This document shows, one piece after another, positions 1 through 64,000 of a DNA stretch of 64,000 bases. The notes under the pieces are model-generated. The model worked only from the letters and a program-made list of their open reading frames with translations, did not search any database and was not told the DNA's origin. The stretch is from Clostridia bacterium (GTDB lineage Bacteria; Bacillota; Clostridia; Oscillospirales; CAG-272). Location of the stretch: assembly GCA_017504405.1 (NCBI GenBank), contig JAFVRG010000021.1, positions 89,929 to 153,928 of the forward strand, in the 5' to 3' direction. The position numbers were made by a program, and so were the translations under genes. How positions within the stretch are numbered: the first letter of the stretch is position 1; each line of letters opens with the position of its first letter.

Positions 1-309
1 ATCGGGGGCGTAAGCGTTTTTGAGGCGTGTTTCTGCACCTCCTGCTGTAACTATAAGTATATCAATGCTACCGAAGCGTGCAACAGCCTCGTCACGTGCT
101 CTCTCAACCTGTGCGTAATCGAGAACGTCCACCACGCATCCCATTACGTTGTCGGTGATTTCCTTAATTTTTTCAACACATTCATTGAGAGCCTTTTCGT
201 TAATATCGAGCAAAACCACATTTGCTCCCTCTTTTGCATAGCACTCTCCGCAAAGGTATCCAATTCCGGAAGCGCCTCCGGAAATAAATACAGTTTTATT
301 TGAAGCCAT
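1..309 (-). CDS. short-chain dehydrogenase/reductase (SDR), N-terminal part; 3' end lies beyond the left edge
   Basis: Hand translation of the reverse strand from the ATG at 307-309 gives MASNKTVFISGGASGIGYLCGECYAKEGANVVLLDINEKAL..., which carries the glycine-rich Rossmann motif of SDRs. A GGAGGA RBS lies just upstream. It is absent from the ORF track because it runs off the window. Confidence 0.8.
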   Translation of the reverse strand, partial: MASNKTVFISGGASGIGYLCGECYAKEGANVVLLDINEKALNECVEKIKEITDNVMGCVVDVLDYAQVERARDEAVARFGSIDILIVTAGGAETRLKNAYAPD

Positions 310-338
310 AATATCCTCCATTTTATTAGTTATAAAGT

Positions 339-1001
339 CTAAACAATTCTTACAAAACCGTTTGCATCAGGTAAGATAGAAAAGTCGTGCGCCAAAAGCA
401 TTTCGAAATCATTTGAGCCGTACTTCTCAACAAACCCTATCGCATTATCAAGTGAGAAATATGAGCCTGTCGGCAGACAATCTGTCAGATTTTTTCGAGT
501 GTAGCATTCATCACCGCAAAACACATAGTTTTTTTCTCCGTTACATGCAACAACGATTGACGAGCCGACGCTGTGTCCTGAAATTCTCACAGCTTTGATG
601 CCCTCCGCAATCTCACATTCATCATCAAAGAGCACCACACGGCAATCACTCGGAATGAATTTTCTGCACCCTGCATATTCCTCACGTTGAACGTAAAACG
701 TGGCAGATGTGAAATATACCGAAGCCTGTGCGTGGTCGTGGTGCGAGTGCGTAAGAATTACGTCGGTGATTTCCTCGGGCGAAAGTCCGAATCGAGATAG
801 AATAACCGACGGAGATTCAAAATATTTCATATCCCACCCGGGCATCGTGTCGCATCCTGCATCTATGAGAATACGTCTTTCTGCCGTTTCTATAAGATAT
901 ACGGTGAATGAAATATCATACCTATCGCTGTCACATGAGCCCGCAAATGCCATGCTGCTCGGTATAGTTGACTGACCGTATTTTAAGGCGGTTATTCTCA
1001 T
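339..1001 (-). CDS. MBL-fold metallo-hydrolase (lactonase-like)
   Basis: 220-aa ORF with the HSHHDH metal-binding motif (LTHSHHDHAQ). Its start overlaps the stop of the upstream gene (998-1001), indicating operon coupling. Confidence 0.85.
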   Translation of the reverse strand: MRITALKYGQSTIPSSMAFAGSCDSDRYDISFTVYLIETAERRILIDAGCDTMPGWDMKYFESPSVILSRFGLSPEEITDVILTHSHHDHAQASVYFTSATFYVQREEYAGCRKFIPSDCRVVLFDDECEIAEGIKAVRISGHSVGSSIVVACNGEKNYVFCGDECYTRKNLTDCLPTGSYFSLDNAIGFVEKYGSNDFEMLLAHDFSILPDANGFVRIV

Positions 1002-1981
1002 TTTACGGTAAGAACTACCTTACCGGCACTTCTACCGCTGTAAAGAAGGTCGTGTGCCGCCTCCGCCTGTTCAATAGGCAGTATCTCGTATATTGTGGGG
1101 CGTATTTCTCCACTCTCAACCTTGGGCCATATATCCTTAACAAGCTTTGCAAGTATCTCGCCCTTCATCTCGGGTGTTTTGCTCCTGAGGGTGCTGCCGA
1201 TAAGACGTATGTTTTTAACATACATAGTTCTCATATTTACAGGGGAAATATCTCCTGCAAGAGTAGCAATCATTATCCAACGGCAACCGTATGCAAGATG
1301 CGGGAAGCACTCGCCAACCCTCTCACTGCCAAGGCAGTCAATCGCAAGATTAAGGGGACGTCCCTCACTTGCCTCACGAGCCAAAACGTCAACAATGCTC
1401 TCCTTTGAGGTATCAACAACAACGTCGGCATTCAAATGCTTAATACTGTTTGCCATTTCCTCAGTAAGAACAGTTGTTATAACTCTCATTCCAAATGCCT
1501 TTGCCATCGGAATAATTACGCTGGCAAGTCCGCTGGCACCCGCGTGCATAAGGAAGTTATAGCCTGCCTTCGCTCCGCCCTCAATGAAAAGATTGAGATA
1601 TGCGGTCGCAAAAGCCTCGGGCAATGCTGCTGCCTCCTCCATAGAAATACCGGCCGGCTTCGGCATTACCATACATTCCTCAACTGCAACATATTCAGCA
1701 TATCCGCCGCCGCCAAGAAGCGCGCAAACCTCATCGCCTATATTAAATCTACCCTTCGATACTGCATCGGGTGACATATCGGCTATTACACCTGCAACCT
1801 CAAGACCGGGCCACTCAGGGCAACCGGGAGGGGGAGGATATGTACCCTCTCTCTGCATCAAATCTGCTCTGTTAACAGCCGCTGCGTGTACCTTGATTAA
1901 AACCTCGCCGTTTTTCATTACGGGGTTTTCAACGTCCTGCCATTTGAGACCTTTATCGGTCTGAATAACAATCGCCTTCAT
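998..1981 (-). CDS. NADPH:quinone oxidoreductase / zinc-type alcohol dehydrogenase (MDR) family
   Basis: MKAIVIQTDKGLKWQDVENPV...AAAVNRADLMQREGTYPPPPG...GAGSGLAS-like nucleotide motif. I moved the start to the internal ATG (M30 of the track ORF, codon 1979-1981), where family-typical sequence begins. Confidence 0.85.
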   Translation of the reverse strand: MKAIVIQTDKGLKWQDVENPVMKNGEVLIKVHAAAVNRADLMQREGTYPPPPGCPEWPGLEVAGVIADMSPDAVSKGRFNIGDEVCALLGGGGYAEYVAVEECMVMPKPAGISMEEAAALPEAFATAYLNLFIEGGAKAGYNFLMHAGASGLASVIIPMAKAFGMRVITTVLTEEMANSIKHLNADVVVDTSKESIVDVLAREASEGRPLNLAIDCLGSERVGECFPHLAYGCRWIMIATLAGDISPVNMRTMYVKNIRLIGSTLRSKTPEMKGEILAKLVKDIWPKVESGEIRPTIYEILPIEQAEAAHDLLYSGRSAGKVVLTVK

Positions 1982-2035
1982 ACTGTGTTCTCCTGTAAAT
2001 GTAATTTTAATATATGTATACTTAATTATACCATA

Positions 2036-2063
2036 TTGACATTTTATAAAAATATGGTATAAT
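2036..2063 (+). promoter_or_regulatory. sigma-A-type promoter for the AraC-family gene
   Basis: TTGACA (2036-2041), 16-nt spacer, TGgTATAAT extended -10 (2055-2063), about 40 nt upstream of the ATG at 2104. Confidence 0.45.
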
Positions 2064-2103
2064 ATCAAAAAAGAGAACTATTCTATCGCTTTTGAGGTGT
2101 AAT

Positions 2104-2907
2104 ATGAACACTATTGTTTCAGAATCACAGCTTTCACACTTTAATATAAGGCACTACCGACATCATGACGGATACAGATTTGATACCGTCAATGAGCCTC
2201 GTCCTTTGTATTCCCTTGCCTTGATAACTCACGGTGATGGGGAGCTTTTTGACGTTGACAATTCCACAACCGTATCGGTAACGGTTGGAGATTTATTGTT
2301 TATCCCTGTTTTTTCTAAGTATAAGTCGGTATGGAAAAATAACGCATCTTATACGTCAATTCATTTTTTGTTCGGTGACAAATCCTATTTCAACAGCAAC
2401 AATATTCTGAGAATTCAAAAAATAACCCCCGACAATAAAGAACGTATAAGGGAAATATTTGATTACCTCACTAATTTCAACAGCGCTTGCGTATCGCAAA
2501 GGTTAAAGGCTACCTCAATATTTTATGAGTTACTTGAAGTAGTAACGAGAAAAATAAGAAGGCGGCATTCTGTCACCTATGATAAAACAATAATTACAGT
2601 TATGAGATACGTACAAGAAAATTTCTCAAAAAAAATCACCGTTGAGGATTTGGCGTTAAGCGTTAATATGAGCCTATCGAGATTTTTCCCTTATTTTAAG
2701 AAAAAAGTAGGACTTACGCCCGTTGAATATATCAACAAATACAGGATTGAACAGGCATGCATTATGCTTATAAATTCGAGGGAAATGCCGATTGAGGAAA
2801 TCTCCGACAGAGTAGGCTTTGAATCTGCGGCATACTTCCGCAGGGTTTTCAAAAAGGCAATTAATCTAACACCCAAGCAATACCGCCAAAATCCCCCGAT
2901 TTTATAG
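2104..2907 (+). CDS. AraC family transcriptional regulator
   Basis: C-terminal double HTH (ITVEDLALSVNMSLSRFFPYFKKKVGLTPVEYINKYRIEQA...AYFRRVFKK). The track ORF begins at a TTG. The ATG at 2104 has a GAGGTG RBS 5 nt upstream. Confidence 0.85.
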   Translation: MNTIVSESQLSHFNIRHYRHHDGYRFDTVNEPRPLYSLALITHGDGELFDVDNSTTVSVTVGDLLFIPVFSKYKSVWKNNASYTSIHFLFGDKSYFNSNNILRIQKITPDNKERIREIFDYLTNFNSACVSQRLKATSIFYELLEVVTRKIRRRHSVTYDKTIITVMRYVQENFSKKITVEDLALSVNMSLSRFFPYFKKKVGLTPVEYINKYRIEQACIMLINSREMPIEEISDRVGFESAAYFRRVFKKAINLTPKQYRQNPPIL

Positions 2908-2916
2908 TAATACAAC

Positions 2917-2944
2917 AAAAAGGAGCGTTAGTGACGCTCCTTTT
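2917..2944. terminator. bidirectional hairpin terminator between convergent araC genes
   Basis: AAAAGGAGCG-ttagtga-CGCTCCTTTT with an A-run on one side and a T-run on the other. The right arm overlaps the last codons of the minus-strand gene. Confidence 0.5.
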
Positions 2945-3749
2945 GCTTATGTAGGGACGGCGGATATCCCGTTATGCGGCGGAAAACCGTGCTGAAATAG
3001 TTCTGATTGGAAAAGCCGAGGGTGTCCGATACCTCGGAAACGGCCATTCCCTGCTCGAGCATATTCATTGCCGCCGTTATCTTCAAATGATTAAAATAAT
3101 TCATAACACCCACGCCCGCATATCGGGAAAAGGTCTTTTTAAGGTTTATTTCGCTCATATTGCAAAGACGGGCGATTTCCGAAATGCTAAGGCTCTTATC
3201 AACGTTATTTGTGAGTATGTTAACAGCCATAGCATAGTTTTTTGCGGTTTTTGACTGAGATACAGACGAGTGCGAATATTTCTTTGATACCGTGCTGAGG
3301 ATATACCGTTCAAGGTCCTTAACCGCCCGCTGCCAATCGAGAGAATCAATATTTTTAATTGATTTAACGTCACCTGCAAAAATATTATAAGCATCCGATA
3401 TTTCTTTAAAAACGTTTACGGCTTCATCTGCATCTACATCAAATATTTTAGAAAAAAATTTCGGCATATTATCGGCGGCAAAGGTGAAGATTGCGATAGT
3501 TGGGCTGGTTAAATTTTCACTCCACAGTCGGTGAAATTCCATCGGCTCGTGTAAAATCGCCTGCCCTTTTTTTAGCAAAAATACATCCTTTCCTGCACAT
3601 ACGCCGATTTCTCCGTCCAAAACCACCACTATCTCCCAAAAATTATGATACTCACCGTCATAATTATAGTCGCTATCATATTTTCTGATAAACGCAGTAT
3701 ACAGAGTTTTAATGACAAAGCTCCCTTTTATATCAACGTAACCGTGCAT
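2928..3749 (-). CDS. AraC family transcriptional regulator
   Basis: 273 aa with a cupin-like N-terminus and a C-terminal AraC HTH (LSISEIARLCNMSEINLKKTFSRYAGVGVMNYFNHLKITAA...NYFSTVFRRITG). AGGAGA RBS upstream. Confidence 0.85.
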   Translation of the reverse strand: MHGYVDIKGSFVIKTLYTAFIRKYDSDYNYDGEYHNFWEIVVVLDGEIGVCAGKDVFLLKKGQAILHEPMEFHRLWSENLTSPTIAIFTFAADNMPKFFSKIFDVDADEAVNVFKEISDAYNIFAGDVKSIKNIDSLDWQRAVKDLERYILSTVSKKYSHSSVSQSKTAKNYAMAVNILTNNVDKSLSISEIARLCNMSEINLKKTFSRYAGVGVMNYFNHLKITAAMNMLEQGMAVSEVSDTLGFSNQNYFSTVFRRITGYPPSLHKQKERH

Positions 3750-3886
3750 AAAGCTATCTCCTGTTTTTTATACAAAATTATAGATTTTTTATATTTTTTC
3801 GTATATAAATTTGATTTTGTATATGATATGATAGTAGCATAGTAAGGTTTTTTTGTCAATACCCAATTACAAGAAAGGATAAAAAC

Positions 3887-5149
3887 ATGAAAAAACTAAC
3901 CGCTATTGTTATGGGCTACGGAATGAGGGGGCAGTCCTATTCTTCCTATGCGATTGATAATCCCGAAAAGCTCGAAATCGTTGCAGTTGCAGAGCCGGAA
4001 AAGAGCCGTAGGCTCTATGCTCAGCGCCGTCACAATTTATCCGAGGATATGCTCTTTGATGACTGGGAAAAGCTCGCCGAGCTACCCAAAATGGCTGATT
4101 TTGCTATCATATCTACTCAGGACAAAATGCACCTTGAGCCTGCGCTCGCCTGCATTGAAAAGGGCTATGACCTGCTTCTCGAAAAGCCTATGGCTCCTAC
4201 CGCCGAGGAATGTAAAATAATATACGAGGCGGCAGAGAAAAAGGGGGTCAAGGTTGTCGTTTGCCACGTTCTTCGATTTACTCCCTTCTGGTATAAATTA
4301 AAAGAACTACTTGACGAGGGGGCAATAGGTGAGGTAAGATCTATAATACATATGGAAAACGTCGGCAATATGCACTACTCTCATAGCTACGTCAGAGGAA
4401 ACTGGAGAAACACCGCCGAGTCCTCAGCAATGATACTTGCAAAGAGCTGTCACGACACCGATATAGTTCAATGGCTGCTCGGCAAGGATTGCAAAAAGGT
4501 ACAATCCTTCGGCTCATATTCCGTATTTACAAAAGAAAATCAACCGAAGGGTGCGCCCGACAGATGCCTTGACGGCTGTCCCTATATGGACTCCTGCCTA
4601 TACAACCCCGTAAAGTTTTACGTAGAAGACAAAGAAAACGGATGGAGAGATACCGTAGCCGATAAGGTTGACGCAACCGATGAGGAAATAACCGAGGCTC
4701 TGCGTACAGGTCCATACGGAAGATGTGTTTATGCCTGTGACAACGACGTTGTTGACCATCAGGTTGTAAATATGGAATTTGATGGCGGCGCAACCGTTTC
4801 CTTTACAATGAGCGCATTCAATAAGGGTGGCAGATTCATAAGAATTTTCGGAACAAAGGGCGAAATTGTAGCTTCACACGCGAATAGCGAAATAACCGTT
4901 TGCCCCTTCGGCAAGCCGAACTACGTTGCAGAAATAGATAAAATAGGCGAGAGCATCACCAGCGGACACGGCGGCGGAGATACGGGAATCATGGTTGACT
5001 CCGTTAAGTATTTCAATAACGAGCAGCCCAGTAAATCAGTATGCGACCTGCGCACGTCCTATCTAAATCACCTCATCTGCTTTGCGGCGGAAAAATCAAG
5101 AGCTGAGGATTCCGTTGTGGATTTAGATAAATTCTCAGAATCAGTTTAA
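3887..5149 (+). CDS. Gfo/Idh/MocA family oxidoreductase
   Basis: 420 aa. N-terminal Rossmann segment MKKLTAIVMGYGMRGQSY...EKPMAPT is typical of the family. RBS AAAGGA. Confidence 0.85.
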   Translation: MKKLTAIVMGYGMRGQSYSSYAIDNPEKLEIVAVAEPEKSRRLYAQRRHNLSEDMLFDDWEKLAELPKMADFAIISTQDKMHLEPALACIEKGYDLLLEKPMAPTAEECKIIYEAAEKKGVKVVVCHVLRFTPFWYKLKELLDEGAIGEVRSIIHMENVGNMHYSHSYVRGNWRNTAESSAMILAKSCHDTDIVQWLLGKDCKKVQSFGSYSVFTKENQPKGAPDRCLDGCPYMDSCLYNPVKFYVEDKENGWRDTVADKVDATDEEITEALRTGPYGRCVYACDNDVVDHQVVNMEFDGGATVSFTMSAFNKGGRFIRIFGTKGEIVASHANSEITVCPFGKPNYVAEIDKIGESITSGHGGGDTGIMVDSVKYFNNEQPSKSVCDLRTSYLNHLICFAAEKSRAEDSVVDLDKFSESV

Positions 5150-5153
5150 ATAG

Positions 5154-5193
5154 AAAAACCAAGGTCTTTTCTACCCCTATGACCTTGGTTTTT
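5154..5193. terminator. bidirectional intrinsic terminator
   Basis: AAAAACCAAGGTC-14 nt loop-GACCTTGGTTTTT between convergent genes. Confidence 0.6.
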
Positions 5194-5214
5194 CTTTTAT
5201 TCAGTTTAATGCTG

Positions 5215-6000
5215 TTAATCGACGTTAACGCCTTTTTTGAACATATGGTTGCACAAAAAGTAGAACGCAACCGAAAATGCGGCATATGCTCCCATTCCGA
5301 CAAGCATAACCGTCATAAAGCCGCCCTGCGACATTTGCTCTGCCAAAAGCTCGGATATGTTACCTCCTATTGCGAGAGCGACTGCCATCAGCAAAAGCGC
5401 CGTAATCATTGCGCCGAAATAGTAAGCAATAAACCACATAACGCCCCTCGACACCCTTTTGGTGTTGTAGGTGTTTGCCTTAACTACCGCTGTAAATGCC
5501 ATACTCATAAGCGTACATATCTGGAAAAAGACTATCAACACAATAATGGTTATAAAAAGACCGCCTGATATGTTAAATCCCGCAATCGTCGCAGCCAAAA
5601 GAGCCTTCACGGTTGAAAAGAAGGTATCGCTATACAGCATTATGAGTAGCGATGCTACGCATACAGCAACACTTAAAAGCACCACAATGAGGGCACTCAG
5701 ATATTTTGATATGAGCAGCTGCTCCTTTTTTACGGGTAGCGTGTGGGTTAAATAGCTCTCGTCCTTATAAAAGCTCTTGATAAATACTGCAAGTATTGTA
5801 ATAAAGGTGTTTATCAGCACCGATGCTATAGCAGAATAAACGAGGCTCGAAAACACACTACCAATAATTGAAAAAACCTGAATGTCTTTACCTATATTTA
5901 TAATTCTCGTTATGACGGCCAAAAGAAGAGTTATTGCGTAAATGTACGGAATAAATCCGAGCATCTTCTTTACGTCGTATTTCATCAGTCTTCTTATCAT
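5215..6000 (-). CDS. ABC-2-type transporter permease (multi-pass membrane protein)
   Basis: 261 aa and highly hydrophobic, with about 6 predicted TM stretches by eye. Its start overlaps the stop of the ATPase gene (ATGA). Confidence 0.7.
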   Translation of the reverse strand: MIRRLMKYDVKKMLGFIPYIYAITLLLAVITRIINIGKDIQVFSIIGSVFSSLVYSAIASVLINTFITILAVFIKSFYKDESYLTHTLPVKKEQLLISKYLSALIVVLLSVAVCVASLLIMLYSDTFFSTVKALLAATIAGFNISGGLFITIIVLIVFFQICTLMSMAFTAVVKANTYNTKRVSRGVMWFIAYYFGAMITALLLMAVALAIGGNISELLAEQMSQGGFMTVMLVGMGAYAAFSVAFYFLCNHMFKKGVNVD

Positions 6001-6689
6001 TTTACAATTCTCCTGAATATCTCGTCTATCGAGGAATTTTCTCTTTCTCGCAGCTCCTCGGCATTTTCCGAAAGTATAATCCGTCCCTTGTCAATAAAAA
6101 CTACCTCATCAAGTATTTTCTCAACGTCGTAAATTAAGTGAGTCGTTATCAGCATAGCGGAGCCTTCGGAAAAATTGGAAAGTATTGTTTTCATAATACG
6201 GTCACGTGTTGAGGGGTCAACACCGCCGAGCGGCTCGTCAAGAATATAGAGGTCTGCCGTTCTGCTCATAACCAAAATCAGCTGGACTTTTTCCTTCATA
6301 CCCTTACTCATTTTGGAAAGCTTCATATTCTCGTCAAGGTCAAGGTCGGCAAGGAGAGCTCTCGCCTTTTCTCGGTCAAAATCGGGGTAAAAATCCTCAA
6401 AAAAATCAAAAATTGCCGATACCGTCTGAGCGCTGTCGAGGTAGGTGCGCTCGGGCAGATATGAAACCCTCGCCTTTGTTTTTTCGCTGATTTTTTCGCC
6501 CTTTATCAATATTTCACCCGCATCAATTGTGAGAAGGTCATTTATCATTTTGATTACGGTTGATTTTCCGCTTCCGTTTTTGCCGAGTAAACCTACGATT
6601 TTTCCCTCGCCTACGGAAAAGCTGACGTTATCAATAATTTTTATGCCGTCAAAGCTCTTACTTACCGATTTTATATCAAGAACACTCAT
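5997..6689 (-). CDS. ABC transporter ATP-binding protein
   Basis: Walker A GKNGSGKST, signature MSKGMKEKV, Walker B LYILDEP. Overlaps the gntR stop. Confidence 0.9.
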   Translation of the reverse strand: MSVLDIKSVSKSFDGIKIIDNVSFSVGEGKIVGLLGKNGSGKSTVIKMINDLLTIDAGEILIKGEKISEKTKARVSYLPERTYLDSAQTVSAIFDFFEDFYPDFDREKARALLADLDLDENMKLSKMSKGMKEKVQLILVMSRTADLYILDEPLGGVDPSTRDRIMKTILSNFSEGSAMLITTHLIYDVEKILDEVVFIDKGRIILSENAEELRERENSSIDEIFRRIVK

Positions 6690-7048
6690 TTTTTCACCTC
6701 AGAGTTTAATATTTTTTGAATTTCCGCCCGTGTCAAGCCAAGGCTCTCCATTGAGCCGTAAAAATTATCAATCATTTCACTGATAGTTTGCATCTTAACC
6801 TTAGAAATAATATCGGTATCTCCCGTTACAAATTTACCGTTTGTTCTCTCGGTATAGATAAGTCCCATTCCTTCAAGCTCGGCGAGCGCTCGCAAAACGG
6901 TATTCGGGTTTACCTCATACTGCAATGAAAGCTCTCTAACCGACGGAAGTTTGTCGTTAGGACAATATTCACGGCTGATTATCTTAGTTTTAATATGCTC
7001 TATTATTTGAAGATAAATAGGTGTATCATTACTAAAGCTATATCCCAT
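6686..7048 (-). CDS. GntR family (YtrA-like) transcriptional regulator
   Basis: 120 aa. Winged-HTH segment KLPSVRELSLQYEVNPNTVLRALAELEGMGLIYTERTNGKFV. It is the first gene of a gntR-ABC ATPase-permease operon, the arrangement typical of the YtrA subfamily. Confidence 0.85.
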   Translation of the reverse strand: MGYSFSNDTPIYLQIIEHIKTKIISREYCPNDKLPSVRELSLQYEVNPNTVLRALAELEGMGLIYTERTNGKFVTGDTDIISKVKMQTISEMIDNFYGSMESLGLTRAEIQKILNSEVKK

Positions 7049-7059
7049 ATTCCCCTCAC

Positions 7060-7108
7060 TGTATTACTTAACCAATACAATGATACACCATTCTTTTTCG
7101 TTTGTCAA
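7060..7108 (-). promoter_or_regulatory. promoter of the gntR operon plus a candidate operator
   Basis: On the minus strand: TTGACA (7103-7108), 17-nt spacer, TATCAT (7080-7085). This is followed immediately by the inverted repeat TGTATT-N8-AATACA (7060-7079) between the -10 and the RBS. Confidence 0.45.
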
Positions 7109-7177
7109 GACCTTTTTGTGTTTTTCTAAAAAAGTGTTGATTTTCATTATATTGTATTGAGCGTATTCTAACTTAAA

Positions 7178-7410
7178 ATCAAGGCAAAATCCTTGTATAT
7201 CATCAATTTCGAGAGAAATTGTATATCATCAACACAAAGTGTTGTATAGACGCTCGCAGGCTCGCTATTCCGTCGCTTCGCTCCTTACATCAAGCCGCAG
7301 GAGAATCCAGCCCCAGAGGGGCTGATGAGATACAAGGGCGGCTCGCCGCCCTTGCATGATATGCGCCGCACTTCGTGCGTCGATGATATGCCAAGCCTGC
7401 GGCTTGGATA
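7178..7410. repeat. hairpin/10-mer array, copy A (partly degenerate)
   Basis: GTATATCATC at 7195-7204 and 7221-7230, with a degenerate third copy at 7244-7253. Reverse-complement-like copies are GATGAGATAC 7324-7333, CATGATATGC 7355-7364 and GATGATATGC 7382-7391. Spacers are perfect hairpins at 7180-7195, 7205-7220, 7231-7243, 7308-7324, 7333-7354, 7367-7379 and 7391-7407. Confidence 0.7.
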
Positions 7411-7453
7411 AAAAAATACTGCAGAAAATATGTCATTTTCTGCAGTGTTTTTT
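7409..7453 (-). terminator. intrinsic terminator downstream of the orphan ORF (bidirectional shape)
   Basis: CTGCAGAAAAT-atgtc-ATTTTCTGCAG flanked by an A-run and a T-run, about 80 nt after the stop at 7536. Confidence 0.6.
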
Positions 7454-7535
7454 GCGAAAGAGCGACCAAAAGGTGCGTAAAGTAGGGTAAGAACGACTAA
7501 AAGTACACCACATGTGCCGCGAGATAAATTGGAAT

Positions 7536-7907
7536 TTATATTTCTGAGTAATAATGGCGCACCAACACCCAACTTTTCTTTTTCTTCTCTGTTTTATGCT
7601 CAATTCCGAAATCACTGCAACCCAACAGAACAGCTATATGAACCCTTTTATCTTCGCTATTGATGTCTTGAATTAAACTTATTACATTACAATTATCTTC
7701 GTGAAAATGACCAATTTCAAATAATTTACTTTTGCGACGTGAATACAAAACGGTAGTTTCACGATTATCAACAAGAAAACGCAAAAAAATGCCGCCCAAA
7801 TCCCATGAAAATTCATTATCACTTATTATTTCCACCGCTCCCTTTAATTTGGCAGAGTTTACAAATTCCATCACAGCTAAAACTTCTTCTTTATTGTCTA
7901 CACTCAT
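7536..7907 (-). CDS. hypothetical protein, 123 aa, no family recognised
   Basis: ATG-initiated ORF with its own promoter (see 7951-7979), a GGAG 12 nt upstream, and a terminator. It is markedly AT-rich compared with its neighbours. Confidence 0.55.
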   Translation of the reverse strand: MSVDNKEEVLAVMEFVNSAKLKGAVEIISDNEFSWDLGGIFLRFLVDNRETTVLYSRRKSKLFEIGHFHEDNCNVISLIQDINSEDKRVHIAVLLGCSDFGIEHKTEKKKKSWVLVRHYYSEI

Positions 7908-7950
7908 ATTTATTATTTACTCCACTAAATTCTTATTTATCAGTGAGTTT

Positions 7951-7979
7951 ATTATATCACACTATCGTAAATAAATCAA
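7951..7979 (-). promoter_or_regulatory. sigma-A-type promoter of the orphan ORF
   Basis: Minus strand: TTGATT (7974-7979), 17-nt spacer, TGaTATAAT (7951-7959). The -35 overlaps the first hairpin arm of array B. Confidence 0.5.
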
Positions 7980-8147
7980 GGCTAAACCTTGTATATCATC
8001 CGCAACTTGTTGCGGTATATCATCAAAACGCAGTTTTGTATATCATCATTGCGAAAGCGATGCAACCTGCGGTTGATGATATACGCCTGCGGCGATGATA
8101 TCCAACCTTAAGGGCTGATGATATACCATTGCTATCGCAATGGATAC
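7975..8147. repeat. hairpin/10-mer array, copy B (clean copy)
   Basis: Three perfect GTATATCATC (7991-8000, 8015-8024, 8038-8047). Then GATGATATAC (8075-8084, 8117-8126) and GATGATATCC (8094-8103). Spacers are hairpins at 7977-7991, 8001-8014, 8025-8037, 8047-8062, 8063-8075, 8085-8093 and 8126-8143. Confidence 0.8.
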
Positions 8148-8177
8148 AAAAAACGACAGGCAACACCTGTCGTTTTT
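8147..8177 (-). terminator. intrinsic terminator of tRNA-Leu
   Basis: ACGACAGG-caaca-CCTGTCG with a T-run on the minus strand, immediately after the tRNA CCA end. Confidence 0.7.
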
Positions 8178-8261
8178 TGGTGCGGGCGACAGGAATTGAA
8201 CCTGCACATCGGAGATACCAGATCCTAAGTCTGGCGCGTCTGCCAATTCCGCCACGCCCGC
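8178..8261 (-). tRNA. tRNA-Leu (anticodon UAG), class II with long variable arm, CCA encoded
   Basis: The reverse complement reads GCGGGCGTGGCGGAATTGGCAGACGCGCCAGACTTAGGATCTGGTATCTCCGATGTGCAGGTTCAATTCCTGTCGCCCGCACCA. Acceptor GCGGGCG/CGCCCGC, anticodon stem CCAGA/TCTGG with loop CTTAGGA, and a GGTTCAATTCC T-loop. Confidence 0.95.
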
Positions 8262-8366
8262 ATATTGGATTGATTTCGGGCAGGATTGCCCGTGCGCTAT
8301 CAGCGCCACATTATATTAACATAAAAATGCCGAAAAGTCAATGCTTTTCGGCAAAATTGTTAAGAG

Positions 8367-9167
8367 TCAATCCTCTGAGATAAGGTCGTTGTACATTTCC
8401 CTTATATTTTTGAAAATGTAGGTGGGGGAGAAATCGTAGTCCTTCAAATCCTCAAGCGTTCCCTCTCCGCTCAGAACAAATGCGGTAGAAATGCCTGCGT
8501 TTACGCCTGAACGGATATCAGTATAAAGTCTATCGCCAACGATAACCGCCTCGTCACGTGAATAGCCCGTTTTTTCAAGTGCAAGGTTAATCATTTCGGG
8601 AGAGGGCTTGCCAATAAATTTCGGACGGCGTTTCGTTGCATTATAAAGCATATCCGCAACAGAGCCGCAATCGGGCACAGAGCCGTACCACGTTGGGCAA
8701 ACGGGGTCGGGATTGGTTGCGATATACGGAACACCTCGGTTGAGAATTATGCACGCACGCTCAAGCTTATCAAACGAAAGCTCGGTGTCAAAGCCCATAA
8801 CAAAGCACCCAATATCATCGGAAAGCTCAGTTGTTATATTCAAACCCGACTCCCTTAACTGCTCTACAAACGAGCGTGTGCCCGACGCATAAATCAGAGC
8901 GTCGGAAAAATTCTGTCTCAAATACACAACGGTTGCGTTAACGGAGGTGAGAAAATCGTCCTCAGTTGCCGCAATTCCCATAGATGCAAGCTTCTTTACG
9001 TACGCATCAACGCCCTTTGAGGAGTTATTCGTCAAGAAAAGGTATCTTCCCCCCGTATCCCTGACACGGGAAAGGAAGTCGAGCGTTCCGTCAAAGAGCT
9101 CGGTATCAATATATATCGTTCCGTCCATATCGAGAAGGAAAAGTTTTTTGTTTTTCAGCTGTCCCAT
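8367..9167 (-). CDS. HAD-IIA family hydrolase (NagD/sugar-phosphatase-like)
   Basis: LFLLDMDGTIY (DxDGT motif) ... LTNNSS ... GKP ... VGDRLYTDI. The start is moved to M13, which has an AAAGGAGA RBS. Confidence 0.85.
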   Translation of the reverse strand: MGQLKNKKLFLLDMDGTIYIDTELFDGTLDFLSRVRDTGGRYLFLTNNSSKGVDAYVKKLASMGIAATEDDFLTSVNATVVYLRQNFSDALIYASGTRSFVEQLRESGLNITTELSDDIGCFVMGFDTELSFDKLERACIILNRGVPYIATNPDPVCPTWYGSVPDCGSVADMLYNATKRRPKFIGKPSPEMINLALEKTGYSRDEAVIVGDRLYTDIRSGVNAGISTAFVLSGEGTLEDLKDYDFSPTYIFKNIREMYNDLISED

Positions 9168-9281
9168 TTTAATCTCCTTTATTTTACCACTATATATTAC
9201 CACATTTTTCTTTATTTTTCAACAAAGATATTGAATTTTTATTTTTTTATGGTAAAATCAGTATAGAAGGGTCGGTGCAAA

Positions 9282-9521
9282 ATGAAAATATCATACGATA
9301 AGCTATTTAAAATTCTGAAAGAGCGAAAAATAACTAAGGCGAGGCTTTGTCGGGAAGCCGGCATTTACAAGAGTGAGATGCGTGCCATTGAATGCTGTCA
9401 GCCCTTAGAGCTATCGTCGCTGATGCAGATATGCGATTATCTCGATTGCGACGTATTCGATATACTTGAAACTGACGACCAAAAGAAAAGCGAGGATTTA
9501 CCATGCGTGTATTTGACGTAG
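9282..9521 (+). CDS. XRE-family helix-turn-helix protein
   Basis: 79 aa. ITKARLCREAGIYKSEMRAIE resembles an HTH_XRE segment. It overlaps nadE by 19 nt. Confidence 0.7.
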   Translation: MKISYDKLFKILKERKITKARLCREAGIYKSEMRAIECCQPLELSSLMQICDYLDCDVFDILETDDQKKSEDLPCVYLT

Positions 9522-10240
9522 AAAATGCCACAAACAAATGTATAGAATGGATACGGACGTGGTTTGAGGAAAACGGCCCCGACTGCAACGCAGTGCTCGG
9601 AATTTCGGGCGGCAAGGACAGCTCGGTGGTTGCTGCCTTGTGTGTAAAAGCGCTCGGCAAGGACAGGGTCATAGGCGTTATGATGCCCTGCGGTGAGCAG
9701 TCGGATATTGACGTTTCAATAGATTTGTGTAAAACACTCGACATAAAGAATTATACCGTGAACATAAAGGACTGTGTCGACGGTCTATATAAGGCGATAG
9801 ACGGCTCTTTTGAGCCGACGGCGCAGACAAGATTCAATCTGCCTGCAAGAATAAGAATGACCGCAGTTTACGCAGTAGCTCAATCTCATAACGGCAGAGT
9901 TGCAAACACCTGCAACTTCTCTGAGGACTGGGTAGGATATTCAACGAGATACGGCGACTCCGTGGGTGATTTCAGCCCTCTTTCCTGCTTCACCGTTACC
10001 GAGGTCAAGGCAATCGGAAGATATATAGGACTTCCCGAAAGATTTATAGAGAAGCCACCGCAGGACGGCTTGTGCGGTAAGACAGACGAGGAAAACCTCG
10101 GCTTCTCCTACGACACACTCGACAAATACATCAGGGACGGAATTGAGCCCGAGGCAGAGATAAAGGCTAAAATTGACCGTCTTCACAAAATTAACTCATT
10201 CAAATTAAGATATATGGACTGTTTCAACTATGAGGGATAA
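9503..10240 (+). CDS. nadE: NH3-dependent NAD+ synthetase
   Basis: GISGGKDSSV PP-loop (SGGxDS) and a family-typical length of 245 aa. GAGGA RBS. Confidence 0.9.
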   Translation: MRVFDVENATNKCIEWIRTWFEENGPDCNAVLGISGGKDSSVVAALCVKALGKDRVIGVMMPCGEQSDIDVSIDLCKTLDIKNYTVNIKDCVDGLYKAIDGSFEPTAQTRFNLPARIRMTAVYAVAQSHNGRVANTCNFSEDWVGYSTRYGDSVGDFSPLSCFTVTEVKAIGRYIGLPERFIEKPPQDGLCGKTDEENLGFSYDTLDKYIRDGIEPEAEIKAKIDRLHKINSFKLRYMDCFNYEG

Positions 10241-10243
10241 AAC

Positions 10244-10270
10244 AAGGCAGGCGTACGCCTGCCTTATTTT
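10244..10270. terminator. bidirectional terminator
   Basis: AAGGCAGGC-gtac-GCCTGCCTT followed by a T-run, between convergent nadE and the DUF45 gene. Confidence 0.6.
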
Positions 10271-10785
10271 AATAATTTCGCCCGTTCCTTATAATCAGGC
10301 ATATATTTTGCTATCAGCTCATAGAAGGCTCGGCCGTGGTTTTTATGCCTTATATGCGACAGCTCGTGAAGAACAACGTAATCAATCGCTTCCTTAGGAT
10401 AATTCATAAGATAGAGACTGTATGACACCGAGTTTTTCGCAGAACAGCTGCCAAAGCGTGCTTTTGCGCTCGATATGCGAATAGCGGTCGGCGTAAGACC
10501 TGTCAGCTCGGAAAAATAGCGTGTGCGCTCGGTTAAGTATGCAAGCGCATCCTTTTTAGCCCTTTTCTTTTCCTCTGCCGAAAGCTCGGGGAAACGGCGG
10601 CTCTGCTCCTGCATTTTTTCAAGATGCTCTACTATCCAACCCTCGCTTTTCTTCACAAAGTCCTCTATGGCAGAGATTGCAAGCCTTCTTGGCGCAAGTA
10701 CACGCACCGCAGAGTCACGGGTAATTTTAACCGACAGCGTTTTTCTGTTGCTTCTAACTAATGTGTATTCTATCAAATCGCTCAC
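10264..10785 (-). CDS. YgjP/DUF45-type (M48-like) metal-dependent hydrolase
   Basis: 173 aa with the HELSHIRHKNH zinc motif (HExxH) near the C-terminus. Confidence 0.8.
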   Translation of the reverse strand: MSDLIEYTLVRSNRKTLSVKITRDSAVRVLAPRRLAISAIEDFVKKSEGWIVEHLEKMQEQSRRFPELSAEEKKRAKKDALAYLTERTRYFSELTGLTPTAIRISSAKARFGSCSAKNSVSYSLYLMNYPKEAIDYVVLHELSHIRHKNHGRAFYELIAKYMPDYKERAKLLK

Positions 10786-10905
10786 CGCCTTTTATATAAT
10801 TGTAGCACAAATGACGCCAAATAACAAGAAAACTTTTGAAAACGCTTGATTTTAGCACGATATAATGTTATAATAATTTGTAAGTTATTAACAGAGGGCA
10901 GATTT

Positions 10906-11910
10906 ATGTCAAAAACAACGGTACCGACAGGGTACAAATCCCTGCTCAACACACGGCAAACCGAAATAGCCATCAAGAAAATCAAGGACTTCTTCCAGAA
11001 GGATTTGGCAACAATGCTCAATCTGACGAGAGTTTCCGCACCGATATTCGTTGATTCGCAGAGCGGGCTTAACGATAACCTCAACGGCACGGAGCGTCCC
11101 GTCGATTTTGACCTGCTCACCGGTGAGCGCTTGGAAATAGTACATTCTCTCGCTAAATGGAAGAGAATGGCGCTCAAGGACTACGGCTTTACGCACGGCG
11201 AGGGACTCTATACGGATATGAACGCTATCCGCCGTGACGAGGAAACCGACAACATACACTCCATGTTCGTTGACCAGTGGGACTGGGAGAAAATCATAGA
11301 CAAGAGCGAGCGCACTGTGGAAACGCTCAAAAACACGGTTATAAACATTTACCGTGCTATGCGCCACACCGAAAAGCAGATTGCTGACGATTACAACTTC
11401 TTCGAGAGGCTCTTGCCACCCGAAATATTCTTCGTAACCGCACAGGAGCTTGAGGATATGTATCCCACACTCACGCCCAAGGAGCGTGAGTACGCAATAG
11501 CAAAGGACAAGGGCGCTGTATTTCTCATGCAAATCGGCGACACGCTGAAAAGCGGAGAAAAGCACGACGGACGTGCTCCCGACTACGACGACTGGACACT
11601 CAACGGCGATATTATAGTTTACTATCCTGTGCTTGACATTCCCTTGGAGCTATCCTCTATGGGTATTCGTGTTGACGAGGATGCTATGAGGCGTCAGCTC
11701 GCACTCGCAGGCTGTGAGGACAGGGCTTCTCTGCCCTTCCATAAGGCTCTTCTCGATGGTGAGTTACCCTACACCATCGGCGGCGGAATAGGTCAGTCAC
11801 GCCTTTGTATGTTCTTTTTGAGAAAAGCGCATATCGGCGAGGTTCAGTGCTCCTATTGGCCAAAGGAGACGCAAGAAATATGCAAGGCGGCAGGCGTTAA
11901 GCTGCTTTGA
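10906..11910 (+). CDS. asnA: aspartate--ammonia ligase
   Basis: [30 protein letters not shown]...[14 protein letters not shown], the class II aaRS-like AsnA signature. The start is moved to M21, which has a GAGGG RBS. Confidence 0.9.
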
Positions 11911-11916
11911 TATAAA

Positions 11917-11957
11917 CGTGAGTTCGTAACCATCCTCACGAAAAACAAAACTAAGGA
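11917..11957 (+). promoter_or_regulatory. preQ1-I riboswitch
   Basis: CGUGAG-UUCGUAACCAUC-CUCACG hairpin followed by the A-rich tail AAAAACAAAACUAAGGAG, which includes the SD. It sits directly upstream of queT, the classic context. Confidence 0.75.
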
Positions 11958-11964
11958 GATAAAA

Positions 11965-12456
11965 ATGCAAACCTCTTACCAGAAACGCATCAGATTTCTA
12001 TGCAGCGCCGCTATAATTGCGGCGCTCTACGTCGTTTTCACCCTCATATCCTCAATGATAGGGCTTTCGAGCGGTGTTATACAGCTGCGTATATCCGAGG
12101 CACTGATTGCCGCTGTGGCATTCACTCCTGCCGCTATACCCGGGCTGTTTGTGGGCTGTATTATCGCAAATATCCTCACGGGCGCAGTTTTATGGGATAT
12201 TGTTTTCGGTTCGCTCGCAACGCTCATTGGCGCCCTCGGTGGTTGGCTGCTCAGAAAAAACAAATGGCTGTTCACAATACCTACAATAGTAGCGAATGCG
12301 GTGATTATCCCATTCGTTCTGCGATATGCTTACGGCGCCGAAGGCGCTCTGCCGTTCTTTATTCTCACCGTAGGAATCGGAGAGATAATTTCCTCGGGGG
12401 TATTTGGAATCTTACTGTATCACCTATTCAAAAAATACGAAAAGCATCTGTTTTAA
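11965..12456 (+). CDS. queT: queuosine precursor transporter QueT
   Basis: 163-aa small multi-TM protein (…VVFTLISSMIGLSSGVIQLRISEAL…) preceded by a preQ1 riboswitch. Confidence 0.85.
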   Translation: MQTSYQKRIRFLCSAAIIAALYVVFTLISSMIGLSSGVIQLRISEALIAAVAFTPAAIPGLFVGCIIANILTGAVLWDIVFGSLATLIGALGGWLLRKNKWLFTIPTIVANAVIIPFVLRYAYGAEGALPFFILTVGIGEIISSGVFGILLYHLFKKYEKHLF

Positions 12457-12462
12457 CAGTAT

Positions 12463-12491
12463 AAAGCCGAGGCAACCGCCTCGGCTTTTTT
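12463..12491. terminator. bidirectional terminator
   Basis: AAAGCCGAGG-caaccg-CCTCGGCTTTTTT between convergent queT and the PBP gene. Confidence 0.65.
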
Positions 12492-14925
12492 ATATTGGTA
12501 GCGAATTTTCATCATCTTCTTTTCCGTAGGGGGAAGCTCGGTTGAATTGTCTGCCGTCCTCCGTTTTACTTATTCCTATAAATACGCCGTCGGGAATTGC
12601 GTTATAGAAAAACGGCTTATCCTCTCCGTCATAGAAGGAAAAATCTCCTCGCTCCCTATAAACGTACTGAGCATCGGTTATATAAATCTCGGTTGGGAAC
12701 GCTCTGTCAGGCACACGTATCAGCGAAACCTCGCCAATATTTTCGTCAGGTGTCAGCTCGTTTGCGACACCGCCGAAAAGTGTATCGTAAAGCACGCTTA
12801 TATGCCTGTCGCACTCGGACACGGGAACAGTACCGCTCTTGTAATACCCAACCCTTTCCCTGTTTCCTCTTGGGTCATTATGGCACGCCTCGCTGCATAG
12901 GCCGCCCGAATCGGCGCAGTATTTACATATCTGTATGCCTTTCGCTAACGGAAATGTGTCGGGCTCGTCACTTGAATTTATATATTCCGCATGAAGCTCT
13001 GTCATAACCTCGTCCCATATTTTTAAATGCGCCGAGGACAGCACCGCCCTGCCCGATTCGGGATAGCCGCACCAAATTCCCGCACACATATACGGGGTGT
13101 ATCCTATAAAATACTTATCGTAGCTATTGCTTGTAGTTCCTGTTTTGCCTGCTGTATCTATATGATTTTTAAGTGTTATATCCTTAGCTGTTCCGCTTAT
13201 GACAACGCCCTCTAAAAGCTTCGTTATAACAGTTGCGCTCTGCTCGCTGAAAACCGTGTTACTCTCATCTTTATTGTATAGCAAAAGCTCCCCTCTGTTA
13301 TCGTAAACAGCGAGGTAAAAACGGCTCTTGTGATGCTCGCCCGTCAGCAAGGCATCGTATGCTCCGACAGTCTCCCGCAGGGTTGCGCCAAATGAAAGCT
13401 GACCGAAGGCTAAGGGGGAGGCGGACATATCGCTGACCTTTTTGCCGTTTTTGTCATATCCTGTGCGTATTATCGAGGAAAAACCGAGCTTGTTAGTTAA
13501 ATAATCGTACGCTTTTTCTGCGCCGAGCATATTGTAAACTCTTATTGCGACGGTGTTTTTTGAGAGTCTGACCGCCGTTGCAATATCGGTAAGTCCGTCG
13601 TACACGTTGGGGGAATTCTGCGGCCACGGAGTGTAGCTGTCGCCGTGTGTGTAAAACTCCGTCGGCGTATCGTCGAGCACAGTACCCCAGCTTATCAAAT
13701 TTTCCTCTATTGCGGGGGCGTAGAGCGAAAGAGGCTTTATCACCGAGCCGATAGGACGCTTTGACTGCGTTGCGTAATTTAAGACTCTGTTCTCCTTTTT
13801 TTCACCCACAGCGCCTACAACTCCGAGAACGGCTCCGCTATAGGGGTTTGTAACTATCATTGAATATTCAAGGCTGTCGTTTCTTGCCTCGGGCGGAAAG
13901 TTTTTCATATCGGAAAAATAGCGTTCAAGCGTGGTTTGGACGTCCATATCCATATTGGTATATATTTTAAGACCGCCAGAGTAAACTAGCTTTGACGCCG
14001 TCTGCCTGTTCATTTCCTTCTCGTTTACGAGGTCGGATATAACGTCCTCAATAACGGCGTCGGTATACCATGAATTTATTTTTTCCTCATTTTTCTGCAC
14101 GCTCGCAACTAAAACCTGTGTATTTACCGCCTCGCTGTATTCACCCTCGCTTATAAGGCCGTATTCGAGCATTTTTGATAGGATTAAATCACGCCTTTCC
14201 TTATTGTTATCGGCGTGGCGGATAGGGTCGTAGCGTGCAGGGGAATTTGTGATAGCGGCAATAGATGCCGCCTCGGCGAGAGAAAGCTCAGACACGTCCT
14301 TGCCAAAATACTTATTCGCCGCCGAGCCTACTCCAACGCAGCCCTGCGATAAAGGCACGATGTTGAGATAAAGCTCAAGAATTTCGTCCTTTGAATAGTT
14401 TTTTTCAATCTCCCTTGCCCTTATCATCTCCGAGAGCTTTCTTTTAATGCTTATATCCCTGTCTGCGGAAATATTCTTTATCAGCTGTTGAGTAATTGTA
14501 GAGCCGCCGAAGCGTGAATCAAAATGAAGAAAATAGTTAACAGCCGCCTTTGCAGTTCTGAGGTAATCAACACCCGAATGCGAGTAAAAACGCTTATCCT
14601 CTATGGCGATAAAGGCGTTTTTGAGGTTTTCGGGTATATGCGAGCCTGTCACCCATATTGAATTTTCGCTGTAATAGACACGCTCATTTTCAAGCTCGGA
14701 TGCTCGGTATATTCCCTCGGCGTCTTTACCGCCTGCTGAGTCATAGTAAAATCTCGTGGTTTTTGAGCCCTTTGCCATTTCAAAAAGCTCTCTGTCCTTA
14801 TCAAAATCAATCTGATTTTTTACGCAAAAATATACGCCTAAGCCCACTATCAGCATAAGAAGGATAAGTATTCCGATAACCGAGAACACTATTTTCAGCA
14901 CTCTGCCCTTTTTTCTCTTTTTCAT
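12490..14925 (-). CDS. class A penicillin-binding protein (PBP1A: glycosyltransferase + transpeptidase)
   Basis: 811 aa. N-terminal K/R-rich segment plus a TM helix. GT51 motifs EDKRFYSHSGVD and GGSTITQQL. Transpeptidase motifs SVIKP and KTGTT. Confidence 0.9.
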   Translation of the reverse strand: MKKRKKGRVLKIVFSVIGILILLMLIVGLGVYFCVKNQIDFDKDRELFEMAKGSKTTRFYYDSAGGKDAEGIYRASELENERVYYSENSIWVTGSHIPENLKNAFIAIEDKRFYSHSGVDYLRTAKAAVNYFLHFDSRFGGSTITQQLIKNISADRDISIKRKLSEMIRAREIEKNYSKDEILELYLNIVPLSQGCVGVGSAANKYFGKDVSELSLAEAASIAAITNSPARYDPIRHADNNKERRDLILSKMLEYGLISEGEYSEAVNTQVLVASVQKNEEKINSWYTDAVIEDVISDLVNEKEMNRQTASKLVYSGGLKIYTNMDMDVQTTLERYFSDMKNFPPEARNDSLEYSMIVTNPYSGAVLGVVGAVGEKKENRVLNYATQSKRPIGSVIKPLSLYAPAIEENLISWGTVLDDTPTEFYTHGDSYTPWPQNSPNVYDGLTDIATAVRLSKNTVAIRVYNMLGAEKAYDYLTNKLGFSSIIRTGYDKNGKKVSDMSASPLAFGQLSFGATLRETVGAYDALLTGEHHKSRFYLAVYDNRGELLLYNKDESNTVFSEQSATVITKLLEGVVISGTAKDITLKNHIDTAGKTGTTSNSYDKYFIGYTPYMCAGIWCGYPESGRAVLSSAHLKIWDEVMTELHAEYINSSDEPDTFPLAKGIQICKYCADSGGLCSEACHNDPRGNRERVGYYKSGTVPVSECDRHISVLYDTLFGGVANELTPDENIGEVSLIRVPDRAFPTEIYITDAQYVYRERGDFSFYDGEDKPFFYNAIPDGVFIGISKTEDGRQFNRASPYGKEDDENSLPI

Positions 14926-15025
14926 AATAAAAAAGCCTGCGTCAAAGCACAGGCAACTCCTCGCTTACTGCATTTATTATCTGCAACGGGAGAAAATTTT
15001 ATATTAAGAATTATTGGAACAAAAG

Positions 15026-15778
15026 TCAATAAACGACAGAGTTAAGATAAAGTCCGTACGGAGGTGCGGTAAAGCCTGCAAGTGCTCGGTTTTTTGCCTC
15101 AATTATAGGCATAATATCGCCGGGCTGAGTTCTTCCGAAAAGGACGTCAACGAGAGTTCCCACGATAATTCTTACCATATTGTATAAAAATCCGTCGGCA
15201 GATATTCTCACGTCTATAAATCTGCCGTTTTTTTCTATATCAAGCGAATATACCGTTCTGGTTGCATCTATAATCTTCGACCCCTGCGCCATAAATGAGG
15301 TAAAATCGTGTTTGCCGACAATAGATTTTGCCGCCTCTCTCATCCTGTCAATATCGCCATCGGTTACCTGTGTGCGAAGCTGCCACGCACGCTTATAGAG
15401 AAATGGGTCGGGAGTGTCCGAGATGTAGAGACGGTAGAGATATTCCTTGCTCTTAACATTATAGCGAACGTGAAAGTCATCCGGCACTGTTCGGGCAGAA
15501 ATCACCGTCAGATCGCTCGGCATAAGATGCGATACCGCCAAAGGAAGCTTGTCCGCAGGGATTTCGTTTGCGCCCTCTGCTGCGGGCTCTGCGGTTATAA
15601 AGAAGCTGTTTGCGTGGACACCGCTATCGGTACGACTGCACCCCGTTATTTTGGTCTGCACGTCGAAAAGCTCGGTGAAAATTCGGGTTAGCTCACCCTG
15701 CACCGTGCGCTCGTCGTTTTGGTACTGAAAGCCCGAAAAGCTATCGCCGACATAACTGATTTCTACAAGATATTTCAT
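15026..15778 (-). CDS. truA: tRNA pseudouridine(38-40) synthase
   Basis: MKYLVEISYVGDSFSGFQYQ...GCSRTDSGVHA with the catalytic Asp motif. Last gene of the ecf operon, as in Bacillota. Confidence 0.9.
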   Translation of the reverse strand: MKYLVEISYVGDSFSGFQYQNDERTVQGELTRIFTELFDVQTKITGCSRTDSGVHANSFFITAEPAAEGANEIPADKLPLAVSHLMPSDLTVISARTVPDDFHVRYNVKSKEYLYRLYISDTPDPFLYKRAWQLRTQVTDGDIDRMREAAKSIVGKHDFTSFMAQGSKIIDATRTVYSLDIEKNGRFIDVRISADGFLYNMVRIIVGTLVDVLFGRTQPGDIMPIIEAKNRALAGFTAPPYGLYLNSVVY

Positions 15779-16602
15779 AATGAAAATCCTACGGTTACAT
15801 ATTTGTTAATGAGAACTATTGCGGTTATAAAAATCGCCATAATAAGCAGTGACACAAAATCGAGAGCGGAAAATTTCAGCTTATGAAGCTTGGTTGCGCC
15901 CTTACCGCTTCGGTAGCAACGGCATTCCATAGCCACTGACAAATCGTTTGCCCTGTTGAATGCGGAAACAAACAGGGGGACGAGAATAGGAATAAGAGCC
16001 TTCGCTCTTTTTATAAGACCGCCACTTGAAAAATCCGCTCCTCTCGCCTTCTGCGCATTCATAATTTTATCGGTTTCCTCGACAAGAGTGGGGATAAACC
16101 TGAGTGCAATCATCATCATCATTGCGAAATCGTGCACGGGCAGGCGGATGAGCTTTAACGGTGACAAAACGCCCTCTATTCCCGCCGTCAGCGAGAACGG
16201 CGAGGTTGTATAGGTCAAAAATATACTCGTTGCCATAATCAGAAATATGACTCGCAGAGCCATAAACACGGCACGGTATATTCCCTCCTCATAGATGCGT
16301 ATGCGCCAAAGGGAGAACAGCGGCTCGCCCTCACCCTTTATCATAAAGAGGTTGATTATCATTGTAAAAATAACGACGTAAATTATCGGCTTTATTCCCC
16401 GCAAAACTACCGCAACCGATATTCTGCTGATAATCACGAGCATAAGTGTTGTGAGTGCGACGAGGGCAAAGGCGAACACACTCTTCGCCAAAAAGATTGC
16501 AACGATATATGCTATGGCGAGAATTACCTTCATCCTCGGGTCGAGCCTGTGTATTACCGAATTTCCGGGGAAATACTGACCGAGAGTTATATCCTTTAGC
16601 AT
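15775..16602 (-). CDS. ecfT: ECF transporter transmembrane (T) component
   Basis: 275-aa membrane protein. RLDPRMK... and the ARG...R coupling motifs (AQKARGADF) are present. Overlaps truA and ecfA2. Confidence 0.9.
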   Translation of the reverse strand: MLKDITLGQYFPGNSVIHRLDPRMKVILAIAYIVAIFLAKSVFAFALVALTTLMLVIISRISVAVVLRGIKPIIYVVIFTMIINLFMIKGEGEPLFSLWRIRIYEEGIYRAVFMALRVIFLIMATSIFLTYTTSPFSLTAGIEGVLSPLKLIRLPVHDFAMMMMIALRFIPTLVEETDKIMNAQKARGADFSSGGLIKRAKALIPILVPLFVSAFNRANDLSVAMECRCYRSGKGATKLHKLKFSALDFVSLLIMAIFITAIVLINKYVTVGFSL

Positions 16603-17459
16603 CAGCGTCCCCCTTTCATCTCACGGAGGACTGCGTCAAGGACGCCGTCAACGGTATAAAGGTTTCCTGTAAGGCCGATACCGTTTCCCTTAATTTTATT
16701 TGCAATATGAGCAATACTTGGAATATCAAGTCCTACCGAGGCAATCTCCGATGCCCGTGAGAAAACCTGAGAGGTTGTGCCCTCTGCAAAGATTTTAGAA
16801 TCGTTCATAACGACGATATTGTCACAATAGAGCGCCATATCCTCCATACTGTGACTGACGAGGATTACCGTCGTTCCCGATTTGCGCTGATATTCACAAA
16901 GACCGCCGAGAATCGTTCTTCTGCCCCTCGGGTCGAGTCCTGCGGCAGGCTCGTCAAGGACGAGCACCTCGGGCTTCATTGCTAAAACACCTGCGATAGC
17001 CACACGGCGCTTCTGCCCGCCCGAAAGCTCAAAGGGGGATTTATCGAGTATCTGCTCGTCAATATCAACAAAAGCCGCCGCCTCACGCACACGCTCGTCA
17101 ATTTCGCTCTCCGAGAGCTTCATATTCTTCGGCGCAAAGGAGATATCAGAACGCACTGTGTCGTCAAAGAGCTGATACTCGGGGTACTGCATTACAAGTC
17201 CGACACGGAAGCGCACCTTAGATATTTCCTTCGGCTTTTCCCATATATCCTTGCCGTCGAGCAAAATCTGTCCCGAGGTTGGGCGCAAGAGTCCGTTCAG
17301 CATCTGCACGAGCGTTGATTTTCCCGAGCCCGTATGTCCTATAAGACCTGTGATTTTTCCTTCCTCGAAGCCGACGCTCACGTCAGTCAACGCCGAGGTT
17401 TCAAACGGCGTTGACTGTCCGTATACGAAGGATACGTTTTTTACTTCTATCTTATACAT
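16602..17459 (-). CDS. ecfA2: ECF transporter ATPase component A2
   Basis: Walker A GHTGSGKST, signature LSGGQKRRVAIA, Walker B VLVLDEP. Confidence 0.9.
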   Translation of the reverse strand: MYKIEVKNVSFVYGQSTPFETSALTDVSVGFEEGKITGLIGHTGSGKSTLVQMLNGLLRPTSGQILLDGKDIWEKPKEISKVRFRVGLVMQYPEYQLFDDTVRSDISFAPKNMKLSESEIDERVREAAAFVDIDEQILDKSPFELSGGQKRRVAIAGVLAMKPEVLVLDEPAAGLDPRGRRTILGGLCEYQRKSGTTVILVSHSMEDMALYCDNIVVMNDSKIFAEGTTSQVFSRASEIASVGLDIPSIAHIANKIKGNGIGLTGNLYTVDGVLDAVLREMKGGR

Positions 17460-18333
17460 TTTTCTCTTTCTCTGATTTGATTAGCTTAACAATTATTTCT
17501 GCACATTCATCTGCATCAATGCAGTCCCTTGGCACGTCATAGCCGAGCGCACGGAGTCTATGCAAAAGCTCGGTTGCCTGCGGTGCTTCAAGTCCTACGG
17601 CTCGCAGCTCCTCAACGTGGGAAAAAACCTCCCTCGGAGTTGCGTCCATATACACCTCGCCGTCGTTTACGATAATTACTCTGTCGGCTCTTGCCGCCTC
17701 CTCCATATAATGCGTTATATGGATAATGGTTATGCCCTCCTCTCGGTTGAGACGTTCCATTGCACGCATAACCTCTTTTCTGCCGAGCGGGTCAAGCATT
17801 GCGGTTGATTCGTCAAAAATGATGCATTTCGGCTTCATAGCTATTACGCCTGCAATAGCAATTCTCTGCTTCTGACCGCCTGAAAGGCTATGCGTTGCGT
17901 GGTTGGCGTATTCGGTCATTCCGACAGTTTCAAGAGCCTCGTCAATTCGCTTTTGTATTTCCTTTGGCTCTATTCCGAGGTTTTCGGGTCCAAAGGCTAC
18001 GTCCTCCTCGACAACGGTTGCAACCAACTGATTGTCGGGGTTCTGAAATACCATACCGACGGTTTTTCTCACGTCATATAGCTTATCAATATCATCGTCA
18101 TTATGATCTATTTCCTTCCCGTCAATGTAAAGCGTACCCGAGGTAGGAGTAAGAATGAGATTCAAAAGCTTCGCCAACGTTGATTTTCCCGAGCCGTTAT
18201 GACCGAGAACAGCAACGTATTCACCCGACTCAACCGAAAGGGATACGTTTGAGAGCGCAGGAACGATGCTGATTTGTCCGTCACTGTCCGTATACGAGTA
18301 GGATATATCCTTTGTTTCTATTATTTTTTCCAT
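17452..18333 (-). CDS. ecfA1: ECF transporter ATPase component A1
   Basis: Walker A GHNGSGKST, LSGGQKQRIAIA, IIFDEST. The start is moved to MEKIIETKDISYSY (M23), just after the stop of the upstream gene. Confidence 0.9.
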   Translation of the reverse strand: MEKIIETKDISYSYTDSDGQISIVPALSNVSLSVESGEYVAVLGHNGSGKSTLAKLLNLILTPTSGTLYIDGKEIDHNDDDIDKLYDVRKTVGMVFQNPDNQLVATVVEEDVAFGPENLGIEPKEIQKRIDEALETVGMTEYANHATHSLSGGQKQRIAIAGVIAMKPKCIIFDESTAMLDPLGRKEVMRAMERLNREEGITIIHITHYMEEAARADRVIIVNDGEVYMDATPREVFSHVEELRAVGLEAPQATELLHRLRALGYDVPRDCIDADECAEIIVKLIKSEKEKNV

Positions 18334-18334
18334 T

Positions 18335-19201
18335 TTACTCTCCAAAGTACAGCCTGACGCTGTTTCCTGCGGGCATAACGTTATCCGTACCCGAAACACG
18401 TATGCCTATTTCGTCAGCCTCGCTCTTTACACCGTAGCGCTGACCAATACGCAAATCAACTATGTATTTCATAGTCGAGGCGTTAAGTCCTGTCGTGTAG
18501 GAATTTAACAGGAAAAAGAGGGGCTTGTCACTCAGAAGCTGAGCTGTCAGGGCAACAAAATCGTCAATATTCTCCTCTATTTTCCATACCTCTCCCGTTG
18601 GTCCTCTGCCGTATGATGGCGGGTCCATAATTATTCCGTCATATTTGTTGCCACGGCGGATTTCACGCTCGATGAATTTTTTGCAATCGTCAACTATGAA
18701 CCTTACAGGACGGTCGGAAAGCCCCGACAGGGCGAGATTCTCCTTTGCAGTGGCTACCATTCCCTTTGCCGCATCAACGTGGCAAACACTCGCTCCTGCC
18801 GCCGCCGCACACACGGAGGCACAGCCTGTATATGCAAAAAGGTTGAGTACCTTTATAGGTCTTCCCGCCTTCTTTATCAGCGAGGAAAACCACTCCCAGT
18901 TGGTTGCCTGCTCGGGGAAAATTCCCGTATGCTTGAAGCCCATTGGCTTTACTCGGAAGGTAAGCTCGCCGTATCTCACGGTCCACGCCTCGGGGAGCTT
19001 ATTTTGCGACCACGAGCCGCCGCCCGAGGACGAGCGCTTATAGCTCGCATCGTATTTTTTCCAGCCTATATGCTCCTTTTCGGATTTCCATATTACCTGA
19101 GGGTCGGGACGGACAAGGGTATATTTACCCCATCTCTCCAATTTTTCTCCCGACGAGCAATCAAGAAGCTCGTAATCCTTCCATTTATCTGTTGTCCACA
19201 T
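18335..19201 (-). CDS. class I SAM-dependent methyltransferase (COG1092/RlmI-like catalytic domain)
   Basis: VLNLFAYTGCASVCAA (motif I) and IIMDPPSYG (the DPP motif of this rRNA methyltransferase group). Confidence 0.8.
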   Translation of the reverse strand: MWTTDKWKDYELLDCSSGEKLERWGKYTLVRPDPQVIWKSEKEHIGWKKYDASYKRSSSGGGSWSQNKLPEAWTVRYGELTFRVKPMGFKHTGIFPEQATNWEWFSSLIKKAGRPIKVLNLFAYTGCASVCAAAAGASVCHVDAAKGMVATAKENLALSGLSDRPVRFIVDDCKKFIEREIRRGNKYDGIIMDPPSYGRGPTGEVWKIEENIDDFVALTAQLLSDKPLFFLLNSYTTGLNASTMKYIVDLRIGQRYGVKSEADEIGIRVSGTDNVMPAGNSVRLYFGE

Positions 19202-19211
19202 AAAAAATCCC

Positions 19212-19709
19212 TTATTTATTGAAATATTTTGCGAGCGCAGAGCCGCAGCACTGAGAATGACACAGAGCTATTGCGATTGCGTCTGCGGTATCATCAGGCT
19301 TCGGCGGGGCGGGCAGCTTGAGCATTGAGGTTACCATTGCTATAACCTGTCTCTTATCCGCCTTACCGTATCCGACAACCGCCTGCTTTACCTGCAAGGG
19401 CGTATATTCGCTAATCTTAACACCGTGCGATTTCGCACATAAAAGAATTATTCCTCTCGCCTCTGCAACGGATATTCCCGTGGTGGTATTGGTATTGAAG
19501 AAAAGCTCCTCAACAGCCATCTCATCGGGCTTATATTTCTCTATTATTCTGTTCATCGACTCGTAAATCATAAACAGCCTGTCCTCTACGGGTGTATGAG
19601 CAGGCGTATTTATTGCGCCGTATGCAACGGGATAGGTTTTACCGCCCATTTTATTTACAACACCCCAACCGACAATTGCCAGACCGGGGTCTATTCCCAA
19701 AATTATCAT
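19212..19709 (-). CDS. ruvC: crossover junction endodeoxyribonuclease
   Basis: MIILGIDPGLAIVGWGVV... and ...DDTADAIAIALCH, the RuvC acidic catalytic residues. 165 aa. Confidence 0.9.
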   Translation of the reverse strand: MIILGIDPGLAIVGWGVVNKMGGKTYPVAYGAINTPAHTPVEDRLFMIYESMNRIIEKYKPDEMAVEELFFNTNTTTGISVAEARGIILLCAKSHGVKISEYTPLQVKQAVVGYGKADKRQVIAMVTSMLKLPAPPKPDDTADAIAIALCHSQCCGSALAKYFNK

Positions 19710-19776
19710 ATATACTCCAAAAAACAGTTATAGAATAGTATATCATATTTTTATTTAAATGTCAAAGGAAAGTGTA

Positions 19777-22008
19777 TCAATCGGTAAATCGGGAAAATTT
19801 CACCTGTACAGGCTCGTCCTTTTTTAAGGTAATTTTCCGTGCCTCTTTTCCAAGACAGACGGTAAGAGTGGTATCCGTATCCGATATTAGCTCGGCATAA
19901 ACGCCCCTTTCGTCCCATTCGAGCGTCTTTACAGTTCTACCGTATTTAAGAATTAAATCTCTTGCTCTGCCGCTCCTCAAAAGCTCGGGCAGGCACGGCA
20001 GGAGCCTGATGGATCTTTCGTCGGAATACACAAGCATCTCATACATTGCATTGACAAAGCCGAGGTTGGCATCAATCTGAAATACCGTTGTGCTGTAATT
20101 GAGACAGGTTGTCAAATTTCTTCGCACGTAGTGGGCGAAGAAAAATTCAATAGCAGCCCTGATTTTATCGCTTTTTCTAAGCCGTGCGTAAACGTTTATA
20201 AGGTGCATAACGCTCCAACCGCACGTGCCCTCGTTTTCAGTGTAAAAGCCGCTTTCTATACGCTTATCAATAAGCTTGTCTATGCCGCTTGCAAGGCGCA
20301 AATCACTCTGCGCTTCTGTTCCCGGCATTGCCGCATAGGCAAAGGATATATGCCTGTGAGGATAGGCAGACGCAGCCTTTTCGTCCGCCCATTCGCACAA
20401 AGTACCGTCCTGCTCATATAAATAGTTGGGCAGGGTTATTTTATATTCGTTTCTGACACCGAGGATTTCGCACGCATACCTGATATTTGAAAAAAGCTCC
20501 TTTATTGCGCTTATATCCATTGCGGCATTTTTGCCCAGCATAGAAAACCTGTTCTCAAACGGCGAGTTTTCGGGCGAAACCGATGGGAAAATCACTCCGC
20601 TTTTGACGTAATCCATATAAAAATCCGCCGCCTTACACATAAACGGTAGCGCTCGGCTTCTGAGAAAATCCGTATCGTTAGTGTAAAGGTAGTATTCAAA
20701 ATAGCTCTGCGCCAGCCATGCTCCGCCCGATATCCAGAACTGGTGACAGTATCCGCCCGAAAAGTGGAACATAAGTCCTGAATTGGTAAACCGTGAGGTT
20801 ACTGCAATTCCACGTGCGCCAAACAGCTTTTTCGCATTTTCCTCAAATTCGGGAACTAATGAATCAAGGAAATCAAACGTGGGCAACAGCAGCTGAGGAA
20901 GATTTGCCGCCAAGGGCGCCCACAGCGCCATTTCCAGCTCCATATTAGAAACGTAGTCACACATGGTTCTGCCGTCCACGTTTCCGCTCCACAGTCCCTG
21001 CGCATTCGGGGGCAGCTTACCGAAAGAAGAAATTGTCAGGTATCTGCCTACGTAATACATTTTTTGCATAAGAGCAGCGAACTTTTCGTCGCTTGGAGAA
21101 TCAAAAAGCTCCTCCGAATATGCACTCGTATAGGGATTGTCCGCCATTTCTATCTCCGAGGAGAAAAACAGCTCTCTATACAACGGCAGATTGGCAGAAA
21201 AGGCATCGTCATAACCGTTAAAAACGCTCATTGCGGGCTCGCTGTCCAGAGCGATAGAAACCGCAAGAGTCACACTGTGTCCGTTGCGTATTTTCAACGT
21301 ATTGTTTTCATAAGTGATTTCACCGTCACAGATAGGTGACACAAGCGCCGTGTAATAGCCTCTGTTCATATCGACTCTGGCGTAAAGTCCCCTGTCAGTA
21401 TGACGGTAGGTTTCTTTCAAAATACATTTTTCAATCAAGAGTCTGTCGCTATCGCTCTTCGGCTGGGGTGTCGATATTTTAAAGGAAAAATCGCACTCCC
21501 TCTCGGCCTCAAGAGAGATATAAACTATCCCGCTGTCATAGGCGGTGAAAACACGCTGGCGTATAGCTCCGCACTCCGCTTGTGCAGAAGCGGAAATCTC
21601 GGCGCTCGAGGTATCGAGTGAGCGTTCAAAATCCGTAAAGCTGCCGCAATTGCAATTCACGCTCATTTCAAATGCGGGGAAATATCTATCGGGATACAGC
21701 GTTCCGTCCTCGGGAAAAATTTTATTGCGAAGTCCTCGGGAGGCAGCAATATCGAAAAAGCGTTTTGCATACTCAAAGCGTGCGTCAATATCCGCCTCGG
21801 CATCGATAGCCGATGCGAAAACGTCGCTCATATCGGGGAAGCTCTCCAGCTCGTTTGTATGAATAAAGAGGGATTCATGGTTGAAAATAATTCTACCGTG
21901 CTCAAAATCGGGAATTACTATTGCGCCAACCGTTCCGTTACCGCTAAAATAACCGTTTTCCCAATCATTTACTCGCTCTCTGTTTCTGACAGTATACCTC
22001 ATAGTCAA
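19777..22008 (-). CDS. glycoside hydrolase family 95-like protein (alpha-L-fucosidase-type)
   Basis: 743 aa. The N-terminus DWENGYFSGNGTVGAIVI...FNHESLF resembles the GH95 N-terminal domain (W..alp.GNG.lG). The assignment is from memory of the family pattern only. Confidence 0.65.
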   Translation of the reverse strand: MTMRYTVRNRERVNDWENGYFSGNGTVGAIVIPDFEHGRIIFNHESLFIHTNELESFPDMSDVFASAIDAEADIDARFEYAKRFFDIAASRGLRNKIFPEDGTLYPDRYFPAFEMSVNCNCGSFTDFERSLDTSSAEISASAQAECGAIRQRVFTAYDSGIVYISLEAERECDFSFKISTPQPKSDSDRLLIEKCILKETYRHTDRGLYARVDMNRGYYTALVSPICDGEITYENNTLKIRNGHSVTLAVSIALDSEPAMSVFNGYDDAFSANLPLYRELFFSSEIEMADNPYTSAYSEELFDSPSDEKFAALMQKMYYVGRYLTISSFGKLPPNAQGLWSGNVDGRTMCDYVSNMELEMALWAPLAANLPQLLLPTFDFLDSLVPEFEENAKKLFGARGIAVTSRFTNSGLMFHFSGGYCHQFWISGGAWLAQSYFEYYLYTNDTDFLRSRALPFMCKAADFYMDYVKSGVIFPSVSPENSPFENRFSMLGKNAAMDISAIKELFSNIRYACEILGVRNEYKITLPNYLYEQDGTLCEWADEKAASAYPHRHISFAYAAMPGTEAQSDLRLASGIDKLIDKRIESGFYTENEGTCGWSVMHLINVYARLRKSDKIRAAIEFFFAHYVRRNLTTCLNYSTTVFQIDANLGFVNAMYEMLVYSDERSIRLLPCLPELLRSGRARDLILKYGRTVKTLEWDERGVYAELISDTDTTLTVCLGKEARKITLKKDEPVQVKFSRFTD

Positions 22009-22149
22009 GCTCCCTTAAAATCTTTATTTAATTTTAATTTATTTTTGCAGTTTTGTCAAGGCATACGCGCGCTAAAATAAATATTTATAACGTATTTACT
22101 TTTATTTCGTTATGTGTTAAAATATAACTGTGTATTCAAAGGAGCGGCT

Positions 22150-22341
22150 ATGGAGATTATAAGATTTAACGTGGGTGATGAGCTGGAGCTGAAAAAGCCG
22201 CACCCCTGTAAGAGTAAAATATTCCGTGTTCTTCGCACGGGAAGCGATGTAAGAATTATCTGCACGGGCTGTCAGAGAGATCTGACAATCGAGCGTGTTA
22301 AGCTCGAAAAAATGATTAAAAGAGTAATAGAAAAGGCTTGA
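22150..22341 (+). CDS. DUF951 family small protein
   Basis: MEIIRFNVGDELELKKPHPC...RTGSDVRIICTGCQRDLTIER matches the DUF951 pattern as I remember it. AAAGGAG RBS at the internal ATG (M13 of the track ORF). Confidence 0.7.
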   Translation: MEIIRFNVGDELELKKPHPCKSKIFRVLRTGSDVRIICTGCQRDLTIERVKLEKMIKRVIEKA

Positions 22342-22344
22342 AAA

Positions 22345-25047
22345 ATGGAAGATAAGGCAAAATCAGGATTCAAAAAAAGGGTAGTTGATTTCTTCTCCTC
22401 GAAGATGTTTGCTTCCTTCATAATCCCCTTCACGATGATGATGTGCGTTTACGCATTCGTGAAGGTATTTCCGTTTGGAAAAAGCTCGGTTCTGATATAC
22501 GACCTCAACGGTCAGTACGTATATTTCTTTGAGGCGCTGAGGGAGGCAGTTTGGGGCGACGGCTCCCTTCTCTATTCCTTCTCACGCTCCTTGGGCGGTG
22601 AATTCGGCGGAATTTACGCATATTATCTCGCAAGCCCTCTATCCTACATCGTTGCACTGTTTCCGAAGGAAAACCTGATTGATGCTCTTTTCCTCATTTT
22701 GATCATCAAAACGGGGCTTTGCGGACTTACCTTCTCGTATCTGCTTTCAAAGGAAACGAGGCTGGGCTATCTCACTACCATAACGCTATCATCATGCTAT
22801 GCTCTCTCCGCCTATTCGGTGGTTATGCAGCACAACACTATGTGGATGGAGGGAGTATACCTTCTTCCCCTGTTAGTGGTTGGCTTGAAGGCGCTGGTTT
22901 ACGAGAGAAAATACAAGCTCTATACAGTAACCCTTGCATTTACTATGCTGTGCAACTACTATATCGGTTATATGAGCTGTATTTTCGTATTCATTTTCTT
23001 CTTCTGGCTCATAATTTCGGACAAAGAAAAGGTGGGCGTTAAGAAAACCGTTATCCGCTTTTTCCAAAGGCTCTGCCGTGTCGGTGTTTTTTCGGCTATC
23101 GGAATAATGATTGCGGCGCTGCTTATAATTCCCGCATACTATTCTCTCACGTTCGGAAAGACAACCTTTACCGACCCGTCATACGATTTCAGACTGAAAT
23201 TCAATCCGCTTTTGCTGATTATGAAATCCGCTATAACCTCGTACGATACCCTGCAGGGCAGCGGTCTGCCGTTTATCTGGTGCTCGACTGCGGCATTCTT
23301 CTTTATGCCCTTCTACTTTGTGAGCAAGCGCTATTCTTTGCGTGAAAAGCTGTCATCATTCGCAATAATTTTCATTCTTTTGTTCAGTATGTGCTATGAT
23401 CCTATTGATATGATATGGCACGGAGGGCAGGGACCTAATTGCCTAAATTACAGATACGCATTTATTTTCGTTTTCTTCGTCCTCTATATATCGGCTAAGG
23501 GAGCTAATGATATAAGACGGGCAAGACCTGTTGTTCTATCGGCAATTTTTGCCGCCTGGCTGATTTTGTTCACGGTAGCTAAGATAAACCTATCGGAAAA
23601 ATTCGACGTATGGACACTTCTCATACAGTTTGCGTTTTTGTCGGTTTTCTTCGCCCTGTTTTTGCTCTACTCAATCAATTGGAGGCCCGCAAGAAAATAT
23701 TTCGTGCATACCCTGTGTCTACTCACCGTAAGTGAGCTGATATTTGCAGGCTGCTTTAACATTTACAAATTCAAAAAGGACGTTGGCGGCTCGAGCAGAG
23801 CCTCTTATATAGGATATTTTGATGCATTAAAGGGCGCTGACGCATATATTGCGAGCGATACCGAGCCGTTCTTCCGCACCGAAAAAATCGGATACAGAAC
23901 CGTAAACGACTCGTATACGCAAAATTACTTCGGGCTCAGTGGCTCGACCTCGACACTCAATGCCGATACCCTGTCACTGCTCGGAATGTTCGGCTTGCAA
24001 GCCGATGAGCATTGGAGCAAATACGTCGCCTCTCTTCCTGCGGTAGACTCATTTTTCTCTGTAAAATACATTATTACAAAGACACCGAAGCCGGCTGACG
24101 AGAATGATCCCAACTCATATCCTATTGTCAGAAACGTGCCTAAAACCTACACAGCGGTATACTCCGATGAAAATTACACGGTATATGAAAATCCGTATTA
24201 TCTGCCGATAGGATTCATTACAAACGAAAAGATTGACGATTTGCGTTTGTCGGAGGATATGGACTGCTTCAATTTCATGAACAGGCTCTACTCCGCTATG
24301 CTCGGCGAGCGTGTGCGCATTTTCAACTCCGAGAGAGTTATTTTCCGTGACCTCATCGACTGCTACTATGACACAAGCACCTATTCGATAAGGGTTGATG
24401 AGGATGCGGACGTTGGAAAAATAACCTATACGGTAAAAAAGATTTTAGATTCCGAAAACGGCGGATATAAGGATACCTATCTCTATTTTCCGATATATCA
24501 GACGGGAATGGAGGCAACCCTCTACGTTAACGGAGAAAACAAGGGCAAAATAGTGTCCACAGGCAGGGGCAATTTCCCTATATATCTTGGCGGTTATGAT
24601 ACAAGAACCGTTGAGGTAACGCTGGAATTTGAGGACAGCGTTGTTCTCGGCATTGATTCGCCTACAGTATATTCGGTTGATTACGGCGCTCTCGAATACG
24701 CAACGGATAAGCTCAAAGGCAGCTCTATGAAGATAACGGAGTTTTCCTCTGACAGTATTGCTGCTACGGTAGTGGCAGCGGACGGTGGCAGAATGCTCAC
24801 CACAATTCCGTACGACGAGGGCTGGCAGGTAACGGTTGACGGCGAGCCCGTAACGGTAAGCGAGAGCCTTGGCGCTCTGCTCTCCTTCAATATACCCAAG
24901 GGAACTCACACCGTTGAAATGGTATATATGCCGAAATGCTACACCTATGCATTGCTCTTATCCTTGACAGGCGCTGCCGTGTTTGGTATAATAGTAGCGT
25001 GCGAATATATTTACAAACGCAGAAAAAACAGTTTAATTAATCAGTAA
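22345..25047 (+). CDS. YfhO family membrane protein (putative glycosyl-transfer to cell-envelope polymers)
   Basis: 900 aa. Many N-terminal TM helices, a large extracytoplasmic C-terminal region and a final TM helix, which is the YfhO architecture. Confidence 0.75.
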   Translation: MEDKAKSGFKKRVVDFFSSKMFASFIIPFTMMMCVYAFVKVFPFGKSSVLIYDLNGQYVYFFEALREAVWGDGSLLYSFSRSLGGEFGGIYAYYLASPLSYIVALFPKENLIDALFLILIIKTGLCGLTFSYLLSKETRLGYLTTITLSSCYALSAYSVVMQHNTMWMEGVYLLPLLVVGLKALVYERKYKLYTVTLAFTMLCNYYIGYMSCIFVFIFFFWLIISDKEKVGVKKTVIRFFQRLCRVGVFSAIGIMIAALLIIPAYYSLTFGKTTFTDPSYDFRLKFNPLLLIMKSAITSYDTLQGSGLPFIWCSTAAFFFMPFYFVSKRYSLREKLSSFAIIFILLFSMCYDPIDMIWHGGQGPNCLNYRYAFIFVFFVLYISAKGANDIRRARPVVLSAIFAAWLILFTVAKINLSEKFDVWTLLIQFAFLSVFFALFLLYSINWRPARKYFVHTLCLLTVSELIFAGCFNIYKFKKDVGGSSRASYIGYFDALKGADAYIASDTEPFFRTEKIGYRTVNDSYTQNYFGLSGSTSTLNADTLSLLGMFGLQADEHWSKYVASLPAVDSFFSVKYIITKTPKPADENDPNSYPIVRNVPKTYTAVYSDENYTVYENPYYLPIGFITNEKIDDLRLSEDMDCFNFMNRLYSAMLGERVRIFNSERVIFRDLIDCYYDTSTYSIRVDEDADVGKITYTVKKILDSENGGYKDTYLYFPIYQTGMEATLYVNGENKGKIVSTGRGNFPIYLGGYDTRTVEVTLEFEDSVVLGIDSPTVYSVDYGALEYATDKLKGSSMKITEFSSDSIAATVVAADGGRMLTTIPYDEGWQVTVDGEPVTVSESLGALLSFNIPKGTHTVEMVYMPKCYTYALLLSLTGAAVFGIIVACEYIYKRRKNSLINQ

Positions 25048-25056
25048 GGGGATATT

Positions 25057-25668
25057 ATGTTTTATCACGTTTCGGGAGAGCTCGTTGTTTGCGAGTCGTA
25101 TTTCTCAGTAATAGACTGTGGCGGCGTGGGATATAAGCTATCGACCAGCCTCAATACTGCCGACTCTCTGGCAGGTAAGCTCGGCGAGCGTGTTAAGCTG
25201 TACACGCACCTCGCTGTACGTGAGGATGCTATGGAGCTGTTTGGCTTCTACACCGTTGAGGAGCTCGATATTTTCCGTCTTCTGCTCACCGTGTCGGGAG
25301 TAGGACCGAAGGCGGCAATCTCTATTCTCTCAATACTGACGCCAGAGAAATTTTCACTTGCAGTATGCACTGAGGACACCCGTGCAATAGCAAAGGCTTC
25401 GGGAGTTGGCTCAAAAACTGCGGCGAGGGTTGTTCTCGAGCTCAAGGATAAGGTAACGAGTGTTGCCTCTCCTGTAAGGACGGAATCCGCCGCCCCCATA
25501 AAAAGAGCCCTTCCACGCTCTTCGCAAAAGCTCAACGACGCAACCGATGCGCTTACCGTGCTCGGCTTTAACAAAAATCAGATACTTGATGCGCTGTCTG
25601 GTATGGATATTACCGATATGCCGCTTGATAAGATAATAAAGAATGCGCTCAAGCACCTTGGAAGATAA
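25057..25668 (+). CDS. ruvA: Holliday junction branch migration complex subunit RuvA
   Basis: MFYHVSGELV...GVGYKL...VSGVGPKAAISILS (HhH motifs). Directly upstream of ruvB. Confidence 0.9.
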   Translation: MFYHVSGELVVCESYFSVIDCGGVGYKLSTSLNTADSLAGKLGERVKLYTHLAVREDAMELFGFYTVEELDIFRLLLTVSGVGPKAAISILSILTPEKFSLAVCTEDTRAIAKASGVGSKTAARVVLELKDKVTSVASPVRTESAAPIKRALPRSSQKLNDATDALTVLGFNKNQILDALSGMDITDMPLDKIIKNALKHLGR

Positions 25669-25677
25669 GGAGTTATT

Positions 25678-26736
25678 ATGGATATAGAATTTGATTTTGA
25701 AAACCGAATAATGTCCACCGAATATACGCCTCACGATACCGATACCGAAATAACCCTGCGTCCGCAGACGCTCGACGATTATATCGGTCAGGGGAAGGTT
25801 AAGGAAAATCTCAAGGTGTACATAGAGGCTGCAAAAAAGCGTGAGGACGTGCTCGACCACGTTCTTTTGTACGGCCCTCCGGGTCTTGGAAAAACCACGC
25901 TTTCCAACATTATTGCACAGGAGCTGGGCGTAAACATACGCACAACCTCGGGTCCCGCTATTGAAAAGCAGGGAGACCTCGCCGCAATTCTGAGCAACCT
26001 CTCCGACGGCGACGTTTTGTTTATTGATGAAATACACCGCCTCTCACGCTCGATAGAGGAAATACTCTACCCTGCTATGGAGGATTACGCAATTGATTTA
26101 ATTATAGGAAAGGGACCGAGCGCAAAGACCGTTCGCCTGCCTATTCCAAAATTCACTCTGATAGGCGCAACCACGAGAGCAGGACAGCTGACAACACCTC
26201 TGCGTGACCGTTTCGGCGTGATTTTAAAGCTGGAGCTCTACACAAACGACGAGCTTATGACTATAATTAAGCGCAGTGCATCAATTCTCGAACTCAAGAT
26301 AACCGATGACGGCGCAGCGGCAATTGCCGCCCGTTCCCGTGGAACGCCCCGTATAGCTAACCGCCTTCTCAAGCGTGTGCGTGATTTCGCCCTTGTTAAA
26401 GGGGATGGGGAAATAACCTCAAAAATTGCGGAATATGCGCTCAAAATGCTTGAAATTGACGACCTCGGACTTGACAATACCGACAGAAAGCTGCTTGAAT
26501 CTATAATCAAGTTTTATGACGGGGGTCCTGTCGGACTCGAAACCCTCGCAGCTACTACGGGCGAGGAAGCGATTACCATCGAGGACCTCTACGAGCCGTA
26601 CCTATTGCAGATAGGCTTCGTATCCAGAACCCCGAGAGGAAGATGCGCAACGAGGCTCGCATACGAGCATCTCGGCATACCCTACCGTCCCACAGCCACA
26701 CAGCAGGGCTTCTTTGACGGTGAGGAAACAAAATAA
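25678..26736 (+). CDS. ruvB: Holliday junction DNA helicase RuvB
   Basis: [12 protein letters not shown], Walker [10 protein letters not shown], Walker [10 protein letters not shown], and sensor/arginine motifs. Confidence 0.95.
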
Positions 26737-26740
26737 AAAT

Positions 26741-26778
26741 ATGAGCAGACACAAATTGTGTCTGCTCATTTAGTTTTC
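26741..26778 (+). terminator. intrinsic terminator of ruvAB
   Basis: ATGAGCAGACAC-aaat-TGTGTCTGCTCAT followed by TTAGTTTT. Confidence 0.7.
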
Positions 26779-26818
26779 ATATTATGTGTTCAGGCTTAGC
26801 CTTCACTTGTTATTGAAA

Positions 26819-26926
26819 TCAATGTATCAAATAGATAACTACCGAGAGGACTGCTCCCCCAACCATAAGAGTTGCCATTAAAAGCGCCATCGCACGGACT
26901 GTAAAAATCTTGCCTTTTCTTTTCAT
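26819..26926 (-). CDS. possible 35-aa membrane micro-protein
   Basis: Hand translation gives MKRKGKIFTVRAMALLMATLMVGGAVLSVVIYLIH. GAGGT lies 7 nt upstream and the ORF starts 8 nt after the mreB-like stop. It is below the ORF-track size cut-off and has no further support. Confidence 0.25.
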   Translation of the reverse strand: MKRKGKIFTVRAMALLMATLMVGGAVLSVVIYLIH

Positions 26927-26934
26927 ATTATACC

Positions 26935-27969
26935 TCATATATTGTATCCGCCAAGACTTTTAAGGCAGAAGCGTGATATGTTTTTTATCGACTGTGTAAT
27001 CTTCTTCGGCAACACCTTGAGTGCCTCCGACATACCGAGGGCAACGGCATCTGAGGAATTGGGAAATACGTAAGCATCGACACCCGTTATTCCTGCAATT
27101 ATCTTGGAAAGTCCGCCAAGAAGCGCACCGCCGCCGCACAAGAGTATTCCGTGTGAAAACACGTCGTTTACGTACTGAGTGGGAATATTTGAAATCGCTG
27201 TGCAGACAGCCTCAATAAGAACTGCCGTCGGCTCCTCAAGAGCAACGAACATCTCCTCGCTCGAAATGCGTATGGTGGAAAACGAGCCGTCGGGTCTGCG
27301 AGTTTTAACGTCAACTGTTCTGTTAGAGGAGTCATCACCCCAGAGCGTGCCTATTTTTTTCTTGATATTCTCTGCCGTAAATGCCGAAATACGAACTCCG
27401 TGCTTATCAAAAACATACTCTGCAATAGCTGAATCAAATTTATTTCCGCCGCAGTCCACCGACTCGGAATAAACTATGTTTCCGTGGCAGATAATCATTA
27501 TATTGGTTTTAGATGCGCCGACGTCAACGGATATGTAGGAATTCACAACGTCCATCTCGCTCGCCAAAAGGGCGGCAAGAGGCGAATACATCACGTATGC
27601 GTCACGTATTCCGCACTGTGCGGCAACCTCAACGAGAGCACTCTCCTCCATAGGCTCAATGTCACACGGAACGCTGAACAGAACCCTGTCCGGAACGAAT
27701 TCGTTGCCGCATACACTCGAAAGAAACATTGAAATCAGGGCTTGTACACGGTCTATATTCTTTGCAATTCCATCTCTTAGCGGGCGGTCAAGTATGTAGT
27801 CGGCGGGAGATTCAGCGTGCTTTTTAACGGCCTCATCGCCGTATGCAACAACCTTACCGCTGTATCGGTCAATGAGCGTAACACAGCTCTGACGCTCAAT
27901 TATTCCACGCTCAGGCGTTGAAATAATGACGCTGGAGCTACCCAAATCAATACACAGCTCGTTATACAT
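26935..27969 (-). CDS. MreB/Mbl-family actin-like protein (divergent paralog)
   Basis: CIDLGSSSV (phosphate-1), VDVGASKT (phosphate-2) and LCGGGALLGG (adenosine motif) occur in MreB order and spacing. The start is moved to M7, which has a GGAGGGAGAG RBS. Confidence 0.8.
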   Translation of the reverse strand: MYNELCIDLGSSSVIISTPERGIIERQSCVTLIDRYSGKVVAYGDEAVKKHAESPADYILDRPLRDGIAKNIDRVQALISMFLSSVCGNEFVPDRVLFSVPCDIEPMEESALVEVAAQCGIRDAYVMYSPLAALLASEMDVVNSYISVDVGASKTNIMIICHGNIVYSESVDCGGNKFDSAIAEYVFDKHGVRISAFTAENIKKKIGTLWGDDSSNRTVDVKTRRPDGSFSTIRISSEEMFVALEEPTAVLIEAVCTAISNIPTQYVNDVFSHGILLCGGGALLGGLSKIIAGITGVDAYVFPNSSDAVALGMSEALKVLPKKITQSIKNISRFCLKSLGGYNI

Positions 27970-28055
27970 TACTCTCTCCCTCCTCAATTATTCTAAATTA
28001 TATTATACTGCATATCGACAAAAAAAGCAACAGTTATTTTTAAAATATAATTTTG

Positions 28056-28084
28056 TTGACAAACTCTCTTTGTTGTGTTAGAAT
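28056..28084 (+). promoter_or_regulatory. sigma-A-type promoter of mgtE
   Basis: TTGACA (28056-28061), 17-nt spacer, TGtTAGAAT extended -10 (28076-28084). Confidence 0.55.
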
Positions 28085-28089
28085 ATTTT

Positions 28090-28251
28090 GGATAGAATAT
28101 TAAATGATAAGGCGGTGATTTCATGGATACGGGAGACGGGCGAGTACCTTTATGCACTAACAATAGAATAACCGTCTGTATCCACAGAAATTAAGGGCAT
28201 TGTCTCATGCTCTCCCTTTTGTGCGTTTACGGACAGAAAGGGAGTTTTTTT
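28090..28251 (+). promoter_or_regulatory. mgtE 5' leader with terminator/antiterminator (riboswitch or attenuator, class unassigned)
   Basis: Terminator CTCCCTTT...AAAGGGAG plus T7 (28212-28251) ends at the start codon. An upstream GGGAGA (about 28131) can pair with the TCTCCC left arm. A long helix GGATAC-GGGAGACGG...CCGTC-TGTATCC spans about 28124-28183. Confidence 0.5.
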
Positions 28252-29661
28252 ATGGAAGAAAAGGATTTTGAAATTTTAGACAATCCGCTGGACCCGAAGC
28301 CCTTGTATAACGCTCTTGCCGAAATACTTGACGCAGGACGCTATGCCCAGCTCCGCTCTGAGCTTATTGAATTAAAGGAAGTCGATATTGCTGAGTTTAT
28401 CCTGAGCCTCAACGACGAGAAGGCTCTGCTCGTATTCAGAATATTGCCAAAGGACATTTCCGCCGAGGTATTTTCCTACCTCGATTCGGATATACAAACG
28501 AGCATTGCTGAGGCTATGACGGATGCCGAGCTCTACCGACTAATTGACGAGCTGTATATTGACGATACAGTTGATTTTCTGGAGGAAGTACCCGCAAACG
28601 TTGTATCACGTGTACTCAAAATTGCGGGTAAGGAGAAGCGCAACACACTCAACCGTTTTCTCAACTACCCCGAAAATTCTGCTGCATCTATAATGACAAA
28701 CGAAATGGTTGCTCTGCACACGCATCTCACTCTCGATGCCGCAATTGAGTATATACGCAAGACGGGTGTTGATAAGGAGAGCGTATATCAGTGCTACTGC
28801 ATTGATAAGAGCCGTCACCTTGTAGGAACTGTAGGGCTCTCGGATTTACTCTTTAACAAGAGCGATATGCTGATATCCGATATAATGGATACCGAAAATC
28901 AGTTGATTTACGTTGAAACAACCGAGGACCAGGAGGCAGTTGCCGATATAGCGAAGAAATACGACATGCTCAGCGTTCCTGTCGTAGACAGCGAAAAGCG
29001 CCTTGTCGGAATAGTAACCATCGACGATATCGTTGATATTATCGAGGACGAGAACACCGAGGACTTTGAGCGAATGGCTTTGCTCGTCCCATCAGATGAC
29101 ACTTATCTTAAAACAAGTGTTTTCTCGCTCGCTAAGAACAGAATTTTCTGGCTGTTCATACTGATGATAACCGCCACGTTTACAGGAAAAATTATTGAGG
29201 GCTTTGAATCCCAGCTTGCGCTGATTGCAGGACTCACCGCCTGCATCCCTATGATAATGAACACGGGCGGTAACTCGGGAAATCAAGCGTCTACGCTTAT
29301 AATTCGCGGACTCGCACTCGGCGAAATCAGAATACGTGACTATTACCGTGTTGTATTCAAGGAATTTTGCGTCAGCCTTATCTGCTCTGTTTTGCTCGCC
29401 GCAGCAAACTTCGGCATTATGTGCCTCATTGGACTCATAGACGGCTCATTCAGTGCAGAACGGTTGCCTATGTACGCAGTTGTTTCGATGGCGATATTTA
29501 CTGTCGTTATACTTGCAAAGCTGATTGGCTGTTCATTGCCTATACTTGCAAAGCTATGTCATCTTGACCCTGCGCTGATGGCAGGACCTATAATTACTAC
29601 AATTGTCGATGCAATATCGCTCGTCATTTATTTTGCGATAGCATCTGCCGTTCTCTTTTAG
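28252..29661 (+). CDS. mgtE: magnesium transporter MgtE
   Basis: N-domain, tandem CBS region (…VPVVDSEKRLVGIVTIDDIVD…) and a C-terminal TM domain (GNSGNQAS). The start is moved to MEEKDFEIL (M16), after the leader terminator. Confidence 0.9.
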   Translation: MEEKDFEILDNPLDPKPLYNALAEILDAGRYAQLRSELIELKEVDIAEFILSLNDEKALLVFRILPKDISAEVFSYLDSDIQTSIAEAMTDAELYRLIDELYIDDTVDFLEEVPANVVSRVLKIAGKEKRNTLNRFLNYPENSAASIMTNEMVALHTHLTLDAAIEYIRKTGVDKESVYQCYCIDKSRHLVGTVGLSDLLFNKSDMLISDIMDTENQLIYVETTEDQEAVADIAKKYDMLSVPVVDSEKRLVGIVTIDDIVDIIEDENTEDFERMALLVPSDDTYLKTSVFSLAKNRIFWLFILMITATFTGKIIEGFESQLALIAGLTACIPMIMNTGGNSGNQASTLIIRGLALGEIRIRDYYRVVFKEFCVSLICSVLLAAANFGIMCLIGLIDGSFSAERLPMYAVVSMAIFTVVILAKLIGCSLPILAKLCHLDPALMAGPIITTIVDAISLVIYFAIASAVLF

Positions 29662-29700
29662 ACTTAACACCACGATTAGCGAAAGGAAATTAAAAGCTGT

Positions 29701-30081
29701 ATGAAAATAGCACTCATAGCGCACGATAAAAAGAAGCAGGATATGATTGATTTATCCATAAGATACAAGGACGTTCTGGCAAAGCACGAGCTGTGTGCAA
29801 CCGGTACGACGGGAACCCTGGTTATGGGCGAAACGGGGCTGAAAATCACGAGAATGAAAAGCGGTCCTCTCGGCGGCGACCAGCAGATAGGCTCTATGAT
29901 TGCGGACAACGTTCTCGACCTCGTTATCTTTCTGCGTGACCCGCTGACAGCTCAGCCTCACGAGCCTGACGTTTCTGCGCTTCTGCGCCTGTGCGACGTT
30001 CAGAATATACCTCTTGCTACAAACGTAAAGAGCGCAAATATAATTCTCGACGCTCTGTCAAACGGCGCATTCACTAAGTAA
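29701..30081 (+). CDS. mgsA: methylglyoxal synthase
   Basis: [12 protein letters not shown]...ATGTTG...[10 protein letters not shown]...FLRDPL...HEPD; 126 aa. Confidence 0.9.
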
Positions 30082-30106
30082 ATTCAAATGTAAATTGAAA
30101 AGCTTT

Positions 30107-30135
30107 AAGGGCTACCAAGCGGTAGCCCTTTTGTT
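30107..30135 (+). terminator. intrinsic terminator of mgsA
   Basis: AAGGGCTACC-aagc-GGTAGCCCTT followed by TTGTT. Confidence 0.65.
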
Positions 30136-30146
30136 CATTTAAAGCA

Positions 30147-30172
30147 AAAGGCAATGCCGAGGCATTGCCTTT
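30147..30172 (-). terminator. intrinsic terminator of ftsH
   Basis: AAAGGCAATGCC-gag-GGCATTGCCTTT with TTTTGCTTT on the minus strand just after the stop. Confidence 0.65.
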
Positions 30173-30175
30173 GTT

Positions 30176-32254
<2,079 letters not shown>

Positions 32255-32313
32255 TATTCAACCTTTCTTGGATGTATATAAGAACGAAAATCCGTTCAAA
32301 AGTCATTCTCTAT

Positions 32314-33732
32314 TCATTTTTCCTCGAGTGCGAAAAAATATGCGTATACATTATATGCCCTTTCGCCCTTTCGTGCGAAATCTGCAACTCCGAGCCTCGG
32401 CACCCATACTGTTTTATCGGATTCGCATATTATTGGAAGCAATTTGCGTTCCGCAATCGGTATTTTTTTGCCGTTATACAGCGTTTTGAGCTTCTTTGTC
32501 ATTTTACCCATAAGGATAGAGTCGCCGTCACGCCTGCTTCTGGCGGTCAGCGATATATCCATTGTATCAAAACTCATAGCCGCTTGTATTGATAATTTGT
32601 AAACATTTTTCGCCTTTTCGGAAAATTCATCGCACGGGGTGTCACTCAGGTATATCAAAGAGCCGTCAGGCAGTCTGTTTTCACCCATTTTGAGCGGAAT
32701 ACAGAACTCTGCATCTTCGCCGTCTGCCTGAAGCTCAAACGAGCATATTCCCCTGTCACAGACAAATTTCTGATAACCCGACAAATCAATTGAAAAGTTC
32801 ACGTCGCTGTTTTTTATGGCGCTGACTATACTGTCAAAATGCTTTCTTTCAAGAAATGCGTCGGTATCGCCAAACGCATTTTCACGCATAACCGAAAGAA
32901 CTCTGTGAAGAATTGCGGGGTGAAGCGATGAGAGAAAATCTCTTTCTGCCGTATTTGTTATCCCCTTTTCTCTGACAAGCTCGGCTGCAACCGAATCAAT
33001 ATAAGAGCTGTCGGATGCGACGTTTTCGCACATTCTTGCTATTGCCCTCTCGGGCATCGGCGTAATTCTCGACATTTTAGGCAAAATCTCTGCCCGTATA
33101 TAGTTTCGTGTATAATCGGTATCTGAATTCGTTGAATCGGTAACGAACGGAAGCTCCAGCTCGTTTGCAGCAGAAATAATATCCGCCTTTGCGGAGAGGA
33201 TTATCGGGCGCAACACGTTATCCCTGACAACGGGTATTCCCGAGAGCGCACGGCTGCCGCCGCCCCTGAGCATATTGAAAATCACGGTTTCCGCATTGTC
33301 GGACGAGTTATGCGCCGTTACAACGCAGGACAAATCCGAGCGGGTGGCAAGCATACGGTTAAAGGCTGTATAGCGTGCCCTTCTCGCCGCATCCTCAATG
33401 CTCCTGCCCTCTTTTTTTGCAAGGCTCGGAACATCGATTTTTTCTACCGCAAGCTCAACCGAAAGCCTCTCGCAGAAATCTCGGCAGAATTGCTCGTCAC
33501 GGTCAGCCTCACTACCCCTTATCATATGGTTTACGTGCATAGCGCAAAGGGGAAAGCCGTGCTTATCGGACAGCCCTTTCATAAGCGAAAGGAGCATTAC
33601 CGAATCGGCACCGCCCGAAAAGCCGACAAGAACTCCGCCCATAAACCGCTCAAGCATAGAATAGCGCTCGACGGTTTTGTTAAAGTCCGAAAGGACGCAC
33701 GCATAAGCGCCGTCCTTGCGTTTAGTCGTCAT
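32314..33732 (-). CDS. tilS: tRNA(Ile)-lysidine synthetase
   Basis: PP-loop GFSGGADSV. Positioned upstream of ftsH as in most Bacillota. 472 aa. Confidence 0.9.
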   Translation of the reverse strand: MTTKRKDGAYACVLSDFNKTVERYSMLERFMGGVLVGFSGGADSVMLLSLMKGLSDKHGFPLCAMHVNHMIRGSEADRDEQFCRDFCERLSVELAVEKIDVPSLAKKEGRSIEDAARRARYTAFNRMLATRSDLSCVVTAHNSSDNAETVIFNMLRGGGSRALSGIPVVRDNVLRPIILSAKADIISAANELELPFVTDSTNSDTDYTRNYIRAEILPKMSRITPMPERAIARMCENVASDSSYIDSVAAELVREKGITNTAERDFLSSLHPAILHRVLSVMRENAFGDTDAFLERKHFDSIVSAIKNSDVNFSIDLSGYQKFVCDRGICSFELQADGEDAEFCIPLKMGENRLPDGSLIYLSDTPCDEFSEKAKNVYKLSIQAAMSFDTMDISLTARSRRDGDSILMGKMTKKLKTLYNGKKIPIAERKLLPIICESDKTVWVPRLGVADFARKGERAYNVYAYFFALEEK

Positions 33733-35099
33733 TGGTCGGGGGCCTCCATCTGTTCGAGGGAACGGAATTTTGTATATTCCTTCATCCAGCCGACCTTTAT
33801 AGTGCCGACAGAGCCGTGTCTGTTTTTAGCAACTATAACCTCGGCCGTATTCGCCTCCTGCTCCTCCTTTGAATCCTGCTTCGCATAATATTCATCACGG
33901 TAGAGGAACATTACTATATCAGCATCCTGCTCTATTGAGCCTGATTCTCTGAGGTCAGAGAGCATCGGGCGCTTATCGTTTCTGCCCTCAGGTCCACGTG
34001 AGAGCTGAGCACAGCATATAATCGGTATTCCGAGGTCCTTTGCCATAATTTTCAGGCTTCGTGTGATTTCGCCAACCTCCTGAACACGGTTTTCAAGCCT
34101 TTTACCGCTCTGCATAAGACCGAGATAGTCAACGACTACAAGACCGAGATTGGTAACGTGACGGAGCTTCGATTTCATTTCGGTAACCGAAAGTCCCGAG
34201 GTGTCGTCAATGTATATGTCCGTTCCCGAGATGCGTGATGCCGCCGACGCAAGCCTTGGCCACGCATCAGAGGGAATTTCTCCGCTCCTCATTGCATAGC
34301 TGTCAACCAGCGCCTCGCTGGCGAGCATTCTGGTAACTAACTGCTCTCCGCTCATTTCAAGGGAGAATACGCATACTGACTTAGAGCCTTTCAGGCTCTT
34401 AGCCACGTTTGTTGCGATATTGAGCGCAAAGCTGGTTTTACCCATAGCAGGACGTGCACCGACGAGAACGAGGTCGCCCTTACCCATCTGCACAAGCACT
34501 CTGTCAAGGTCGGAAAAGCCCGTGCGGACGCCGCTGATAGCGTTTTTGTTTCCGCTGAGCGTTTCAAGCTCGGTGTAGACATTCTGAATAATGTCACGGA
34601 CGTGCCTGAAATCTCCGGATTTTCTGCTGTTTACAATATCAAAAATCTTATCGCCCGCAAAGTCCAAAACCTTATCGGACGGAGTCTGCTCGGAATACGC
34701 CTCCTCCATTATCTCGTTGCACGCAACGATTATCTTGCGGAGAGTGGATTTTTCCTTTACGATATTTGCATAGTCGATTATATTAGCCGCACTGGGTACG
34801 GACTGCGCTATAACCTTTATGAAATTTATACTGTTTTCCTCGCTGTATCTGCCCGTCTGCACGAGGGTGTCAACCAGCGTTACCGTATCTATCGTTCTGC
34901 TTGCGGTAAACATTTCGAGCATAGCGGAAAAGATTTTTCCGTTATCCTCGTTTTTAAAATCCTCAGGCTTTATGATAGAGGTAACCCGCTCTATGCTCTC
35001 GGGTGAAACGAGGATTGAGCCAAGCACCGCATTTTCTGCCTCTATTGAGGCAGGGAGAGTACGGGTGAGCGAGGTGTCAACGTATCCGTTAGCCATCAC
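33729..35099 (-). CDS. dnaB: replicative DNA helicase (DnaB family)
   Basis: [16 protein letters not shown]..., Walker [13 protein letters not shown], and the RecA-like C-terminal domain. Overlaps rplI. Confidence 0.95.
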
Positions 35100-35539
35100 T
35101 CATGTACCACCACGCTGAATTTTCCCGAGATTTCTGCATATAGCTTCACCTCTACGGAATATGTACCGTGCGCCTTTATCGAATCGTTAAGATTCATTTT
35201 TCTCTTATCTACCTTTATCGAGAAGTCCTTTTCGAGAGCCTCGGCTATATCCTTAGCCGTTACAGCTCCGTAAAGTCTGCCGTCTGCGCCCGAGGTTGCC
35301 TTTATCTTTACGGTAACGCCCGCCAGCTTCTCTGCAAGTGCCTTCGCCGCCTTGCGCTCCTCCTCGATTCTATACTGCTTAGCCTCCTCCTTGCCTCTCA
35401 GCTCGTTGGTTGCCTTCGCATCTGCCAAAACCGCTAATTTTTTCGGGAATAGGAAATTTCTTGCGTATCCGTCGGATACCTCTACAACCTGATCCTTCTT
35501 TCCCTGTCCCTTTACATCGGCGAGTAAAATAACCTTCAT
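35096..35539 (-). CDS. rplI: 50S ribosomal protein L9
   Basis: [36 protein letters not shown]; 147 aa. Confidence 0.9.
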
Positions 35540-35556
35540 ATTCTTATCTCCTAAAA

Positions 35557-37602
35557 TTATTTTGCGTGGCGCTGGAGCGTTGCGAAATAATCGTCAATCG
35601 CATCCTTTAGCATAACTATTGCGCCTGCCATAGTTTTTCCGTTTATCTGCGCTCCCGCAACGTCAAAGTGTCCGCCGCCCTTCAATCTTTCAAGTATTAG
35701 CTGAACGTTTATCGTTCCGTCGGAGCGTGCAGATATATGCACCTGATTTTCTATCTTAACGAGAGCAAACGTTGCGCTTATATCCTTTAAGTCAAGGAGC
35801 TTATCCGCAACCTTTGATGCGGATATTCGGTAGCTCGGGTCGTGCAGGCCCTCGCAATAGGATATAATCAACTTCTTTTTATTTTCACTTCCCTGCTCCT
35901 CGGGGCTGTAAACGCTCTTCTCTACTATTTCCATATTGGAATTGAAGCTCGCCTCACGTGACAAATCCTCAACGCTGTCCTTGAAGAGCTCATTGGATTC
36001 AATCGGGTTAGCACCCTCCGAGCGCAAGAACATTGCCGCCGAAAAGGTTCTTATTCCCGTATTTCTCGTAAACTGCTTGGTATCCAGAAGTATCCCCGCA
36101 AGAAGAAGCTCAGCCTCCTCCTTGAGAATTTTATTGGTTACGGAACGGGTCTGCAATATTTCGCATACAAGCTCGGATGCAGAGGATGCAGAGGGCTCAA
36201 TGTACGTGAGCACAGGCTCCTTTGCAAATCCCGATACCTTGATATGATGGTCGATTATTACTACGTCCGAAACATTTTTGATAATATCTGCGTGCTCAAC
36301 GTGGTCAAAGTTGTTTACGTCGGTTACTATGACGAGAGTGCCCGACTTAATCTTCTCCATTCCGTCTGCGCCCTCGATGAACATTCCCTTATAGTCGGGG
36401 ATATTCTCGATTTTTTTGAAGCACTGGGTTAAGTTGGTATCACTCTTTTTAACGACGATGTTCGGCTTCACCCCGCACATCATACAGAAGCGTGCGATAC
36501 CTATCGTCGCCGCAAAGGAATCGAAATCGCCGAAGCGGTGTCCCATAATGAGGACGTTTTCCGCCCGCGCTATCAATGCGGAAAGCTCACGGGCAACGAG
36601 AGTAGCCCTGACGTTAGAGCGCTTATAAACCGTTTTTGTCTTACCGCCGAAGAAGTCCATTCCGTCCTCGTAACGCAAAACCGCCTGGTCGCCTCCACGC
36701 TGTAGTGCTGTATCAAGAGCCGCCTGCGCAAATTTCATAACGTCCGATATTGTATCTCCCACGCAGGAGATGCCGAGAGAAATGGTCAGCGGTATACCGT
36801 CTCCGACGAAGTTTTCCCTAACCCTGTCAAGAATTGCAAAATGGTTGGCAATTCCGTGCTCCCTCATATTTTTCTGGTTGCACACTATAAGGAATTTATC
36901 CTTACCGTAGGATTTGATAATTCCCTCAAGGCTGTCTGCCCACTCGGTAATTTTCGAGTCTATATCCGCAACTATTTTTATGAAGTTATCCTGAAAATAC
37001 TGCGACATTTCATCGTAGCTGTCAATCATTGCGATTGCAACCGCAACCTTATCGTCGGCAATCTTCTCACGCAGAAAATCAAGCTCGGTTATATCCTCAA
37101 AGAAAACGAATCTGTATTCTGCGTCCTCTATTTGACGGCTTATTGCATACGCCGTGAAGGATTTTCCCGATATGCTGATTTCACCCGTCGAGCTCTCGGA
37201 GAAATATTCGATTTTCTCTCCTGTCCACTGCTCTATATTAGTGCCTCTCGACACTCTCTGCTTCTCAAACAGTGCCTGAAATGCGTCGTTGCACCATATC
37301 AGCGAGCCGTTTTTCGTGCACAGCACCGCAGGTCCCTTCATTCTGACCATAACGTCGCCGAGCTCTCCCGAAAAGAGCTTGTCAAGTGTGACGGCAGATG
37401 CCAGCGTTTCGGTGCTTCTCCTGTAAATCATAAAGGTAAAGACCGCAACAAGATATACGAATATCAAAAGAAGTGCAAGATATATTACCTTAATAGCCGT
37501 AAATTCGCAAAGAAATGCAAAGACTATCATACACACGGCGGCAATAATGATACTGAAAAAGAAATTGGTATCCTGAGGCCGCCATTTGTTGTTACCTAAC
37601 AT
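35557..37602 (-). CDS. gdpP: GdpP-type c-di-AMP phosphodiesterase (TM-PAS-degenerate GGDEF-DHH/DHHA1)
   Basis: Two N-terminal TM helices, a DHH motif region (IIDHH) and a GGGH DHHA1 motif ([12 protein letters not shown]). Conserved position upstream of rplI. Confidence 0.85.
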
Positions 37603-37691
37603 ACTTTTCCTCCGAAGAAGTTAAAATAAGTGTTCGCTATTATATTATTATAACAAATAAAATGCGCTTTGTAAATAATAAATTTAACTTT

Positions 37692-38912
37692 TTAATTCTT
37701 TGGGTGCATTGTGTAATGCTTTGCAAGGCCGCCCGAGGAGGTTTCACGGTAGTCGCTGAGCAGATTTTTGCCCGTTTCATACATAACGTTTACTACCATA
37801 TCAAAGCTGATTTTTCTCGAATCGGCAAGGAAATTTGCTAGAGACAGCGCATTTATCGCACGCATCGCCGCTACGGCGTTGCGCTCTATACACGGTATCT
37901 GCACAAGGCCGCCTATCGGGTCGCAGGTGAGTCCGAGGTGATGCTCCATAGCGACCTCTGCCGCATACTCTATCTGCCCTATTCCCATACCGAACAGCTC
38001 GCAAAGGGCTGCCGCCGCCATTGAGCAGGCGGAGCCTATTTCCGCCTGACAGCCGCATTCCGCACCGCTTATCGAGGCGTTTTTCTTTATCAGATTACCT
38101 ATAAGACCGCCTGTGGCGAGAGCTCTTACAATTTCGGTATCGGAAAAGCCCCTTGTTTCCTGCATATATTTGAGCACCGAAGGAACAACGCCCGCAGAGC
38201 CGCAGGTGGGTGCGGTTACAATAGTCTCTGCCGCCGCATTCTGCTCGCTGACGGCGAAGGCGTATGAGCAGACGAGCCTGTTCTCCTTCGTCTGTGCTGA
38301 TTCGTCAATATGCTTCTGGTCATAGAGAATCTGCGCTCTGCGCTGAGTGCCAAGTCCTCCCGGCAGAGTGCCTGTAGTAACCAAGCCCTTGTGTATCGAG
38401 CGCTTCATACACTCCCAAACCTCGGAAAGGTATGAGAAAATCTCCTCGCCCTCACATTCTAAAACGTACTCCCAGAGCCGAATACCCCTCTCGTGACAGT
38501 ATTTTGAAATATCCGAAAATGTGCTGAGGGGATAGACATCACGCACGTCGTCTGCTCCGTTGTCCGAGCCACCCTCCATTCGGAAGGTACCGCCGCCTAC
38601 GCTGTAAAACCTGTGCTTTCCGAGCAAAGCGCCGCCGCAAAACGCCTCAATGTCCATAGTATTGGGGTGAGTATCGCAGGGCGTTTTTTTGTCAAAGGCT
38701 ATTTCGACGTCATAGGGAGCGAGCGTTTCTCTGATAACCCTATCCGTGCCGTGTCCCATACCTGTGAGTGCGAGAGAGCCGAAAAGCGTTATTTTATATG
38801 AATTGGCGCTCGGATACATTTCTTTTACCGTCCTTGCTATCCGCTCGGGACCTATGGTATGCGAGCTGGACGGGCCTCTGCCGATTTTGTAAAGCTGTCG
38901 CAGGGATTGCAT
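37692..38912 (-). CDS. sdaA: L-serine ammonia-lyase (iron-sulfur dependent, single-chain)
   Basis: N-terminal LYKIGRGPSSSHTIGP and a Cys-containing alpha-domain (…SGAECGCQAEIGSA…). Confidence 0.85.
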   Translation of the reverse strand: MQSLRQLYKIGRGPSSSHTIGPERIARTVKEMYPSANSYKITLFGSLALTGMGHGTDRVIRETLAPYDVEIAFDKKTPCDTHPNTMDIEAFCGGALLGKHRFYSVGGGTFRMEGGSDNGADDVRDVYPLSTFSDISKYCHERGIRLWEYVLECEGEEIFSYLSEVWECMKRSIHKGLVTTGTLPGGLGTQRRAQILYDQKHIDESAQTKENRLVCSYAFAVSEQNAAAETIVTAPTCGSAGVVPSVLKYMQETRGFSDTEIVRALATGGLIGNLIKKNASISGAECGCQAEIGSACSMAAAALCELFGMGIGQIEYAAEVAMEHHLGLTCDPIGGLVQIPCIERNAVAAMRAINALSLANFLADSRKISFDMVVNVMYETGKNLLSDYRETSSGGLAKHYTMHPKN

Positions 38913-39091
38913 AATAATAACCTCCGCATATAAATCTTTATATAATTATAGCATTAAAGTGAAAAAAGTCAAGTCAATTGCTATACAATTGGGATTTTGC
39001 TCAAAAACTCTCCGTGTTAGTAAATAATTATTGCTTTTTTTGCAATTTTGTTGTAAAATATAGGTAACTCAGTGAAAGGGGGAACAACGTC

Positions 39092-41215
39092 ATGGATATG
39101 AATTCACCGATAACCGCAATTTCGGGTATTGGCGAGGTAAAGGCAAAACATTTTGCCAAGCTCGGCATTTATACTGTACGTGACCTCCTCTATCATATAC
39201 CGAGGGGGTATCAGCACAGGGGCAGGGTTATAGAGCTTGACGAATCCGAGCCGAGTGTTACCTCCCCATTTGTTCTGACCGTGTGCTCGACACCGAAAAC
39301 AGCACGGCTGAGAAGAAATATGAGCGTGACGAAATTCCGTGCGTTTGACGATAGCGGAGAGGCTGAAATAACCTTCTTCAATCAAAACTATCTTGAACGG
39401 ATTTTCACCGTCGGCTCTGCCTTTCGTTTTTTTGGAAAAGCGGAGAAAAAGGGCAAAAGATACGCCATTTCATCGCCCGAATACGAGGTTATCACCGAGG
39501 GAAAGCCCCTGCCTGACTTCGTATCGGTATACCCGCTGACACGGGGACTTAATGAGAAGGCGATTTCAAAGGCGGCGGCTGAGGCTCTGTCGGCAATTCT
39601 GCCGACACTCGTTGACCCTATGCCGCAGTCAATCCTTGAAAAAAACATGCTCTGCACGAGGCAATATGCTCTGTCGAGGGTGCATTTTCCAACCGACAAC
39701 ACGTCGCTGACGGCGGCTCTGCGCCGCCTGTGCTTTGACGAGATGTTTACCTTTGCCCTCGCTCTGTCGATAAGCAAGAAAAAAATGACAGAGAGATATG
39801 CTCCGTCGATGAGCAACACCGACATAACACCCTTTTTAGCTCAGCTTCCGTACACTCTTACGGGGGCGCAGAAGCGCTGCTGTGATGAAATTATCGGTGA
39901 TATGAGCGGTGACGGCTCTATGCGTGTGCAGATGAACCGAATTTTATCGGGAGACGTCGGTAGCGGAAAGACTGTATGCGCTGCCGCCGCCATCTACGTA
40001 GCGGTTAAAAACGGCTATCAGGCGGCAATGATGGTGCCGACTGAGATACTCGCACGCCAGCATTTTGAGGATATAACGGGGATGCTGTCCCCGTTTGGCG
40101 TGAAAACTGCATTGCTCCTCGGCTCTACCTCACAGAAGGAAAAGCGCCTCGTTTATCAAGGCGCACTTGACGGAAGCATTGACTTGATTATAGGAACACA
40201 CGCCGTCATTTCGGACAAGCTCGAATTTGAGAGCCTCGCTCTCACCGTCACCGACGAGCAGCACCGCTTTGGTGTTATGCAAAGGGCGACGATAAAGAAT
40301 AAAGGTATTCATTCTCACACGCTGGTAATGAGTGCTACTCCCATTCCCCGAACACTTGCGCTGTCTATTTACGGCGATTTATCAATGTCAAGGATAGATG
40401 AGATGCCTAAGGGACGGCAGAGAGTTGATACCTTTGCCGTTGACGAGGGCTACCGAGAGCGGATAAACACGTTCATAAGAAAACAGGTTGATGCGGGCGG
40501 TCAGGTGTATATCGTCTGCCCTGCAATTGAGGAAGCCGAGGGGGCTGATGAGGGCGAAATTTCCCTCGACTCTCTCGATATACTTGAATCTGCTGAAATG
40601 CGCTCCTTTGCCCCCCTTAAAACAGCAACAGAGTATGCAAGGGAGCTTGCGGAAAAGACATTCCCCGACTACAAAATTGCCCTGCTCCACGGAAAAATGA
40701 AGCCAAGCGAAAAGGACGCTGTTATGAGCGCCTTTGCTGACGGTGACATTGATATTCTCGTATCGACAACCGTAATAGAGGTTGGAGTAAACGTACCCAA
40801 TGCAAACCTGATGATTGTAGAAAATGCCGAGCGCTTCGGACTCTCCCAGCTACACCAGCTGAGAGGACGTGTTGGCAGAGGACAACGAAAATCCTATTGC
40901 GTGCTTTTTTCCGATGCTACCTCTCTCACGGCGAGGGCAAGGCTCAATACCATGACAACCACCTACGACGGCTACGAGATTGCCGAGCAGGACCTACTCC
41001 AAAGGGGTCCGGGTGACTTTTTCTCGGGCATTTGCTCAGACCAATTCAGGCAGAGCGGCGGCTTCTCATTCCGACTGTCCGAGCTGTGTAACGACTCAAC
41101 GCTAATGGAGCGTGCGTTTTCTGCCGCAAGAGAGTGCGTTGCCAAAGGGCTGTCGGCAGAGCTTGAAGCTGAGGCACGCAGTGCCTTTGCACTTAACGAA
41201 AACACTATCTCTTAA
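39092..41215 (+). CDS. recG: ATP-dependent DNA helicase RecG
   Basis: Wedge domain plus SF2 helicase: GDVGSGKT, DEQHRFG, and the QLHQLRGRVGRG motif VI. Confidence 0.9.
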   Translation: MDMNSPITAISGIGEVKAKHFAKLGIYTVRDLLYHIPRGYQHRGRVIELDESEPSVTSPFVLTVCSTPKTARLRRNMSVTKFRAFDDSGEAEITFFNQNYLERIFTVGSAFRFFGKAEKKGKRYAISSPEYEVITEGKPLPDFVSVYPLTRGLNEKAISKAAAEALSAILPTLVDPMPQSILEKNMLCTRQYALSRVHFPTDNTSLTAALRRLCFDEMFTFALALSISKKKMTERYAPSMSNTDITPFLAQLPYTLTGAQKRCCDEIIGDMSGDGSMRVQMNRILSGDVGSGKTVCAAAAIYVAVKNGYQAAMMVPTEILARQHFEDITGMLSPFGVKTALLLGSTSQKEKRLVYQGALDGSIDLIIGTHAVISDKLEFESLALTVTDEQHRFGVMQRATIKNKGIHSHTLVMSATPIPRTLALSIYGDLSMSRIDEMPKGRQRVDTFAVDEGYRERINTFIRKQVDAGGQVYIVCPAIEEAEGADEGEISLDSLDILESAEMRSFAPLKTATEYARELAEKTFPDYKIALLHGKMKPSEKDAVMSAFADGDIDILVSTTVIEVGVNVPNANLMIVENAERFGLSQLHQLRGRVGRGQRKSYCVLFSDATSLTARARLNTMTTTYDGYEIAEQDLLQRGPGDFFSGICSDQFRQSGGFSFRLSELCNDSTLMERAFSAARECVAKGLSAELEAEARSAFALNENTIS

Positions 41216-41227
41216 TAGGAGAATTTT

Positions 41228-42460
41228 ATGACTAATCAACCACTTGCAGACAAAATGCGCCCGCAGAGCTTCGACCAGATGGTAGGTCAGAAGCATCTGG
41301 TGGGCGAAAACGGAATTATCCGCCGTGCAATCAATGCGGGGCGCATAAGCAATATGATTTTCAGCGGTCCTCCCGGCACGGGAAAAACGACTGCCGCAAA
41401 TATTATCGCAAAGCACTCGGATATGCAGCTTTACAAGCTCAATGCAACGACGGCGTCGCTCTCCGACGTCAAGGAAATAGTTGCACAGACCTCAAACGTT
41501 TTCGGCGCAGGCGGAATACTGCTCTACCTCGATGAGATACAGTATTTTAACAAAAAGCAACAGCAGTCTCTGCTCGAATATATTGAGGACGGCAGAGTTA
41601 CGCTGATTGCATCAACTACGGAAAATCCGTATTTTTGCGTATATAATGCTATTATTTCCCGTTCTGCCGTATATGAATTCAAGCCCGTTTCCCCCGAGGA
41701 AATCAAAAAAGCGGTTTTGCGTGGGCTTGACATATTAAATGCCGAAAGAGGAACCGACATAAAAATAAGCGACGGCGCCGCTATGAAGATTTCCTCAATC
41801 GGCGGCGGTGACGTGCGTAAATCAATTGGACTTTTGGAAAACGCCTACTACGTTGCCCAAAACGAGATTGACGAGGACACGGTAAATGAGCTGTCGCCCT
41901 CGATGACGGGTGCATTCGACACTGACGGGGACGTACATTATAATCTGCTCTCTGCTCTGCAAAAGTCAATAAGAGGCTCAGACCCCGATGCGGCGGTATT
42001 TTACCTCGCAAAGCTTTTGGCGGGGGGAGATATTCTGTCGGTTTGCAGAAGGCTGCAGGTTATTGCGAGCGAGGATATAGGGCTTGCATACCCAATGGCG
42101 GCGGCGATTGTACACGCCTGCACGCAGAGCGCGCGTGAGCTCGGTCTTCCCGAGGCGGCAATTCCTCTGGCTAACGCAGCCGTTCTGCTCGCTACCTCAC
42201 CTAAATCCAACTCTGCGTACAGCGCATATCACAGGGCGATGAGCGACATTGAAAACGGATACGGAAACGATATACCTCTGCATCTGCAATCACCGCTTTT
42301 CAAGGGATATAAATATCCTCACGATTACCCGAAGCATTACGTAAAGCAAAGCTATTTGCCAAGCGACCTTGCCGACAGAAAATACTATGAGTTTGGCGAC
42401 AACAAAAACGAGCAGGCGGCAAAGGCATATTTCGATGTGATTAAGGCAAATATTAAATAA
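41228..42460 (+). CDS. rarA: replication-associated recombination protein A (MgsA/RarA AAA+ ATPase)
   Basis: LADKMRPQSFDQMVGQKHL, GPPGTGKTT, LYLDEIQYFNK, and the C-terminal HYNLLSALQKSIRGSD motif. Confidence 0.9.
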   Translation: MTNQPLADKMRPQSFDQMVGQKHLVGENGIIRRAINAGRISNMIFSGPPGTGKTTAANIIAKHSDMQLYKLNATTASLSDVKEIVAQTSNVFGAGGILLYLDEIQYFNKKQQQSLLEYIEDGRVTLIASTTENPYFCVYNAIISRSAVYEFKPVSPEEIKKAVLRGLDILNAERGTDIKISDGAAMKISSIGGGDVRKSIGLLENAYYVAQNEIDEDTVNELSPSMTGAFDTDGDVHYNLLSALQKSIRGSDPDAAVFYLAKLLAGGDILSVCRRLQVIASEDIGLAYPMAAAIVHACTQSARELGLPEAAIPLANAAVLLATSPKSNSAYSAYHRAMSDIENGYGNDIPLHLQSPLFKGYKYPHDYPKHYVKQSYLPSDLADRKYYEFGDNKNEQAAKAYFDVIKANIK

Positions 42461-42465
42461 TTTTA

Positions 42466-42507
42466 CCGTCACGGCGCAGTTTAACTGATACCGTGACGGA
42501 TTTTTTT
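42466..42507 (+). terminator. intrinsic terminator of rarA
   Basis: CCGTCACGG-16 nt-CCGTGACGG followed by T7. Confidence 0.65.
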
Positions 42508-42598
42508 ATCTTTCAGGGGCAGATTCAGGCGAATATATTGACTTTTTGTGAACTGTATGCTAGAATTGTAGTATCTTGTTTTTTTAAGGTGATAAAAA

Positions 42599-43555
42599 AT
42601 GAAGCATCATTTTGTCATAAACCCTGCCGCAGGCAAGGGAAAGAAAATAGACGCACTCCAAAACGAAATAAACGAAATCTGTATCGAACGGGAGCTGGAT
42701 TTTGAAATCTACCGCACGACAGAGCCATGTGATGCAACCAGATACGTGAAAAGCTGTATCGGGGCTGACAGCTCAATGCACCGTTTCTACGCCTGCGGAG
42801 GCGACGGCACGTTCAACGAGGTTGTGAACGGCGCTTGCCTCGCCGACAATGCAGAGGTTGCACTCATTCCTATCGGCACGGGAAACGATTTCTGGCGCAA
42901 CTTTACCAACGGCGATGGCTTTACCGACATTCAAAAGCAGATAGACGGAGAGAGCGTCAAGATAGATGCTATTGCATATAACGACAGGTATTGCGCAAAC
43001 ATACTCAACATTGGATTTGACTGCGACGTGGTCAAGCAAACCACAAAATTCAAAAGGCGCTCGTGGGTGCCTTCAAAAATTGCATACGTATTGGGCGTTG
43101 TTGTTTGCCTTTTTAGAAAATTCGGCAAAAAGGTGCGTATTGTTCTCGACAACGGAGATACGGTTGAACGCCCAATACTGCTCGCCGCCTGCGCAAACGG
43201 ACAGTATTACGGCGGTGGCTACAATGCCGCACCGATAGCCGCACTCAACGACGGTCTTCTGGACCTCTGTGTGGTTGAAAAGGTTTCAAGATTTAAGTTT
43301 TTATCCCTGGTGTCTAAATACAAGGCGGGAAAGCACCTTGAAATAAAAAACGCAGACAAGATAATTACATATACAGAGCAAAAGCATATTAAGTGTTTCT
43401 TTGACGAGGAAACCGACTTTTGTGTTGACGGAGAGATAATCCGAGGAAAGATGCTCGATATAAGCATAGTCAAAAATGCGCTGAAATTTTGTCTCCCTGT
43501 TGGCTCAAAAATAATCGAAAAAGCAGATAGAAGGAGCGAGGCTGTACCTGTATGA
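42599..43555 (+). CDS. diacylglycerol kinase family lipid kinase (YegS/DagK-like)
   Basis: HHFVINPAAGKGK... and the GGDGTFNEVVNG catalytic motif. 318 aa. Confidence 0.85.
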   Translation: MKHHFVINPAAGKGKKIDALQNEINEICIERELDFEIYRTTEPCDATRYVKSCIGADSSMHRFYACGGDGTFNEVVNGACLADNAEVALIPIGTGNDFWRNFTNGDGFTDIQKQIDGESVKIDAIAYNDRYCANILNIGFDCDVVKQTTKFKRRSWVPSKIAYVLGVVVCLFRKFGKKVRIVLDNGDTVERPILLAACANGQYYGGGYNAAPIAALNDGLLDLCVVEKVSRFKFLSLVSKYKAGKHLEIKNADKIITYTEQKHIKCFFDEETDFCVDGEIIRGKMLDISIVKNALKFCLPVGSKIIEKADRRSEAVPV

Positions 43556-45723
43556 CCGAAACGAGCTTTCTAAAAAACAGACCGCTCGCCACAGTTCTTC
43601 TCTTTTTTATAACCGGAAGCCTTGTTGCTATTAATCTTAGCGGAACAGTTAAGCTGTGCTTATCTGTTTCGCTTTTTGTTTTTGCTTTCGTTCTTACAGT
43701 TTTGCTTGCTTTTCTGCGAAAAAGGTCGGTTATAGCCGTCCTTTGCCTCATTGCGCTGTCCCTGCCCCTCGCACTCTCTTACAAAAGAGTTGATGAAATC
43801 GAAAATTCGCTGCCAACCGAGAGCGTGGAAATTGAGGGCAACGTAACCGAGCTGATAAGCAAGGGCGAGCGCTTCACCTCTGTCGGCATTTACGCTACTG
43901 TTGACGGCAGGGATATGAAGATAGCGGCATCGCGGTTTTCTCTAATTGACGTTGAAATAGGCGATAAAATATGCTTTTTGGGTGAGATAAAGCCGTTTTC
44001 CGAGGAAGAAGGCGGTTTTAACGAAAGAAGCTACTACTTTTCAAAGGGTTATACGGCGAAGGCGGATATACCAAAGGAATTTTCAGTAACTGAGGGTGTG
44101 GCATCGGGACTGATTTACAGATTTTCCGAGCTGAGAGAATACTTATGTAGCCGAATACGGTCAAACGTCGGCGGTGATAGCGGGGAGCTGATGTGTGCTC
44201 TGCTCCTCGGAGATCTATCGGGACTGGGCGGTAACGTATCCCTCTCCTTTCGCCGAATAGGAATTTCGCATATGATAGCGATAAGCGGTATGCATATGTC
44301 AATCCTCTGTGCCCTTTTTGCTCTTTTCCTATACAGAATATGCAAGAACCGTTACGTTACAACGGCAATACTGATTGTCTTCATTGTCTTCTATTCATTG
44401 CTGACAGGCTTGGGCGGCTCGGTTATGAGGTCGGGAATTATGTATATAATTTTTCTTCTCTCATTTACCGTCGGCAAGAGGTTTGATTCCCCCACCGCAC
44501 TGATGCTGTCCGTTGCTCTGCTTTTCCTTGTTGACCCGGCATCGGTATACAGTGCAGGTCTTCTTTTGTCCTTTCTCGCAACACTCGGAATACTGTTTGT
44601 GCTGGAGATTTACAGAAAAAGAGGTAAATCGACTCCTACAAGCCGCTTTGCATTTTCGGTTATCTGCACTCTCGGTGCTCTGGCGGGTACTGCGGCTGTC
44701 AGCGCATTTTTATTCGGAACATTTTCAACCGTGGTGCTGCTCTCAAACCTGCTCTTTGCCCTGCCAATGCAGATTTATCTTTATATGTCAATACTCGCTA
44801 TATTGCCGCTCCCAAGCCTGATATGCGCTCTGTTTGAACGGACAGGCTCGCTGATAATTCGGGCAACCGAGGCAATGTCGCATGGCGAATATACCTACAT
44901 CAGCATGAGCTTTGCCCCGATAAAAGCGATTCTCGTTGTTTTTACGGCTACAGTTTTTCTCTTTCTGCTTATACCTGTTAAGAAAAGGCATACGGCAGCT
45001 CTCTTTTCCATAACACTATGCTTCACACTTATATGCCACACCGCAATATTTTCCGAGAGGTATAAAGAAACCCGACTGTACACCTTCGACACCGAAAGCG
45101 CCTCGTTCTGCGTGATAGAAAACGGCGATAGCTCTACTCTTATCGACCTGACGTCAGCGAGGACCTCAAACGGGTACGGAATTTCCTCGTCGCTCTATTC
45201 CTCGGGCTTTACCGATATAGACAGTATGGTTATTTCGGAGTACGGGGAAGCAACAGAAAAGAGGCTCGACACTCTGTTCTCGGATATTAAGGTTTATTCG
45301 GTTTATCTGCCTCTGCCAGACAGAAACGGTGTTGAAATACTCGACAAAATTTCTGCGGTATGTGAAAGACACGGAGTTGAGATGAACCTATACGGCGGGG
45401 AATTTGCGCTAAACGGCACGGGCGTGAGAATTACTCCGCACATAAAAGGCAAAAGCTTTAAAGCATCTTCGTTTATGCTCGCCGTAAATGATACAAAAAT
45501 TCTCTTTACCCCCTACGGTGATATAAGCGATGAATTTCTATCTGAGGCGGACGTTTTACTCCTTTCAAGGCTGTACGAAACAAACGGAATATGTCATATT
45601 AACGCATTGCCGCAAAGTATACGCACAGTCATTTATCCCAACCGTTACGAGCACGTTATTATTTCCGAGGAAAACAGGAATAAGGAATTTTTCGTCGGCT
45701 CCGCTGTGCTGGGATTGGGATAA
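43552..45723 (+). CDS. comEC: ComEC/Rec2 family DNA internalisation-related membrane protein
   Basis: 723 aa. N-terminal OB/DUF4131-like region, a polytopic competence domain (…ISHMIAISGMHMSIL…) and a C-terminal MBL-like region that lacks the metal motifs (see findings). Confidence 0.8.
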   Translation: MTETSFLKNRPLATVLLFFITGSLVAINLSGTVKLCLSVSLFVFAFVLTVLLAFLRKRSVIAVLCLIALSLPLALSYKRVDEIENSLPTESVEIEGNVTELISKGERFTSVGIYATVDGRDMKIAASRFSLIDVEIGDKICFLGEIKPFSEEEGGFNERSYYFSKGYTAKADIPKEFSVTEGVASGLIYRFSELREYLCSRIRSNVGGDSGELMCALLLGDLSGLGGNVSLSFRRIGISHMIAISGMHMSILCALFALFLYRICKNRYVTTAILIVFIVFYSLLTGLGGSVMRSGIMYIIFLLSFTVGKRFDSPTALMLSVALLFLVDPASVYSAGLLLSFLATLGILFVLEIYRKRGKSTPTSRFAFSVICTLGALAGTAAVSAFLFGTFSTVVLLSNLLFALPMQIYLYMSILAILPLPSLICALFERTGSLIIRATEAMSHGEYTYISMSFAPIKAILVVFTATVFLFLLIPVKKRHTAALFSITLCFTLICHTAIFSERYKETRLYTFDTESASFCVIENGDSSTLIDLTSARTSNGYGISSSLYSSGFTDIDSMVISEYGEATEKRLDTLFSDIKVYSVYLPLPDRNGVEILDKISAVCERHGVEMNLYGGEFALNGTGVRITPHIKGKSFKASSFMLAVNDTKILFTPYGDISDEFLSEADVLLLSRLYETNGICHINALPQSIRTVIYPNRYEHVIISEENRNKEFFVGSAVLGLG

Positions 45724-45747
45724 CTGCACAAAATCACATATAGGCAT

Positions 45748-45786
45748 AAAAACCGCACAATCCCTTAAAGATTGTGCGGTTTTTTA
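45748..45786. terminator. bidirectional terminator (comEC / ychF)
   Basis: AAAAACCGCACAATC-ccttaaa-GATTGTGCGGTTTTTT. Confidence 0.7.
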
Positions 45787-45799
45787 CATTTTACATGTT

Positions 45800-46894
45800 T
45801 TATACGTTAAATCTGAAAAGAACTACGTCGCCGTCAGCGATAACGTATTCCTTGCCCTCACTGCGGAGAAGTCCCTTTTCCTTGACGTTATTCATATTGC
45901 CCTCACGGACAAGGTCGTCAAAGGCTACGATTTCTGCACGGATAAAGCCACGCTCAAAATCGCTGTGTATTTTGCCTGCCGCCTGCGGCGCCTTCGTGCC
46001 CTTGGTTATCGTCCACGCCCTGACCTCTTTGGGTCCTGCGGTAAGGTAGCTTATCAGACCGAGAAGCGAATAGCTCGCCTGTATCAGCTTATCAAGTCCG
46101 CTCTGCTCGATTCCGAGGTCGGAAAGAAACGCCGATTTCTCCTCGCCCTCGAGTGATGAGAGCTCTGCCTCTATCTGCGCGCATACGGCAATTATTCCTG
46201 CGCCCTCGGAGTCGGCATACTGTTTTAGGGCAATGTAGTTTTCATTGCTCTCATACTCGCCTGTAACCTCATCCTCGGCAATATTTGCAACGTAAATAAT
46301 CGGTTTTAGCGAGAGAAGACGTGCCTCTGCGATAAGCTCACGCTCCTCCTCTGTCAGCCCCACGCTCCTTGCACTCTTTCCGTCCGAAAGAGCCGCATAT
46401 ATGCGCTCCAGAACGTCGAGCTCTGCCAAGAGAGATTTATCTGTTCTCGCATTCTTTCTCGTGCGGTCGAGTCGCTTTTCAACAATTTCAAGGTCCGAAA
46501 ATACCAACTCAAGATTTATAGTTTCCACGTCACGCAAGGAATTAATTTCGCCGTCAACGTGAATAATATTATCATCGGTAAAGCAACGGACGACGTGAAC
46601 TATTGCGTCGACCTCACGTATGTGAGAGAGAAATTTATTTCCGAGTCCCTCACCCTTCGATGCTCCACGAACGAGTCCTGCAATATCAACAAACTCAATC
46701 ACGGCGGGAGTGTATTTTTCGGGGTTATACATCTCTGCCAGCACGTCAAGACGGGCGTCGGGAACAGAAACTATTCCAACGTTAGGGTCTATTGTGCAGA
46801 ACGGATAATTTGCAGATTGCGCCCCTGCATTAGTCAGCGCATTAAACAGCGTGCTCTTGCCTACGTTAGGCAATCCAACGATACCAAGCTTCAT
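45800..46894 (-). CDS. ychF: redox-regulated ATPase YchF
   Basis: [21 protein letters not shown]..., and the C-terminal TGS/YchF domain ...[21 protein letters not shown]. Confidence 0.95.
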
Positions 46895-47025
46895 TATTTT
46901 ACATCCTTAGAATTTTATTACCAAAATAGTATAGCACAATTTTTTTGACAAGTCCATACTTTTTTGCTATTTAAATCAAAATTTGATTTATTTTGTAAAT
47001 TTTTTAGTTTAATCTGTTCTCTTGC

Positions 47026-47054
47026 TTGACAAACCGCTCGGAAAGTGATATAAT
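47026..47054 (+). promoter_or_regulatory. sigma-A-type promoter of the response-regulator gene
   Basis: TTGACA (47026-47031), 17-nt spacer, TATAAT (47049-47054). Confidence 0.6.
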
Positions 47055-47098
47055 GAACTTGGTGAAGAATTTAACAAAATTCATAAAGGAGGTTAACT

Positions 47099-47791
47099 AT
47101 GGATAAGTCACTTTTAATAATAGACGACGATGTACGTATCTGCGAAATGCTTCAGCTTTATTTTGAAAGCGAGGGTTACAGGGTAAGAACCGCAAACGAC
47201 GGTGTTGAGGGAATTTCCTACTTTAAAGCCTATGAGCCCGACCTTGTTCTTCTCGACCTCATGATGCCGAAGAAGGACGGCTGGCAGGTTTGCCGTGAAA
47301 TACGTGCTATTTCAGCAACCAAGCCGATAATTATGATAACCGCAAAGGGAGAGGTGTTTGACAAGGTGCTCGGTCTTGAACTCGGCGCTGACGACTTTGT
47401 GGTAAAGCCCTTTGATATGAAGGAGCTATCAGCAAGAGTTAAGGCGGTTCTGCGCCGTTGCAAGACACAGAGCAAGTCAAGCGATGACGAAATTATCAAG
47501 TTTGAGAACATTGAAATCAGCCTGCAAAAGTACGAGCTGAAAATCAGAGGCAAGGCGGTTGATATTCCTCCGAAGGAGCTTGAGCTGCTCTATTTCCTCG
47601 CTTCTAACTCAAATATCGTTTTCAAGCGTGACCAGCTGCTTGATAAGGTGTGGGGCTTTGACTATCTCGGCGATTCACGTACCGTCGACGTACACGTAAA
47701 GCGTCTGCGTGAAAAGCTCGAGGGCGTTTCCGACAAATGGTCTCTCAAAACCGTATGGGGCGTTGGCTACAAGTTTGAGCTGTTCCAATAA
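47099..47791 (+). CDS. OmpR-family response regulator (no adjacent histidine kinase)
   Basis: Receiver domain (LLIIDDD...DLVLLDLMMP...KP) plus a winged-helix trans_reg_C domain (...VDVHVKRLREKL...VWGVGYKF). Confidence 0.9.
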   Translation: MDKSLLIIDDDVRICEMLQLYFESEGYRVRTANDGVEGISYFKAYEPDLVLLDLMMPKKDGWQVCREIRAISATKPIIMITAKGEVFDKVLGLELGADDFVVKPFDMKELSARVKAVLRRCKTQSKSSDDEIIKFENIEISLQKYELKIRGKAVDIPPKELELLYFLASNSNIVFKRDQLLDKVWGFDYLGDSRTVDVHVKRLREKLEGVSDKWSLKTVWGVGYKFELFQ

Positions 47792-47797
47792 CTGATT

Positions 47798-47860
47798 GGG
47801 GCTGTCGCATTTCGGCATAACCGTAAACAAAAAGAGGGGTCTTTAAAAGAGCCCTCTTTG
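47798..47860 (+). repeat. 3'-flank module 1, copy 1 (conserved 30-mer plus terminator hairpin)
   Basis: GGGGCTGTCGCATTTCGGCATAACCGTAAACAAAAAGAGGGGTCTT-taaa-AGAGCCCTCTTT. It starts 7 nt after the response-regulator stop codon. Near-identical copies are at 56128 and 61865. Confidence 0.75.
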
Positions 47861-47884
47861 CTTATTTTTATTTGGTGTTAACGG

Positions 47885-48031
47885 ATAATAAGGATGAAAT
47901 TCTCACGAATTTCTTTGATTATATCGGTCTTTTTGTTTACTATCGCCGTTTTGAGGCTCTGCCGTACTCAGTACGCCGACGTTCCTCAAAGCGGCGATTT
48001 CTGCTCAAAATCCGTTCGCCCCGTTTCTCTT
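47885..48031. repeat. intergenic module 2, copy 1 (~147 bp)
   Basis: Aligns without gaps to 56216-56362 with 10 substitutions by my hand alignment. Contains the 15-bp stem ATCGCCGTTTTGAGG (47942-47956) / CCTCAAAGCGGCGAT (47984-47998). Confidence 0.8.
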
Positions 48032-48037
48032 ACGTAA
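47894..48037 (+). CDS. candidate small hydrophobic ORF inside module 2 (47 aa); coding status unproven
   Basis: MKFSRISLIISVFLFTIAVLRLCRTQYADVPQSGDFCSKSVRPVSLT. The same frame is open in copy 2 (56225-56413). The SD-like AAGGA abuts the ATG, which is poor spacing. Confidence 0.25.
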   Translation: MKFSRISLIISVFLFTIAVLRLCRTQYADVPQSGDFCSKSVRPVSLT

Positions 48038-48181
48038 ACACTTGTTTACCTAAAGCAAACACCCCCCTTGCGGAGAGGAAAATTCGCCTTAAATCCGCAG
48101 GGGGTCTCTGTTTTTACTTTGCAAATGTTTTCTTGTTTGCAATGAGTCTTACTTTACGAGTGTTTTTATTTCAGAATCAAA

Positions 48182-49414
48182 TCACTTGATTATATACTGC
48201 TTGGGAACGCCGTTTTCATAGCTTGGATATGCCTCGCCCATTATAAGGGGACGAAGATATGAAATGCACTCATCGGTGACGTAATTTCCGTCTGCGTTTA
48301 TAAAGTTGTCAAAAACACTCTTTACCTTATTTGCAATTTCAGCAACGGGAGAGGATGAGACGAATGACTGATATTCCTCGGAGTCCTTTCTGAGTATCGT
48401 CATCATGTGTCCTGAAATTCCGTCTATTGCCTTCTCTACCGCAGTTTTTCCTACCTCTACCGATTCGTCAAGGTCGGTTTTCGACGCTATGTGCGAGGCA
48501 CAACGCTGGGATATATTGAGCTCTACCGAGCGCACCTTACAGCCTATTTCCTGCTTGAGTGCATTCTCAAGTATCTTTCCTGCTCCAGAGAGCTGATTGT
48601 GTCCGAAAACGTCCTTGGTAGCCGAGGCGCCGACGTACGTGCCGTCAGCAAAACGTATTCCCTCGGAAATTGCAATAACTACGTTGGGGTGTCTGTCAAG
48701 AGCTGCTCTGACGTCTGCAAAAAAGCTATTCATATCAAAGCTCTGCTCGGGAAGATAAATGTAATCGGGCGCACCCCCTGCGAATTTTGCGAGCGAGGAT
48801 GCGGCGGTAAGCCAGCCTGCATCTCTGCCCATTATCTCAACAACAGTAACAGCGGGCACCGTGTAAACTGCGCAGTCACGTACAATTTCAGCAACCGTGG
48901 TTGCGATATACTTTGCCGCAGAGCCATAGCCCGGGGTATGGTCGGTTACGTCGAGGTCGTTATCAATCGTTTTCGGAACGCCGATTATTCTCATTTCATA
49001 GCTGTTTTTCTCCATATACGCGCCGAGCTTCGCCACAGTATCCATAGAATCGTTGCCGCCGATATAGAAGAAATAGCGTATATCGTTTTTCTTGAAAATC
49101 TCAAGCAGGCGCTCATAGATAGCATCGTTCTCGCCCGCCTTCGGCAGTTTTTTTCTGCAAGAGCCGAGAGCCGCCGCTGGGGTGTGAATGAGGGTATCTA
49201 TATCCGCATCGTCCTCAAACTCCTCGGAAAGGTTTACAAGACGCTCGTCAAGAAGCCCCTCAACGCCGTTTCTCATACCGAAAAGGTTGTTGATTATGCC
49301 CTTTTTCTTAGCCTCCTTAGCTCCTATTATAACGCCTGCAAGAGTTGCGTTTATAGCCGCAGTAGGACCTCCTGACTGACCCACAACTGCGTTTCCGTAA
49401 AGTATTTTTTCCAT
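48182..49414 (-). CDS. 6-phosphofructokinase family enzyme, probably PPi-dependent type
   Basis: VGQSGGPTAAINA, PKTIDNDL, MGRDAGW. The motif is GGNDS where ATP-PFKs have GGDGS, which is why I lean towards PPi-dependent. The start is set to the second ATG, which has an AAGGTGAGG RBS. Confidence 0.8.
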   Translation of the reverse strand: MEKILYGNAVVGQSGGPTAAINATLAGVIIGAKEAKKKGIINNLFGMRNGVEGLLDERLVNLSEEFEDDADIDTLIHTPAAALGSCRKKLPKAGENDAIYERLLEIFKKNDIRYFFYIGGNDSMDTVAKLGAYMEKNSYEMRIIGVPKTIDNDLDVTDHTPGYGSAAKYIATTVAEIVRDCAVYTVPAVTVVEIMGRDAGWLTAASSLAKFAGGAPDYIYLPEQSFDMNSFFADVRAALDRHPNVVIAISEGIRFADGTYVGASATKDVFGHNQLSGAGKILENALKQEIGCKVRSVELNISQRCASHIASKTDLDESVEVGKTAVEKAIDGISGHMMTILRKDSEEYQSFVSSSPVAEIANKVKSVFDNFINADGNYVTDECISYLRPLIMGEAYPSYENGVPKQYIIK

Positions 49415-49431
49415 ATATGACCTCACCTTGT

Positions 49432-50316
49432 TTATTTCATAAGATTTTTCTCGTCAAAAACGTATGCCGTATTGCAAAAACGGCATACAGCCTCAAGCTC
49501 CCTGGGCTTTCCCTCTGCCTCTTGCTCGTCAAGCAGCTTCCCCACTTCCTTTTTTCCGAGGCGTATTATACCGTCACGCATTCTCTTGCGTGAACAGGTG
49601 CACTTATACTCAACCTCTATCTCGTCAAAGGGGTCGTACGCTATATCCTTAAAGGCGATATCGGCAACCTCAAGGTTTGACAGTCCCTTATCAAACACAG
49701 ATGAAATGTTCGACAGTGAGGTAAGATTATTCTCTATTTTGGCGATTGTTTCCTCAGCGGCAAAGGGCAAAAGCTGAATGAGAACTCCGCCTGCGCTCCT
49801 GCATGAGCCGTCACCCGAAACGAGGACGCCAAGGGCGCACACGGTGGGAATCTGCTCGCTCTGCGCAAAATACGCAGCTATATCCTCGGCAATTTCTCCG
49901 CTGACAATTTCAACGGTGCCGTTCTGCGAGACCTCCATTCCCTCTATATCCTTCATAACGTAGAGAGAGCCGTAACCGACTGCCGCCGCCACGTTGAGAT
50001 GACCGTCGGCACGGCGTGCGGGATCTGCGCTCGGATGCTCGATATAGCCCCTTACGTTTCCGTAATAGTCGGATACAGCAAGGATGTGACCTGCCTCACC
50101 GTTTCCTCGCAGAGAAACCGTGACGCTGTCGTTCTTGCCGCCCAGCATACTGCCTATCATTGAGGTAGCTGTCAGGAGCCTGCCGAGCGCCGCAGTTGCT
50201 GTGGGCGCAGTTTTATGGTATTTTATTGCTTGATTTACAATTTCGGTTGAATTTATTACAGTTATACGGGCAGAGCCGTCACGGCTCATGCCACGCAGAA
50301 TTGAAGATGCTTTCAT
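49432..50316 (-). CDS. hslO: Hsp33 family redox-regulated chaperone
   Basis: 294 aa with the C-terminal zinc centre CTCSRKR...CRFC. Confidence 0.9.
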   Translation of the reverse strand: MKASSILRGMSRDGSARITVINSTEIVNQAIKYHKTAPTATAALGRLLTATSMIGSMLGGKNDSVTVSLRGNGEAGHILAVSDYYGNVRGYIEHPSADPARRADGHLNVAAAVGYGSLYVMKDIEGMEVSQNGTVEIVSGEIAEDIAAYFAQSEQIPTVCALGVLVSGDGSCRSAGGVLIQLLPFAAEETIAKIENNLTSLSNISSVFDKGLSNLEVADIAFKDIAYDPFDEIEVEYKCTCSRKRMRDGIIRLGKKEVGKLLDEQEAEGKPRELEAVCRFCNTAYVFDEKNLMK

Positions 50317-50333
50317 TTTTACTCTCTTTTTGA

Positions 50334-51086
50334 TTATTTTTTCGCACGGGCCACAAAATGGAGTCGCTCGCTCGTAGCCGTCGGCTCGCAGAAGTCATCT
50401 CCGTACACAGCTATAAGCTCTAACGAATTTTCCTTCAAGAGCCTTTTTATCTGCTCTGCTGTGTACATTTTCTCGCTCTGCTCAGAGTCGGTGCGTCTGT
50501 AGCTTCCGTCCGCATTTTTCTCGAACAGGGATATGTAAAAATCGCAAAATCCGTCGCAATAATCGTTTTGCCATACGCAGAGCGAGCCTTCGTCCTCAAA
50601 TACGTAATCGTTCTGTCCGTAAACGTTTTCAAACTTATATTCCGAGTTTATATCGAATATAAAAATTCCGTCGGGAACGAGATAATTGTGAACGAGCGAA
50701 AAGCAACGTGACACCTCTTTTTCGGTGAGCAGGTGGTTTATTGCGTCAAGACAGCAAACCGTTGCCTCAACGGTTCCGTAAAGCTCAAATTCCGTCATAT
50801 CCTGGCAAAGCCAGAGTATGCCGTCAGTGCCTGCCTCTTCTGCCCTCCCACGGGCAACGGTGAGCATTTCCGAAGAAATATCCACGCCTATCATATCATA
50901 GCCACGTTTTGCAAGCTCTATTGTCATTTTTCCCGTACCGCAAGCCAAATCGAGAATATACTCCGCCCTGCAGCCGAGATTTTCGTTTATACTTTTCTCA
51001 ATAAAATCCGCCCACGCCGAATAGTCAAGCTCTCCGTTAAAGCTATCGTACACGGGGGCAAGCGATGCGTAAATTCCCTCACTCAT
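50334..51086 (-). CDS. class I SAM-dependent methyltransferase
   Basis: Motif I ILDLACGTGKMT, and motif post-I DISSEML. Confidence 0.8.
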   Translation of the reverse strand: MSEGIYASLAPVYDSFNGELDYSAWADFIEKSINENLGCRAEYILDLACGTGKMTIELAKRGYDMIGVDISSEMLTVARGRAEEAGTDGILWLCQDMTEFELYGTVEATVCCLDAINHLLTEKEVSRCFSLVHNYLVPDGIFIFDINSEYKFENVYGQNDYVFEDEGSLCVWQNDYCDGFCDFYISLFEKNADGSYRRTDSEQSEKMYTAEQIKRLLKENSLELIAVYGDDFCEPTATSERLHFVARAKK

Positions 51087-51366
51087 CGGATTTTGTCACC
51101 CTCGGTATTACAAAGGCATAGCCTGAGCCCTGCTTTAATGCACGGCTGACACGGCTGATGGTTGTGGTCGAAAGTCCTGTTGCCGTGGTTACGGAGAGAT
51201 ACGGCTCACCCGAATACAGCATCTTTGCCGCTATAACCCTGCGTGACATTTCCTTGATTTCTGCGTTTGTGCAGAGGTCAAGAAGCACACTTTTACACTC
51301 TTCCTTATCCTTAATTGCAAGGATAACGTCGGAGAGAATTTCAAGCTCTTTATCCATCTTAGACAT
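51079..51366 (-). CDS. YerC/YecD family TrpR-related protein
   Basis: 95 aa. ...LLDLCTNAEIKEMSRRVIAAKML...TGLSTTTISRVSRAL matches the TrpR-like HTH pattern. Confidence 0.8.
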   Translation of the reverse strand: MSKMDKELEILSDVILAIKDKEECKSVLLDLCTNAEIKEMSRRVIAAKMLYSGEPYLSVTTATGLSTTTISRVSRALKQGSGYAFVIPRVTKSDE

Positions 51367-51368
51367 AT

Positions 51369-52280
51369 TTACACACTTTCCGCAAAGAACGCTATATCGC
51401 CAAGCTTCTCTGCAACGCTTATTGCTTTATTTTTGTCGGCAAAAATTCCGTAAACGCTCGGTCCGCTGCCACTCATGAGCGCCGCCATAGCACCCTCCGT
51501 GAGCAAAATCTCCTTCAAGCGCCTTGCCTGCGGACACTCGTCGAGGACGACGGACTCAAAGATATTATAGAGTCCTGCCGATATATCGAACAAATCTCCA
51601 CGCTTGAGCGCATGCGATAAGATTCCGTGCTTCATCTCTGCCTCAATGTTCATAAAACCGTCAAAATCGCCGTAAAGGGTATCCAGCATTTTATACATGG
51701 CGGGTGTTGAAACACTCTCCTCGCTCTTGGCAATCACGAAATAAAGCGGTTTTTCGAGTGCCACGTCGGTGAGTATCTCACCCTTGCCCTCACAAAGCTT
51801 TGTACCGCCAAAAAGACAGTATGGAACGTCAGCGCCGATGCCCGCCGCAACCATAGAAAGCTCTGCCGCCGAGAGATTGTTTGCCATTATTACGTTAAGC
51901 ATACGCAAAACAGACGCCGCATCCGTGCTTCCGCCGCCAAGTCCTGCCTCGGTAGGTATTCTCTTTGTAAGTTCTATTTTGACGTCAAGGCTTATGCCTG
52001 ACCACTCCATATACGCCGTTGCCGCCCTGCAAGCGAGGTTTGTGTGGTCGTCGGGAATGCTTGCGTTCCCCTCAACGGTTATCGAAACAGTCGCCTTTTT
52101 TGACATTTTAGCGCAAAGCTTTAAATCATCACACAAGCTGACCGAGTGCATATACGAGCGTATGTCGTGATAGCCGTCATTTCGTTTAGCAACTACGTCG
52201 AGGAAAAGATTGATTTTAGCATACGCCTTATCCCTTATCTCAACGGTATTGCCCGAAATCAGCTCCTTAAAATAATTCAT
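51369..52280 (-). CDS. ispE: 4-(cytidine 5'-diphospho)-2-C-methyl-D-erythritol kinase
   Basis: AYAKINLFLDV, and the GHMP kinase motif PTEAGLGGGSTDAA. The start is placed at M13 of the track ORF (MNYFKEL...), and coordinates are taken from the ORF-track frame. Confidence 0.85.
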   Translation of the reverse strand: MNYFKELISGNTVEIRDKAYAKINLFLDVVAKRNDGYHDIRSYMHSVSLCDDLKLCAKMSKKATVSITVEGNASIPDDHTNLACRAATAYMEWSGISLDVKIELTKRIPTEAGLGGGSTDAASVLRMLNVIMANNLSAAELSMVAAGIGADVPYCLFGGTKLCEGKGEILTDVALEKPLYFVIAKSEESVSTPAMYKMLDTLYGDFDGFMNIEAEMKHGILSHALKRGDLFDISAGLYNIFESVVLDECPQARRLKEILLTEGAMAALMSGSGPSVYGIFADKNKAISVAEKLGDIAFFAESV

Positions 52281-52399
52281 AAAAGCCTCCAAGAGGAATT
52301 TGCCGTATAGGTACAAGCAATATTATACAGCATAACGGTCAAAAATGCAAACGTTTTTTTAATTTTCACCCTATTATATATAAATTTTTATGTTTTCTA

Positions 52400-52428
52400 T
52401 TGCAATAAACAAAAAAGGGTGGTATAAT
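52400..52428 (+). promoter_or_regulatory. sigma-A-type promoter
   Basis: TTGCAA (52400-52405), 17-nt spacer, TATAAT (52423-52428), upstream of the first AI-2E gene. Confidence 0.5.
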
Positions 52429-52457
52429 GTTTGTTACCAAACGACAAGGAGGATGTT

Positions 52458-53687
52458 ATGCGTAAGCCGAAAATAGATGCCGGATATTTTACAATCTGCG
52501 TATACGTGTTCATAGTTGCGGCAATAACCACGCTCGCAATAATTTTCAGCTTTAAATTTTCCGAGATAACCTCGGTTGTCGGCGCATTTTTTGCAACTAT
52601 AAAATCACTTCTATACGGTTTATGCTTTGCGTTCTTTATAAACTACGCTCTCAAATTTGCAGAAAAAAGAATATTTTTCAAGGTAAAGAATCATACCGCA
52701 CGCAGATTTTACTCTCTTTTGGTAGCTTACCTGTTCTTTGCGGCGCTCCTGACAGCGTTTCTTTTGCTGATTATTCCTGAAATCATTGACAGCTACGAGA
52801 GTTTGGTTGCACAGATAACCAACCTGTCAAGAAGCCTTCTTGAAAAGCTCAGAGGTACTCCCTTAGAAAACATCGAGGGTATGCTGGCTACAGACGGAAT
52901 GTCCTCGATAGTATCGGGATTTATTGGAAACATAGTAGGTATTCTCGGTAACGTCCTGCTCGAAATCGGAAATATAGTTATCGGTCTTGTGCTATCGTTC
53001 TACATTCTCTTTAAGAAGGAATCGGTTGCCAATATAACCTCCAACATTTTCCGACTCATATTACCCGACGTTGCGTTCGGCAAGCTCTCACGGTTTGTTA
53101 TAACGCTCAAGGAGGTTTTCGGAAAATATTTCCTTGGAACACTCGTTGCTTCGTTTTTCGTCGGAGTTGAGACCCTCATCTCCTGCTTTATTGCGGGCAT
53201 CGACTATGCAGTTTTGGTTGCGGTTATCGTTGCGTTTACCAACGTTATCCCCTATTTCGGCCCGTTCATCGGAGCGATACCGAGCTGTATCATAATATTT
53301 GCTGACCAGGGACTGATAAAGGCACTGCTCTTTGTCATTATAATCCTCGCAATTCAGCAGATAGACGGTAACTTTATTACACCGAAAATCATAGGAAACT
53401 CGGTAGGACTCGGCTCTGTTTGGATAATAATTGCCGTAACGGTATTCAACTCCATTTTCGGAATAGTCGGTATGCTGATAGGCGTTCCGCTCTTCACGGT
53501 TATTTACAACACTATAAAGGAGCTCGTCAACCGACGCCTGAAGAAAAAGGGTCTCACAACAGACCGACGGGTCTATGAAAAGCTGTTCTCATCATCCTCC
53601 TCAGCTTATGCTGAGCTGGTGGAAACGGAAGAATATCAGAACGTAGCGGAAGGAGGAAATGCAGATGAAGCTGTTCAAGCCGAATGA
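52458..53687 (+). CDS. AI-2E family (PerM/UPF0118) transporter
   Basis: Polytopic membrane protein with the family-typical ...NVIPYFGPFIGAIP... segment. The ATG at 52458 is preceded by AAGGAGGA. Confidence 0.85.
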   Translation: MRKPKIDAGYFTICVYVFIVAAITTLAIIFSFKFSEITSVVGAFFATIKSLLYGLCFAFFINYALKFAEKRIFFKVKNHTARRFYSLLVAYLFFAALLTAFLLLIIPEIIDSYESLVAQITNLSRSLLEKLRGTPLENIEGMLATDGMSSIVSGFIGNIVGILGNVLLEIGNIVIGLVLSFYILFKKESVANITSNIFRLILPDVAFGKLSRFVITLKEVFGKYFLGTLVASFFVGVETLISCFIAGIDYAVLVAVIVAFTNVIPYFGPFIGAIPSCIIIFADQGLIKALLFVIIILAIQQIDGNFITPKIIGNSVGLGSVWIIIAVTVFNSIFGIVGMLIGVPLFTVIYNTIKELVNRRLKKKGLTTDRRVYEKLFSSSSSAYAELVETEEYQNVAEGGNADEAVQAE

Positions 53688-54864
53688 TAAGTACACTAAA
53701 ATTGCACTCTACGCTCTGGCAACGATTGCGTGCATAATTCTGTTCGTAATTGTCTGTATTTATTCTCCGCAGATATTCAGTGCAATTTTCGGCTTTCTCG
53801 CTGACATCAAGTCGCTGTTTTACGGAATACTGTTTGCGCTGGTTCTCTTCCCCCTCAAGCGGTCGTACGAGAGGACTCTGAATGCATTTTTCTTTAAGCG
53901 AAAGTCACGTCCGCGTTTGGTTGAAGCACTCTCTATCATCGGTGCGTATCTCACGGTTGCACTTATAATATTCGTGTTGATTTTTGCGATTGCACCTACT
54001 ATAGCAAATGAGTTCATATCATTTAAAACCGAGATGTCGCCCAAATTTATGGCGCTGTGGGATAAAATCAGCCAGTTCGGTCAGGCAAATACTATAATTA
54101 ACACCATATACACAAAGGCTGTTGAGCTGTTAAATCTGACAAATCTGCTCTCTCTGATTGACCCGGCAACCGTGTTGGATGTAGTGATGACAATTGTCGG
54201 AGAATTTTATAATATTGTTATAGGCTTGGTCTTTTCGGTTTACCTCATTATTTCGAGAAAGCAGTTCGGAAATATATTCGGAAAAATCCTCATGGCTGTA
54301 TTCCCGAAGAAGGCTACACGGCAGATTACCATGTTCTTCAACCGCCTGTACACCAACCTCTCCGAATACCTCTCAATCAGAATGATAAGCTCGCTCTACA
54401 TCGCCTGCCTTTGCTATGCGATATGCTGGATAACGAGAGTTCCGTTCTATCCGCTCATCACTCTGCTCGTTTTTGTAGGAAATCTGATTCCCGTATTCGG
54501 CCCGTTCTTCGTTACGGCTGCGGTTTCTATCATAATGCTTATCTATAAGCCGTTTGCGGCTCCGATAGTGCTCGGAATACTGATAGGCATACAGATACTC
54601 GATTCACTCTTTATCGAAAACACAATGCTAAATAAGCGTCTGCGTCCTAATATGGGTGTTACAATACTTCTCGTTATTTTGGGCTTTATGACGTTTGGAT
54701 TCATCGGCGCGCTAATCTGTATCCCCGTATACTCAACGCTCTACGTGGAATTCAAGACGAGAGTAAACAAGGCTCTTGAAAAGCGTATAAAGAATAAAAA
54801 TCCCGAGAACGCCGAGCAAATAACCGAACAAGATACGGAAAAAACAACTGAAACCGAAAATTAA
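53659..54864 (+). CDS. AI-2E family transporter, second tandem paralog
   Basis: Same architecture (…GNLIPVFGPFFVTAAV…). Its start overlaps the upstream paralog by 29 nt, and GGAAGGAGGA lies upstream. Confidence 0.8.
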   Translation: MQMKLFKPNDKYTKIALYALATIACIILFVIVCIYSPQIFSAIFGFLADIKSLFYGILFALVLFPLKRSYERTLNAFFFKRKSRPRLVEALSIIGAYLTVALIIFVLIFAIAPTIANEFISFKTEMSPKFMALWDKISQFGQANTIINTIYTKAVELLNLTNLLSLIDPATVLDVVMTIVGEFYNIVIGLVFSVYLIISRKQFGNIFGKILMAVFPKKATRQITMFFNRLYTNLSEYLSIRMISSLYIACLCYAICWITRVPFYPLITLLVFVGNLIPVFGPFFVTAAVSIIMLIYKPFAAPIVLGILIGIQILDSLFIENTMLNKRLRPNMGVTILLVILGFMTFGFIGALICIPVYSTLYVEFKTRVNKALEKRIKNKNPENAEQITEQDTEKTTETEN

Positions 54865-54877
54865 TTTAAAATATATA

Positions 54878-54906
54878 TTGACATATATGTAATTATGTGC
54901 TAAAAT
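54878..54906 (+). promoter_or_regulatory. sigma-A-type promoter of rpsF-ssb-rpsR
   Basis: TTGACA (54878-54883), 17-nt spacer, TGcTAAAAT extended -10 (54898-54906). Confidence 0.6.
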
Positions 54907-54985
54907 ATCAAATTGGTGCGGACTTTTTTGTCCGTCTCCTTGCCACGTATAACGTGGCCAAATGACCATAAGGAGGTATATAAAG

Positions 54986-55330
54986 ATGGAAGAGAAGCTT
55001 TGTTCTTACGAAACACTCTTTGTTGTTGATCCCCGTCTTTCCGAGGAAGACACTAAGGCTGTTATCGAAAAGTTCACTGCCATCATTGCAGCTGACGGCA
55101 CCGTAGAGGCTGTTAAGGAGTGGGGAAAGCGCAGACTCGCTTATCCTATCAACGACCTTACAGAGGGCTACTACGTTCTCGTTAACTTCAATGCTAAGGC
55201 TTCTTTGCCCCTCGAGCTCGAGCGTGTGTTCGGTATCACCGATTCTATTCTTCGCTCTATCGTAGTTCGTGCTGAGGCAAAGAAAACGGCTCCTGCTGTT
55301 GACACCGTCGTTGACGCAGACGCTGAATAA
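54986..55330 (+). CDS. rpsF: 30S ribosomal protein S6
   Basis: ...YETLFVVDPRLSEED...EWGKRRLAYPI...GYYVLVNF. The start is at the ATG with a strong AAGGAGG RBS (M9 of the track ORF). Confidence 0.9.
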   Translation: MEEKLCSYETLFVVDPRLSEEDTKAVIEKFTAIIAADGTVEAVKEWGKRRLAYPINDLTEGYYVLVNFNAKASLPLELERVFGITDSILRSIVVRAEAKKTAPAVDTVVDADAE

Positions 55331-55349
55331 TTTACAGGAGATTTGAAAA

Positions 55350-55811
55350 ATGGCGAATTTTAATAAGGTAATTCTTATGGGTAGACTGACAGCAGACCCC
55401 GAGCTCAAGCAGACGCCCTCAGGCGTTTCCGTTTGCTCATTCTCTCTTGCGGTTAACCGCAGGTTCGGTCGTTCTGATCAGGGACAGCCCTCGGTAGATT
55501 TCATCAACATTGTCGCATGGCGTCAGCTCGCTGATTTCACTGCTAACTACTTCAGGAAGGGTAGACCTATGCTCGTTTGCGGACAGCTCCAGACAAGAAG
55601 CTGGACCGACAACAACGGACAGAAGCGCACTACCACTGAGGTTGTTGCCGACGAAATAGAATTTGTTGAGTCGAAAAATGAATCCGCAGCTAACACGTCC
55701 GCAAGTGGCGGTGCTCAGTACACACCCGATGCCTATGCGCCGTCTTTCAACAACACGTCAAACAACAGCACCTTTGAGACTGTTGACGATGACGAGGGAC
55801 TTCCCTTCTGA
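55350..55811 (+). CDS. ssb: single-stranded DNA-binding protein
   Basis: MANFNKVILMGRLTADPELKQTPSGVSVCSFSLAVNR... OB fold and the acidic tail DDDEGLPF. Confidence 0.95.
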   Translation: MANFNKVILMGRLTADPELKQTPSGVSVCSFSLAVNRRFGRSDQGQPSVDFINIVAWRQLADFTANYFRKGRPMLVCGQLQTRSWTDNNGQKRTTTEVVADEIEFVESKNESAANTSASGGAQYTPDAYAPSFNNTSNNSTFETVDDDEGLPF

Positions 55812-55864
55812 GAGGTCCAAAAAATTATTGACTCGAACGAGTCGGAAAGGTTTAGGATTCTGTG

Positions 55865-56113
55865 ATGGATAGAAATGAAACACAGCGTTCCTTCCGTAAT
55901 ATGCATAGAAAGAAGAAGGTTTGCGCCTTCTGTGCCGATAAGGTAGAAGCAATCGATTATAAGGATGTTGCAAAGCTCCGTAAGTTCATTACCGAGCGTG
56001 CAAAGATTCTTCCCAGACGTGTTTCCGGCACCTGCGCTAAGCATCAGCGTGAGCTCAATACCGCTATTAAGCGTGCTCGCATCGTTGCTCTTCTTCCCTA
56101 TGTAGGTAACTGA
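55865..56113 (+). CDS. rpsR: 30S ribosomal protein S18
   Basis: ...[49 protein letters not shown]... Confidence 0.95.
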
Positions 56114-56127
56114 GAAGGACAGCATAA

Positions 56128-56190
56128 AGGGGCTGCCGTATTTCGGCATAACCGTAAACAAAAAGAGGGTTCTTATTAAAGAGCCCTCTT
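56128..56190 (+). repeat. 3'-flank module 1, copy 2
   Basis: GGGGCTGCCGTATTTCGGCATAACCGTAAACAAAAAGAGGGTTCTT-atta-AAGAGCCCTCTT, 15 nt after the rpsR stop. Confidence 0.75.
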
Positions 56191-56215
56191 CTCTTGTTTT
56201 AATTGTAGCTAATTA

Positions 56216-56362
56216 ATAATAAGGATGAAATTCTCACGAATTTCTTTGATTTTTTCGGTCTTTTTGTTTACTACCGCCGTTTTGAGGCTCTACCGTACCG
56301 AGTACGCCGACGTTCCTCAAATCGGCGATTTCTGCTCAAAATCCGTTTGCCCCGGCTCTCTT
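56216..56362. repeat. intergenic module 2, copy 2
   Basis: Gap-free alignment to 47885-48031 (see copy 1). Confidence 0.8.
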
Positions 56363-56413
56363 TCCATTAAGAATTCGGTGAGAAACGGCATTTATAAAAC
56401 AAAAAAGCCCTGA
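56225..56413 (+). CDS. candidate small hydrophobic ORF inside module 2 (62 aa); coding status unproven
   Basis: MKFSRISLIFSVFLFTTAVLRLYRTEYADVPQIGDFCSKSVCPG... It is in the ORF track. The first 46 codons are homologous to the ORF in copy 1, and the tails diverge. Confidence 0.25.
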   Translation: MKFSRISLIFSVFLFTTAVLRLYRTEYADVPQIGDFCSKSVCPGSLSIKNSVRNGIYKTKKP

Positions 56414-56430
56414 ACGGGGCTTTTTGTTTT
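56396..56430. terminator. bidirectional terminator (serves the zinc-ribbon gene on the minus strand)
   Basis: AAAAAAGCCC-tgaac-GGGGCTTTTTGTTTTTT. Confidence 0.65.
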
Positions 56431-56439
56431 TTCATGCAA

Positions 56440-56721
56440 TTACTGATTGTTTGCCTTGATAGCTGCGAAACATTCGCTGCAGTAAACAGCCTTACCTTCA
56501 GTGGGATTGAAGGGAACCTTGCATTCCTTGCCACACTGAGCACAGACAGCGTCAAACATCTCTCTCTGAGCCTTAGCAGCATTCTTACGTGCGTTACGGC
56601 ATTCCTTGCATCTCTGGGGCTCATTCTGGAAGCCCTTCTCTGCGTAGAATTCCTGCTCGCCTGCGGTGAATACAAACTCATTACCGCAATCCTTGCACGT
56701 CAATGTCTTGTCCTGAAACAT
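56440..56721 (-). CDS. zinc-ribbon domain protein (repeated CxxC pairs)
   Basis: 93 aa. CKDCGNEF...CKECR and CAQCGKEC...CSECF form two CxxC...CxxC ribbons. This resembles the zf-trcl-type proteins common in anaerobes. Confidence 0.75.
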   Translation of the reverse strand: MFQDKTLTCKDCGNEFVFTAGEQEFYAEKGFQNEPQRCKECRNARKNAAKAQREMFDAVCAQCGKECKVPFNPTEGKAVYCSECFAAIKANNQ

Positions 56722-56825
56722 CTCTACCTTACCTCTCTTAAAAGCCTTATAATATTGCCCGTAGACGGATTTAAACCGCCACCTTTGAAACCAACGCTCT
56801 CACTTAAGCTATCAGGGCATATAAA

Positions 56826-57413
56826 CTATTTTAAAAATTCGCGGAGCTTCACCTTGAAACGGTTTACAGTATTCGCAACCGATTTCTCGCTCTTATTCAG
56901 AGCCTTTGCTATCTGAGGAACAGTATTCCCCTCAATAAAGAGATTGAACACCGAGAGCTCGTAATCCGAAAGCAGCTCCTTAATAATATGATAAATATTC
57001 TCTGCACGTTCGTTCTCAATGAGAATATCGGCAACGTCCGCTCTGACAGCGAGCGCATCGTAGGTGCCATCGGTATCCGAAATAGCATCAAGAGAATACA
57101 ATTCTATCTTATCCTTATTCTTACGAGCAAGAGAAATCAAGGCATGTCTTACGCAAATTTTAGCATATAGCCCAAACGTAACGGCAGTCTGCTCCGTATT
57201 ATAAGTACGGGCTGCACGAAGAAGCGCAACACGCCCCTCCTGCAAGCAGTTATCAAGCTCAAACGAATCCTTCTGAGAGCAGAAGGCATATGAGAGGGAG
57301 GATATGAGCGGCTCATACTCAGTAGCAAGTACAGCGAAAGCATCGCCGTCGCCACGGCGGACACGTGCTATCAGCTCAAGAATTTCCGCATCACCCAACA
57401 TATATTCATCCAA
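56826..57413 (-). CDS. sigma-70 family RNA polymerase sigma factor (group 3/4-like, 195 aa)
   Basis: Region 2-like segment (GDGDAFAVLATEYEPLISSL...) and a region 4 HTH (LSDYELSVFNLFIEGNTVPQIAKALNKSEKSVANTVNRFKVKLR). Confidence 0.8.
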   Translation of the reverse strand: MDEYMLGDAEILELIARVRRGDGDAFAVLATEYEPLISSLSYAFCSQKDSFELDNCLQEGRVALLRAARTYNTEQTAVTFGLYAKICVRHALISLARKNKDKIELYSLDAISDTDGTYDALAVRADVADILIENERAENIYHIIKELLSDYELSVFNLFIEGNTVPQIAKALNKSEKSVANTVNRFKVKLREFLK

Positions 57414-57561
57414 AATAATATAAAATCATAAGTATATTATATCACTACTATGTTAAATGTCAATAGTTTTGTTAATTATTTTTTTACATTTTTCGACATT
57501 TTTTATAGGCTTTGTTGCTTTTGCACACACGCAAGGGTGTTTTTTTGTGCAAAACGACGAA

Positions 57562-58113
57562 TTATTTTATGTAATAATCTATCTGTCCGGTTGCCATACT
57601 CATAAATGCCCTATATACCTCATCGGGGCTGGTTGTGAACTTTTCCTTAATACGCATAGCCTCTGACATTGAGGAAAGCCTGAGAGAAAATCTGAACAAT
57701 TCTCCTGCATAGTCACTCATTACGGCGTCAAGATGTATTCTTTTATCCTCACCCTCGTTTACCGTAACCCTTGTCTTTATATCGTTTTTTCGGAGCGATA
57801 TGAGCTTCGCCGCTATCATGCTGCTCTTCTCTCTTATCGACTCAAGGATGCTACCACGCAGCTCATAAGCAACAGCTCGTCCGCTGTCAGAAATCATATA
57901 ATAGCTTTCGTTTTCGTTCTTTTCCTCTATTACGTGGCCGAGCTCAGTCAGCTCTGAAAAGGACTCGGCAAAATCAAAGCTACCGACGTATCCGCTCTCG
58001 ATAATTATATTGTTGAGAGTGGTATAGTCAACAGGACAGTTGATACCGTCAAGCAAAAAAAGTATAAATATTTTAATATCGGTCTTGTTGTTAAAGCAAC
58101 CGTCCTTTCTCAT
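57562..58113 (-). CDS. DUF4364-like protein (putative winged-helix regulator of Clostridia)
   Basis: ...DIKIFILFLLDGINCPVDYTTLNNII...FSELTELGHV... resembles DUF4364 from memory. The ATG at 58113 has a GGAGG RBS, whereas the track ORF starts at an upstream TTG. Confidence 0.55.
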   Translation of the reverse strand: MRKDGCFNNKTDIKIFILFLLDGINCPVDYTTLNNIIIESGYVGSFDFAESFSELTELGHVIEEKNENESYYMISDSGRAVAYELRGSILESIREKSSMIAAKLISLRKNDIKTRVTVNEGEDKRIHLDAVMSDYAGELFRFSLRLSSMSEAMRIKEKFTTSPDEVYRAFMSMATGQIDYYIK

Positions 58114-58151
58114 AATAGCCTCCAAGGTTTTAAATTTTTGCGTTTTGATAT

Positions 58152-58181
58152 TAAAAGGGGATTGTGTATTGCAATCCCCTT
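58152..58181 (-). terminator. intrinsic terminator of the SBP gene
   Basis: AAGGGGATTG-7 nt-CAATCCCCTT with a T-run on the minus strand after the stop at 58189. Confidence 0.6.
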
Positions 58182-58188
58182 CAACATT

Positions 58189-60120
58189 TTATTTATCTTC
58201 TTCAGTTTCCTCGACATCTGCCGTCAGCTTTGCCTTAGTGCAGATAGCGAAGCCGTTATAGCCAACCTCAATCTTCGAAAGCTTATCACTCTTGAGATAG
58301 AAGTTCTGGTTGTAATAAAGAGGAATTACAGGCATATCTCTCATAAGGAGCGCCTCTGCCTGATGCAGTATCTTCGCTCTGGCATCCATATCCTTTGTTT
58401 GATATGCGCCCTCAATGAGTGCGTCGTAGGAATTGCTGGAATAGCCCGACGGATGCTTCTTTATGCTTCCGTTAGATACCTGGTTTGTATCGAATTTATT
58501 ATTTTCGTTCTTGTTCGATATTGAGAAGTCTGCGCCAAATCCGTTATAGGTGGAGGAAAATCCTGCCAGAGCAACGAACGGGTCAACGGCGAGCATCTGA
58601 TAATCAACTGCAATTATATCGAAATTTCCTGAAATATATGCATTGCGAAGGTCGTCGATTTTGTACTTAACCGGCTCGTCTCCGCCCTCGTCAGCAGCGC
58701 CCTCAGACCACGAGAGAGGCTTTATCTCAACTGAGATTCCAAATACCGACTCCCAACGCTTTGCTATATATGCTGCTACAGCGAGGTCCTCTTCAGCCGC
58801 CTTACAGCTTATATAATAGGTCTTATTGAAGTCAAAGGTTCCGTTTGCCGCAGCCGCATAGAGTGCATTAATTGCCTTGTTAACGGTTGCCTCGTCAACG
58901 GTTGTTTTAATGATTGAGCCGCCGTTTTCACGGAAATCGGCATCGCTGTCGCTACCGTCAAACAGACCGCCTGAAATAAATCCGTCAGCCGCCTTACCGA
59001 ATACGGTAACCTCACGTATCAGCTCCTCCCTGTCTATAACAGATGAGAGAGCAACACGAACAGATGCGGGGAATTTCGCACAGTTCATAACGTAGGAATA
59101 GGTGGACATTGCATCCGAGAGAGTGAGAAGCTCGCTGTTCTTGTACTCCTCTCGTGCCTCAAGGGAAAGCTCGCCTACATAGAATACCGTCTCCTGCTCG
59201 AATTTCTCAAGTGTCTTATCAAGCCACGCCTTCATCTGATTAGCATAGTAGGTATATGAATCAGCGGAAAGAGTACCGAGCTGGAGTGAGCTGAGGTATA
59301 TTCCCTCATAGCTGTCATCAACCGTATCGTACCACTGAGTTTCAATTGCGTATGGTGTAACGAATTTCTTTATTGAGGTATTTTTCTCGGGATTACGCCT
59401 GTAATTCTTATTTCTCGTAATCGTGAACATACCTGCATCATAGTCTATGTAACCGAATGTGAAGGGACCGTTGGTTTCAACAGTTGCCTTTCTCTTCGAC
59501 CAATATTCATCACGCTGAGAAACAACGCTCTCACGAAGAGGTGTGAGGGCAACGCTGGTCAGGTTACGCATAAACGCCTCGTAATCAACGTTTTCGTTCT
59601 CAAAGTATATCGTAAACTCTCTGTCGCTGTTAAGCTCAACGCCGATGTCGGAGATGGTAACGGGGTTTCCGTCCTCGTCGGTGCCGCGCTTGATATTAAC
59701 CGCATTCTTCACCTCATAGAGAAGTGCCGCCGCCTGATTTTCGGTATTAGGGTCAAGTATTCGCTGCCAAGCAAAGAGAACATCCTCACTGGTGACAGGG
59801 GCGCAGTCGCCACCGCTCCAATAGGTTTCGGCAAGAGTTATCGTCATCGAATTCTCTTCCTCATTTATCTCATAATCCTCTGCCAGACCGTCCTCAAGCT
59901 CGCCGTCCTCATTCAGAATGAACAAGGGCTCATAAACGAGATTGAATATGTCCATTGCATCATCGTCAAGGCAAGCAAGCGAAGGGTCGAAGTCGTAAAG
60001 GCTACTGACGTAATACGCCTTAATAGTCTTACCCTCGTCACTACCTGAGCATGAGGCCATACCAACAGCGGTCGTTGCGAGCATTATAACAGTCAATATG
60101 ACAGCCAAAACTCTTTTCAT
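58189..60120 (-). CDS. ABC transporter substrate-binding lipoprotein, family 5 (peptide/oligosaccharide type), orphan
   Basis: 643 aa. Lipoprotein signal MKRVLAVILTVIMLATTAVGMASC (lipobox). SBP_bac_5-like body. No permease or ATPase genes are adjacent. Confidence 0.8.
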   Translation of the reverse strand: MKRVLAVILTVIMLATTAVGMASCSGSDEGKTIKAYYVSSLYDFDPSLACLDDDAMDIFNLVYEPLFILNEDGELEDGLAEDYEINEEENSMTITLAETYWSGGDCAPVTSEDVLFAWQRILDPNTENQAAALLYEVKNAVNIKRGTDEDGNPVTISDIGVELNSDREFTIYFENENVDYEAFMRNLTSVALTPLRESVVSQRDEYWSKRKATVETNGPFTFGYIDYDAGMFTITRNKNYRRNPEKNTSIKKFVTPYAIETQWYDTVDDSYEGIYLSSLQLGTLSADSYTYYANQMKAWLDKTLEKFEQETVFYVGELSLEAREEYKNSELLTLSDAMSTYSYVMNCAKFPASVRVALSSVIDREELIREVTVFGKAADGFISGGLFDGSDSDADFRENGGSIIKTTVDEATVNKAINALYAAAANGTFDFNKTYYISCKAAEEDLAVAAYIAKRWESVFGISVEIKPLSWSEGAADEGGDEPVKYKIDDLRNAYISGNFDIIAVDYQMLAVDPFVALAGFSSTYNGFGADFSISNKNENNKFDTNQVSNGSIKKHPSGYSSNSYDALIEGAYQTKDMDARAKILHQAEALLMRDMPVIPLYYNQNFYLKSDKLSKIEVGYNGFAICTKAKLTADVEETEEDK

Positions 60121-60387
60121 TTCAAATTATCCTCCGGGATACAGTTATTATAATACACTTAATTATAACATTAAAATTAAATAATATCAACAATAATTTA
60201 TTTGAAAAACAAACATTTGTCGAAATGCACAAAAAACGTACTATCTTTTTGTGCAATATGTATATGTGTTCTTTTAAATATATACCATTGCCGTTAAAAA
60301 ATATCAAACTTAATTTTTTTGTCATAACCGACGGCAGTACAAAATATATTATAGCAAGAAAGTCAGGCGAGTGCAGGAGGAAAACCG

Positions 60388-61863
60388 ATGACAAATGCAA
60401 ATATATACAAGGACATTGCAAAGAGAACTCAAGGGGATATCTACATAGGTGTTGTTGGACCCGTGAGGAGCGGAAAATCAACCTTTATTAAAAGATTCAT
60501 GGAGGAAATGGTGCTCCCCAACATAACCGACTACTATGACAAGCAGCGCACGGTTGACGTTATGCCGCAGTCTGCTGACGGCCGTGCGGTTATGACGACG
60601 GAGCCCAAATTCATTCCCGACGATGCCGTCAGAGTAAACGTTGGAAACAACATTCTCAATATCAAAATGATAGATTGCGTAGGATACCTGATCCCCGATG
60701 CAATTACAAATGCTGACGATGGCAAGGAAAGAATGGTTAACACACCCTGGTCTGAGGAGCCTATGCTCTTCTCCGAGGCGGCGGAGCTTGGCACGCAGAA
60801 GGTTATCTGCGACCACTCAACTATTGCCTTTATGGTAACGACCGACGGCAGTATAGGCGAGATTCCCCGTGAGAGCTACGAGGAGGCCGAGGCCCGTGTA
60901 ATTGCTGAGCTCGAAAAAAACAGCCGTCCGTATGCTATAATTCTCAATTCCAAAAATCCGAGCGACGAAAATGCAATAAAGCTCGCCTACGAGCTTGAAA
61001 AGAAATACAAGGCACCTGTTGCTCTCATAAATTGCTTACAGCTCGATTCTGAGGATATTGAGCACATTCTGGCTCTGACGCTCGAGCAATTCCCTATGCT
61101 CGAAATGAAGTTCAGCGTTCCCTCATGGGCAAAGAGACTGCCTCACGGTCATTGGCTCAAAAAGAGTCTGACCGAAAGCGTCCGTGAGCTCGCTGATTCT
61201 GTGGAAAAAATGGGCGACGTTGCCCCCGCTCTGGAAAATCTCACTGAAAACCCGAACATCAGGGATATAAAGGTAAAGCAGTTCAGGACGGGTGACGGCG
61301 TGGCAGAGCTGGAAATATCACTCGCCGATAACCTCTATTACCGTGTACTGAGCGAGCTGACGGGGCTTGAAATAACCGACGATGCGGCTCTGGTTTCCAT
61401 AATGCAGGAGCTGTCAGCGACAAAGCGTGAATACGACAAGGTTGCCGAGGCAATAGCAGAGGTCAACGAAACGGGATACGGAATAGTTATGCCCGGCGTT
61501 GACGAGCTGCGCCTGCAAGAGCCAGAAATAATTAAGCAATCGGGCAGCTATGGGGTGAAGCTGCGTGCCGCAGCACAGTCGATACACATGATTCGTGCGA
61601 ATATAGAAACAGAGATAAATCCTATTGTCGGCACCGAGGAGCAATCAGAGGAAATGGTGCGCTATCTGTTGCAGGAATTTGAGGAAGACCCGAAGAAGAT
61701 TTGGGATTCCAATATGTTCGGCAAGAGCCTTTACGAGCTGATAAACGACGGACTTCACTCAAAGCTCGAGCATATGCCCGAGGAATCGAGGGCAAAGCTG
61801 TCCGAAACGCTTGAAAGGATAATAAACGAGGGTAGCGGAGGGCTTATCTGCATATTGCTGTAA
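60388..61863 (+). CDS. spoIVA: stage IV sporulation protein A (spore coat basement-layer ATPase)
   Basis: MTNANIYKDIAKRTQGDIYIGVVGPVRSGKSTFIKRFME... (Walker A), 491 aa, with the characteristic C-terminus ...GGLICILL. Confidence 0.95.
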   Translation: MTNANIYKDIAKRTQGDIYIGVVGPVRSGKSTFIKRFMEEMVLPNITDYYDKQRTVDVMPQSADGRAVMTTEPKFIPDDAVRVNVGNNILNIKMIDCVGYLIPDAITNADDGKERMVNTPWSEEPMLFSEAAELGTQKVICDHSTIAFMVTTDGSIGEIPRESYEEAEARVIAELEKNSRPYAIILNSKNPSDENAIKLAYELEKKYKAPVALINCLQLDSEDIEHILALTLEQFPMLEMKFSVPSWAKRLPHGHWLKKSLTESVRELADSVEKMGDVAPALENLTENPNIRDIKVKQFRTGDGVAELEISLADNLYYRVLSELTGLEITDDAALVSIMQELSATKREYDKVAEAIAEVNETGYGIVMPGVDELRLQEPEIIKQSGSYGVKLRAAAQSIHMIRANIETEINPIVGTEEQSEEMVRYLLQEFEEDPKKIWDSNMFGKSLYELINDGLHSKLEHMPEESRAKLSETLERIINEGSGGLICILL

Positions 61864-61864
61864 A

Positions 61865-61925
61865 GGGACTGCTTACTTTCGGCATAACCGTAAACGAAAA
61901 GAGGTCGGTTCATCCGACCTCTTTT
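61865..61925 (+). repeat. 3'-flank module 1, copy 3 (different terminator stem)
   Basis: GGGACTGCTTACTTTCGGCATAACCGTAAACGAAAAGAGGTCGG-ttca-TCCGACCTCTTTT, 2 nt after the spoIVA stop. The right arm overlaps the last codons of the convergent gene at 61910. Confidence 0.7.
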
Positions 61926-62434
61926 ACTATGTCTTCAAGTAGAGCGACAAATTCCTTTTCTGCCTCATCAAGTGTTTTGTCATTATTGAAATAGTAGTCG
62001 TAATCGTACTGCTCCACAAGGTCGTCGGACACGTTTCCGTACGGCATTTTGCGCTGATTTGCAAAGCGCTCGCCGCCCCTTATAAGCAGTGTTTTTGCGA
62101 CTCCCTCGGTGGCTCTGACAAATTTCTCTATTTCCTCCCCCTCACGTATGTGAAGGAACATAATTTCGCAGTCGGACGAAAGAAATTCATTATATCTATC
62201 GCAAGCCCACCTCGTTGGAAAATCGTTGTATTCAACCGTCAGACGCTTCAAATCCGAGAGGAATTTGCGTGCTTTATCGTCCTTTTCGCCGTGCCAGCCG
62301 CACTGCGCCGCCAATTCCTTTATCGGCGTAATTGACGAGGTATTATATACCCTGAAATGCTTCGCCGCCAGCTCGCACAGCGTGTCCTTACCAACTCCGC
62401 CCGCTCCGTTTATAACAATTACTGTTTTTTTCAT
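61910..62434 (-). CDS. P-loop NTPase, nucleotide/nucleoside-kinase-like (function uncertain)
   Basis: Walker A NGAGGVGKDT. About 174 aa from the ATG at 62434 (GGAGA RBS; the track ORF starts at an upstream TTG). The GKDT P-loop recalls dNMP-kinase-like proteins, from memory only. Confidence 0.55.
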   Translation of the reverse strand: MKKTVIVINGAGGVGKDTLCELAAKHFRVYNTSSITPIKELAAQCGWHGEKDDKARKFLSDLKRLTVEYNDFPTRWACDRYNEFLSSDCEIMFLHIREGEEIEKFVRATEGVAKTLLIRGGERFANQRKMPYGNVSDDLVEQYDYDYYFNNDKTLDEAEKEFVALLEDIVKEVG

Positions 62435-62449
62435 CTCAATCTCCAAAAA

Positions 62450-63727
62450 TCAGTCATTACCGACAATCGCTGAATATATTTCTAACATATCCATTGCATT
62501 TTTTTCTCTGTTATGCGTATCACGGGCTCGCTTTCTCGCATTTTGCGAGAGCATGACAGGCAGAGGGTTGTCGGAAAACATCCTATCAGCATAGTGTGCG
62601 AGCATATACGGCTCGTCAAAGGGATATAAAAATCCGTCTTCTCCGTGCTTCATAAGGGTTTTAATTCCGCCGACATCAGAGGATATGACGGGAACGCCCA
62701 AAATCATCGCCTCGCCAACCGAATTGGATGAATTTTCAATCGAGGACGGGGAAACGAAGACATTTGATTTTAGGTATCTGTCACGCATTTGTTCCTCATT
62801 TAAAAATCCGAGGAAGGTCACGTTTTTGTCAAGCCCGTAGCGCTTTACAAGCTTTGCAATATACTTTTGGTAATAGGTTTTTCGCATCCTCTGCGAAAAG
62901 GAGCGAAGCTCTCTCGGGTCTGTGCCTGTGGTGTAGAGATGGGCATCGGGATATTTTTTCACAATAATTGCCATAGCCTCGAGCATTTTATGAAATCCCT
63001 TGAGCGGATAATTGGACTGACTGACAAAAATCGAATGCTTTTGGCAATTTTCCGCCGACCACTCGCCATCATAGAAGGACTCTCTGAGTGTTTCGTTGCA
63101 AAAATGATATTTTACTTCGGGATTTATCTCTGTAAGGCAGGCAAAGTCCCATTCTGTTCTGCCAATAACATGAGATGCTTTTTTGACTGCCTCTATCTCG
63201 TATTTTCCGCGTTTTTCAAACTTTTTGCGCTGTGATGCGATACTGTCGTGCCTTAGAAAATCACGCAACGTACACGCACGAACGTCCTTTTCTGACATGC
63301 CTGCGAGATAATGATTTTTCGCAATTACCGATATAATCCCCTGAATGCTTATAACCACCTTATCGGAAATACCGAGCTTTTCAGCCGCATTTATAGCTGA
63401 GAGTGTATGCGGAAATTCTGTGCCGAATATATGAATAATGTCGGGCTTTTCCGCATTAAAGGCATTATAAAAATCATTCTCTGCCTCACGGCTGTAAAGG
63501 CAGATGTTTTTCTTCCTGTCATAGCTGTAATAGCTGATAGCGCCGACATTTCCCTTGATTTTCCTCTTTGAGTCCGTCAGGGGAAACATATATACGATGC
63601 TTGCATCCGAATTGGCTTGCAGATTGTTGATATGTCCTAAAATCCAGCTCTCGGGCTTTTCAATCGGCAAGCCCTCTTTTTCTGCAATTTCGGGCAATCT
63701 CGTATTGCATACAAGTAAAATTTTCAT
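62450..63727 (-). CDS. glycosyltransferase family 4 (GT-B fold)
   Basis: C-terminal ...SPSSIENSSNSVGEAMILGVPVISSDVGGIKTLMKHGEDGFL (the EX7E region of GT4). Start at MKILLVCNT. Confidence 0.85.
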   Translation of the reverse strand: MKILLVCNTRLPEIAEKEGLPIEKPESWILGHINNLQANSDASIVYMFPLTDSKRKIKGNVGAISYYSYDRKKNICLYSREAENDFYNAFNAEKPDIIHIFGTEFPHTLSAINAAEKLGISDKVVISIQGIISVIAKNHYLAGMSEKDVRACTLRDFLRHDSIASQRKKFEKRGKYEIEAVKKASHVIGRTEWDFACLTEINPEVKYHFCNETLRESFYDGEWSAENCQKHSIFVSQSNYPLKGFHKMLEAMAIIVKKYPDAHLYTTGTDPRELRSFSQRMRKTYYQKYIAKLVKRYGLDKNVTFLGFLNEEQMRDRYLKSNVFVSPSSIENSSNSVGEAMILGVPVISSDVGGIKTLMKHGEDGFLYPFDEPYMLAHYADRMFSDNPLPVMLSQNARKRARDTHNREKNAMDMLEIYSAIVGND

Positions 63728-63764
63728 AATACCACCTAAAATCAAACGGAATTCTAATTGCCGT

Positions 63765-64000
63765 TTATTTATCTGCGAAAAGGGTTTTTCCGCGAATTTT
63801 TACGCTCCAGAATTGCCAGAGCCACTTGGGAATCAGCGATTTTATTTTAACAATTCTCGCTATTTTCTTTGCTCTTTTTGCCGCCGCCCTCTCGTCAAAT
63901 TCTACGCCGTAGGATTTTTTGATTACCGACTGCTCCGCTATACATTTATCGAGGTTTTGCGTGCTGAGTCCGTCGGTTGCAAAATAGGCAACGGTTGCGT
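63765..64000 (-). CDS. C-terminal part of an unidentified protein (5' end beyond the right edge)
   Basis: Hand translation gives ...ATDGLSTQNLDKCIAEQSVIKKSYGVEFDERAAAKRAKKIARIVKIKSLIPKWLWQFWSVKIRGKTLFADK* with the stop at 63765-63767. It lies upstream of and is co-directional with the GT4 gene. No family recognised. Confidence 0.45.
   Translation of the reverse strand, partial: ATVAYFATDGLSTQNLDKCIAEQSVIKKSYGVEFDERAAAKRAKKIARIVKIKSLIPKWLWQFWSVKIRGKTLFADK

Follow-up and report, generated by a model that had tools for sequence, protein, structure and literature searches.

Arrays A and B, the two structured repeat arrays that flank a 123-aa open reading frame (ORF) beside a tRNA-Leu gene, are independent, complete copies of a polar, near-palindromic and probably multicopy intergenic element of gut Clostridia. 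Their closest known relative is the Gut-1 RNA motif, of which they would form a sister family. The interpretation that we favour, at about even confidence, is that the arrays are REP/BIME-like single-strand hairpin repeats used as terminator-to-promoter punctuation, by a mechanism that we infer from the observations below. The window, that is the whole 64-kb stretch of DNA that was analysed, contains two array copies. The original prediction gave the minus-strand order as tRNA-Leu, its terminator, array B, promoter, 123-aa ORF, terminator, array A and gntR promoter, and this order is borne out by the following features:

8178..8261, minus strand: tRNA-Leu, anticodon tag (ARAGORN; Rfam, 59.1 bits)
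8147..8179, minus strand: bidirectional intrinsic terminator (A-tract, 14-bp stem, T-tract) that is the head of array B (perfect inverted repeat I12)
7973..8146, minus strand: array B (inverted repeats, linker copies, folding)
7951..7979, minus strand: ORF promoter, TTGATT-17-TATAAT with TG extension (consensus scan, 10/12 plus TG)
7536..7907, minus strand: 123-aa ORF, an accessory gene (ORF with homologues of conserved length)
7408..7458, minus strand: bidirectional ORF terminator that is the head of array A (inverted repeat I5, 19 nt, 95% complementary; terminator scan)
7176..7407, minus strand: array A (inverted repeats, linker copies, folding)
7249..7287, minus strand: GC-rich 39-nt insertion inside array A (splits a linker exactly at GATG^(A)TATAC)
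7080..7108, minus strand: gntR-operon promoter, TTGACA-17-TATCAT (consensus scan, 11/12)

The encoded CCA of tRNA-Leu abuts the A-tract of its terminator (arms 8147-8160 and 8166-8179) with a spacer of zero. Read on the minus strand, array B then consists of a T hairpin (8143-8126), three GTATATCATC linkers (8126-8117, 8103-8094 and 8084-8075) with a hairpin after each, a centre complementary to T (8058-8048), three GATGATATAC linkers (8047-8038, 8024-8015 and 8000-7991) with their hairpins, and a final hairpin, P1 (7991-7977), followed by TGATTT. The -35 box of the ORF promoter, TTGATT, overlaps the 3' arm of P1 and is followed by a 17-nt spacer and TGaTATAAT. When aligned, array B matches 33 canonical 3+3 arrays from other genomes column by column. 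Array A follows the stem of the ORF terminator (7446-7418, minus strand) with a T hairpin (7407-7391), further linkers and hairpins, a centre complementary to T (7301-7292), a first inverted linker interrupted by the insertion, two GATGATATAC linkers (7230-7221 and 7204-7195) and a P1 hairpin (7195-7180); the gntR-operon promoter lies about 70 nt past it. The homologous outer ends of the two arrays are as earlier quoted, and the arrays have the same orientation. Internally neither is a simple direct-repeat array: in each, three linkers are followed by three reverse-complement linkers. With up to one mismatch allowed, the 10-mer GTATATCATC occurs 17 times in the window, compared to 3.6 expected, a number reached by 0/100 shuffles; arrays A and B hold all seven exact copies and three of the one-mismatch copies. 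Their hairpins, of 11-22 nt, vary in sequence, and whichever strand is folded, both arrays do much better than shuffled sequence (z = -4.4 to -7.3).

At least 120 loci of the element were identified in Clostridia metagenome-assembled genomes (MAGs), and among the matches listed canonical arrays are found in Clostridia MAGs only, with Oscillospiraceae, Acutalibacteraceae and relatives as hosts. Several MAGs carry arrays on two contigs, and contig breaks inside arrays suggest that the element is multicopy. The order of parts is A-tract/terminator/T-tract, T hairpin, two to three repeats of GTATATCATC plus hairpin, the T-complementary centre, two to three repeats of hairpin plus GATGATATAC, and a last hairpin, whose 3' arm often doubles as the -35 box of the promoter that follows. 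This layout is two-fold symmetric over about 130-150 bp and has the 3+3 configuration in 38 of 67 arrays; read on the tRNA strand, the GTATATCATC-type block comes first and the UGAUAU-type block second in all 84 mixed arrays.

The element is usually single and placed between a terminator and the next promoter, with its head fused to the end of the upstream gene, in array B directly to the tRNA-Leu CCA. In 33 of 60 arrays, the first linker is preceded at 52-62 nt by the end of a tRNA (14 types) or tmRNA on the same strand, and in these the element starts exactly at the CCA; the other 27 follow protein-gene terminators without a tRNA. Arrays are also found after rRNA-operon terminators. The junction of CCA with AAAAA is present in 40/42 array-associated terminal tRNAs, as against 4/28 tRNAs without an array, and one identical head (44-nt terminator, T hairpin and first linker; 85 nt, 100%) stands after four different tRNAs in four species. 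Polarity tracks the upstream transcription unit (33/33 tRNAs). Orientation set by replication was rejected, as GC skew agrees in only 39/61 loci. The next gene is co-stranded in 47/55 cases, and a promoter is found at fixed offsets in 30 of 63 arrays, 19 with the -35 box in P1 and 11 with a second promoter class 30 nt further on. Unidirectional arrays also occur within operons, some of them housekeeping operons, between co-directional genes. The 105 genes downstream of arrays are diverse and for the most part ordinary.

Selection acts on the structure of the hairpins. In local hairpins 97-99% of positions pair and double changes are numerous, and the observed covariation was reached by 0/500 shuffles. 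The helix between T and the centre is 99% paired with covariation in four of six pairs; there are seven T/centre types, including matching loops, and the mean complementary run is 9.1 nt, compared to 6.1 nt with partners shuffled. A P1:centre closure mirroring T:centre was sought and gave no signal. The linkers are conserved in sequence, with an invariant 8-bp core and no covariation among themselves. Single-sequence and RNAalifold predictions propose a nested rod of 10-bp linker helices with four-way junctions, a fold that we reject because linker variants break the putative pair instead of covarying: this holds for all of the variable linker positions, in 20, 11, 8 and 7 of 34 arrays.

Strand preference can be seen in the stems and loops. 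G.T wobbles outnumber A.C mismatches by 32 to 12 on the GTATATCATC strand (p = 0.004), triloops are GNA in 87/122 cases, loops of the G...A form make up 59%, and GNRA and UUCG tetraloops are few. Stem wobbles and loops favour folding of whichever strand reads GTATATCATC, and this strand changes from one half of the array to the other. GNA triloops closed by C-G, as in the d(GCGAAGC)-type mini-hairpins, are a hallmark of stable DNA hairpins, not RNA.

Another possibility is that the arrays act as a double-stranded DNA platform, in which a nucleoid, roadblock or topoisomerase-type protein would bind six to eight asymmetric 10-bp sites arranged as two opposed blocks. Such a platform would stop read-through RNA polymerase or absorb supercoils after highly transcribed genes, with BIME-2 and gyrase as precedent. 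The invariant linker core without pairing covariation, the two-fold symmetry over about 130-150 bp, and the position of arrays after tRNA, tmRNA and rRNA-operon terminators and ahead of promoters would all suit it. However, it leaves unexplained the compensatory changes in the hairpin spacers, the strand bias of wobbles, the GNA loops, and the complementarity of T and centre down to the loop, and with sites spaced 19 to 31 bp apart helical phasing is lost. We regard it as very improbable.

The Gut-1 motif (RF01706) was described by Weinberg et al. in 2010 and rated 'certainly RNA' (PMC2864571); it entered Rfam in 2010 and has stayed an orphan "sRNA" there, recorded from human-gut reads only, and no function or later literature was found for it. 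It consists of three or more short hairpins with UUC/UGC-type loops and a conserved 7-nt linker, GUGAUAU or GUGAAAU (PMC2864571). Both families have in common the hairpin-linker grammar and the UGAUAU core, and the Gut-1 alignment itself includes the context of the arrays: tRNA or stop codon, terminator, centre-complementary first hairpin and inverted modules (BAAZ01025322, BAAZ01000095). The two differ in the linker, a 10-mer, GAUGAUAUAC, in the arrays, and in block order on the tRNA strand, where the GTATATCATC-type block is first in the arrays and the GUGAUAU type in Gut-1. The Rfam model spans one half of an array only, and the description of Gut-1 is without dyad architecture, CCA junction, promoter or variability. 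Scores against the model are 32.6 bits for locus L018, 30.4 bits for L068 and 19.1 bits for array B of the window (8055-8129), all below the Rfam gathering score of 50 bits, and array A has no match at E<=10. Gut-1-type (GTGATAT) arrays and the present family occur on the same contigs, separately. Among known RNA families, only the tRNA reaches the Rfam threshold in the region or window.

Following the annotation of Gut-1, the arrays could be structured non-coding or cis-acting RNA, which we judge unlikely. The RNA would come from read-through past a leaky terminator, or from antisense transcription that stops at the bidirectional terminator. Its modules of hairpin and AU-rich linker, together with a T/anti-T switch, would provide fail-safe termination, a point of entry for RNase, or insulation of the next promoter from strong tRNA transcription, with a protein reading the linkers. 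Covarying hairpins and the long-range T:centre helix are what such an RNA would have, and polarity is strict to the upstream transcription unit, with arrays directly after the T-tract. In each module a GC-rich hairpin leads into an 8-nt tract with 7/8 A/U, and P1 plus ATTTATTT has a terminator-like score in the terminator scan. Arrays within operons lie between co-directional genes and must therefore be transcribed, and the discoverers of Gut-1 gave the rating 'RNA: Y'. However, a strong terminator stands before the array and the next promoter behind it, so that little sense RNA is expected. For the antisense direction there is no conserved promoter, with weak scattered matches in 19/63 arrays, and the consensus scan of the plus strand found none in the window. 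An independent antisense sRNA gene was also rejected, as its apparent -10, upstream of AAATCA, is the complement of the sense-strand TATAAT. Each half of the array is optimised to fold on the strand opposite to that of the other half, and the loops are mostly C-G-closed GNA triloops of DNA type. Gut-1 has the opposite block order relative to the terminator, and thus no single transcript logic covers both families. Strain-level replacement of modules would also be unusual for a functional RNA.

This replacement is seen directly. Arrays are strain-variable mosaics built from a shared hairpin vocabulary, which duplicate modules and take up insertions at one fixed linker bond. In another strain of the same species, the first half of array B differs, while the second half and the ORF are identical, and contigs end inside array A in the same-species comparison. 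In another strain, array A opens with an identical T-F1-h1 and continues with different modules. Several extra genes, one of them a WapI-like immunity gene, are inserted at array A in another strain of the species. Tandem module duplications were observed in arrays, and insertions at GATG^ATATAC in four arrays. The 39-mer of array A has an identical copy in another species (L057), at the same linker position and in the same polarity, and L010 and L118 carry a 34-mer at that position. By contrast with such turnover, three orthologous arrays behind one tRNA operon (L024, L037 and L072) have kept their module order and show compensatory changes, a pattern that looks like long-term functional constraint rather than selfish turnover.

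REP, BIME and REPIN sequences with RAYT (PMC3733652) are similarly located at extragenic gene 3' ends, consist of opposed short imperfect palindromes and form strain-variable mosaics. Their hairpins act single-stranded, and the roles proposed for them are termination, mRNA stability and supercoiling. In the REP/BIME-like reading that we prefer, the working unit would be a single-stranded hairpin with its linker, read by a putative sequence-specific factor that probably nicks or joins at GATG^ATATAC; a nick site at this bond is suggested by the four insertions. Recombination at linkers would allow arrays to gain, lose and exchange modules, and arrays would spread together with their own terminator to gene 3' ends, where the host would retain them as punctuation between terminator and promoter. 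Small accessory genes such as the 123-aa ORF would enter and leave at arrays because arrays are shared sequence.

Several points speak against this reading. REPs conserve a palindrome of 20-40 bp with a GTAG or CGTC tag and vary their linkers; here the reverse is the case, with variable hairpins and a conserved linker, and GTAG is absent from arrays A and B, with CGTC incidental only. The fixed fusion to a terminator and tRNA CCA is a feature of the arrays and not of REPs. No RAYT gene was seen near arrays (about 4 kb), and no HUH/Y1 transposase or other recombinase recurs within that distance. Polarity set by the upstream transcription unit fits a transcription-linked, possibly RNA-level role equally well or better. 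The apparent constraint on L024, L037 and L072 and the rating of Gut-1 by Weinberg et al. are further points against the REP/BIME-like reading.

The 123-aa ORF is compositionally foreign. It had been described as AT-richer than its neighbours, and its GC is the lowest of the 57 ORFs of the window (0.336, median 0.466), with a GC3 of 0.29 compared to a median of 0.51. Low GC is also seen in the gntR operon. Eighty homologues of conserved length were found. Homologues with 49-96% identity occupy at least six unrelated genomic contexts, mostly without an array. The ORF is a separate accessory gene with its own promoter and terminator, independent of the arrays. Searches of Pfam, NCBIfam, PDB sequences and Foldseek gave no match that would indicate a function; the AlphaFold model has a pLDDT of 92.7 and no significant match in fold search, and the ORF does not resemble the cassette gene that neighbours it in the other strain.

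The arrays had been taken as terminal repeats of one self-contained mobile element. This does not hold, as each array is complete, dispersed and usually single, and homologues of the ORF are mostly array-free. The more general proposal of a mobile-islet layout survives in part: the ORF is foreign, the locus is variable and array-bracketed genes exist elsewhere, but there is no target duplication in the window and the arrays are not element ends. The earlier failure to find a duplicated tRNA-Leu 3' segment at the far end was repeated window-wide with 10- to 23-mers at up to three mismatches. Among same-species contigs, some of them broken in arrays, no strain without the ORF at this locus was found, and the closest relatives of the locus recovered through GntR in a metagenome scan have 53% identity or less. 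In other genomes accessory genes are bracketed singly by two arrays (L004, L046, L051 and L089), and in L026 and L053 an array is part of an insertion of 1.1-1.6 kb, on either side of which the tRNA 3' end is directly repeated; the distal repeat present there is absent for tRNA-Leu in the window. Given the foreign ORF, the array-bracketed genes, the strain insertion and the L026 and L053 repeats, the locus is a variable, acquisition-prone spot beside a tRNA, and the arrays are recombination-prone punctuation, not transposon ends. An origin from a phage or plasmid was rejected: blastn gave no match, and one of 56 viral pattern matches was a true array. Type III antitoxin, CRISPR-like, DNA-uptake-sequence and iteron identities were also rejected, as modules are non-identical, no toxin or cas gene is adjacent, and exact linkers occur only in arrays.

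The tRNA 3'-end repeats raise the question of whether arrays belong to integrase-less cassettes that integrate at the tRNA 3' end (T-loop) with a tyrosine integrase acting in trans, a scenario that seems to us quite unlikely. The 10-mers would be arm-type integrase sites on a P' arm, and tRNA-Leu, array B, ORF, array A and gntR would be an accreted series of cassettes with a decayed far repeat. Integrase arm sites are typically 10 bp long and present in both orientations (lambda-type attP). L026 and L053 show the succession tRNA, terminator, array, promoter, PF05635 gene, cargo, terminator, GC-rich segment and tRNA-3'-end repeat, the repeat being exact over 17 nt or longer and the native site beyond it being without an array. 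At seven loci the array is immediately preceded by one or two additional tRNA 3' fragments, each with its own terminator, a sign of serial insertions; the element head begins exactly at CCA, and the ORF and gntR operon are both GC-poor. However, 27 of 60 arrays follow protein-gene terminators and some lie within housekeeping operons, and the 105 downstream genes are mostly ordinary, with no integrase (Phage_integrase family) among the families listed for them. One head behind many different tRNAs is disallowed by classical attP-attB identity, arm sites leave the covarying hairpins between them unexplained, and the window has no displaced tRNA-Leu fragment.

A further proposal, which we consider distinctly unlikely, makes the arrays folded single-strand recombination sites of a hitherto unrecognised gene-cassette system of gut Clostridia, functionally analogous to integron attC and served by an unrelated enzyme at GATG^ATATAC. 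Such a system would sit immediately behind the CCA of tRNA or tmRNA genes of any kind and would capture and shuffle small defence, immunity and toxin-antitoxin-like genes (PF05635 operons, the WapI-like gene, the 123-aa ORF), and the PF05635 four-helix-bundle protein might be its nucleic-acid-binding partner. Integron attC sites are imperfect palindromes of about 60-140 bp, conserved in structure over sequence and folded strand-specifically, and, like them, the arrays separate small accessory ORFs of atypical composition. A regex search of both strands of arrays A and B found no attC cores (RYYYAAC...GTTRRRY), and no IntI-type integrase is among the families listed for the 105 downstream genes. 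Unlike in an integron, cassettes at arrays have their own promoters and terminators, and arrays are mostly single, beside ordinary genes. The neisserial NIME (dRS3/RS) and Correia elements also alternate a short conserved repeat with variable modules of a shared vocabulary, are hot spots of insertion and recombination, and may carry promoter elements. They are unrelated in sequence and taxa, NIME modules are not known to be short hairpins, and neither element is known to be anchored to a terminator or tRNA CCA.

Gut-1 and its sister family can now be placed in identifiable organisms, the Oscillospiraceae and Acutalibacteraceae of ruminant and human guts, and the published Gut-1 motif is only one half of a larger element, a polar dyad that is joined without a gap to terminators and to the CCA of tRNA and tmRNA genes. 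In practical terms, arrays break metagenome assemblies and flag hypervariable loci. Opposite-strand optimisation, DNA-type loops, the lack of a promoter, strain mosaicism and linker-centred insertions are evidence that the element may work at the level of DNA and not as an sRNA. If so, a major gut clade that has been little studied would have its own REP/BIME-like system, and arrays would point to the places at which accessory and defence genes are swapped.

The two hairpin-linker arrays that flank a 123-aa ORF in the window, array B nearer tRNA-Leu and array A beyond the ORF, are copies of a widespread element, which is a new sister variant of the known, uncharacterised Gut-1 motif (Rfam RF01706). 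The original prediction's description of this region, an AT-rich islet with an orphan ORF between two structured arrays, is correct, and its parts are as follows:

8261-8178 (-): tRNA-Leu(tag)
Between tRNA-Leu and array B (-): perfect bidirectional terminator, its A-tract beginning immediately past the encoded CCA of tRNA-Leu
8146-7973 (-): array B
7979-7951 (-): canonical promoter of the ORF, TTGATT-17-TGaTATAAT
7907-7536 (-): 123-aa ORF
Between the ORF and array A (-): second bidirectional terminator
7407-7176 (-): array A
7108-7080 (-): promoter of the gntR operon, about 70 nt past array A

The last promoter leads into genes for a GntR regulator and an ABC transporter. The 10-mer GTATATCATC occurs in the window in 17 copies at no more than one mismatch, against 3.6 expected, and all exact copies (7/7) lie within arrays A and B. 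Both arrays fold far better than shuffled controls, and the ORF has the minimum GC and GC3 among the window's 57 ORFs. The arrays themselves are real, their description now being refined by an inverted interior (three linkers, a centre and three reverse-complement linkers) and by a 39-nt insertion that splits one array A linker. Several genes downstream of tRNA-Leu (the ORF, gntR, the ABC genes, 2092-2907 and 2928-3749) are among the window's lowest in GC, and the low GC across 2092-7907 suggests a larger low-GC variable region adjoining the tRNA.

A pattern scan of species-representative genomes returned at least 120 stretches. Among the matches listed, the true arrays belong to Clostridia MAGs (Oscillospiraceae, Acutalibacteraceae, Faecousia, Limivicinus, Ruminococcus and others) chiefly from ruminant, pig or human guts, and the few matches from other phyla lack the array architecture. 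Within the same matches, 84 arrays share the order of GTATATCATC-type linkers first and GATGATATAC-type second, and 38 of the 67 orientable arrays have the exact 3+3 form. Unidirectional arrays of up to 12 modules also occur, as does a variant linker, GTATGGAATC. Searches for arrays in plasmid and phage collections gave zero matches, and viral contigs yielded one true array only.

Orientation of the element was defined by the end bearing GGATAAAAAA. From its start it reads A-tract, terminator, T-tract, ATCC, the first hairpin (T), n modules of linker F plus hairpin, the centre, n modules of hairpin plus the inverted linker R, the last hairpin (P1) and TGATTT. Among the matches listed, a tRNA or tmRNA on the same strand ends 52–62 nt before the first linker in 33 of the 60 arrays with enough upstream sequence; these tRNAs are of 14 isoacceptor types, and the CCA runs into the A-tract without a spacer in 33/33. 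The fetched loci contain 70 terminal tRNAs, and among these the junction is present in 40/42 with an array vs 4/28 without. An 85-nt head (terminator, T hairpin and first linker) is 100% identical behind four different tRNAs in four species, the identity setting in exactly past the CCA and the remainder of each array being a different mosaic. At the other end, again among the matches listed, 19/63 arrays have a TTGATT -35 box that overlaps P1 in its 3' arm and is followed 17 nt on by TATAAT, a second promoter class lies 30 nt more distant in 11/63, and the following gene is co-directional in 47/55.

Structure was examined in an alignment of 34 canonical arrays. The local hairpins are 97–99% paired with numerous double compensatory changes, and their covariation was attained by 0/500 shuffles. 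The T hairpin finds the complement of its 5' arm and loop in the centre, and T and centre covary across seven types, loops included; their mean complementary run is 9.1 nt, vs 6.1 nt with shuffled partners, and of six register-stable pairs (99% paired) four covary. All energy-based folds give a nested pairing of F with R linkers, which was rejected: varying linker positions break the putative pair in 20, 11, 8 and 7 of the 34 arrays, so that the linkers are conserved for sequence and not for mutual pairing. Strand bias in the hairpins goes with the orientation of the linker. The strand reading GTATATCATC has 32 G.T wobbles vs 12 A.C mismatches (p = 0.004); of its 122 triloops, 87 are GNA closed by C-G, and G...A makes up 59% of all its loops. 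With the halves inverted, each half favours a different strand.

The arrays are also variable. A second same-species strain has other modules in the first half of array B, beside a second half and an ORF that are identical; in another strain the second half of array A differs, and several contigs terminate within array A. Tandem duplication of modules is seen, and four arrays (window 7249-7287, and loci L057, L010 and L118 from other contigs) carry extra DNA exactly at the linker site GATG^(A)TATAC, as GC-rich inserts of 39 or 34 nt; in L010 and L118 the site is the first inverted linker. The 39-mer at window 7249-7287 is identical to that at L057 ~4908-4946, in another species; the linkers concerned differ, and the polarity of the insert with respect to them is the same.

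In the same-species sample ERZ27256852, the array after the ORF starts like array A and then runs on into different modules and a promoter of its own. Behind it lie a 118-aa ORF, a WapI-like immunity gene, a lyase fragment and more; this strain-specific segment (L207 5130-7268, L202 1-200) is inserted at hairpin h1 of array A and brings that array remainder and promoter with it. The rest of array A and gntR come next, on a separate contig. Array pairs flanking single accessory genes recur elsewhere. Among the matches listed, 11 loci (L005, L017, L026, L030, L044, L053, L081, L095, L100, L117 and L118) have, directly behind the array and beside different tRNAs, a highly similar gene of PF05635, the 23S rRNA intervening-sequence protein, an Avd-like four-helix bundle. 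Translational coupling links it to a second gene that differs between loci (NTP_transf_2, AAA_21 ATPase, small membrane proteins, unknowns). At two of these loci, L026 and L053, exact repeats of the tRNA 3' end enclose the entire unit (terminator, array, PF05635 gene, cargo), and serial tRNA-fragment duplications immediately precede the array at seven loci. The window itself has no displaced tRNA-Leu fragment, as originally noted. The locus is nevertheless a variable spot, and the proposed acquisition beside a tRNA is partly supported, but the arrays are recombination-prone punctuation at a tRNA-side spot, not the ends of one element. Upstream of displaced tRNA 3' fragments in L018, L026, L078 and L118 is a conserved GC-rich segment of ~130–170 nt that starts with a T-arm complement, includes the CAGTCCGGNGGACTG hairpin and has the tRNA 3' fragment at its far end. 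This segment is a candidate for a structured RNA or for an attachment site's other arm.

The ORF encodes a genuine protein of 123 aa. Its 80 homologues are conserved in length, AlphaFold models it with confidence (pLDDT 92.7), and a search for family or fold relatives detected none. Homologues with 55–88% identity are found behind RNase E/G, UDG and dUTPase, near dnaA and elsewhere, mostly without an array; one is preceded by a short array of Gut-1 type. ORF and arrays are therefore independent. At loci L127-L132, L121 and L126, whose contexts are otherwise unrelated, the gene family has a conserved 60–80-nt 3' region (...ACTTTCAAATGAAAGTCGTGTGTTTTGC...) before its terminator; the window copy lacks this region. 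Elsewhere in the window, a preQ1-I riboswitch-like match at 11912-11960 (+), 36.3 bits against a gathering score of 39, is probably genuine, since its position between asnA and a QueT-family gene is the usual context. A tRNA-like structure at 56756-56818 (-), 35.6 bits with the Rfam tRNA model and not called by ARAGORN, precedes a small zinc-ribbon ORF by ~35 nt and may represent either a 5' leader or the relic of a tRNA.

As to function, we infer, at about an even chance, that the element acts as a REP/BIME-like single-strand-DNA repeat. GNA triloops closed by C-G, classic stable DNA mini-hairpins, are common in the arrays and RNA-typical tetraloops few, which favours action as DNA. So do the position of the arrays, with a strong terminator before them and a promoter after, the lack of any conserved antisense promoter, the optimisation of their halves on opposite strands, and their behaviour as dynamic repeats (strain-variable modules, tandem duplication, GATG^(A)TATAC insertions). 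The block order of Gut-1 is moreover the reverse, so that no single transcript logic suits both families. A transcription-linked role, possibly as RNA, seems rather unlikely to us, even though polarity tracks the upstream gene (33/33 tRNAs) rather than replication (39/61 loci by GC skew), orthologous arrays retain module order with compensatory changes, some unidirectional arrays sit within operons, and Gut-1 was judged RNA by its discoverers (PMC2864571).

In a permissive Rfam search, Gut-1 matches below the gathering score of 50 fall exactly on arrays (L018, 32.6 bits; L068, 30.4; window array B, 19.1). The Gut-1 consensus has three hairpins with GUGAAAU or GUGAUAU between them, and it was reported from human-gut reads only, as a probable sRNA without a function (PMC2864571); we found no later literature on it. 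In the published Stockholm file with flanks, its context is that of the arrays here: a tRNA or stop codon, a terminator, and a first hairpin, UAUAUUCGCC, complementary to the centre, GGCGAAUAUA, with inverted AUAUCAC modules next (PMC2864571). The families are told apart by their linkers and by the order in which the blocks follow the terminator. Named MAGs also contain true Gut-1-type arrays, whose linkers are GTGATAT or GTGAAAT (L019, L059, L066, L071, L001); sometimes one contig carries both such an array and a GTATATCATC-type array, in some cases in tandem behind the same tRNA. A motif reported only from the human gut is now placed in Acutalibacteraceae and other Clostridia, and the architecture of the element is far fuller than that previously described for Gut-1.

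Follow-up and report, generated by a model that had tools for sequence, protein, structure and literature searches.

Multi-copy, extragenic mosaics of palindromes with short conserved motifs are known from Enterobacteria and Pseudomonas as REP and BIME sequences. Their units occur in both orientations and at the 3' ends of transcription units, they are thought to act as folded single-stranded DNA (ssDNA), and REPINs are mobilised by RAYT, a Y1 HUH transposase. The attC site of integrons is likewise read by its structure, folds as ssDNA and accompanies small one-gene cassettes with unrelated cargo, which are stacked at one entry with the newest adjoining it. Islets at the 3' ends of tRNA and tmRNA genes carry attP arm-type repeats and grow by tandem accretion: insertion takes place exactly at the 3' end, several units stand in tandem, and copies of the 3' end precede the displaced older units. 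In attP regions, the arm-type sites are laid out in direct and inverted order.

Most of these traits, the RAYT gene excepted, recur in the array family described here, the ssDNA fold and the insertion being putative. Array A lies in a window of 64,000 nucleotides, the whole stretch of DNA that was analysed, and is one of about eight copies in the source genome, all of them intergenic. To our judgement, the chances are evenly balanced that array A represents, in decayed form, a modular palindromic DNA element, here called a hairpin ladder, which heads small promoter-bearing gene cassettes and would serve as a putative folded-ssDNA site. As part of the same explanation, and with the same even confidence, we propose that, in gut Clostridia of the Oscillospirales type, ladder-headed cassettes accumulate directly behind the CCA ends of genes for tRNAs and tmRNA. 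The genes neighbouring this stack of units are those of a HAD hydrolase and a GntR/ABC operon, and its parts are the following.

8178-8261, minus strand: tRNA-Leu gene, with the terminator heading array B directly after the CCA (joint feature 8144-8261)
7977-8145, minus strand: array B, an intact copy, with anchor hairpin at 8127-8143, last hairpin (hp0) at 7977-7991, plus-strand words at 7991, 8015 and 8038, and minus-strand words at 8075, 8094 and 8117
7951-7979, minus strand: cassette promoter TTGATT-17-TGnTATAAT, its -35 box in the hp0 flank of array B
7536-7907, minus strand: cassette ORF P0001, 123 amino acids, between arrays B and A
7455-7515, minus strand: conserved cassette tail GGTGTACTTTTAGTCGTTCTTACCC..CTTTCGCAA, lying behind the P0001 stop codon and ahead of the array A terminator
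7409-7455, minus strand: intrinsic terminator heading array A in the tRNA direction, stem at 7418-7446
7178-7410: array A
7391-7407: anchor hairpin T of array A, CCAAGCC-tgc-GGCTTGG, preceded on the minus strand by TTTATCC
7309-7391, minus strand: tRNA-proximal half of array A, three words with GC-rich hairpins
7382-7391, minus strand: word GCATATCATC
7365-7381: GC-rich hairpin GCCGCAC-ttc-GTGCGTC
7355-7364, minus strand: word GCATATCATG
7334-7353: GC-rich hairpin AAGGGCGG-ctcg-CCGCCCTT
7324-7333, minus strand: word GTATCTCATC
7309-7323: GC-rich hairpin AGCCCC-aga-GGGGCT
7292-7308: centre box AAGCCGCAGG-AGAATCC
7249-7287: 39-nt insert splitting the innermost word of the promoter-proximal half
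7195-7248, plus strand: promoter-proximal half, with perfect GTATATCATC words at 7195-7204 and 7221-7230
7231-7243: AT-rich hairpin AACAC-aaa-GTGTT
7205-7220: AT-rich hairpin AATTTC-gaga-GAAATT
7180-7195: hp0 of array A, CAAGG-caaaat-CCTTG (feature 7177-7195, minus strand)
7108-7080: the GntR operon's own promoter

Read in the tRNA direction, a copy begins with the tRNA CCA end, an intrinsic terminator and the anchor hairpin, followed by three units of GTATATCATC plus hairpin, a centre box complementary to the anchor, three units of GATGATATAC plus hairpin, and the last hairpin, beyond which lies a variable ORF; the flank of the last hairpin provides the -35 box of a strong promoter. Spacers measure 9-23 nt and stems 3-9 bp. 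The consensus of 39 arrays begins with TTATCCAAG and ends with CTTGATT, and the two element ends are alike (ATCC-AAGSC..GSCTTG-GTATATCATC and ATC-AAGGC..GCCTTG-TATATCATC). With at most one mismatch, the word is found 17 times in the window, compared with 3.6 +/- 1.9 times in shuffles, and 10 of the 17 occurrences fall into arrays A and B.

All six hairpins that a preliminary description had listed for array A are present where it placed them, as are the two perfect words and the three imperfect reverse complements. Its view of the centre (7244-7307) as degenerate has to be replaced: a third word is split into GTATA (7244-7248) and CATC (7288-7291) by the 39-nt insert and is followed by the conserved centre box, without decay. 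The insert is a copy of a small repeat, of which the same genome holds a near-identical copy (C17, near position 368), and two further arrays carry related inserts in the loops of their anchor hairpins. The plus-strand centre box sequence AAGCCGCAGG is perfectly complementary to CCTGCGGCTT of the anchor hairpin. An A-run and a T-run border the array A terminator, which is therefore bidirectional; terminators of this type are also found at loci C8, L013, L029 and L103 and stand behind the tmRNA genes of relatives. At the other end, the hp0 flank (7177-7182) carries the minus-strand sequence TTGATT, which intact copies use as their -35 box; in array A, no good -10 element follows it.

Several features separate ladders from the described systems. 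Conservation is reversed relative to REP/BIME sequences: ladders keep the linker word across genera and leave the palindromes free, whereas REPs, imperfect palindromes of 20-40 nt that are conserved within a genome, do the opposite. Ladders lack a GTAG/GTGG head and combine 46 hairpin arms with the 10-nt GTATATCATC as the conserved part; their layout is fixed, with 3+3 units plus anchor hairpin, centre box, terminator and promoter; they stand strictly behind a tRNA CCA, and no RAYT gene is flanked by ladder repeats. In contrast to attC, which is one bulged hairpin, a ladder consists of many hairpins, and its 39-array consensus shows no R''/R' core boxes (RYYYAAC ... GTTRRRY). Integron cassettes are promoterless, whereas ladder cassettes carry their own promoter and terminator; among the neighbouring genes examined beside the ladder stack there is neither an integron integrase nor an attI, and a tRNA or tmRNA stands at the head. 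Different from the tRNA/tmRNA islets, ladder units comprise only 0.2-1.2 kb with one small ORF or none, lack an integrase, and have their repeats joined by covarying hairpins. CRISPR arrays, with direct repeats of 23-50 nt and unique non-palindromic spacers, differ as well, because ladder repeats are 10 nt long and invert in mid-array and the spacers are palindromes from a shared stock; cas genes were not found among the neighbouring genes examined. Set beside a MITE of a DDE transposon, whose near-identical copies have terminal inverted repeats and target-site duplications, ladders have ends that are alike and copies that vary module by module, with no definable target duplication. Compared with IS200/IS605 ends, whose subterminal hairpins are both on the same strand and flank tnpA and/or tnpB, the active forms of the ladder halves are on opposite strands, and tnpA loci do not contain the word.

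The preliminary description had proposed that pairing is kept while the sequence changes, and this holds far above chance in the source genome and family-wide. End-anchored hairpins occupy 86.5% of 126 distinct spacers (6.5% in shuffles), with 46 distinct perfectly paired arms. When 39 arrays are aligned by MAFFT without fitting, 97.8% of the cells pair, compared with 79% after shuffling and 28-50% after sliding; the covariation score is 0.451 (0.115 shuffled, 0.045-0.081 slid), and 21 of 42 pairs show double changes. Anchor and centre box match at 10/10 positions in 17 arrays and at 9/10 in 6 more, and they covary in four sequence types. Between AACAC..GTGTT and AATAC..GTATT stands the G.T intermediate AATAC..GTGTT, and such intermediates point to stepwise compensation. 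The idea of compensatory change at corresponding positions of arrays A and B thus stands in part: pairing is kept and G.T intermediates occur, but most differences between the two reflect different modules from the shared stock. That A and B are not recent duplicates is supported, and the difference in composition between the halves, one AT-rich and the other GC-rich, is genuine and seen family-wide. Both strands of both arrays fold far better than shuffles, with z from -5.6 to -9.1 under RNA and DNA parameters. Perfect hairpins (stem >=5 bp) reach 20.3/kb in the eight arrays of the source genome compared with 3.3/kb genome-wide and 8.4/kb in other non-ORF DNA, a background that still includes four related ladders with other words in the source genome.

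The two halves of a ladder are mirror images, with G-N-A loops and G.T wobbles on opposite strands. On the strand that reads GTATATCATC, GNA triloops outnumber TNC triloops by 37 to 1, GNNA tetraloops outnumber TNNC tetraloops by 18 to 0, and single stem mismatches are G.T in 19 cases and A.C in 3. When only the tRNA-sense strand is considered, the tRNA-proximal half contains 23 GN(N)A and 2 TN(N)C loops, and the other half 0 and 22. Preference for G-N-A triloops would be a sign of DNA, as known from DNA mini-hairpins; the G.T tolerance suits RNA at least as well as DNA and counts against folding as DNA. Both the strong strand-specific loop preference and the long-range covariation of the box suggest that a defined folded form is under selection.

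This form could also be that of a structured non-coding RNA, either an sRNA of ~230 nt that starts from the promoter-proximal side and is ended by the bidirectional terminator, or a read-through tRNA 3' trailer. The strong plus-strand terminator that ends each array, the very stable predicted folds, and the covariation with G.U-type wobbles would agree with such an RNA, as would a weak match of the tRNA-proximal half of array B to Gut-1 (RF01706), likewise an orphan motif from gut metagenomes. This match reached only 19.1 bits against a gathering score of 50 and was absent from 28 other array loci (E<=1 or gathering score), and Gut-1 was therefore rejected. No array in the window or at the 28 further loci (10 searched at E<=1, 18 at the gathering score) matched an Rfam family at threshold, the only passes being tRNA, tmRNA and T-box. 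Moreover, in one half of any single transcript, the loops and words under selection would appear as their complements, and the single folded transcript implied by the preliminary description is contradicted by the mirror symmetry of loops and wobbles. Half arrays occur, and a sister class of ladders has its halves in opposite polarity, both of which argue against an RNA. All promoter-like sites at 7000-8350 lie on the minus strand, with no plus-strand promoter found. Contigs from four rumen metatranscriptomes extend over the ORF and the tRNA, and arrays A and B show depths of about 0-7, except for the promoter-proximal end of array B with up to 33 in one run, although the depth of contigs reflects expression poorly. 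We consider the RNA explanation quite unlikely. Mirror symmetry, the lack of a second-strand promoter, the scant RNA coverage and the lack of an Rfam match therefore favour a folded-DNA site.

The ladder is built from units of the fixed word GTATATCATC and a free-sequence hairpin closed by a G-N-A or G-N-N-A loop, three per half, with the halves on opposite strands and facing each other. Once the DNA is single-stranded, e.g. on the lagging-strand template, the hairpins would snap shut and bring the words side by side, creating a compact platform that may be read by a putative trans-acting, single-strand-specific DNA enzyme or binding protein. The mirror arrangement would offer one active half whichever strand is exposed. 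Such a site would follow an unusual reading rule, a linear word beside a hairpin of any sequence, three times per strand, and would point to a new ssDNA-binding or -cutting activity in a large group of gut and rumen bacteria that are uncultured. Hot spots of accessory genes at tRNA flanks in these genomes, and the breaking of assemblies there, would be explained as well.

The arrays are linked to tRNA ends. They are found 50-62 nt from many different tRNAs and from tmRNA, and in 39 of 46 oriented arrays a CCA immediately precedes the terminator, belonging to an intact tRNA in 27 cases and to a CCA-ending 3' fragment in 12. A 16-nt tRNA-Leu fragment is present at C16:21950, and copies of the tmRNA end at L090 and L103; array A itself is preceded by a tail ..TTTCGCAA in place of a tRNA 3' end copy. 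The promoter TTGATT-17-TGnTATAAT is shared across cassette heads, and the tail behind P0001 also follows unrelated ORFs (C8:47919-47939, L018 and L095). The unit consisting of terminator, array B, promoter, P0001 and tail adjoins tRNA-Leu and would be the newest, and array A with its own terminator would be an older head pushed downstream, which has since gained word mismatches and the 39-nt insert.

Three direct and three inverted words beside a tRNA-end core also resemble attP arm-type sites. The words might accordingly be double-stranded protein-binding sites, iteron-like or arm-type sites of an integrase directed at tRNA 3' ends or operators of the cassette promoter, possibly with the four-helix-bundle protein as regulator, and the hairpins would be incidental spacers. 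The tRNA 3' fragments before displaced arrays, the adjoining promoter and the large serine recombinase genes that end just before two arrays (C8 and C16) are consistent with this proposal. It is nevertheless unlikely in our view, because words are spaced at anything from 19 to >30 bp, without helical phasing, and because the 46 paired arms, the strand-specific G-N-A loops and the bias of G.T over A.C are left unexplained.

The units are putatively mobile. Neither an empty site nor an excision circle or target duplication was found, as synteny within the genus is too scrambled: nearly all congeners have a rearranged gene order downstream of the HAD gene, no match to the GntR DNA was found within the genus, and a metagenome scan with GntR retrieved only relatives of <=53% identity. 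Joints in metagenome contigs were uninformative, as they represent cross-matches between array copies. P0001 belongs to no Pfam family, and no record of the exact protein was found. Four further operon ends carry homologues of it but no GTATATCATC arrays; therefore the ORF also travels without an array head, and P0001 was rejected as a marker of array-borne cassettes.

The array is always located between a terminator and a promoter, and hp0 with its T-rich run scores terminator-like. Both features would suit a passive insulator, in which hairpin stack and terminator shield the following promoter from a very strongly transcribed tRNA gene or take up supercoiling, with no role in mobility; absorption of supercoiling has been proposed for BIMEs that bind gyrase. 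However, neither an invariant 10-base word nor the mirror strand bias is needed for insulation, only 4 of the 31 tRNA genes of the source genome have an array, and at the single-copy tmRNA locus most congeners are without one (present in only about 5/30). Insulation as the sole function is thus very unlikely.

The ladder grammar is patchily distributed: within the order, 48 of 401 genomes and 25 of 178 genera carry it, and it recurs in >119 contigs from MAGs of animal-gut Clostridia. Hairpin modules such as CGCAA-CTTG-TTGCG, AAAAC/AACAC-GNA-G.., AATTCC-GNA-GGAATT and GCC-GNA-GGC are shared across many genera, identical modules are common to different families, module order is shuffled between copies, and in some contigs the arrays are expanded to 9-16 units. 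A selfish palindromic repeat with neither host function nor dedicated enzyme, which spreads by homologous recombination between copies after DNA uptake and keeps its hairpins by intrastrand repair, could produce this pattern. We assign very little probability to this explanation, as the 37:1 loop preference, the covarying long-range box and the conservation of the word across at least 25 genera speak against it.

If the ladder is read as folded DNA, a protein partner may exist, and several candidates were considered. The cassettes and their immediate flanks encode neither a transposase nor a recombinase. A Y1 transposase was rejected, as the two PF01797 genes of the source genome are ordinary IS200-type genes with no word nearby. 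RAYT-like genes of 250 amino acids are present in 5 of 18 array-rich and 0 of 18 array-free genomes; this is a weak correlation only, and at eight RAYT-like loci in five array-rich relatives no array adjoins, the sole array seen being about 4.3 kb away. The downstream ORFs are singletons apart from three small groups, and the one large cargo group is a PF05635 four-helix-bundle gene (13 of about 60). Its product, the commonest of the cassettes, is homologous to Avd (PMC10053308). PF05635 genes accompany ladders, a likeness to diversity-generating retroelements (DGRs) with Avd. A reverse transcriptase acting with an Avd-like protein was nonetheless rejected, since RVT_1 (PF00078) is absent from the source genome and from 15/18 array-rich genomes, and no template/variable repeat pair is present. 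Retrohoming of DGRs depends on a DNA hairpin that is strand-specific and has a G..A loop. The source genome contains no close relative of the GTATATCATC-linked four-helix-bundle gene (best 48% identity); arrays A and B would therefore be orphans in case this protein is the partner. One four-helix-bundle paralogue per word is not a strict code, because unrelated proteins share ACTTCAC and ATATCAC; similar four-helix-bundle proteins tend to share words.

More tentatively, and with less than even confidence, ladders may represent an undescribed, integrase-free one-gene cassette system that enters tRNA and tmRNA CCA ends via a multi-hairpin ssDNA site, with the word (core RYWTCAY) plus any G-N-A-capped hairpin as its rule and an Avd-like PF05635 gene as its signature. 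In that case, PF05635 would mark elements that colonise stable-RNA genes; members of this family are also located inside 23S rRNA intervening sequences. A folded-DNA site would likewise explain what the widespread orphan PF05635 ('23S rRNA intervening sequence') proteins travel with.

The ladder family is uncatalogued, being absent from Rfam and from the searchable literature; a search on the word, on the four-helix-bundle/IVS protein and on hairpin, tRNA and cassette returned nothing relevant, and phage and plasmid collections gave no match to array B. Even on a modest reading, the family merits a name and a model, as it is abundant and reaches depths in the thousands in rumen metagenomes. 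In gut metagenomes, the depth is 100-3900 over the arrays compared with about 6-17 over the ORF, and contigs break at the arrays.

Arrays A and B, both on contig C1, are two of about eight arrays in the draft genome (1.79 Mb, 46.6% G+C) to which the window belongs as C1:89929-153928; one more lies on contig C8, three lie on contig C16, and half arrays are found on contigs C10 and C20. Oriented by the neighbouring tRNA, which in the window means reading the minus strand, an array has the following organization:

tRNA-CCA
A-run, terminator hairpin and T-run
ATCC and the anchor hairpin, AAGYCGCAGRCTT or ATTGCGAAAGCAAT
Three times GTATATCATC plus a GC-rich hairpin
GTATTYC and a 10-nt centre box
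Three times GATGATATAC plus an AT-rich hairpin
Last hairpin AAGGC..GCCTT, with the 3' flank TTGATT as the -35 box of an extended -10 promoter (TGnTATAAT)
Variable ORF

With about even chances of being right, we infer that the array is a folded-DNA recognition site heading gene cassettes at tRNA ends. Expanded arrays of 7-16 consecutive word and hairpin units also exist (L152:17-387, L138:827-1031 and L148:609-761).

The minus-strand order in the window is tRNA-Leu, terminator, array B, promoter, the cassette ORF P0001, tail, terminator, array A and the GntR/ABC operon, with these positions:

8178-8261, minus strand, tRNA-Leu gene
7977-8143, array B, 570 bp from array A and directly 3' of tRNA-Leu
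7979-7951, minus strand, promoter behind array B
7907-7536, minus strand, ORF P0001
7515-7455, minus strand, conserved 60-nt cassette tail
7178-7410, array A
7108-7080, minus strand, the GntR/ABC operon's own promoter

With at most one mismatch, GTATATCATC occurs 17 times in the window compared with 3.6 +/- 1.9 times in shuffles, and 10 of the 17 occurrences fall in arrays A and B. All hairpins and words that the preliminary description listed for array A are found within 7178-7410. Array A is more worn than array B, with one or two mismatches in three of its words. Its centre, previously called degenerate, is really a word split by an insertion, not a deletion, relative to array B: the parts GTATA (7244-7248) and CATC (7288-7291) of the innermost word are separated by a 39-nt insert, of which contig C17 carries a near-identical copy, and are followed by an intact centre box (7292-7301, AAGCCGCAGG), the exact complement of CCTGCGGCTT in the anchor hairpin. 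A mini-repeat of about 40 nt, GACGCTCGCAnGCTCGCTATTCCGTCGCTYCGCTCCTTA, is present at 7249-7287 inside this word; copies or related inserts lie at C17:~368, C10:~5470 and C16:~15260, the related ones in the anchor hairpin loops of two other arrays.

Array pairing is preserved beyond chance. A word-N(6-40)-word pattern matched 48 of 401 genomes and 25 of 178 genera of the order, while its reversed control matched only once, in one genome. Among 126 distinct spacers of at most 24 nt, 86.5% have an end-anchored stem of at least 3 bp (shuffled mean 6.5%, maximum 14%) and 65% one of at least 5 bp (shuffled mean 0.7%), and 46 different perfectly paired arms are present. To assess covariation, 39 complete arrays taken from many MAGs were aligned with plain MAFFT, unfitted to any structure; RNAalifold gave a consensus of 42 pairs, 21 of them with compensatory double changes. 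In this alignment 97.8% of cells are paired (79.2% shuffled, 28-50% slid), and the covariation score is 0.451 versus 0.115 in shuffles, none of 500 of which reached it, and 0.045-0.081 when slid. The best-scoring helices belong to the promoter-proximal hairpins and to one tRNA-proximal hairpin, together with a long-range helix in which the 5' arm and loop of the anchor pair with the centre box; the box matches the anchor at 10 of 10 positions in 17 arrays and at 9 of 10 in six more, in four sequence types.

Many of the double changes are module exchanges inherited by many copies, because different genera share modules (CGCAACTTGTTGCG, AAAAC/AACAC-GNA-G.., AATTCC-GNA-GGAATT and GCC-GNA-GGC). 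One-pair neighbours and G.T intermediates are also seen (AACAC/GTGTT, AATAC/GTGTT, AATAC/GTATT), and therefore stepwise compensation occurs too. The preliminary proposal of selection on secondary structure was right in substance, but exchange of modules accounts for much of the variation, and what folds is more probably DNA than RNA.

Four lines of evidence disfavour one functional transcript spanning the array. On the strand reading GTATATCATC, triloops are GNA in 37 cases and TNC in one, tetraloops GNNA in 18 and TNNC in none, and single stem mismatches G.T in 19 and A.C in three. On the tRNA-sense strand, GN(N)A loops outnumber TN(N)C loops by 23 to 2 in the tRNA-proximal half, whereas the promoter-proximal half has 0 and 22. 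The halves are mirror images, which counts against one functional transcript, and this symmetry is maintained rather than the product of a fresh inverted duplication, since the module sets of the two halves differ, one being GC-rich and the other AT-rich. Also counting against such a transcript are the half arrays on C10 and C20 and the sister ladders L025, L032 and one on C14, which have their halves in opposite polarity. The terminator stops transcription along the tRNA-sense strand, and the plus strand has no promoter-like site between 7000 and 8350. Contigs from four bovine metatranscriptomes cover P0001 and the tRNA; the depth of about 0-7 over arrays A and B, rising to 33 at the promoter-proximal end of B in one run, is weak evidence on array transcription because contig depth measures expression poorly.

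C-GNA-G triloops are a hallmark of unusually stable DNA mini-hairpins, while structured RNAs favour tetraloops. Words are spaced anywhere between 19 and over 30 bp apart, a variation that counts against phased duplex binding and has no bearing if the hairpins are extruded. Each half would act on its own strand, folded as single-stranded DNA, and the mirror layout may make one active half available whichever strand is exposed.

In this genome four arrays lie behind tRNAs, namely tRNA-Leu (twice), tRNA-Val and tRNA-Arg. In relatives they follow genes for Thr, Arg, Ser, Tyr, Asn, Ala, Pro, Trp, Gln, Glu, Cys and Val tRNAs and tmRNA, always on the 3' side and 50-62 nt away. The T-run and ATCC together give the same orientation as the tRNA in all 21 cases compared. 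CCA immediately precedes the terminator in 39 of the 46 oriented arrays with enough flank; 27 of these 39 have intact tRNAs and the others 3' fragments or mimics. Terminator types accompany the arrays, independent of the particular tRNA. At the single-copy tmRNA locus, compared in 30 congeners, three have an array directly behind the gene, two have one behind a further insert bounded by a tmRNA-end copy, one has a ladder with another word and one a ladder of opposite polarity, while the remaining congeners, including this genome, have no array. The array element is therefore accessory, and newer insertions are nearest the tRNA. Inserts of 200-400 nt directly behind tmRNA in seven congeners (L088, L090, L096, L098, L111, L112, L115) contain a reverse-complement tRNA-like 3' half, TGGT....GGAATCGAAC; in at least L090 and L103 such inserts close with a repeated tmRNA 3' end, and they appear to be a different small element with the same entry point.

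The ORFs downstream of arrays form 46 groups, 43 of them singletons, and the sole large group is a four-helix-bundle gene of PF05635 (23S_rRNA_IVP, Avd-like) found at 13 of about 60 arrays. Unrelated cassettes have a common 3' tail: the 60-nt tail of the window contains two copies of CTTTTRGTCGYTCTT, is also present behind unrelated ORFs (C8:47919-47939, L018 and L095), and reaches several times the ORF depth in gut metagenomes. Homologues of P0001 (123 aa) form about 80 clusters, most of them on contigs below 2 kb. On long contigs they occupy the ends of four unrelated operons, following RNase E/G, dUTPase, UDG and a 278-aa gene, and keep the same 5' UTR without GTATATCATC arrays; a mini-ladder built on the word GTGATAT is present at one of these loci.

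An exact three-word pattern has matches in more than 119 contigs, all from MAGs (labelled Clostridia, Eubacteriales, Acutalibacteraceae, Oscillospiraceae, 'Christensenella sp. UBA', Ca. Avispirillum and Ca. Ruminococcus equi); hosts, where record titles name one, are cattle, goat, sheep, deer, buffalo and yak, other isolates being simply "fecal". The stretch occurs in cattle and goat gut metagenome runs, in which contigs end at the arrays and summed depth is 100-3900 for the arrays versus about 6-17 for the ORF. The phage and plasmid collections searched gave no match, the arrays match no Rfam family, and the searchable literature yielded no description of the element. By analogy, it would work most like REP/BIME mosaics and integron attC sites, both single-stranded DNA sites read by structure, the latter marking stacked cassettes, although it fails defining features of both. 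Unlike REP/BIME, the arrays lack both a conserved palindrome headed by GTAG and a RAYT flanked by the repeats; unlike attC, they have no core boxes or adjacent integrase, and the cassettes are not promoterless.

As to a partner protein, the genome has two IS200-like copies of PF01797 (Y1 transposase), with no word near either. A RAYT-like type of 250 aa, present in 5 of 18 array-rich genomes and in none of 18 array-free ones, does not adjoin arrays. Of the array-rich genomes 17 of 18 have PF05635, as do 10 of 18 'array-free' genomes, and each of the four PF05635 genes of this genome lies directly downstream of a ladder with a different word (ATATCAC, ATATCGC, ATTCATT or ATTTCAT), outside the window:

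C14:33690-33950
C19:~78150-78430
C10:~172000-172250
C9:~65340-65700

Two of these ladders are behind tRNA genes or tRNA-like ends. Most of 24 further PF05635 loci in relatives have repeated words upstream (ACTTCAC, GCATCAC, ACATCAC, AATTCAT, ATATCAT), and a core RYWTCAY is common to most PF05635-linked words; protein subfamily and word correlate only loosely. An Avd-plus-reverse-transcriptase mechanism is ruled out because this genome and 15 of 18 carriers lack reverse transcriptase. None of the cassettes codes for a recombinase. Two large serine recombinase genes (C8:48800-49383 and C16:22430-23341, the latter with Recombinase, Zn_ribbon_recom and DUF4368 domains) stop right in front of a terminator and array, with a pseudo-tmRNA 3' end intervening on C8, and are probably the ends of larger integrated elements using the same tRNA/tmRNA ends.

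Follow-up and report, generated by a model that had tools for sequence, protein, structure and literature searches.

Genome plasticity, mRNA stability and transcription are all shaped by intergenic repeats, REP, BOX and Correia elements among them; to our knowledge almost all known families of this kind are defined by a conserved sequence and come from Proteobacteria or streptococci. REP/BIME sequences (Enterobacteria, Pseudomonas) probably serve a cognate enzyme (RAYT / TnpA-REP) in the form of single-stranded DNA hairpins. BOX of Streptococcus pneumoniae (boxA-boxB(n)-boxC) is a modular intergenic repeat of Firmicutes, structured and non-coding, with a variable number of modules. Correia elements (NEMIS) of Neisseria are small non-coding repeats that supply terminators and outward promoters and fold into long hairpins; their copies are nearly identical and end in 26-bp inverted repeats, with a TA duplication. 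Integron attC sites are folded single strands that are recognised by their structure, with short conserved flanks and a variable stem and loop, and they bound gene cassettes.

The locus analysed here holds two arrays, A and B, in which a constant 10-nt linker alternates with short palindromes. Array B is one copy of an apparently undescribed intergenic DNA repeat of many gut and rumen Clostridia. An earlier note on this DNA had recognised no described class of element in its architecture, and this held as far as tested, with no Rfam, plasmid or literature match.

Array B and its surroundings

The window (the whole 64-kb stretch of DNA that was analysed) was searched for the 10-mer GTATATCATC at up to one mismatch. 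This gave 17 matches where 3.6 ± 1.9 were expected (0 of 100 shuffles reached 17), and all eight perfect copies in the window lie inside arrays A and B. The arrangement given in the earlier note was recovered for array B: three direct copies of GTATATCATC begin at 7991, 8015 and 8038 on the + strand and are followed by the reverse complement GATGATATAC at 8075 and 8117 and by a one-mismatch copy, GATGATATCC, at 8094. The promoter-proximal half (7975..8047, + strand; defined by sequence, 10-mer matches and inverted repeats, with hairpin covariation across the family) reads ATCA, a hairpin at 7977-7991, GTATATCATC at 7991-8000, a hairpin at 8001-8014, GTATATCATC at 8015-8024, a hairpin at 8025-8037 and GTATATCATC at 8038-8047. 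The tRNA-proximal half (8048..8146, - strand; defined by sequence and 10-mer matches) reads ATCC, a hairpin at 8127-8144, GTATATCATC at 8117-8126, a weak hairpin at 8104-8116, GGATATCATC at 8094-8103, a hairpin at 8085-8093, GTATATCATC at 8075-8084, a hairpin at 8062-8074 and then the centre. All palindromes that had been listed as perfect were borne out except the central CATTGC-gaaa-GCGATG, which has one T.G apposition; the spacer at 8104-8116 is only weakly palindromic, as had been said. A segment termed X (8048-8057, ATTGCGAAAG on the + strand) is complementary to the loop and one arm of the hairpin at 8127-8144.

Folding, which had been proposed as a check, gave values far below shuffles with both parameter sets and for both strands. 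With RNA parameters, -66.6 kcal/mol (z -7.3) was obtained for the + strand and -67.6 kcal/mol (z -5.9) for the - strand; with DNA parameters, the values were -39.7 (z -8.0) and -39.8 (z -6.3), respectively.

On the - strand, which is the leading strand by GC skew, a HAD hydrolase gene is followed by tRNA-Leu (8261-8178), a bidirectional terminator (8179-8147), array B, a TTGATT-17-TATAAT promoter (7979-7951), a 123-aa ORF (7907-7536), a second terminator (7453-7411), array A and the TTGACA-17-TATCAT promoter of a gntR-ABC transporter operon. The tRNA-Leu(tag) gene (8178..8261, - strand; ARAGORN; Rfam tRNA, 59.1 bits), in which CCA is encoded, is the transcription unit upstream of array B on the same strand. 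The intrinsic terminator AAAAAACGACAGG-loop-CCTGTCGTTTTTT (8147..8179; perfect 14-nt inverted repeat I12) directly abuts the CCA, and a T-run and ATCC link it to the first hairpin of array B. At the other end, an outward-facing sigma-70-type promoter (7951..7979, - strand; 10/12 matches in the promoter scan, TG before the -10 box) takes its -35 box from the conserved AATCAA end of array B and is predicted to drive the 123-aa ORF (7536..7907, - strand). This ORF, taken from the ORF list and called as a gene in public assemblies, forms a single-gene unit between arrays B and A, and Pfam and NCBIfam searches gave no match for it. Between the ORF and array A lies the second bidirectional terminator (7411..7453; inverted repeat I5; terminator scan, - strand 7446..7418). 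On the + strand, the promoter scan found no promoter-like site between 7000 and 8400.

The array family

Further loci were collected by scanning for the exact pattern GTATATCATC-N8-22-GTATATCATC in one genome per species, which gave at least 120 loci. With an array defined as at least three copies of the 10-mer, 107 of the 120 listed loci qualified, with 114 arrays. The hosts of the listed loci are nearly all gut or rumen Clostridia MAGs labelled Acutalibacteraceae, Oscillospiraceae, Eubacteriales or Clostridia. Every listed array is intergenic. Both orientations of the 10-mer occur in 88 of the 114 listed arrays, in each case direct and then inverted (inverted-then-direct, 0), and 25 arrays have one orientation; the commonest form is three plus three copies over ~150 nt. 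A second array was present in 7 of the 120 listed loci, and the 64-kb window likewise holds two. Cross-species DNA matches to the window covered the arrays alone (79–93% identity over 80–197 nt) and left the flanks unmatched, and half-elements were 85–93% identical between species at non-orthologous loci.

The building block of the family is a short perfect palindrome (usually 5'-A...T-3', stem 4–8 bp, loop 3–4 nt) flanked by GYATATCATC. Blocks are joined head to tail into a polar array, and a full element consists of two such arrays that face each other on opposite strands. The full element has a bidirectional terminator on one side and, often, an outward sigma-70-type promoter on the other, with the final linker remnant as its -35 box.

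The same scan of viral contigs gave 44 loci, among which L159 was the sole true array; the others were unrelated tandem repeats, with spacers that were typically 0–50% Watson-Crick and with two 8-nt spacers as the only palindromic ones. A plasmid or phage element was rejected on this one true array and on a blastn search of a plasmid collection that returned no match. In Rfam 15, the tRNA alone reached its gathering threshold and the array had no match up to E=10; the best overlapping match up to that E-value had 24.4 bits, where the gathering score is 48. In the literature searched, the 10-mer was not found in any relevant context, and no description was found of REP-like repeats like these in Clostridia or Ruminococcus, nor downstream of tRNA genes. 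The REP surveys consulted, whose coverage excludes Clostridia, describe no such repeat.

Hairpins vary in sequence and keep their pairing

From related loci, 298 spacers (180 unique) were assembled. Their length was 9–29 nt (mode 13) and 80% had the form 5'-A...T-3'. Symmetric positions were Watson-Crick in 94.3% of cases, compared with 28.9% after letter shuffling, so that the palindromes are not due to chance. In an alignment of 39 elements, the local hairpins were 97.2% paired vs 74.3% when partners were shuffled, and compensatory double changes were counted in 246 cells vs 64.5 after shuffling (no shuffle out of 500 reached this count). The proposal that hairpin formation is preserved while the sequence varies is thereby upheld.

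Wobble pairs were found in 3 of 1207 cells of the local hairpins, and this near absence points to DNA palindromes rather than to RNA made from one strand. In window orientation, G.T and A.C appositions were similar in number (21 vs 23); when unique hairpins were oriented with the linker as GTATATCATC, G.T appositions outnumbered A.C (35 vs 14, p=0.004). The better-pairing strand is therefore opposite in the two halves, which argues for two polar arrays facing each other and is contrary to a single transcript.

Pairing was also seen over a longer range. Segment X, the 10 nt after the third direct copy, had an exact complement of at least 8 nt in the terminal hairpin in 56 of 78 elements. The complement comprises the loop and one arm of this last hairpin and falls into at least six covarying sequence classes; X:X' pairing reached 98.5% vs 73.3% in shuffles (0/500), with the loop nucleotide included. 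X and X' form either a long-range helix or a 10–13 bp terminal inverted repeat that brackets the tRNA-side half.

The linker

The linker consensus was drawn from sites where two perfect palindromes lie exactly 10 nt apart (n=359). It reads GYATATCATC, with frequencies (in %) of G98, Y (T 77, C 20), A99, T99, A83, T96, C94, A99, T96 and C98; eight of the ten positions are thus at 94–99%, and positions 2 and 5 are variable. Since the spacers range from 9 to 29 nt, the linkers are not in helical phase. The linker or the array ends show only partial resemblance to a DnaA box, a Fur box or a rolling-circle nick site.

From the complementarity of the left and right 10-mers, a rod of three 10-bp helices interrupted by side hairpins had been proposed for array B. 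Comparison across the family did not support it. The 10-mer pairs were 93.6% paired vs 94.2% when shuffled, with a covariation of 0.029 vs 0.035, and the nested pairing register was no better than shifted registers. In about half of the elements, the innermost inverted copy is GATGAGATAC, which leaves an uncompensated A.G mismatch (21/42), and the 25 listed arrays with one orientation fold as beads on a string, with predicted hairpins parted by 8–10 unpaired nucleotides. The rod is thermodynamically possible and lacks comparative support; the 10-mer is a sequence signal and not a helix partner.

As an observation on the linker itself, the C:G pair that an extension of the hairpin into the linker would use is invariant, and the variable positions 2 and 5 are compatible with such an extension. 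The extension (a C10:G1 pair, a bulge and three pairs) was set aside and remains an idea only: it was not predicted by thermodynamic folding, and rare variants were uncompensated.

tRNA genes, terminators and promoters across the family

A tRNA gene lies within 160 nt in 40 of the 74 elements with enough flank; 13 isotypes are represented and the polarity is always as in the window. The order tRNA, terminator, array was also seen in 46 tRNA-adjacent copies, and the same terminator hairpin families recur beside at least five different tRNAs. Specific targeting of the CCA by the element was considered and rejected, as tRNA genes without arrays likewise have terminators right after the CCA. Since terminators in this position are general in these genomes, this component of the cassette is possibly a feature of the tRNA gene and not of the repeat.

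A strict pattern placed an outward promoter at a fixed distance in 22 of 80 loci, and position counts did so in about half of 62 loci; the same promoter spacers recur with arrays beside different tRNAs and genes. The genes behind this promoter are unrelated: a PF05635 four-helix-bundle protein is encoded in 10 of 80 loci, and XRE, MerR, sigma factors, membrane proteins and enzymes are found in others. The product of the neighbouring ORF had been suggested for binding tests with the array, and a conserved partner in this position was not borne out, as array-adjacent genes are unrelated across 80 loci. The 123-aa ORF was accordingly dropped as a candidate partner; no family could be assigned to it and other loci have different neighbours. 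A cassette with a terminator and a near-consensus promoter marks the boundaries of transcription units in genomes that are poorly annotated.

Array A and turnover between strains

Array A (7176..7407; 10-mer matches and alignment) is a second, degenerate copy that shares the orientation of array B. By alignment it is a recombinant, in which the first 107 nt match the array of locus L172 and the remainder matches that of L166, with the crossover in GCGGCG(C/T)ATATCAT. Its third 10-mer is split (GTATA^CATC) by a 39-nt insertion (7249..7287, + strand), as seen by comparison with L055, L168 and L172; L055 carries the same 39-nt insert at the same 10-mer position, and the sites in L168 and L172 are intact.

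A sister strain is represented by two contigs from one sample, with flanks that are 100% identical. Behind the 123-aa ORF it has an intact three-plus-three array and that array's own promoter; next come a 118-aa ORF without family, a WapI-like immunity gene (PF24716, 37.6 bits) and a gene for a beta-eliminating lyase, and on the gntR side there is a truncated array. The first 107 nt of array A equal those of the intact array, and its remainder equals that of the truncated one. We infer that these contigs adjoin each other in a single genome. Array A is the joint of the two arrays that flank this accessory block of at least three genes in the sister strain, and it marks either a deletion of the block or its insertion site. 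In at least this one case, beside a tRNA gene and with an immunity-protein gene included, the arrays thus mark turnover of accessory genes.

Units are also exchanged between close relatives. In a strain with 99.9–100% identical flanks, the tRNA-side half of array B holds other hairpins and the promoter-side half is identical; in a strain with ~95% identical flanks, the hairpins of array A differ. Among contigs with an identical GntR protein (6 listed of 8), five of the six have their start at most ~460 nt before gntR, and in four the start falls within an array. Breaks of metagenome contigs inside the arrays are what repeats would lead one to expect, and the arrays are in this way a cause of broken metagenome assemblies.

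Origin and possible function

With moderate confidence, we take array B to be a copy of a dispersed, non-coding, modular DNA repeat, REP/BIME- or BOX-like, of Oscillospirales-type Clostridia. The palindromes would fold as hairpins in single-stranded DNA, a state that is assumed because stems of 4–8 bp are too short for unaided extrusion from the duplex. The linker, single-stranded between the hairpins, would be read as sequence by a trans-acting protein common to these bacteria, possibly an enzyme of transposase or recombinase type or else a housekeeping factor that binds DNA; such a design would call for a specific reader, conserved between bacterial families, of hairpin and single-stranded linker together. 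At the linkers, recombination or template switching may exchange, duplicate and remove units, and intrastrand templated correction may maintain the complementarity of the arms. For the host, the cassette could punctuate transcription units (terminator, a presumably untranscribed spacer, promoter), especially behind tRNA genes, and could provide portable homology where accessory genes enter or leave. A cognate protein did not emerge: all-against-all clustering of the 928 ORFs of the 120 listed loci, in which a conserved neighbour or transposase was sought, showed no enriched gene family, and the clusters obtained were discarded as an artefact (ORFs reading through arrays) and as generic ABC ATPases. 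Nor did a target-site duplication or a clean empty site come to light for a whole element, as would speak for mobility rather than spread driven by recombination.

A further reading, tentative and on balance unlikely, makes the arrays the substrate of a new protein-driven mobile or recombination system in gut Clostridia and not a passive repeat. A dedicated protein would recognise the single-stranded 10-mer between DNA hairpins of free sequence, and would seed, diversify and recombine arrays behind tRNA terminators, where they would serve as landing pads for self-contained gene cassettes. If true, the system would follow the same logic of structure and not sequence as integron attC or REP/RAYT. 

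We regard it as improbable that the element is the gene of a structured small RNA made from the + strand with its own terminator, folded either as the rod or into a domain of several hairpins that the X:X' helix closes, in which the conserved 10-mers would be single-stranded junctions. The fold predicted for such an RNA is very stable, the element has a terminator behind it that accompanies it at different loci, covariation is strong in the local hairpins and in the X:X' helix down to the loop nucleotide, and half-elements are conserved at 85–93% identity between species at non-orthologous loci. Transcription of this kind would nevertheless have to start without a promoter-like site on the + strand; 62 aligned upstream regions have no conserved inward promoter, the hexamers present there fire away from the element, and the divergent start codon is only ~50 nt from the element in many loci. 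The pairing pattern also speaks against a small RNA, with almost no wobble pairs, a G.T excess on opposite strands in the two halves and no covariation of the 10-mer helices, as do the occurrence of one-orientation arrays, the swapping of units between near-identical strains, the recombinant nature of array A and the lack of a matching Rfam family.

Little weight is likewise given to a hairpin cluster that acts at the RNA level on transcripts arriving from either side, as a transcription barrier or insulator and as a protector of mRNA ends, with the AU-rich single-stranded linkers as endonuclease entry sites, as proposed for operon REP sequences. The position of the element between terminator and promoter or between cistrons is consistent with this, as are the wobble-tolerant strand of each half, which is the strand of a transcript arriving from outside, and the fold of one-orientation arrays into hairpins with 8–10 unpaired nucleotides between them. 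In PMC8355165, hairpin clusters are proposed as termination units. Some one-orientation arrays (L037, L064, L073 and L115) lie between co-directional genes with no promoter between them and must therefore be transcribed, and for these a role at the RNA level may apply. Against a general role of this kind, one-orientation arrays mostly place the less wobble-tolerant reading on the sense transcript, little transcription should enter an array that has a strong terminator before it and a promoter after it, and both the conservation of the linker at the nucleotide level across bacterial families and the turnover of the hairpins are left unexplained.

Very improbable is an operator array in duplex DNA, with a transcription factor or nucleoid protein on the 10-bp sites that regulates or insulates the adjacent promoter: the 10-mer is conserved in both orientations and in a third to half of the loci a -35 box directly follows the element, but the centre-to-centre spacing of 19–39 bp shows no helical phasing, the palindromic spacers are left without a reason, many arrays have no adjacent promoter or lie between cistrons, and the downstream genes share no common function.

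Comparison with known systems

When the criterion of an independent sRNA gene is applied, a terminator is present, and neither a promoter-like site on the + strand nor a conserved inward promoter (62 loci) is found. The repeats of ToxI-like type III toxin-antitoxin systems are tandem, ~34–45 nt long and accompanied by a toxin gene, whereas the Clostridia arrays have a period of ~23 nt with variable content, are half inverted and have unrelated neighbours. With CRISPR, the arrays share the alternation of a constant short sequence with variable ones and a content that depends on the strain. Their constant part, however, is 10 nt long and non-palindromic (CRISPR direct repeats, 21–48 bp), their spacers are 9–29 nt long and self-complementary, the orientation flips in mid-array, cas genes are absent and the loci are many and dispersed.

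With attC sites, the Clostridia arrays share the reliance on structure in place of sequence and the role as cassette boundaries. They differ from attC in that they have no core sites (RYYYAAC/GTTRRRY) and no integrase-like cluster nearby; their units measure 20–30 nt (attC, 57–141), several occur per site, and the cassettes carry their own promoter and terminator. Delivery of promoter and terminator is common to Correia elements and the Clostridia element, but the latter has an interior made of a hairpin array and showed no duplication. A MITE has terminal inverted repeats, a target-site duplication and near-identical copies; in the Clostridia element, a 10–13 bp inverted repeat brackets the tRNA-side half, the copies are 79–93% identical, and neither a duplication nor an empty site for a whole element was found. 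Modularity is shared with BOX. The sequences are dissimilar, and BOX modules keep a conserved sequence, whereas those of the Clostridia are defined by structure except for the linker.

REP/BIME sequences are similar in several respects: both consist of short extragenic palindromes, single or clustered and in both orientations, with conserved linker motifs, and both occupy sites after genes and between cistrons and are hot spots for insertion and recombination. In contrast to REP/BIME, the Clostridia palindromes are hypervariable even within one array (180 unique of 298 spacers) and the linker is constant. The arrays are organised in orientation blocks (three direct, three inverted) and do not alternate; the linker GYATATCATC has no GTAG or CGTC tag, and no RAYT gene was found near the arrays of the 120 listed loci. 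They are further distinguished by their tie to tRNA terminators, by a built-in outward promoter and by hosts outside the REP surveys. The family thus inverts the usual design of a repeat, with a fixed linker and freely changing hairpins, in hosts that are abundant and mostly uncultured.

Inserts within the arrays

In array A, the degenerate copy of the repeat, the conserved 10-mer linker is interrupted at GTATA^CATC by a 39-nt sequence, GACGCTCGCAGGCTCGCTATTCCGTCGCTTCGCTCCTTA (window 7249-7287); the same interruption is found in L055, one of the fetched loci from related sequences (L-numbers, mostly Clostridia MAGs), where the second copy lies on the reverse strand at about position 230-280. 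Uninterrupted 10-mer sites without the 39 nt are present in L168 and at L172:5869-5878. Because the insertion point and the orientation relative to the 10-mer are identical in two different arrays, the 39-nt sequence suggests a tiny site-specific insertion targeting the array linker. A further insert of about 44 nt, GGGAACCCCCAAAGCTCG.CAAGCTCGCTTCGGGGAACCCCTAC, interrupts the loop of the array's terminal hairpin in three loci (L046, L090:7139-7185 and L097:580-625), which raises the possibility of a second mini-element residing inside the arrays.

Variation of linkers, spacers and terminator

Within L034:2415-2600 the linker does not keep one sequence: GATGATATAC gives way to GATTCCATAC, present three to four times, after which GAGGACATAC and GATTACATAC follow. 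These forms share the outer GA and the terminal ATAC and differ at the positions in between. Certain spacers are long hairpins carrying the linker core at their apex, for example CGCCTTGCCGAGTATATCTCGACAAGGCG (L167:12-40, L115, L052 and L117), as though a larger palindrome had closed around a linker. In L008, L032, L086 and L055 a shared motif ending in AAGGACAGTTT, located downstream of GGATAAAAAAA, stands in for the usual terminator hairpin.

Other features of the window

A near-consensus promoter of its own, TTGACA-17-TATCAT, precedes the gntR-ABC operon, and between this promoter and the start codon there is an inverted-repeat candidate operator, GTATTGGTTAAGTAATAC (both window 7050-7110, minus strand). 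At window 56756-56818 (minus strand) a tRNA match of 35.6 bits and only 63 nt was obtained in Rfam and no tRNA was called by ARAGORN; this is possibly a tRNA-like sequence, either truncated or unusual in form.

Genes next to the arrays

In the sister strain, represented by two contigs of one sample that we take to be adjacent in the same genome (L172:5758-7766 and L166:1-140), at least three extra genes lie between two array copies, namely a 118-aa ORF without family, the gene for a WapI-like immunity protein (PF24716) and one for a beta-eliminating lyase; the flanks are identical to the window, which has only the single array A at this position. Among the 80 loci examined, no other array neighbour recurred comparably to a 115-aa four-helix-bundle protein (PF05635), a member of the 23S rRNA intervening-sequence protein family. 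In 10 of these loci (L005, L016, L025, L029, L042, L051, L052, L091, L113 and L120) its gene is the first one that the outward promoter of the array faces.
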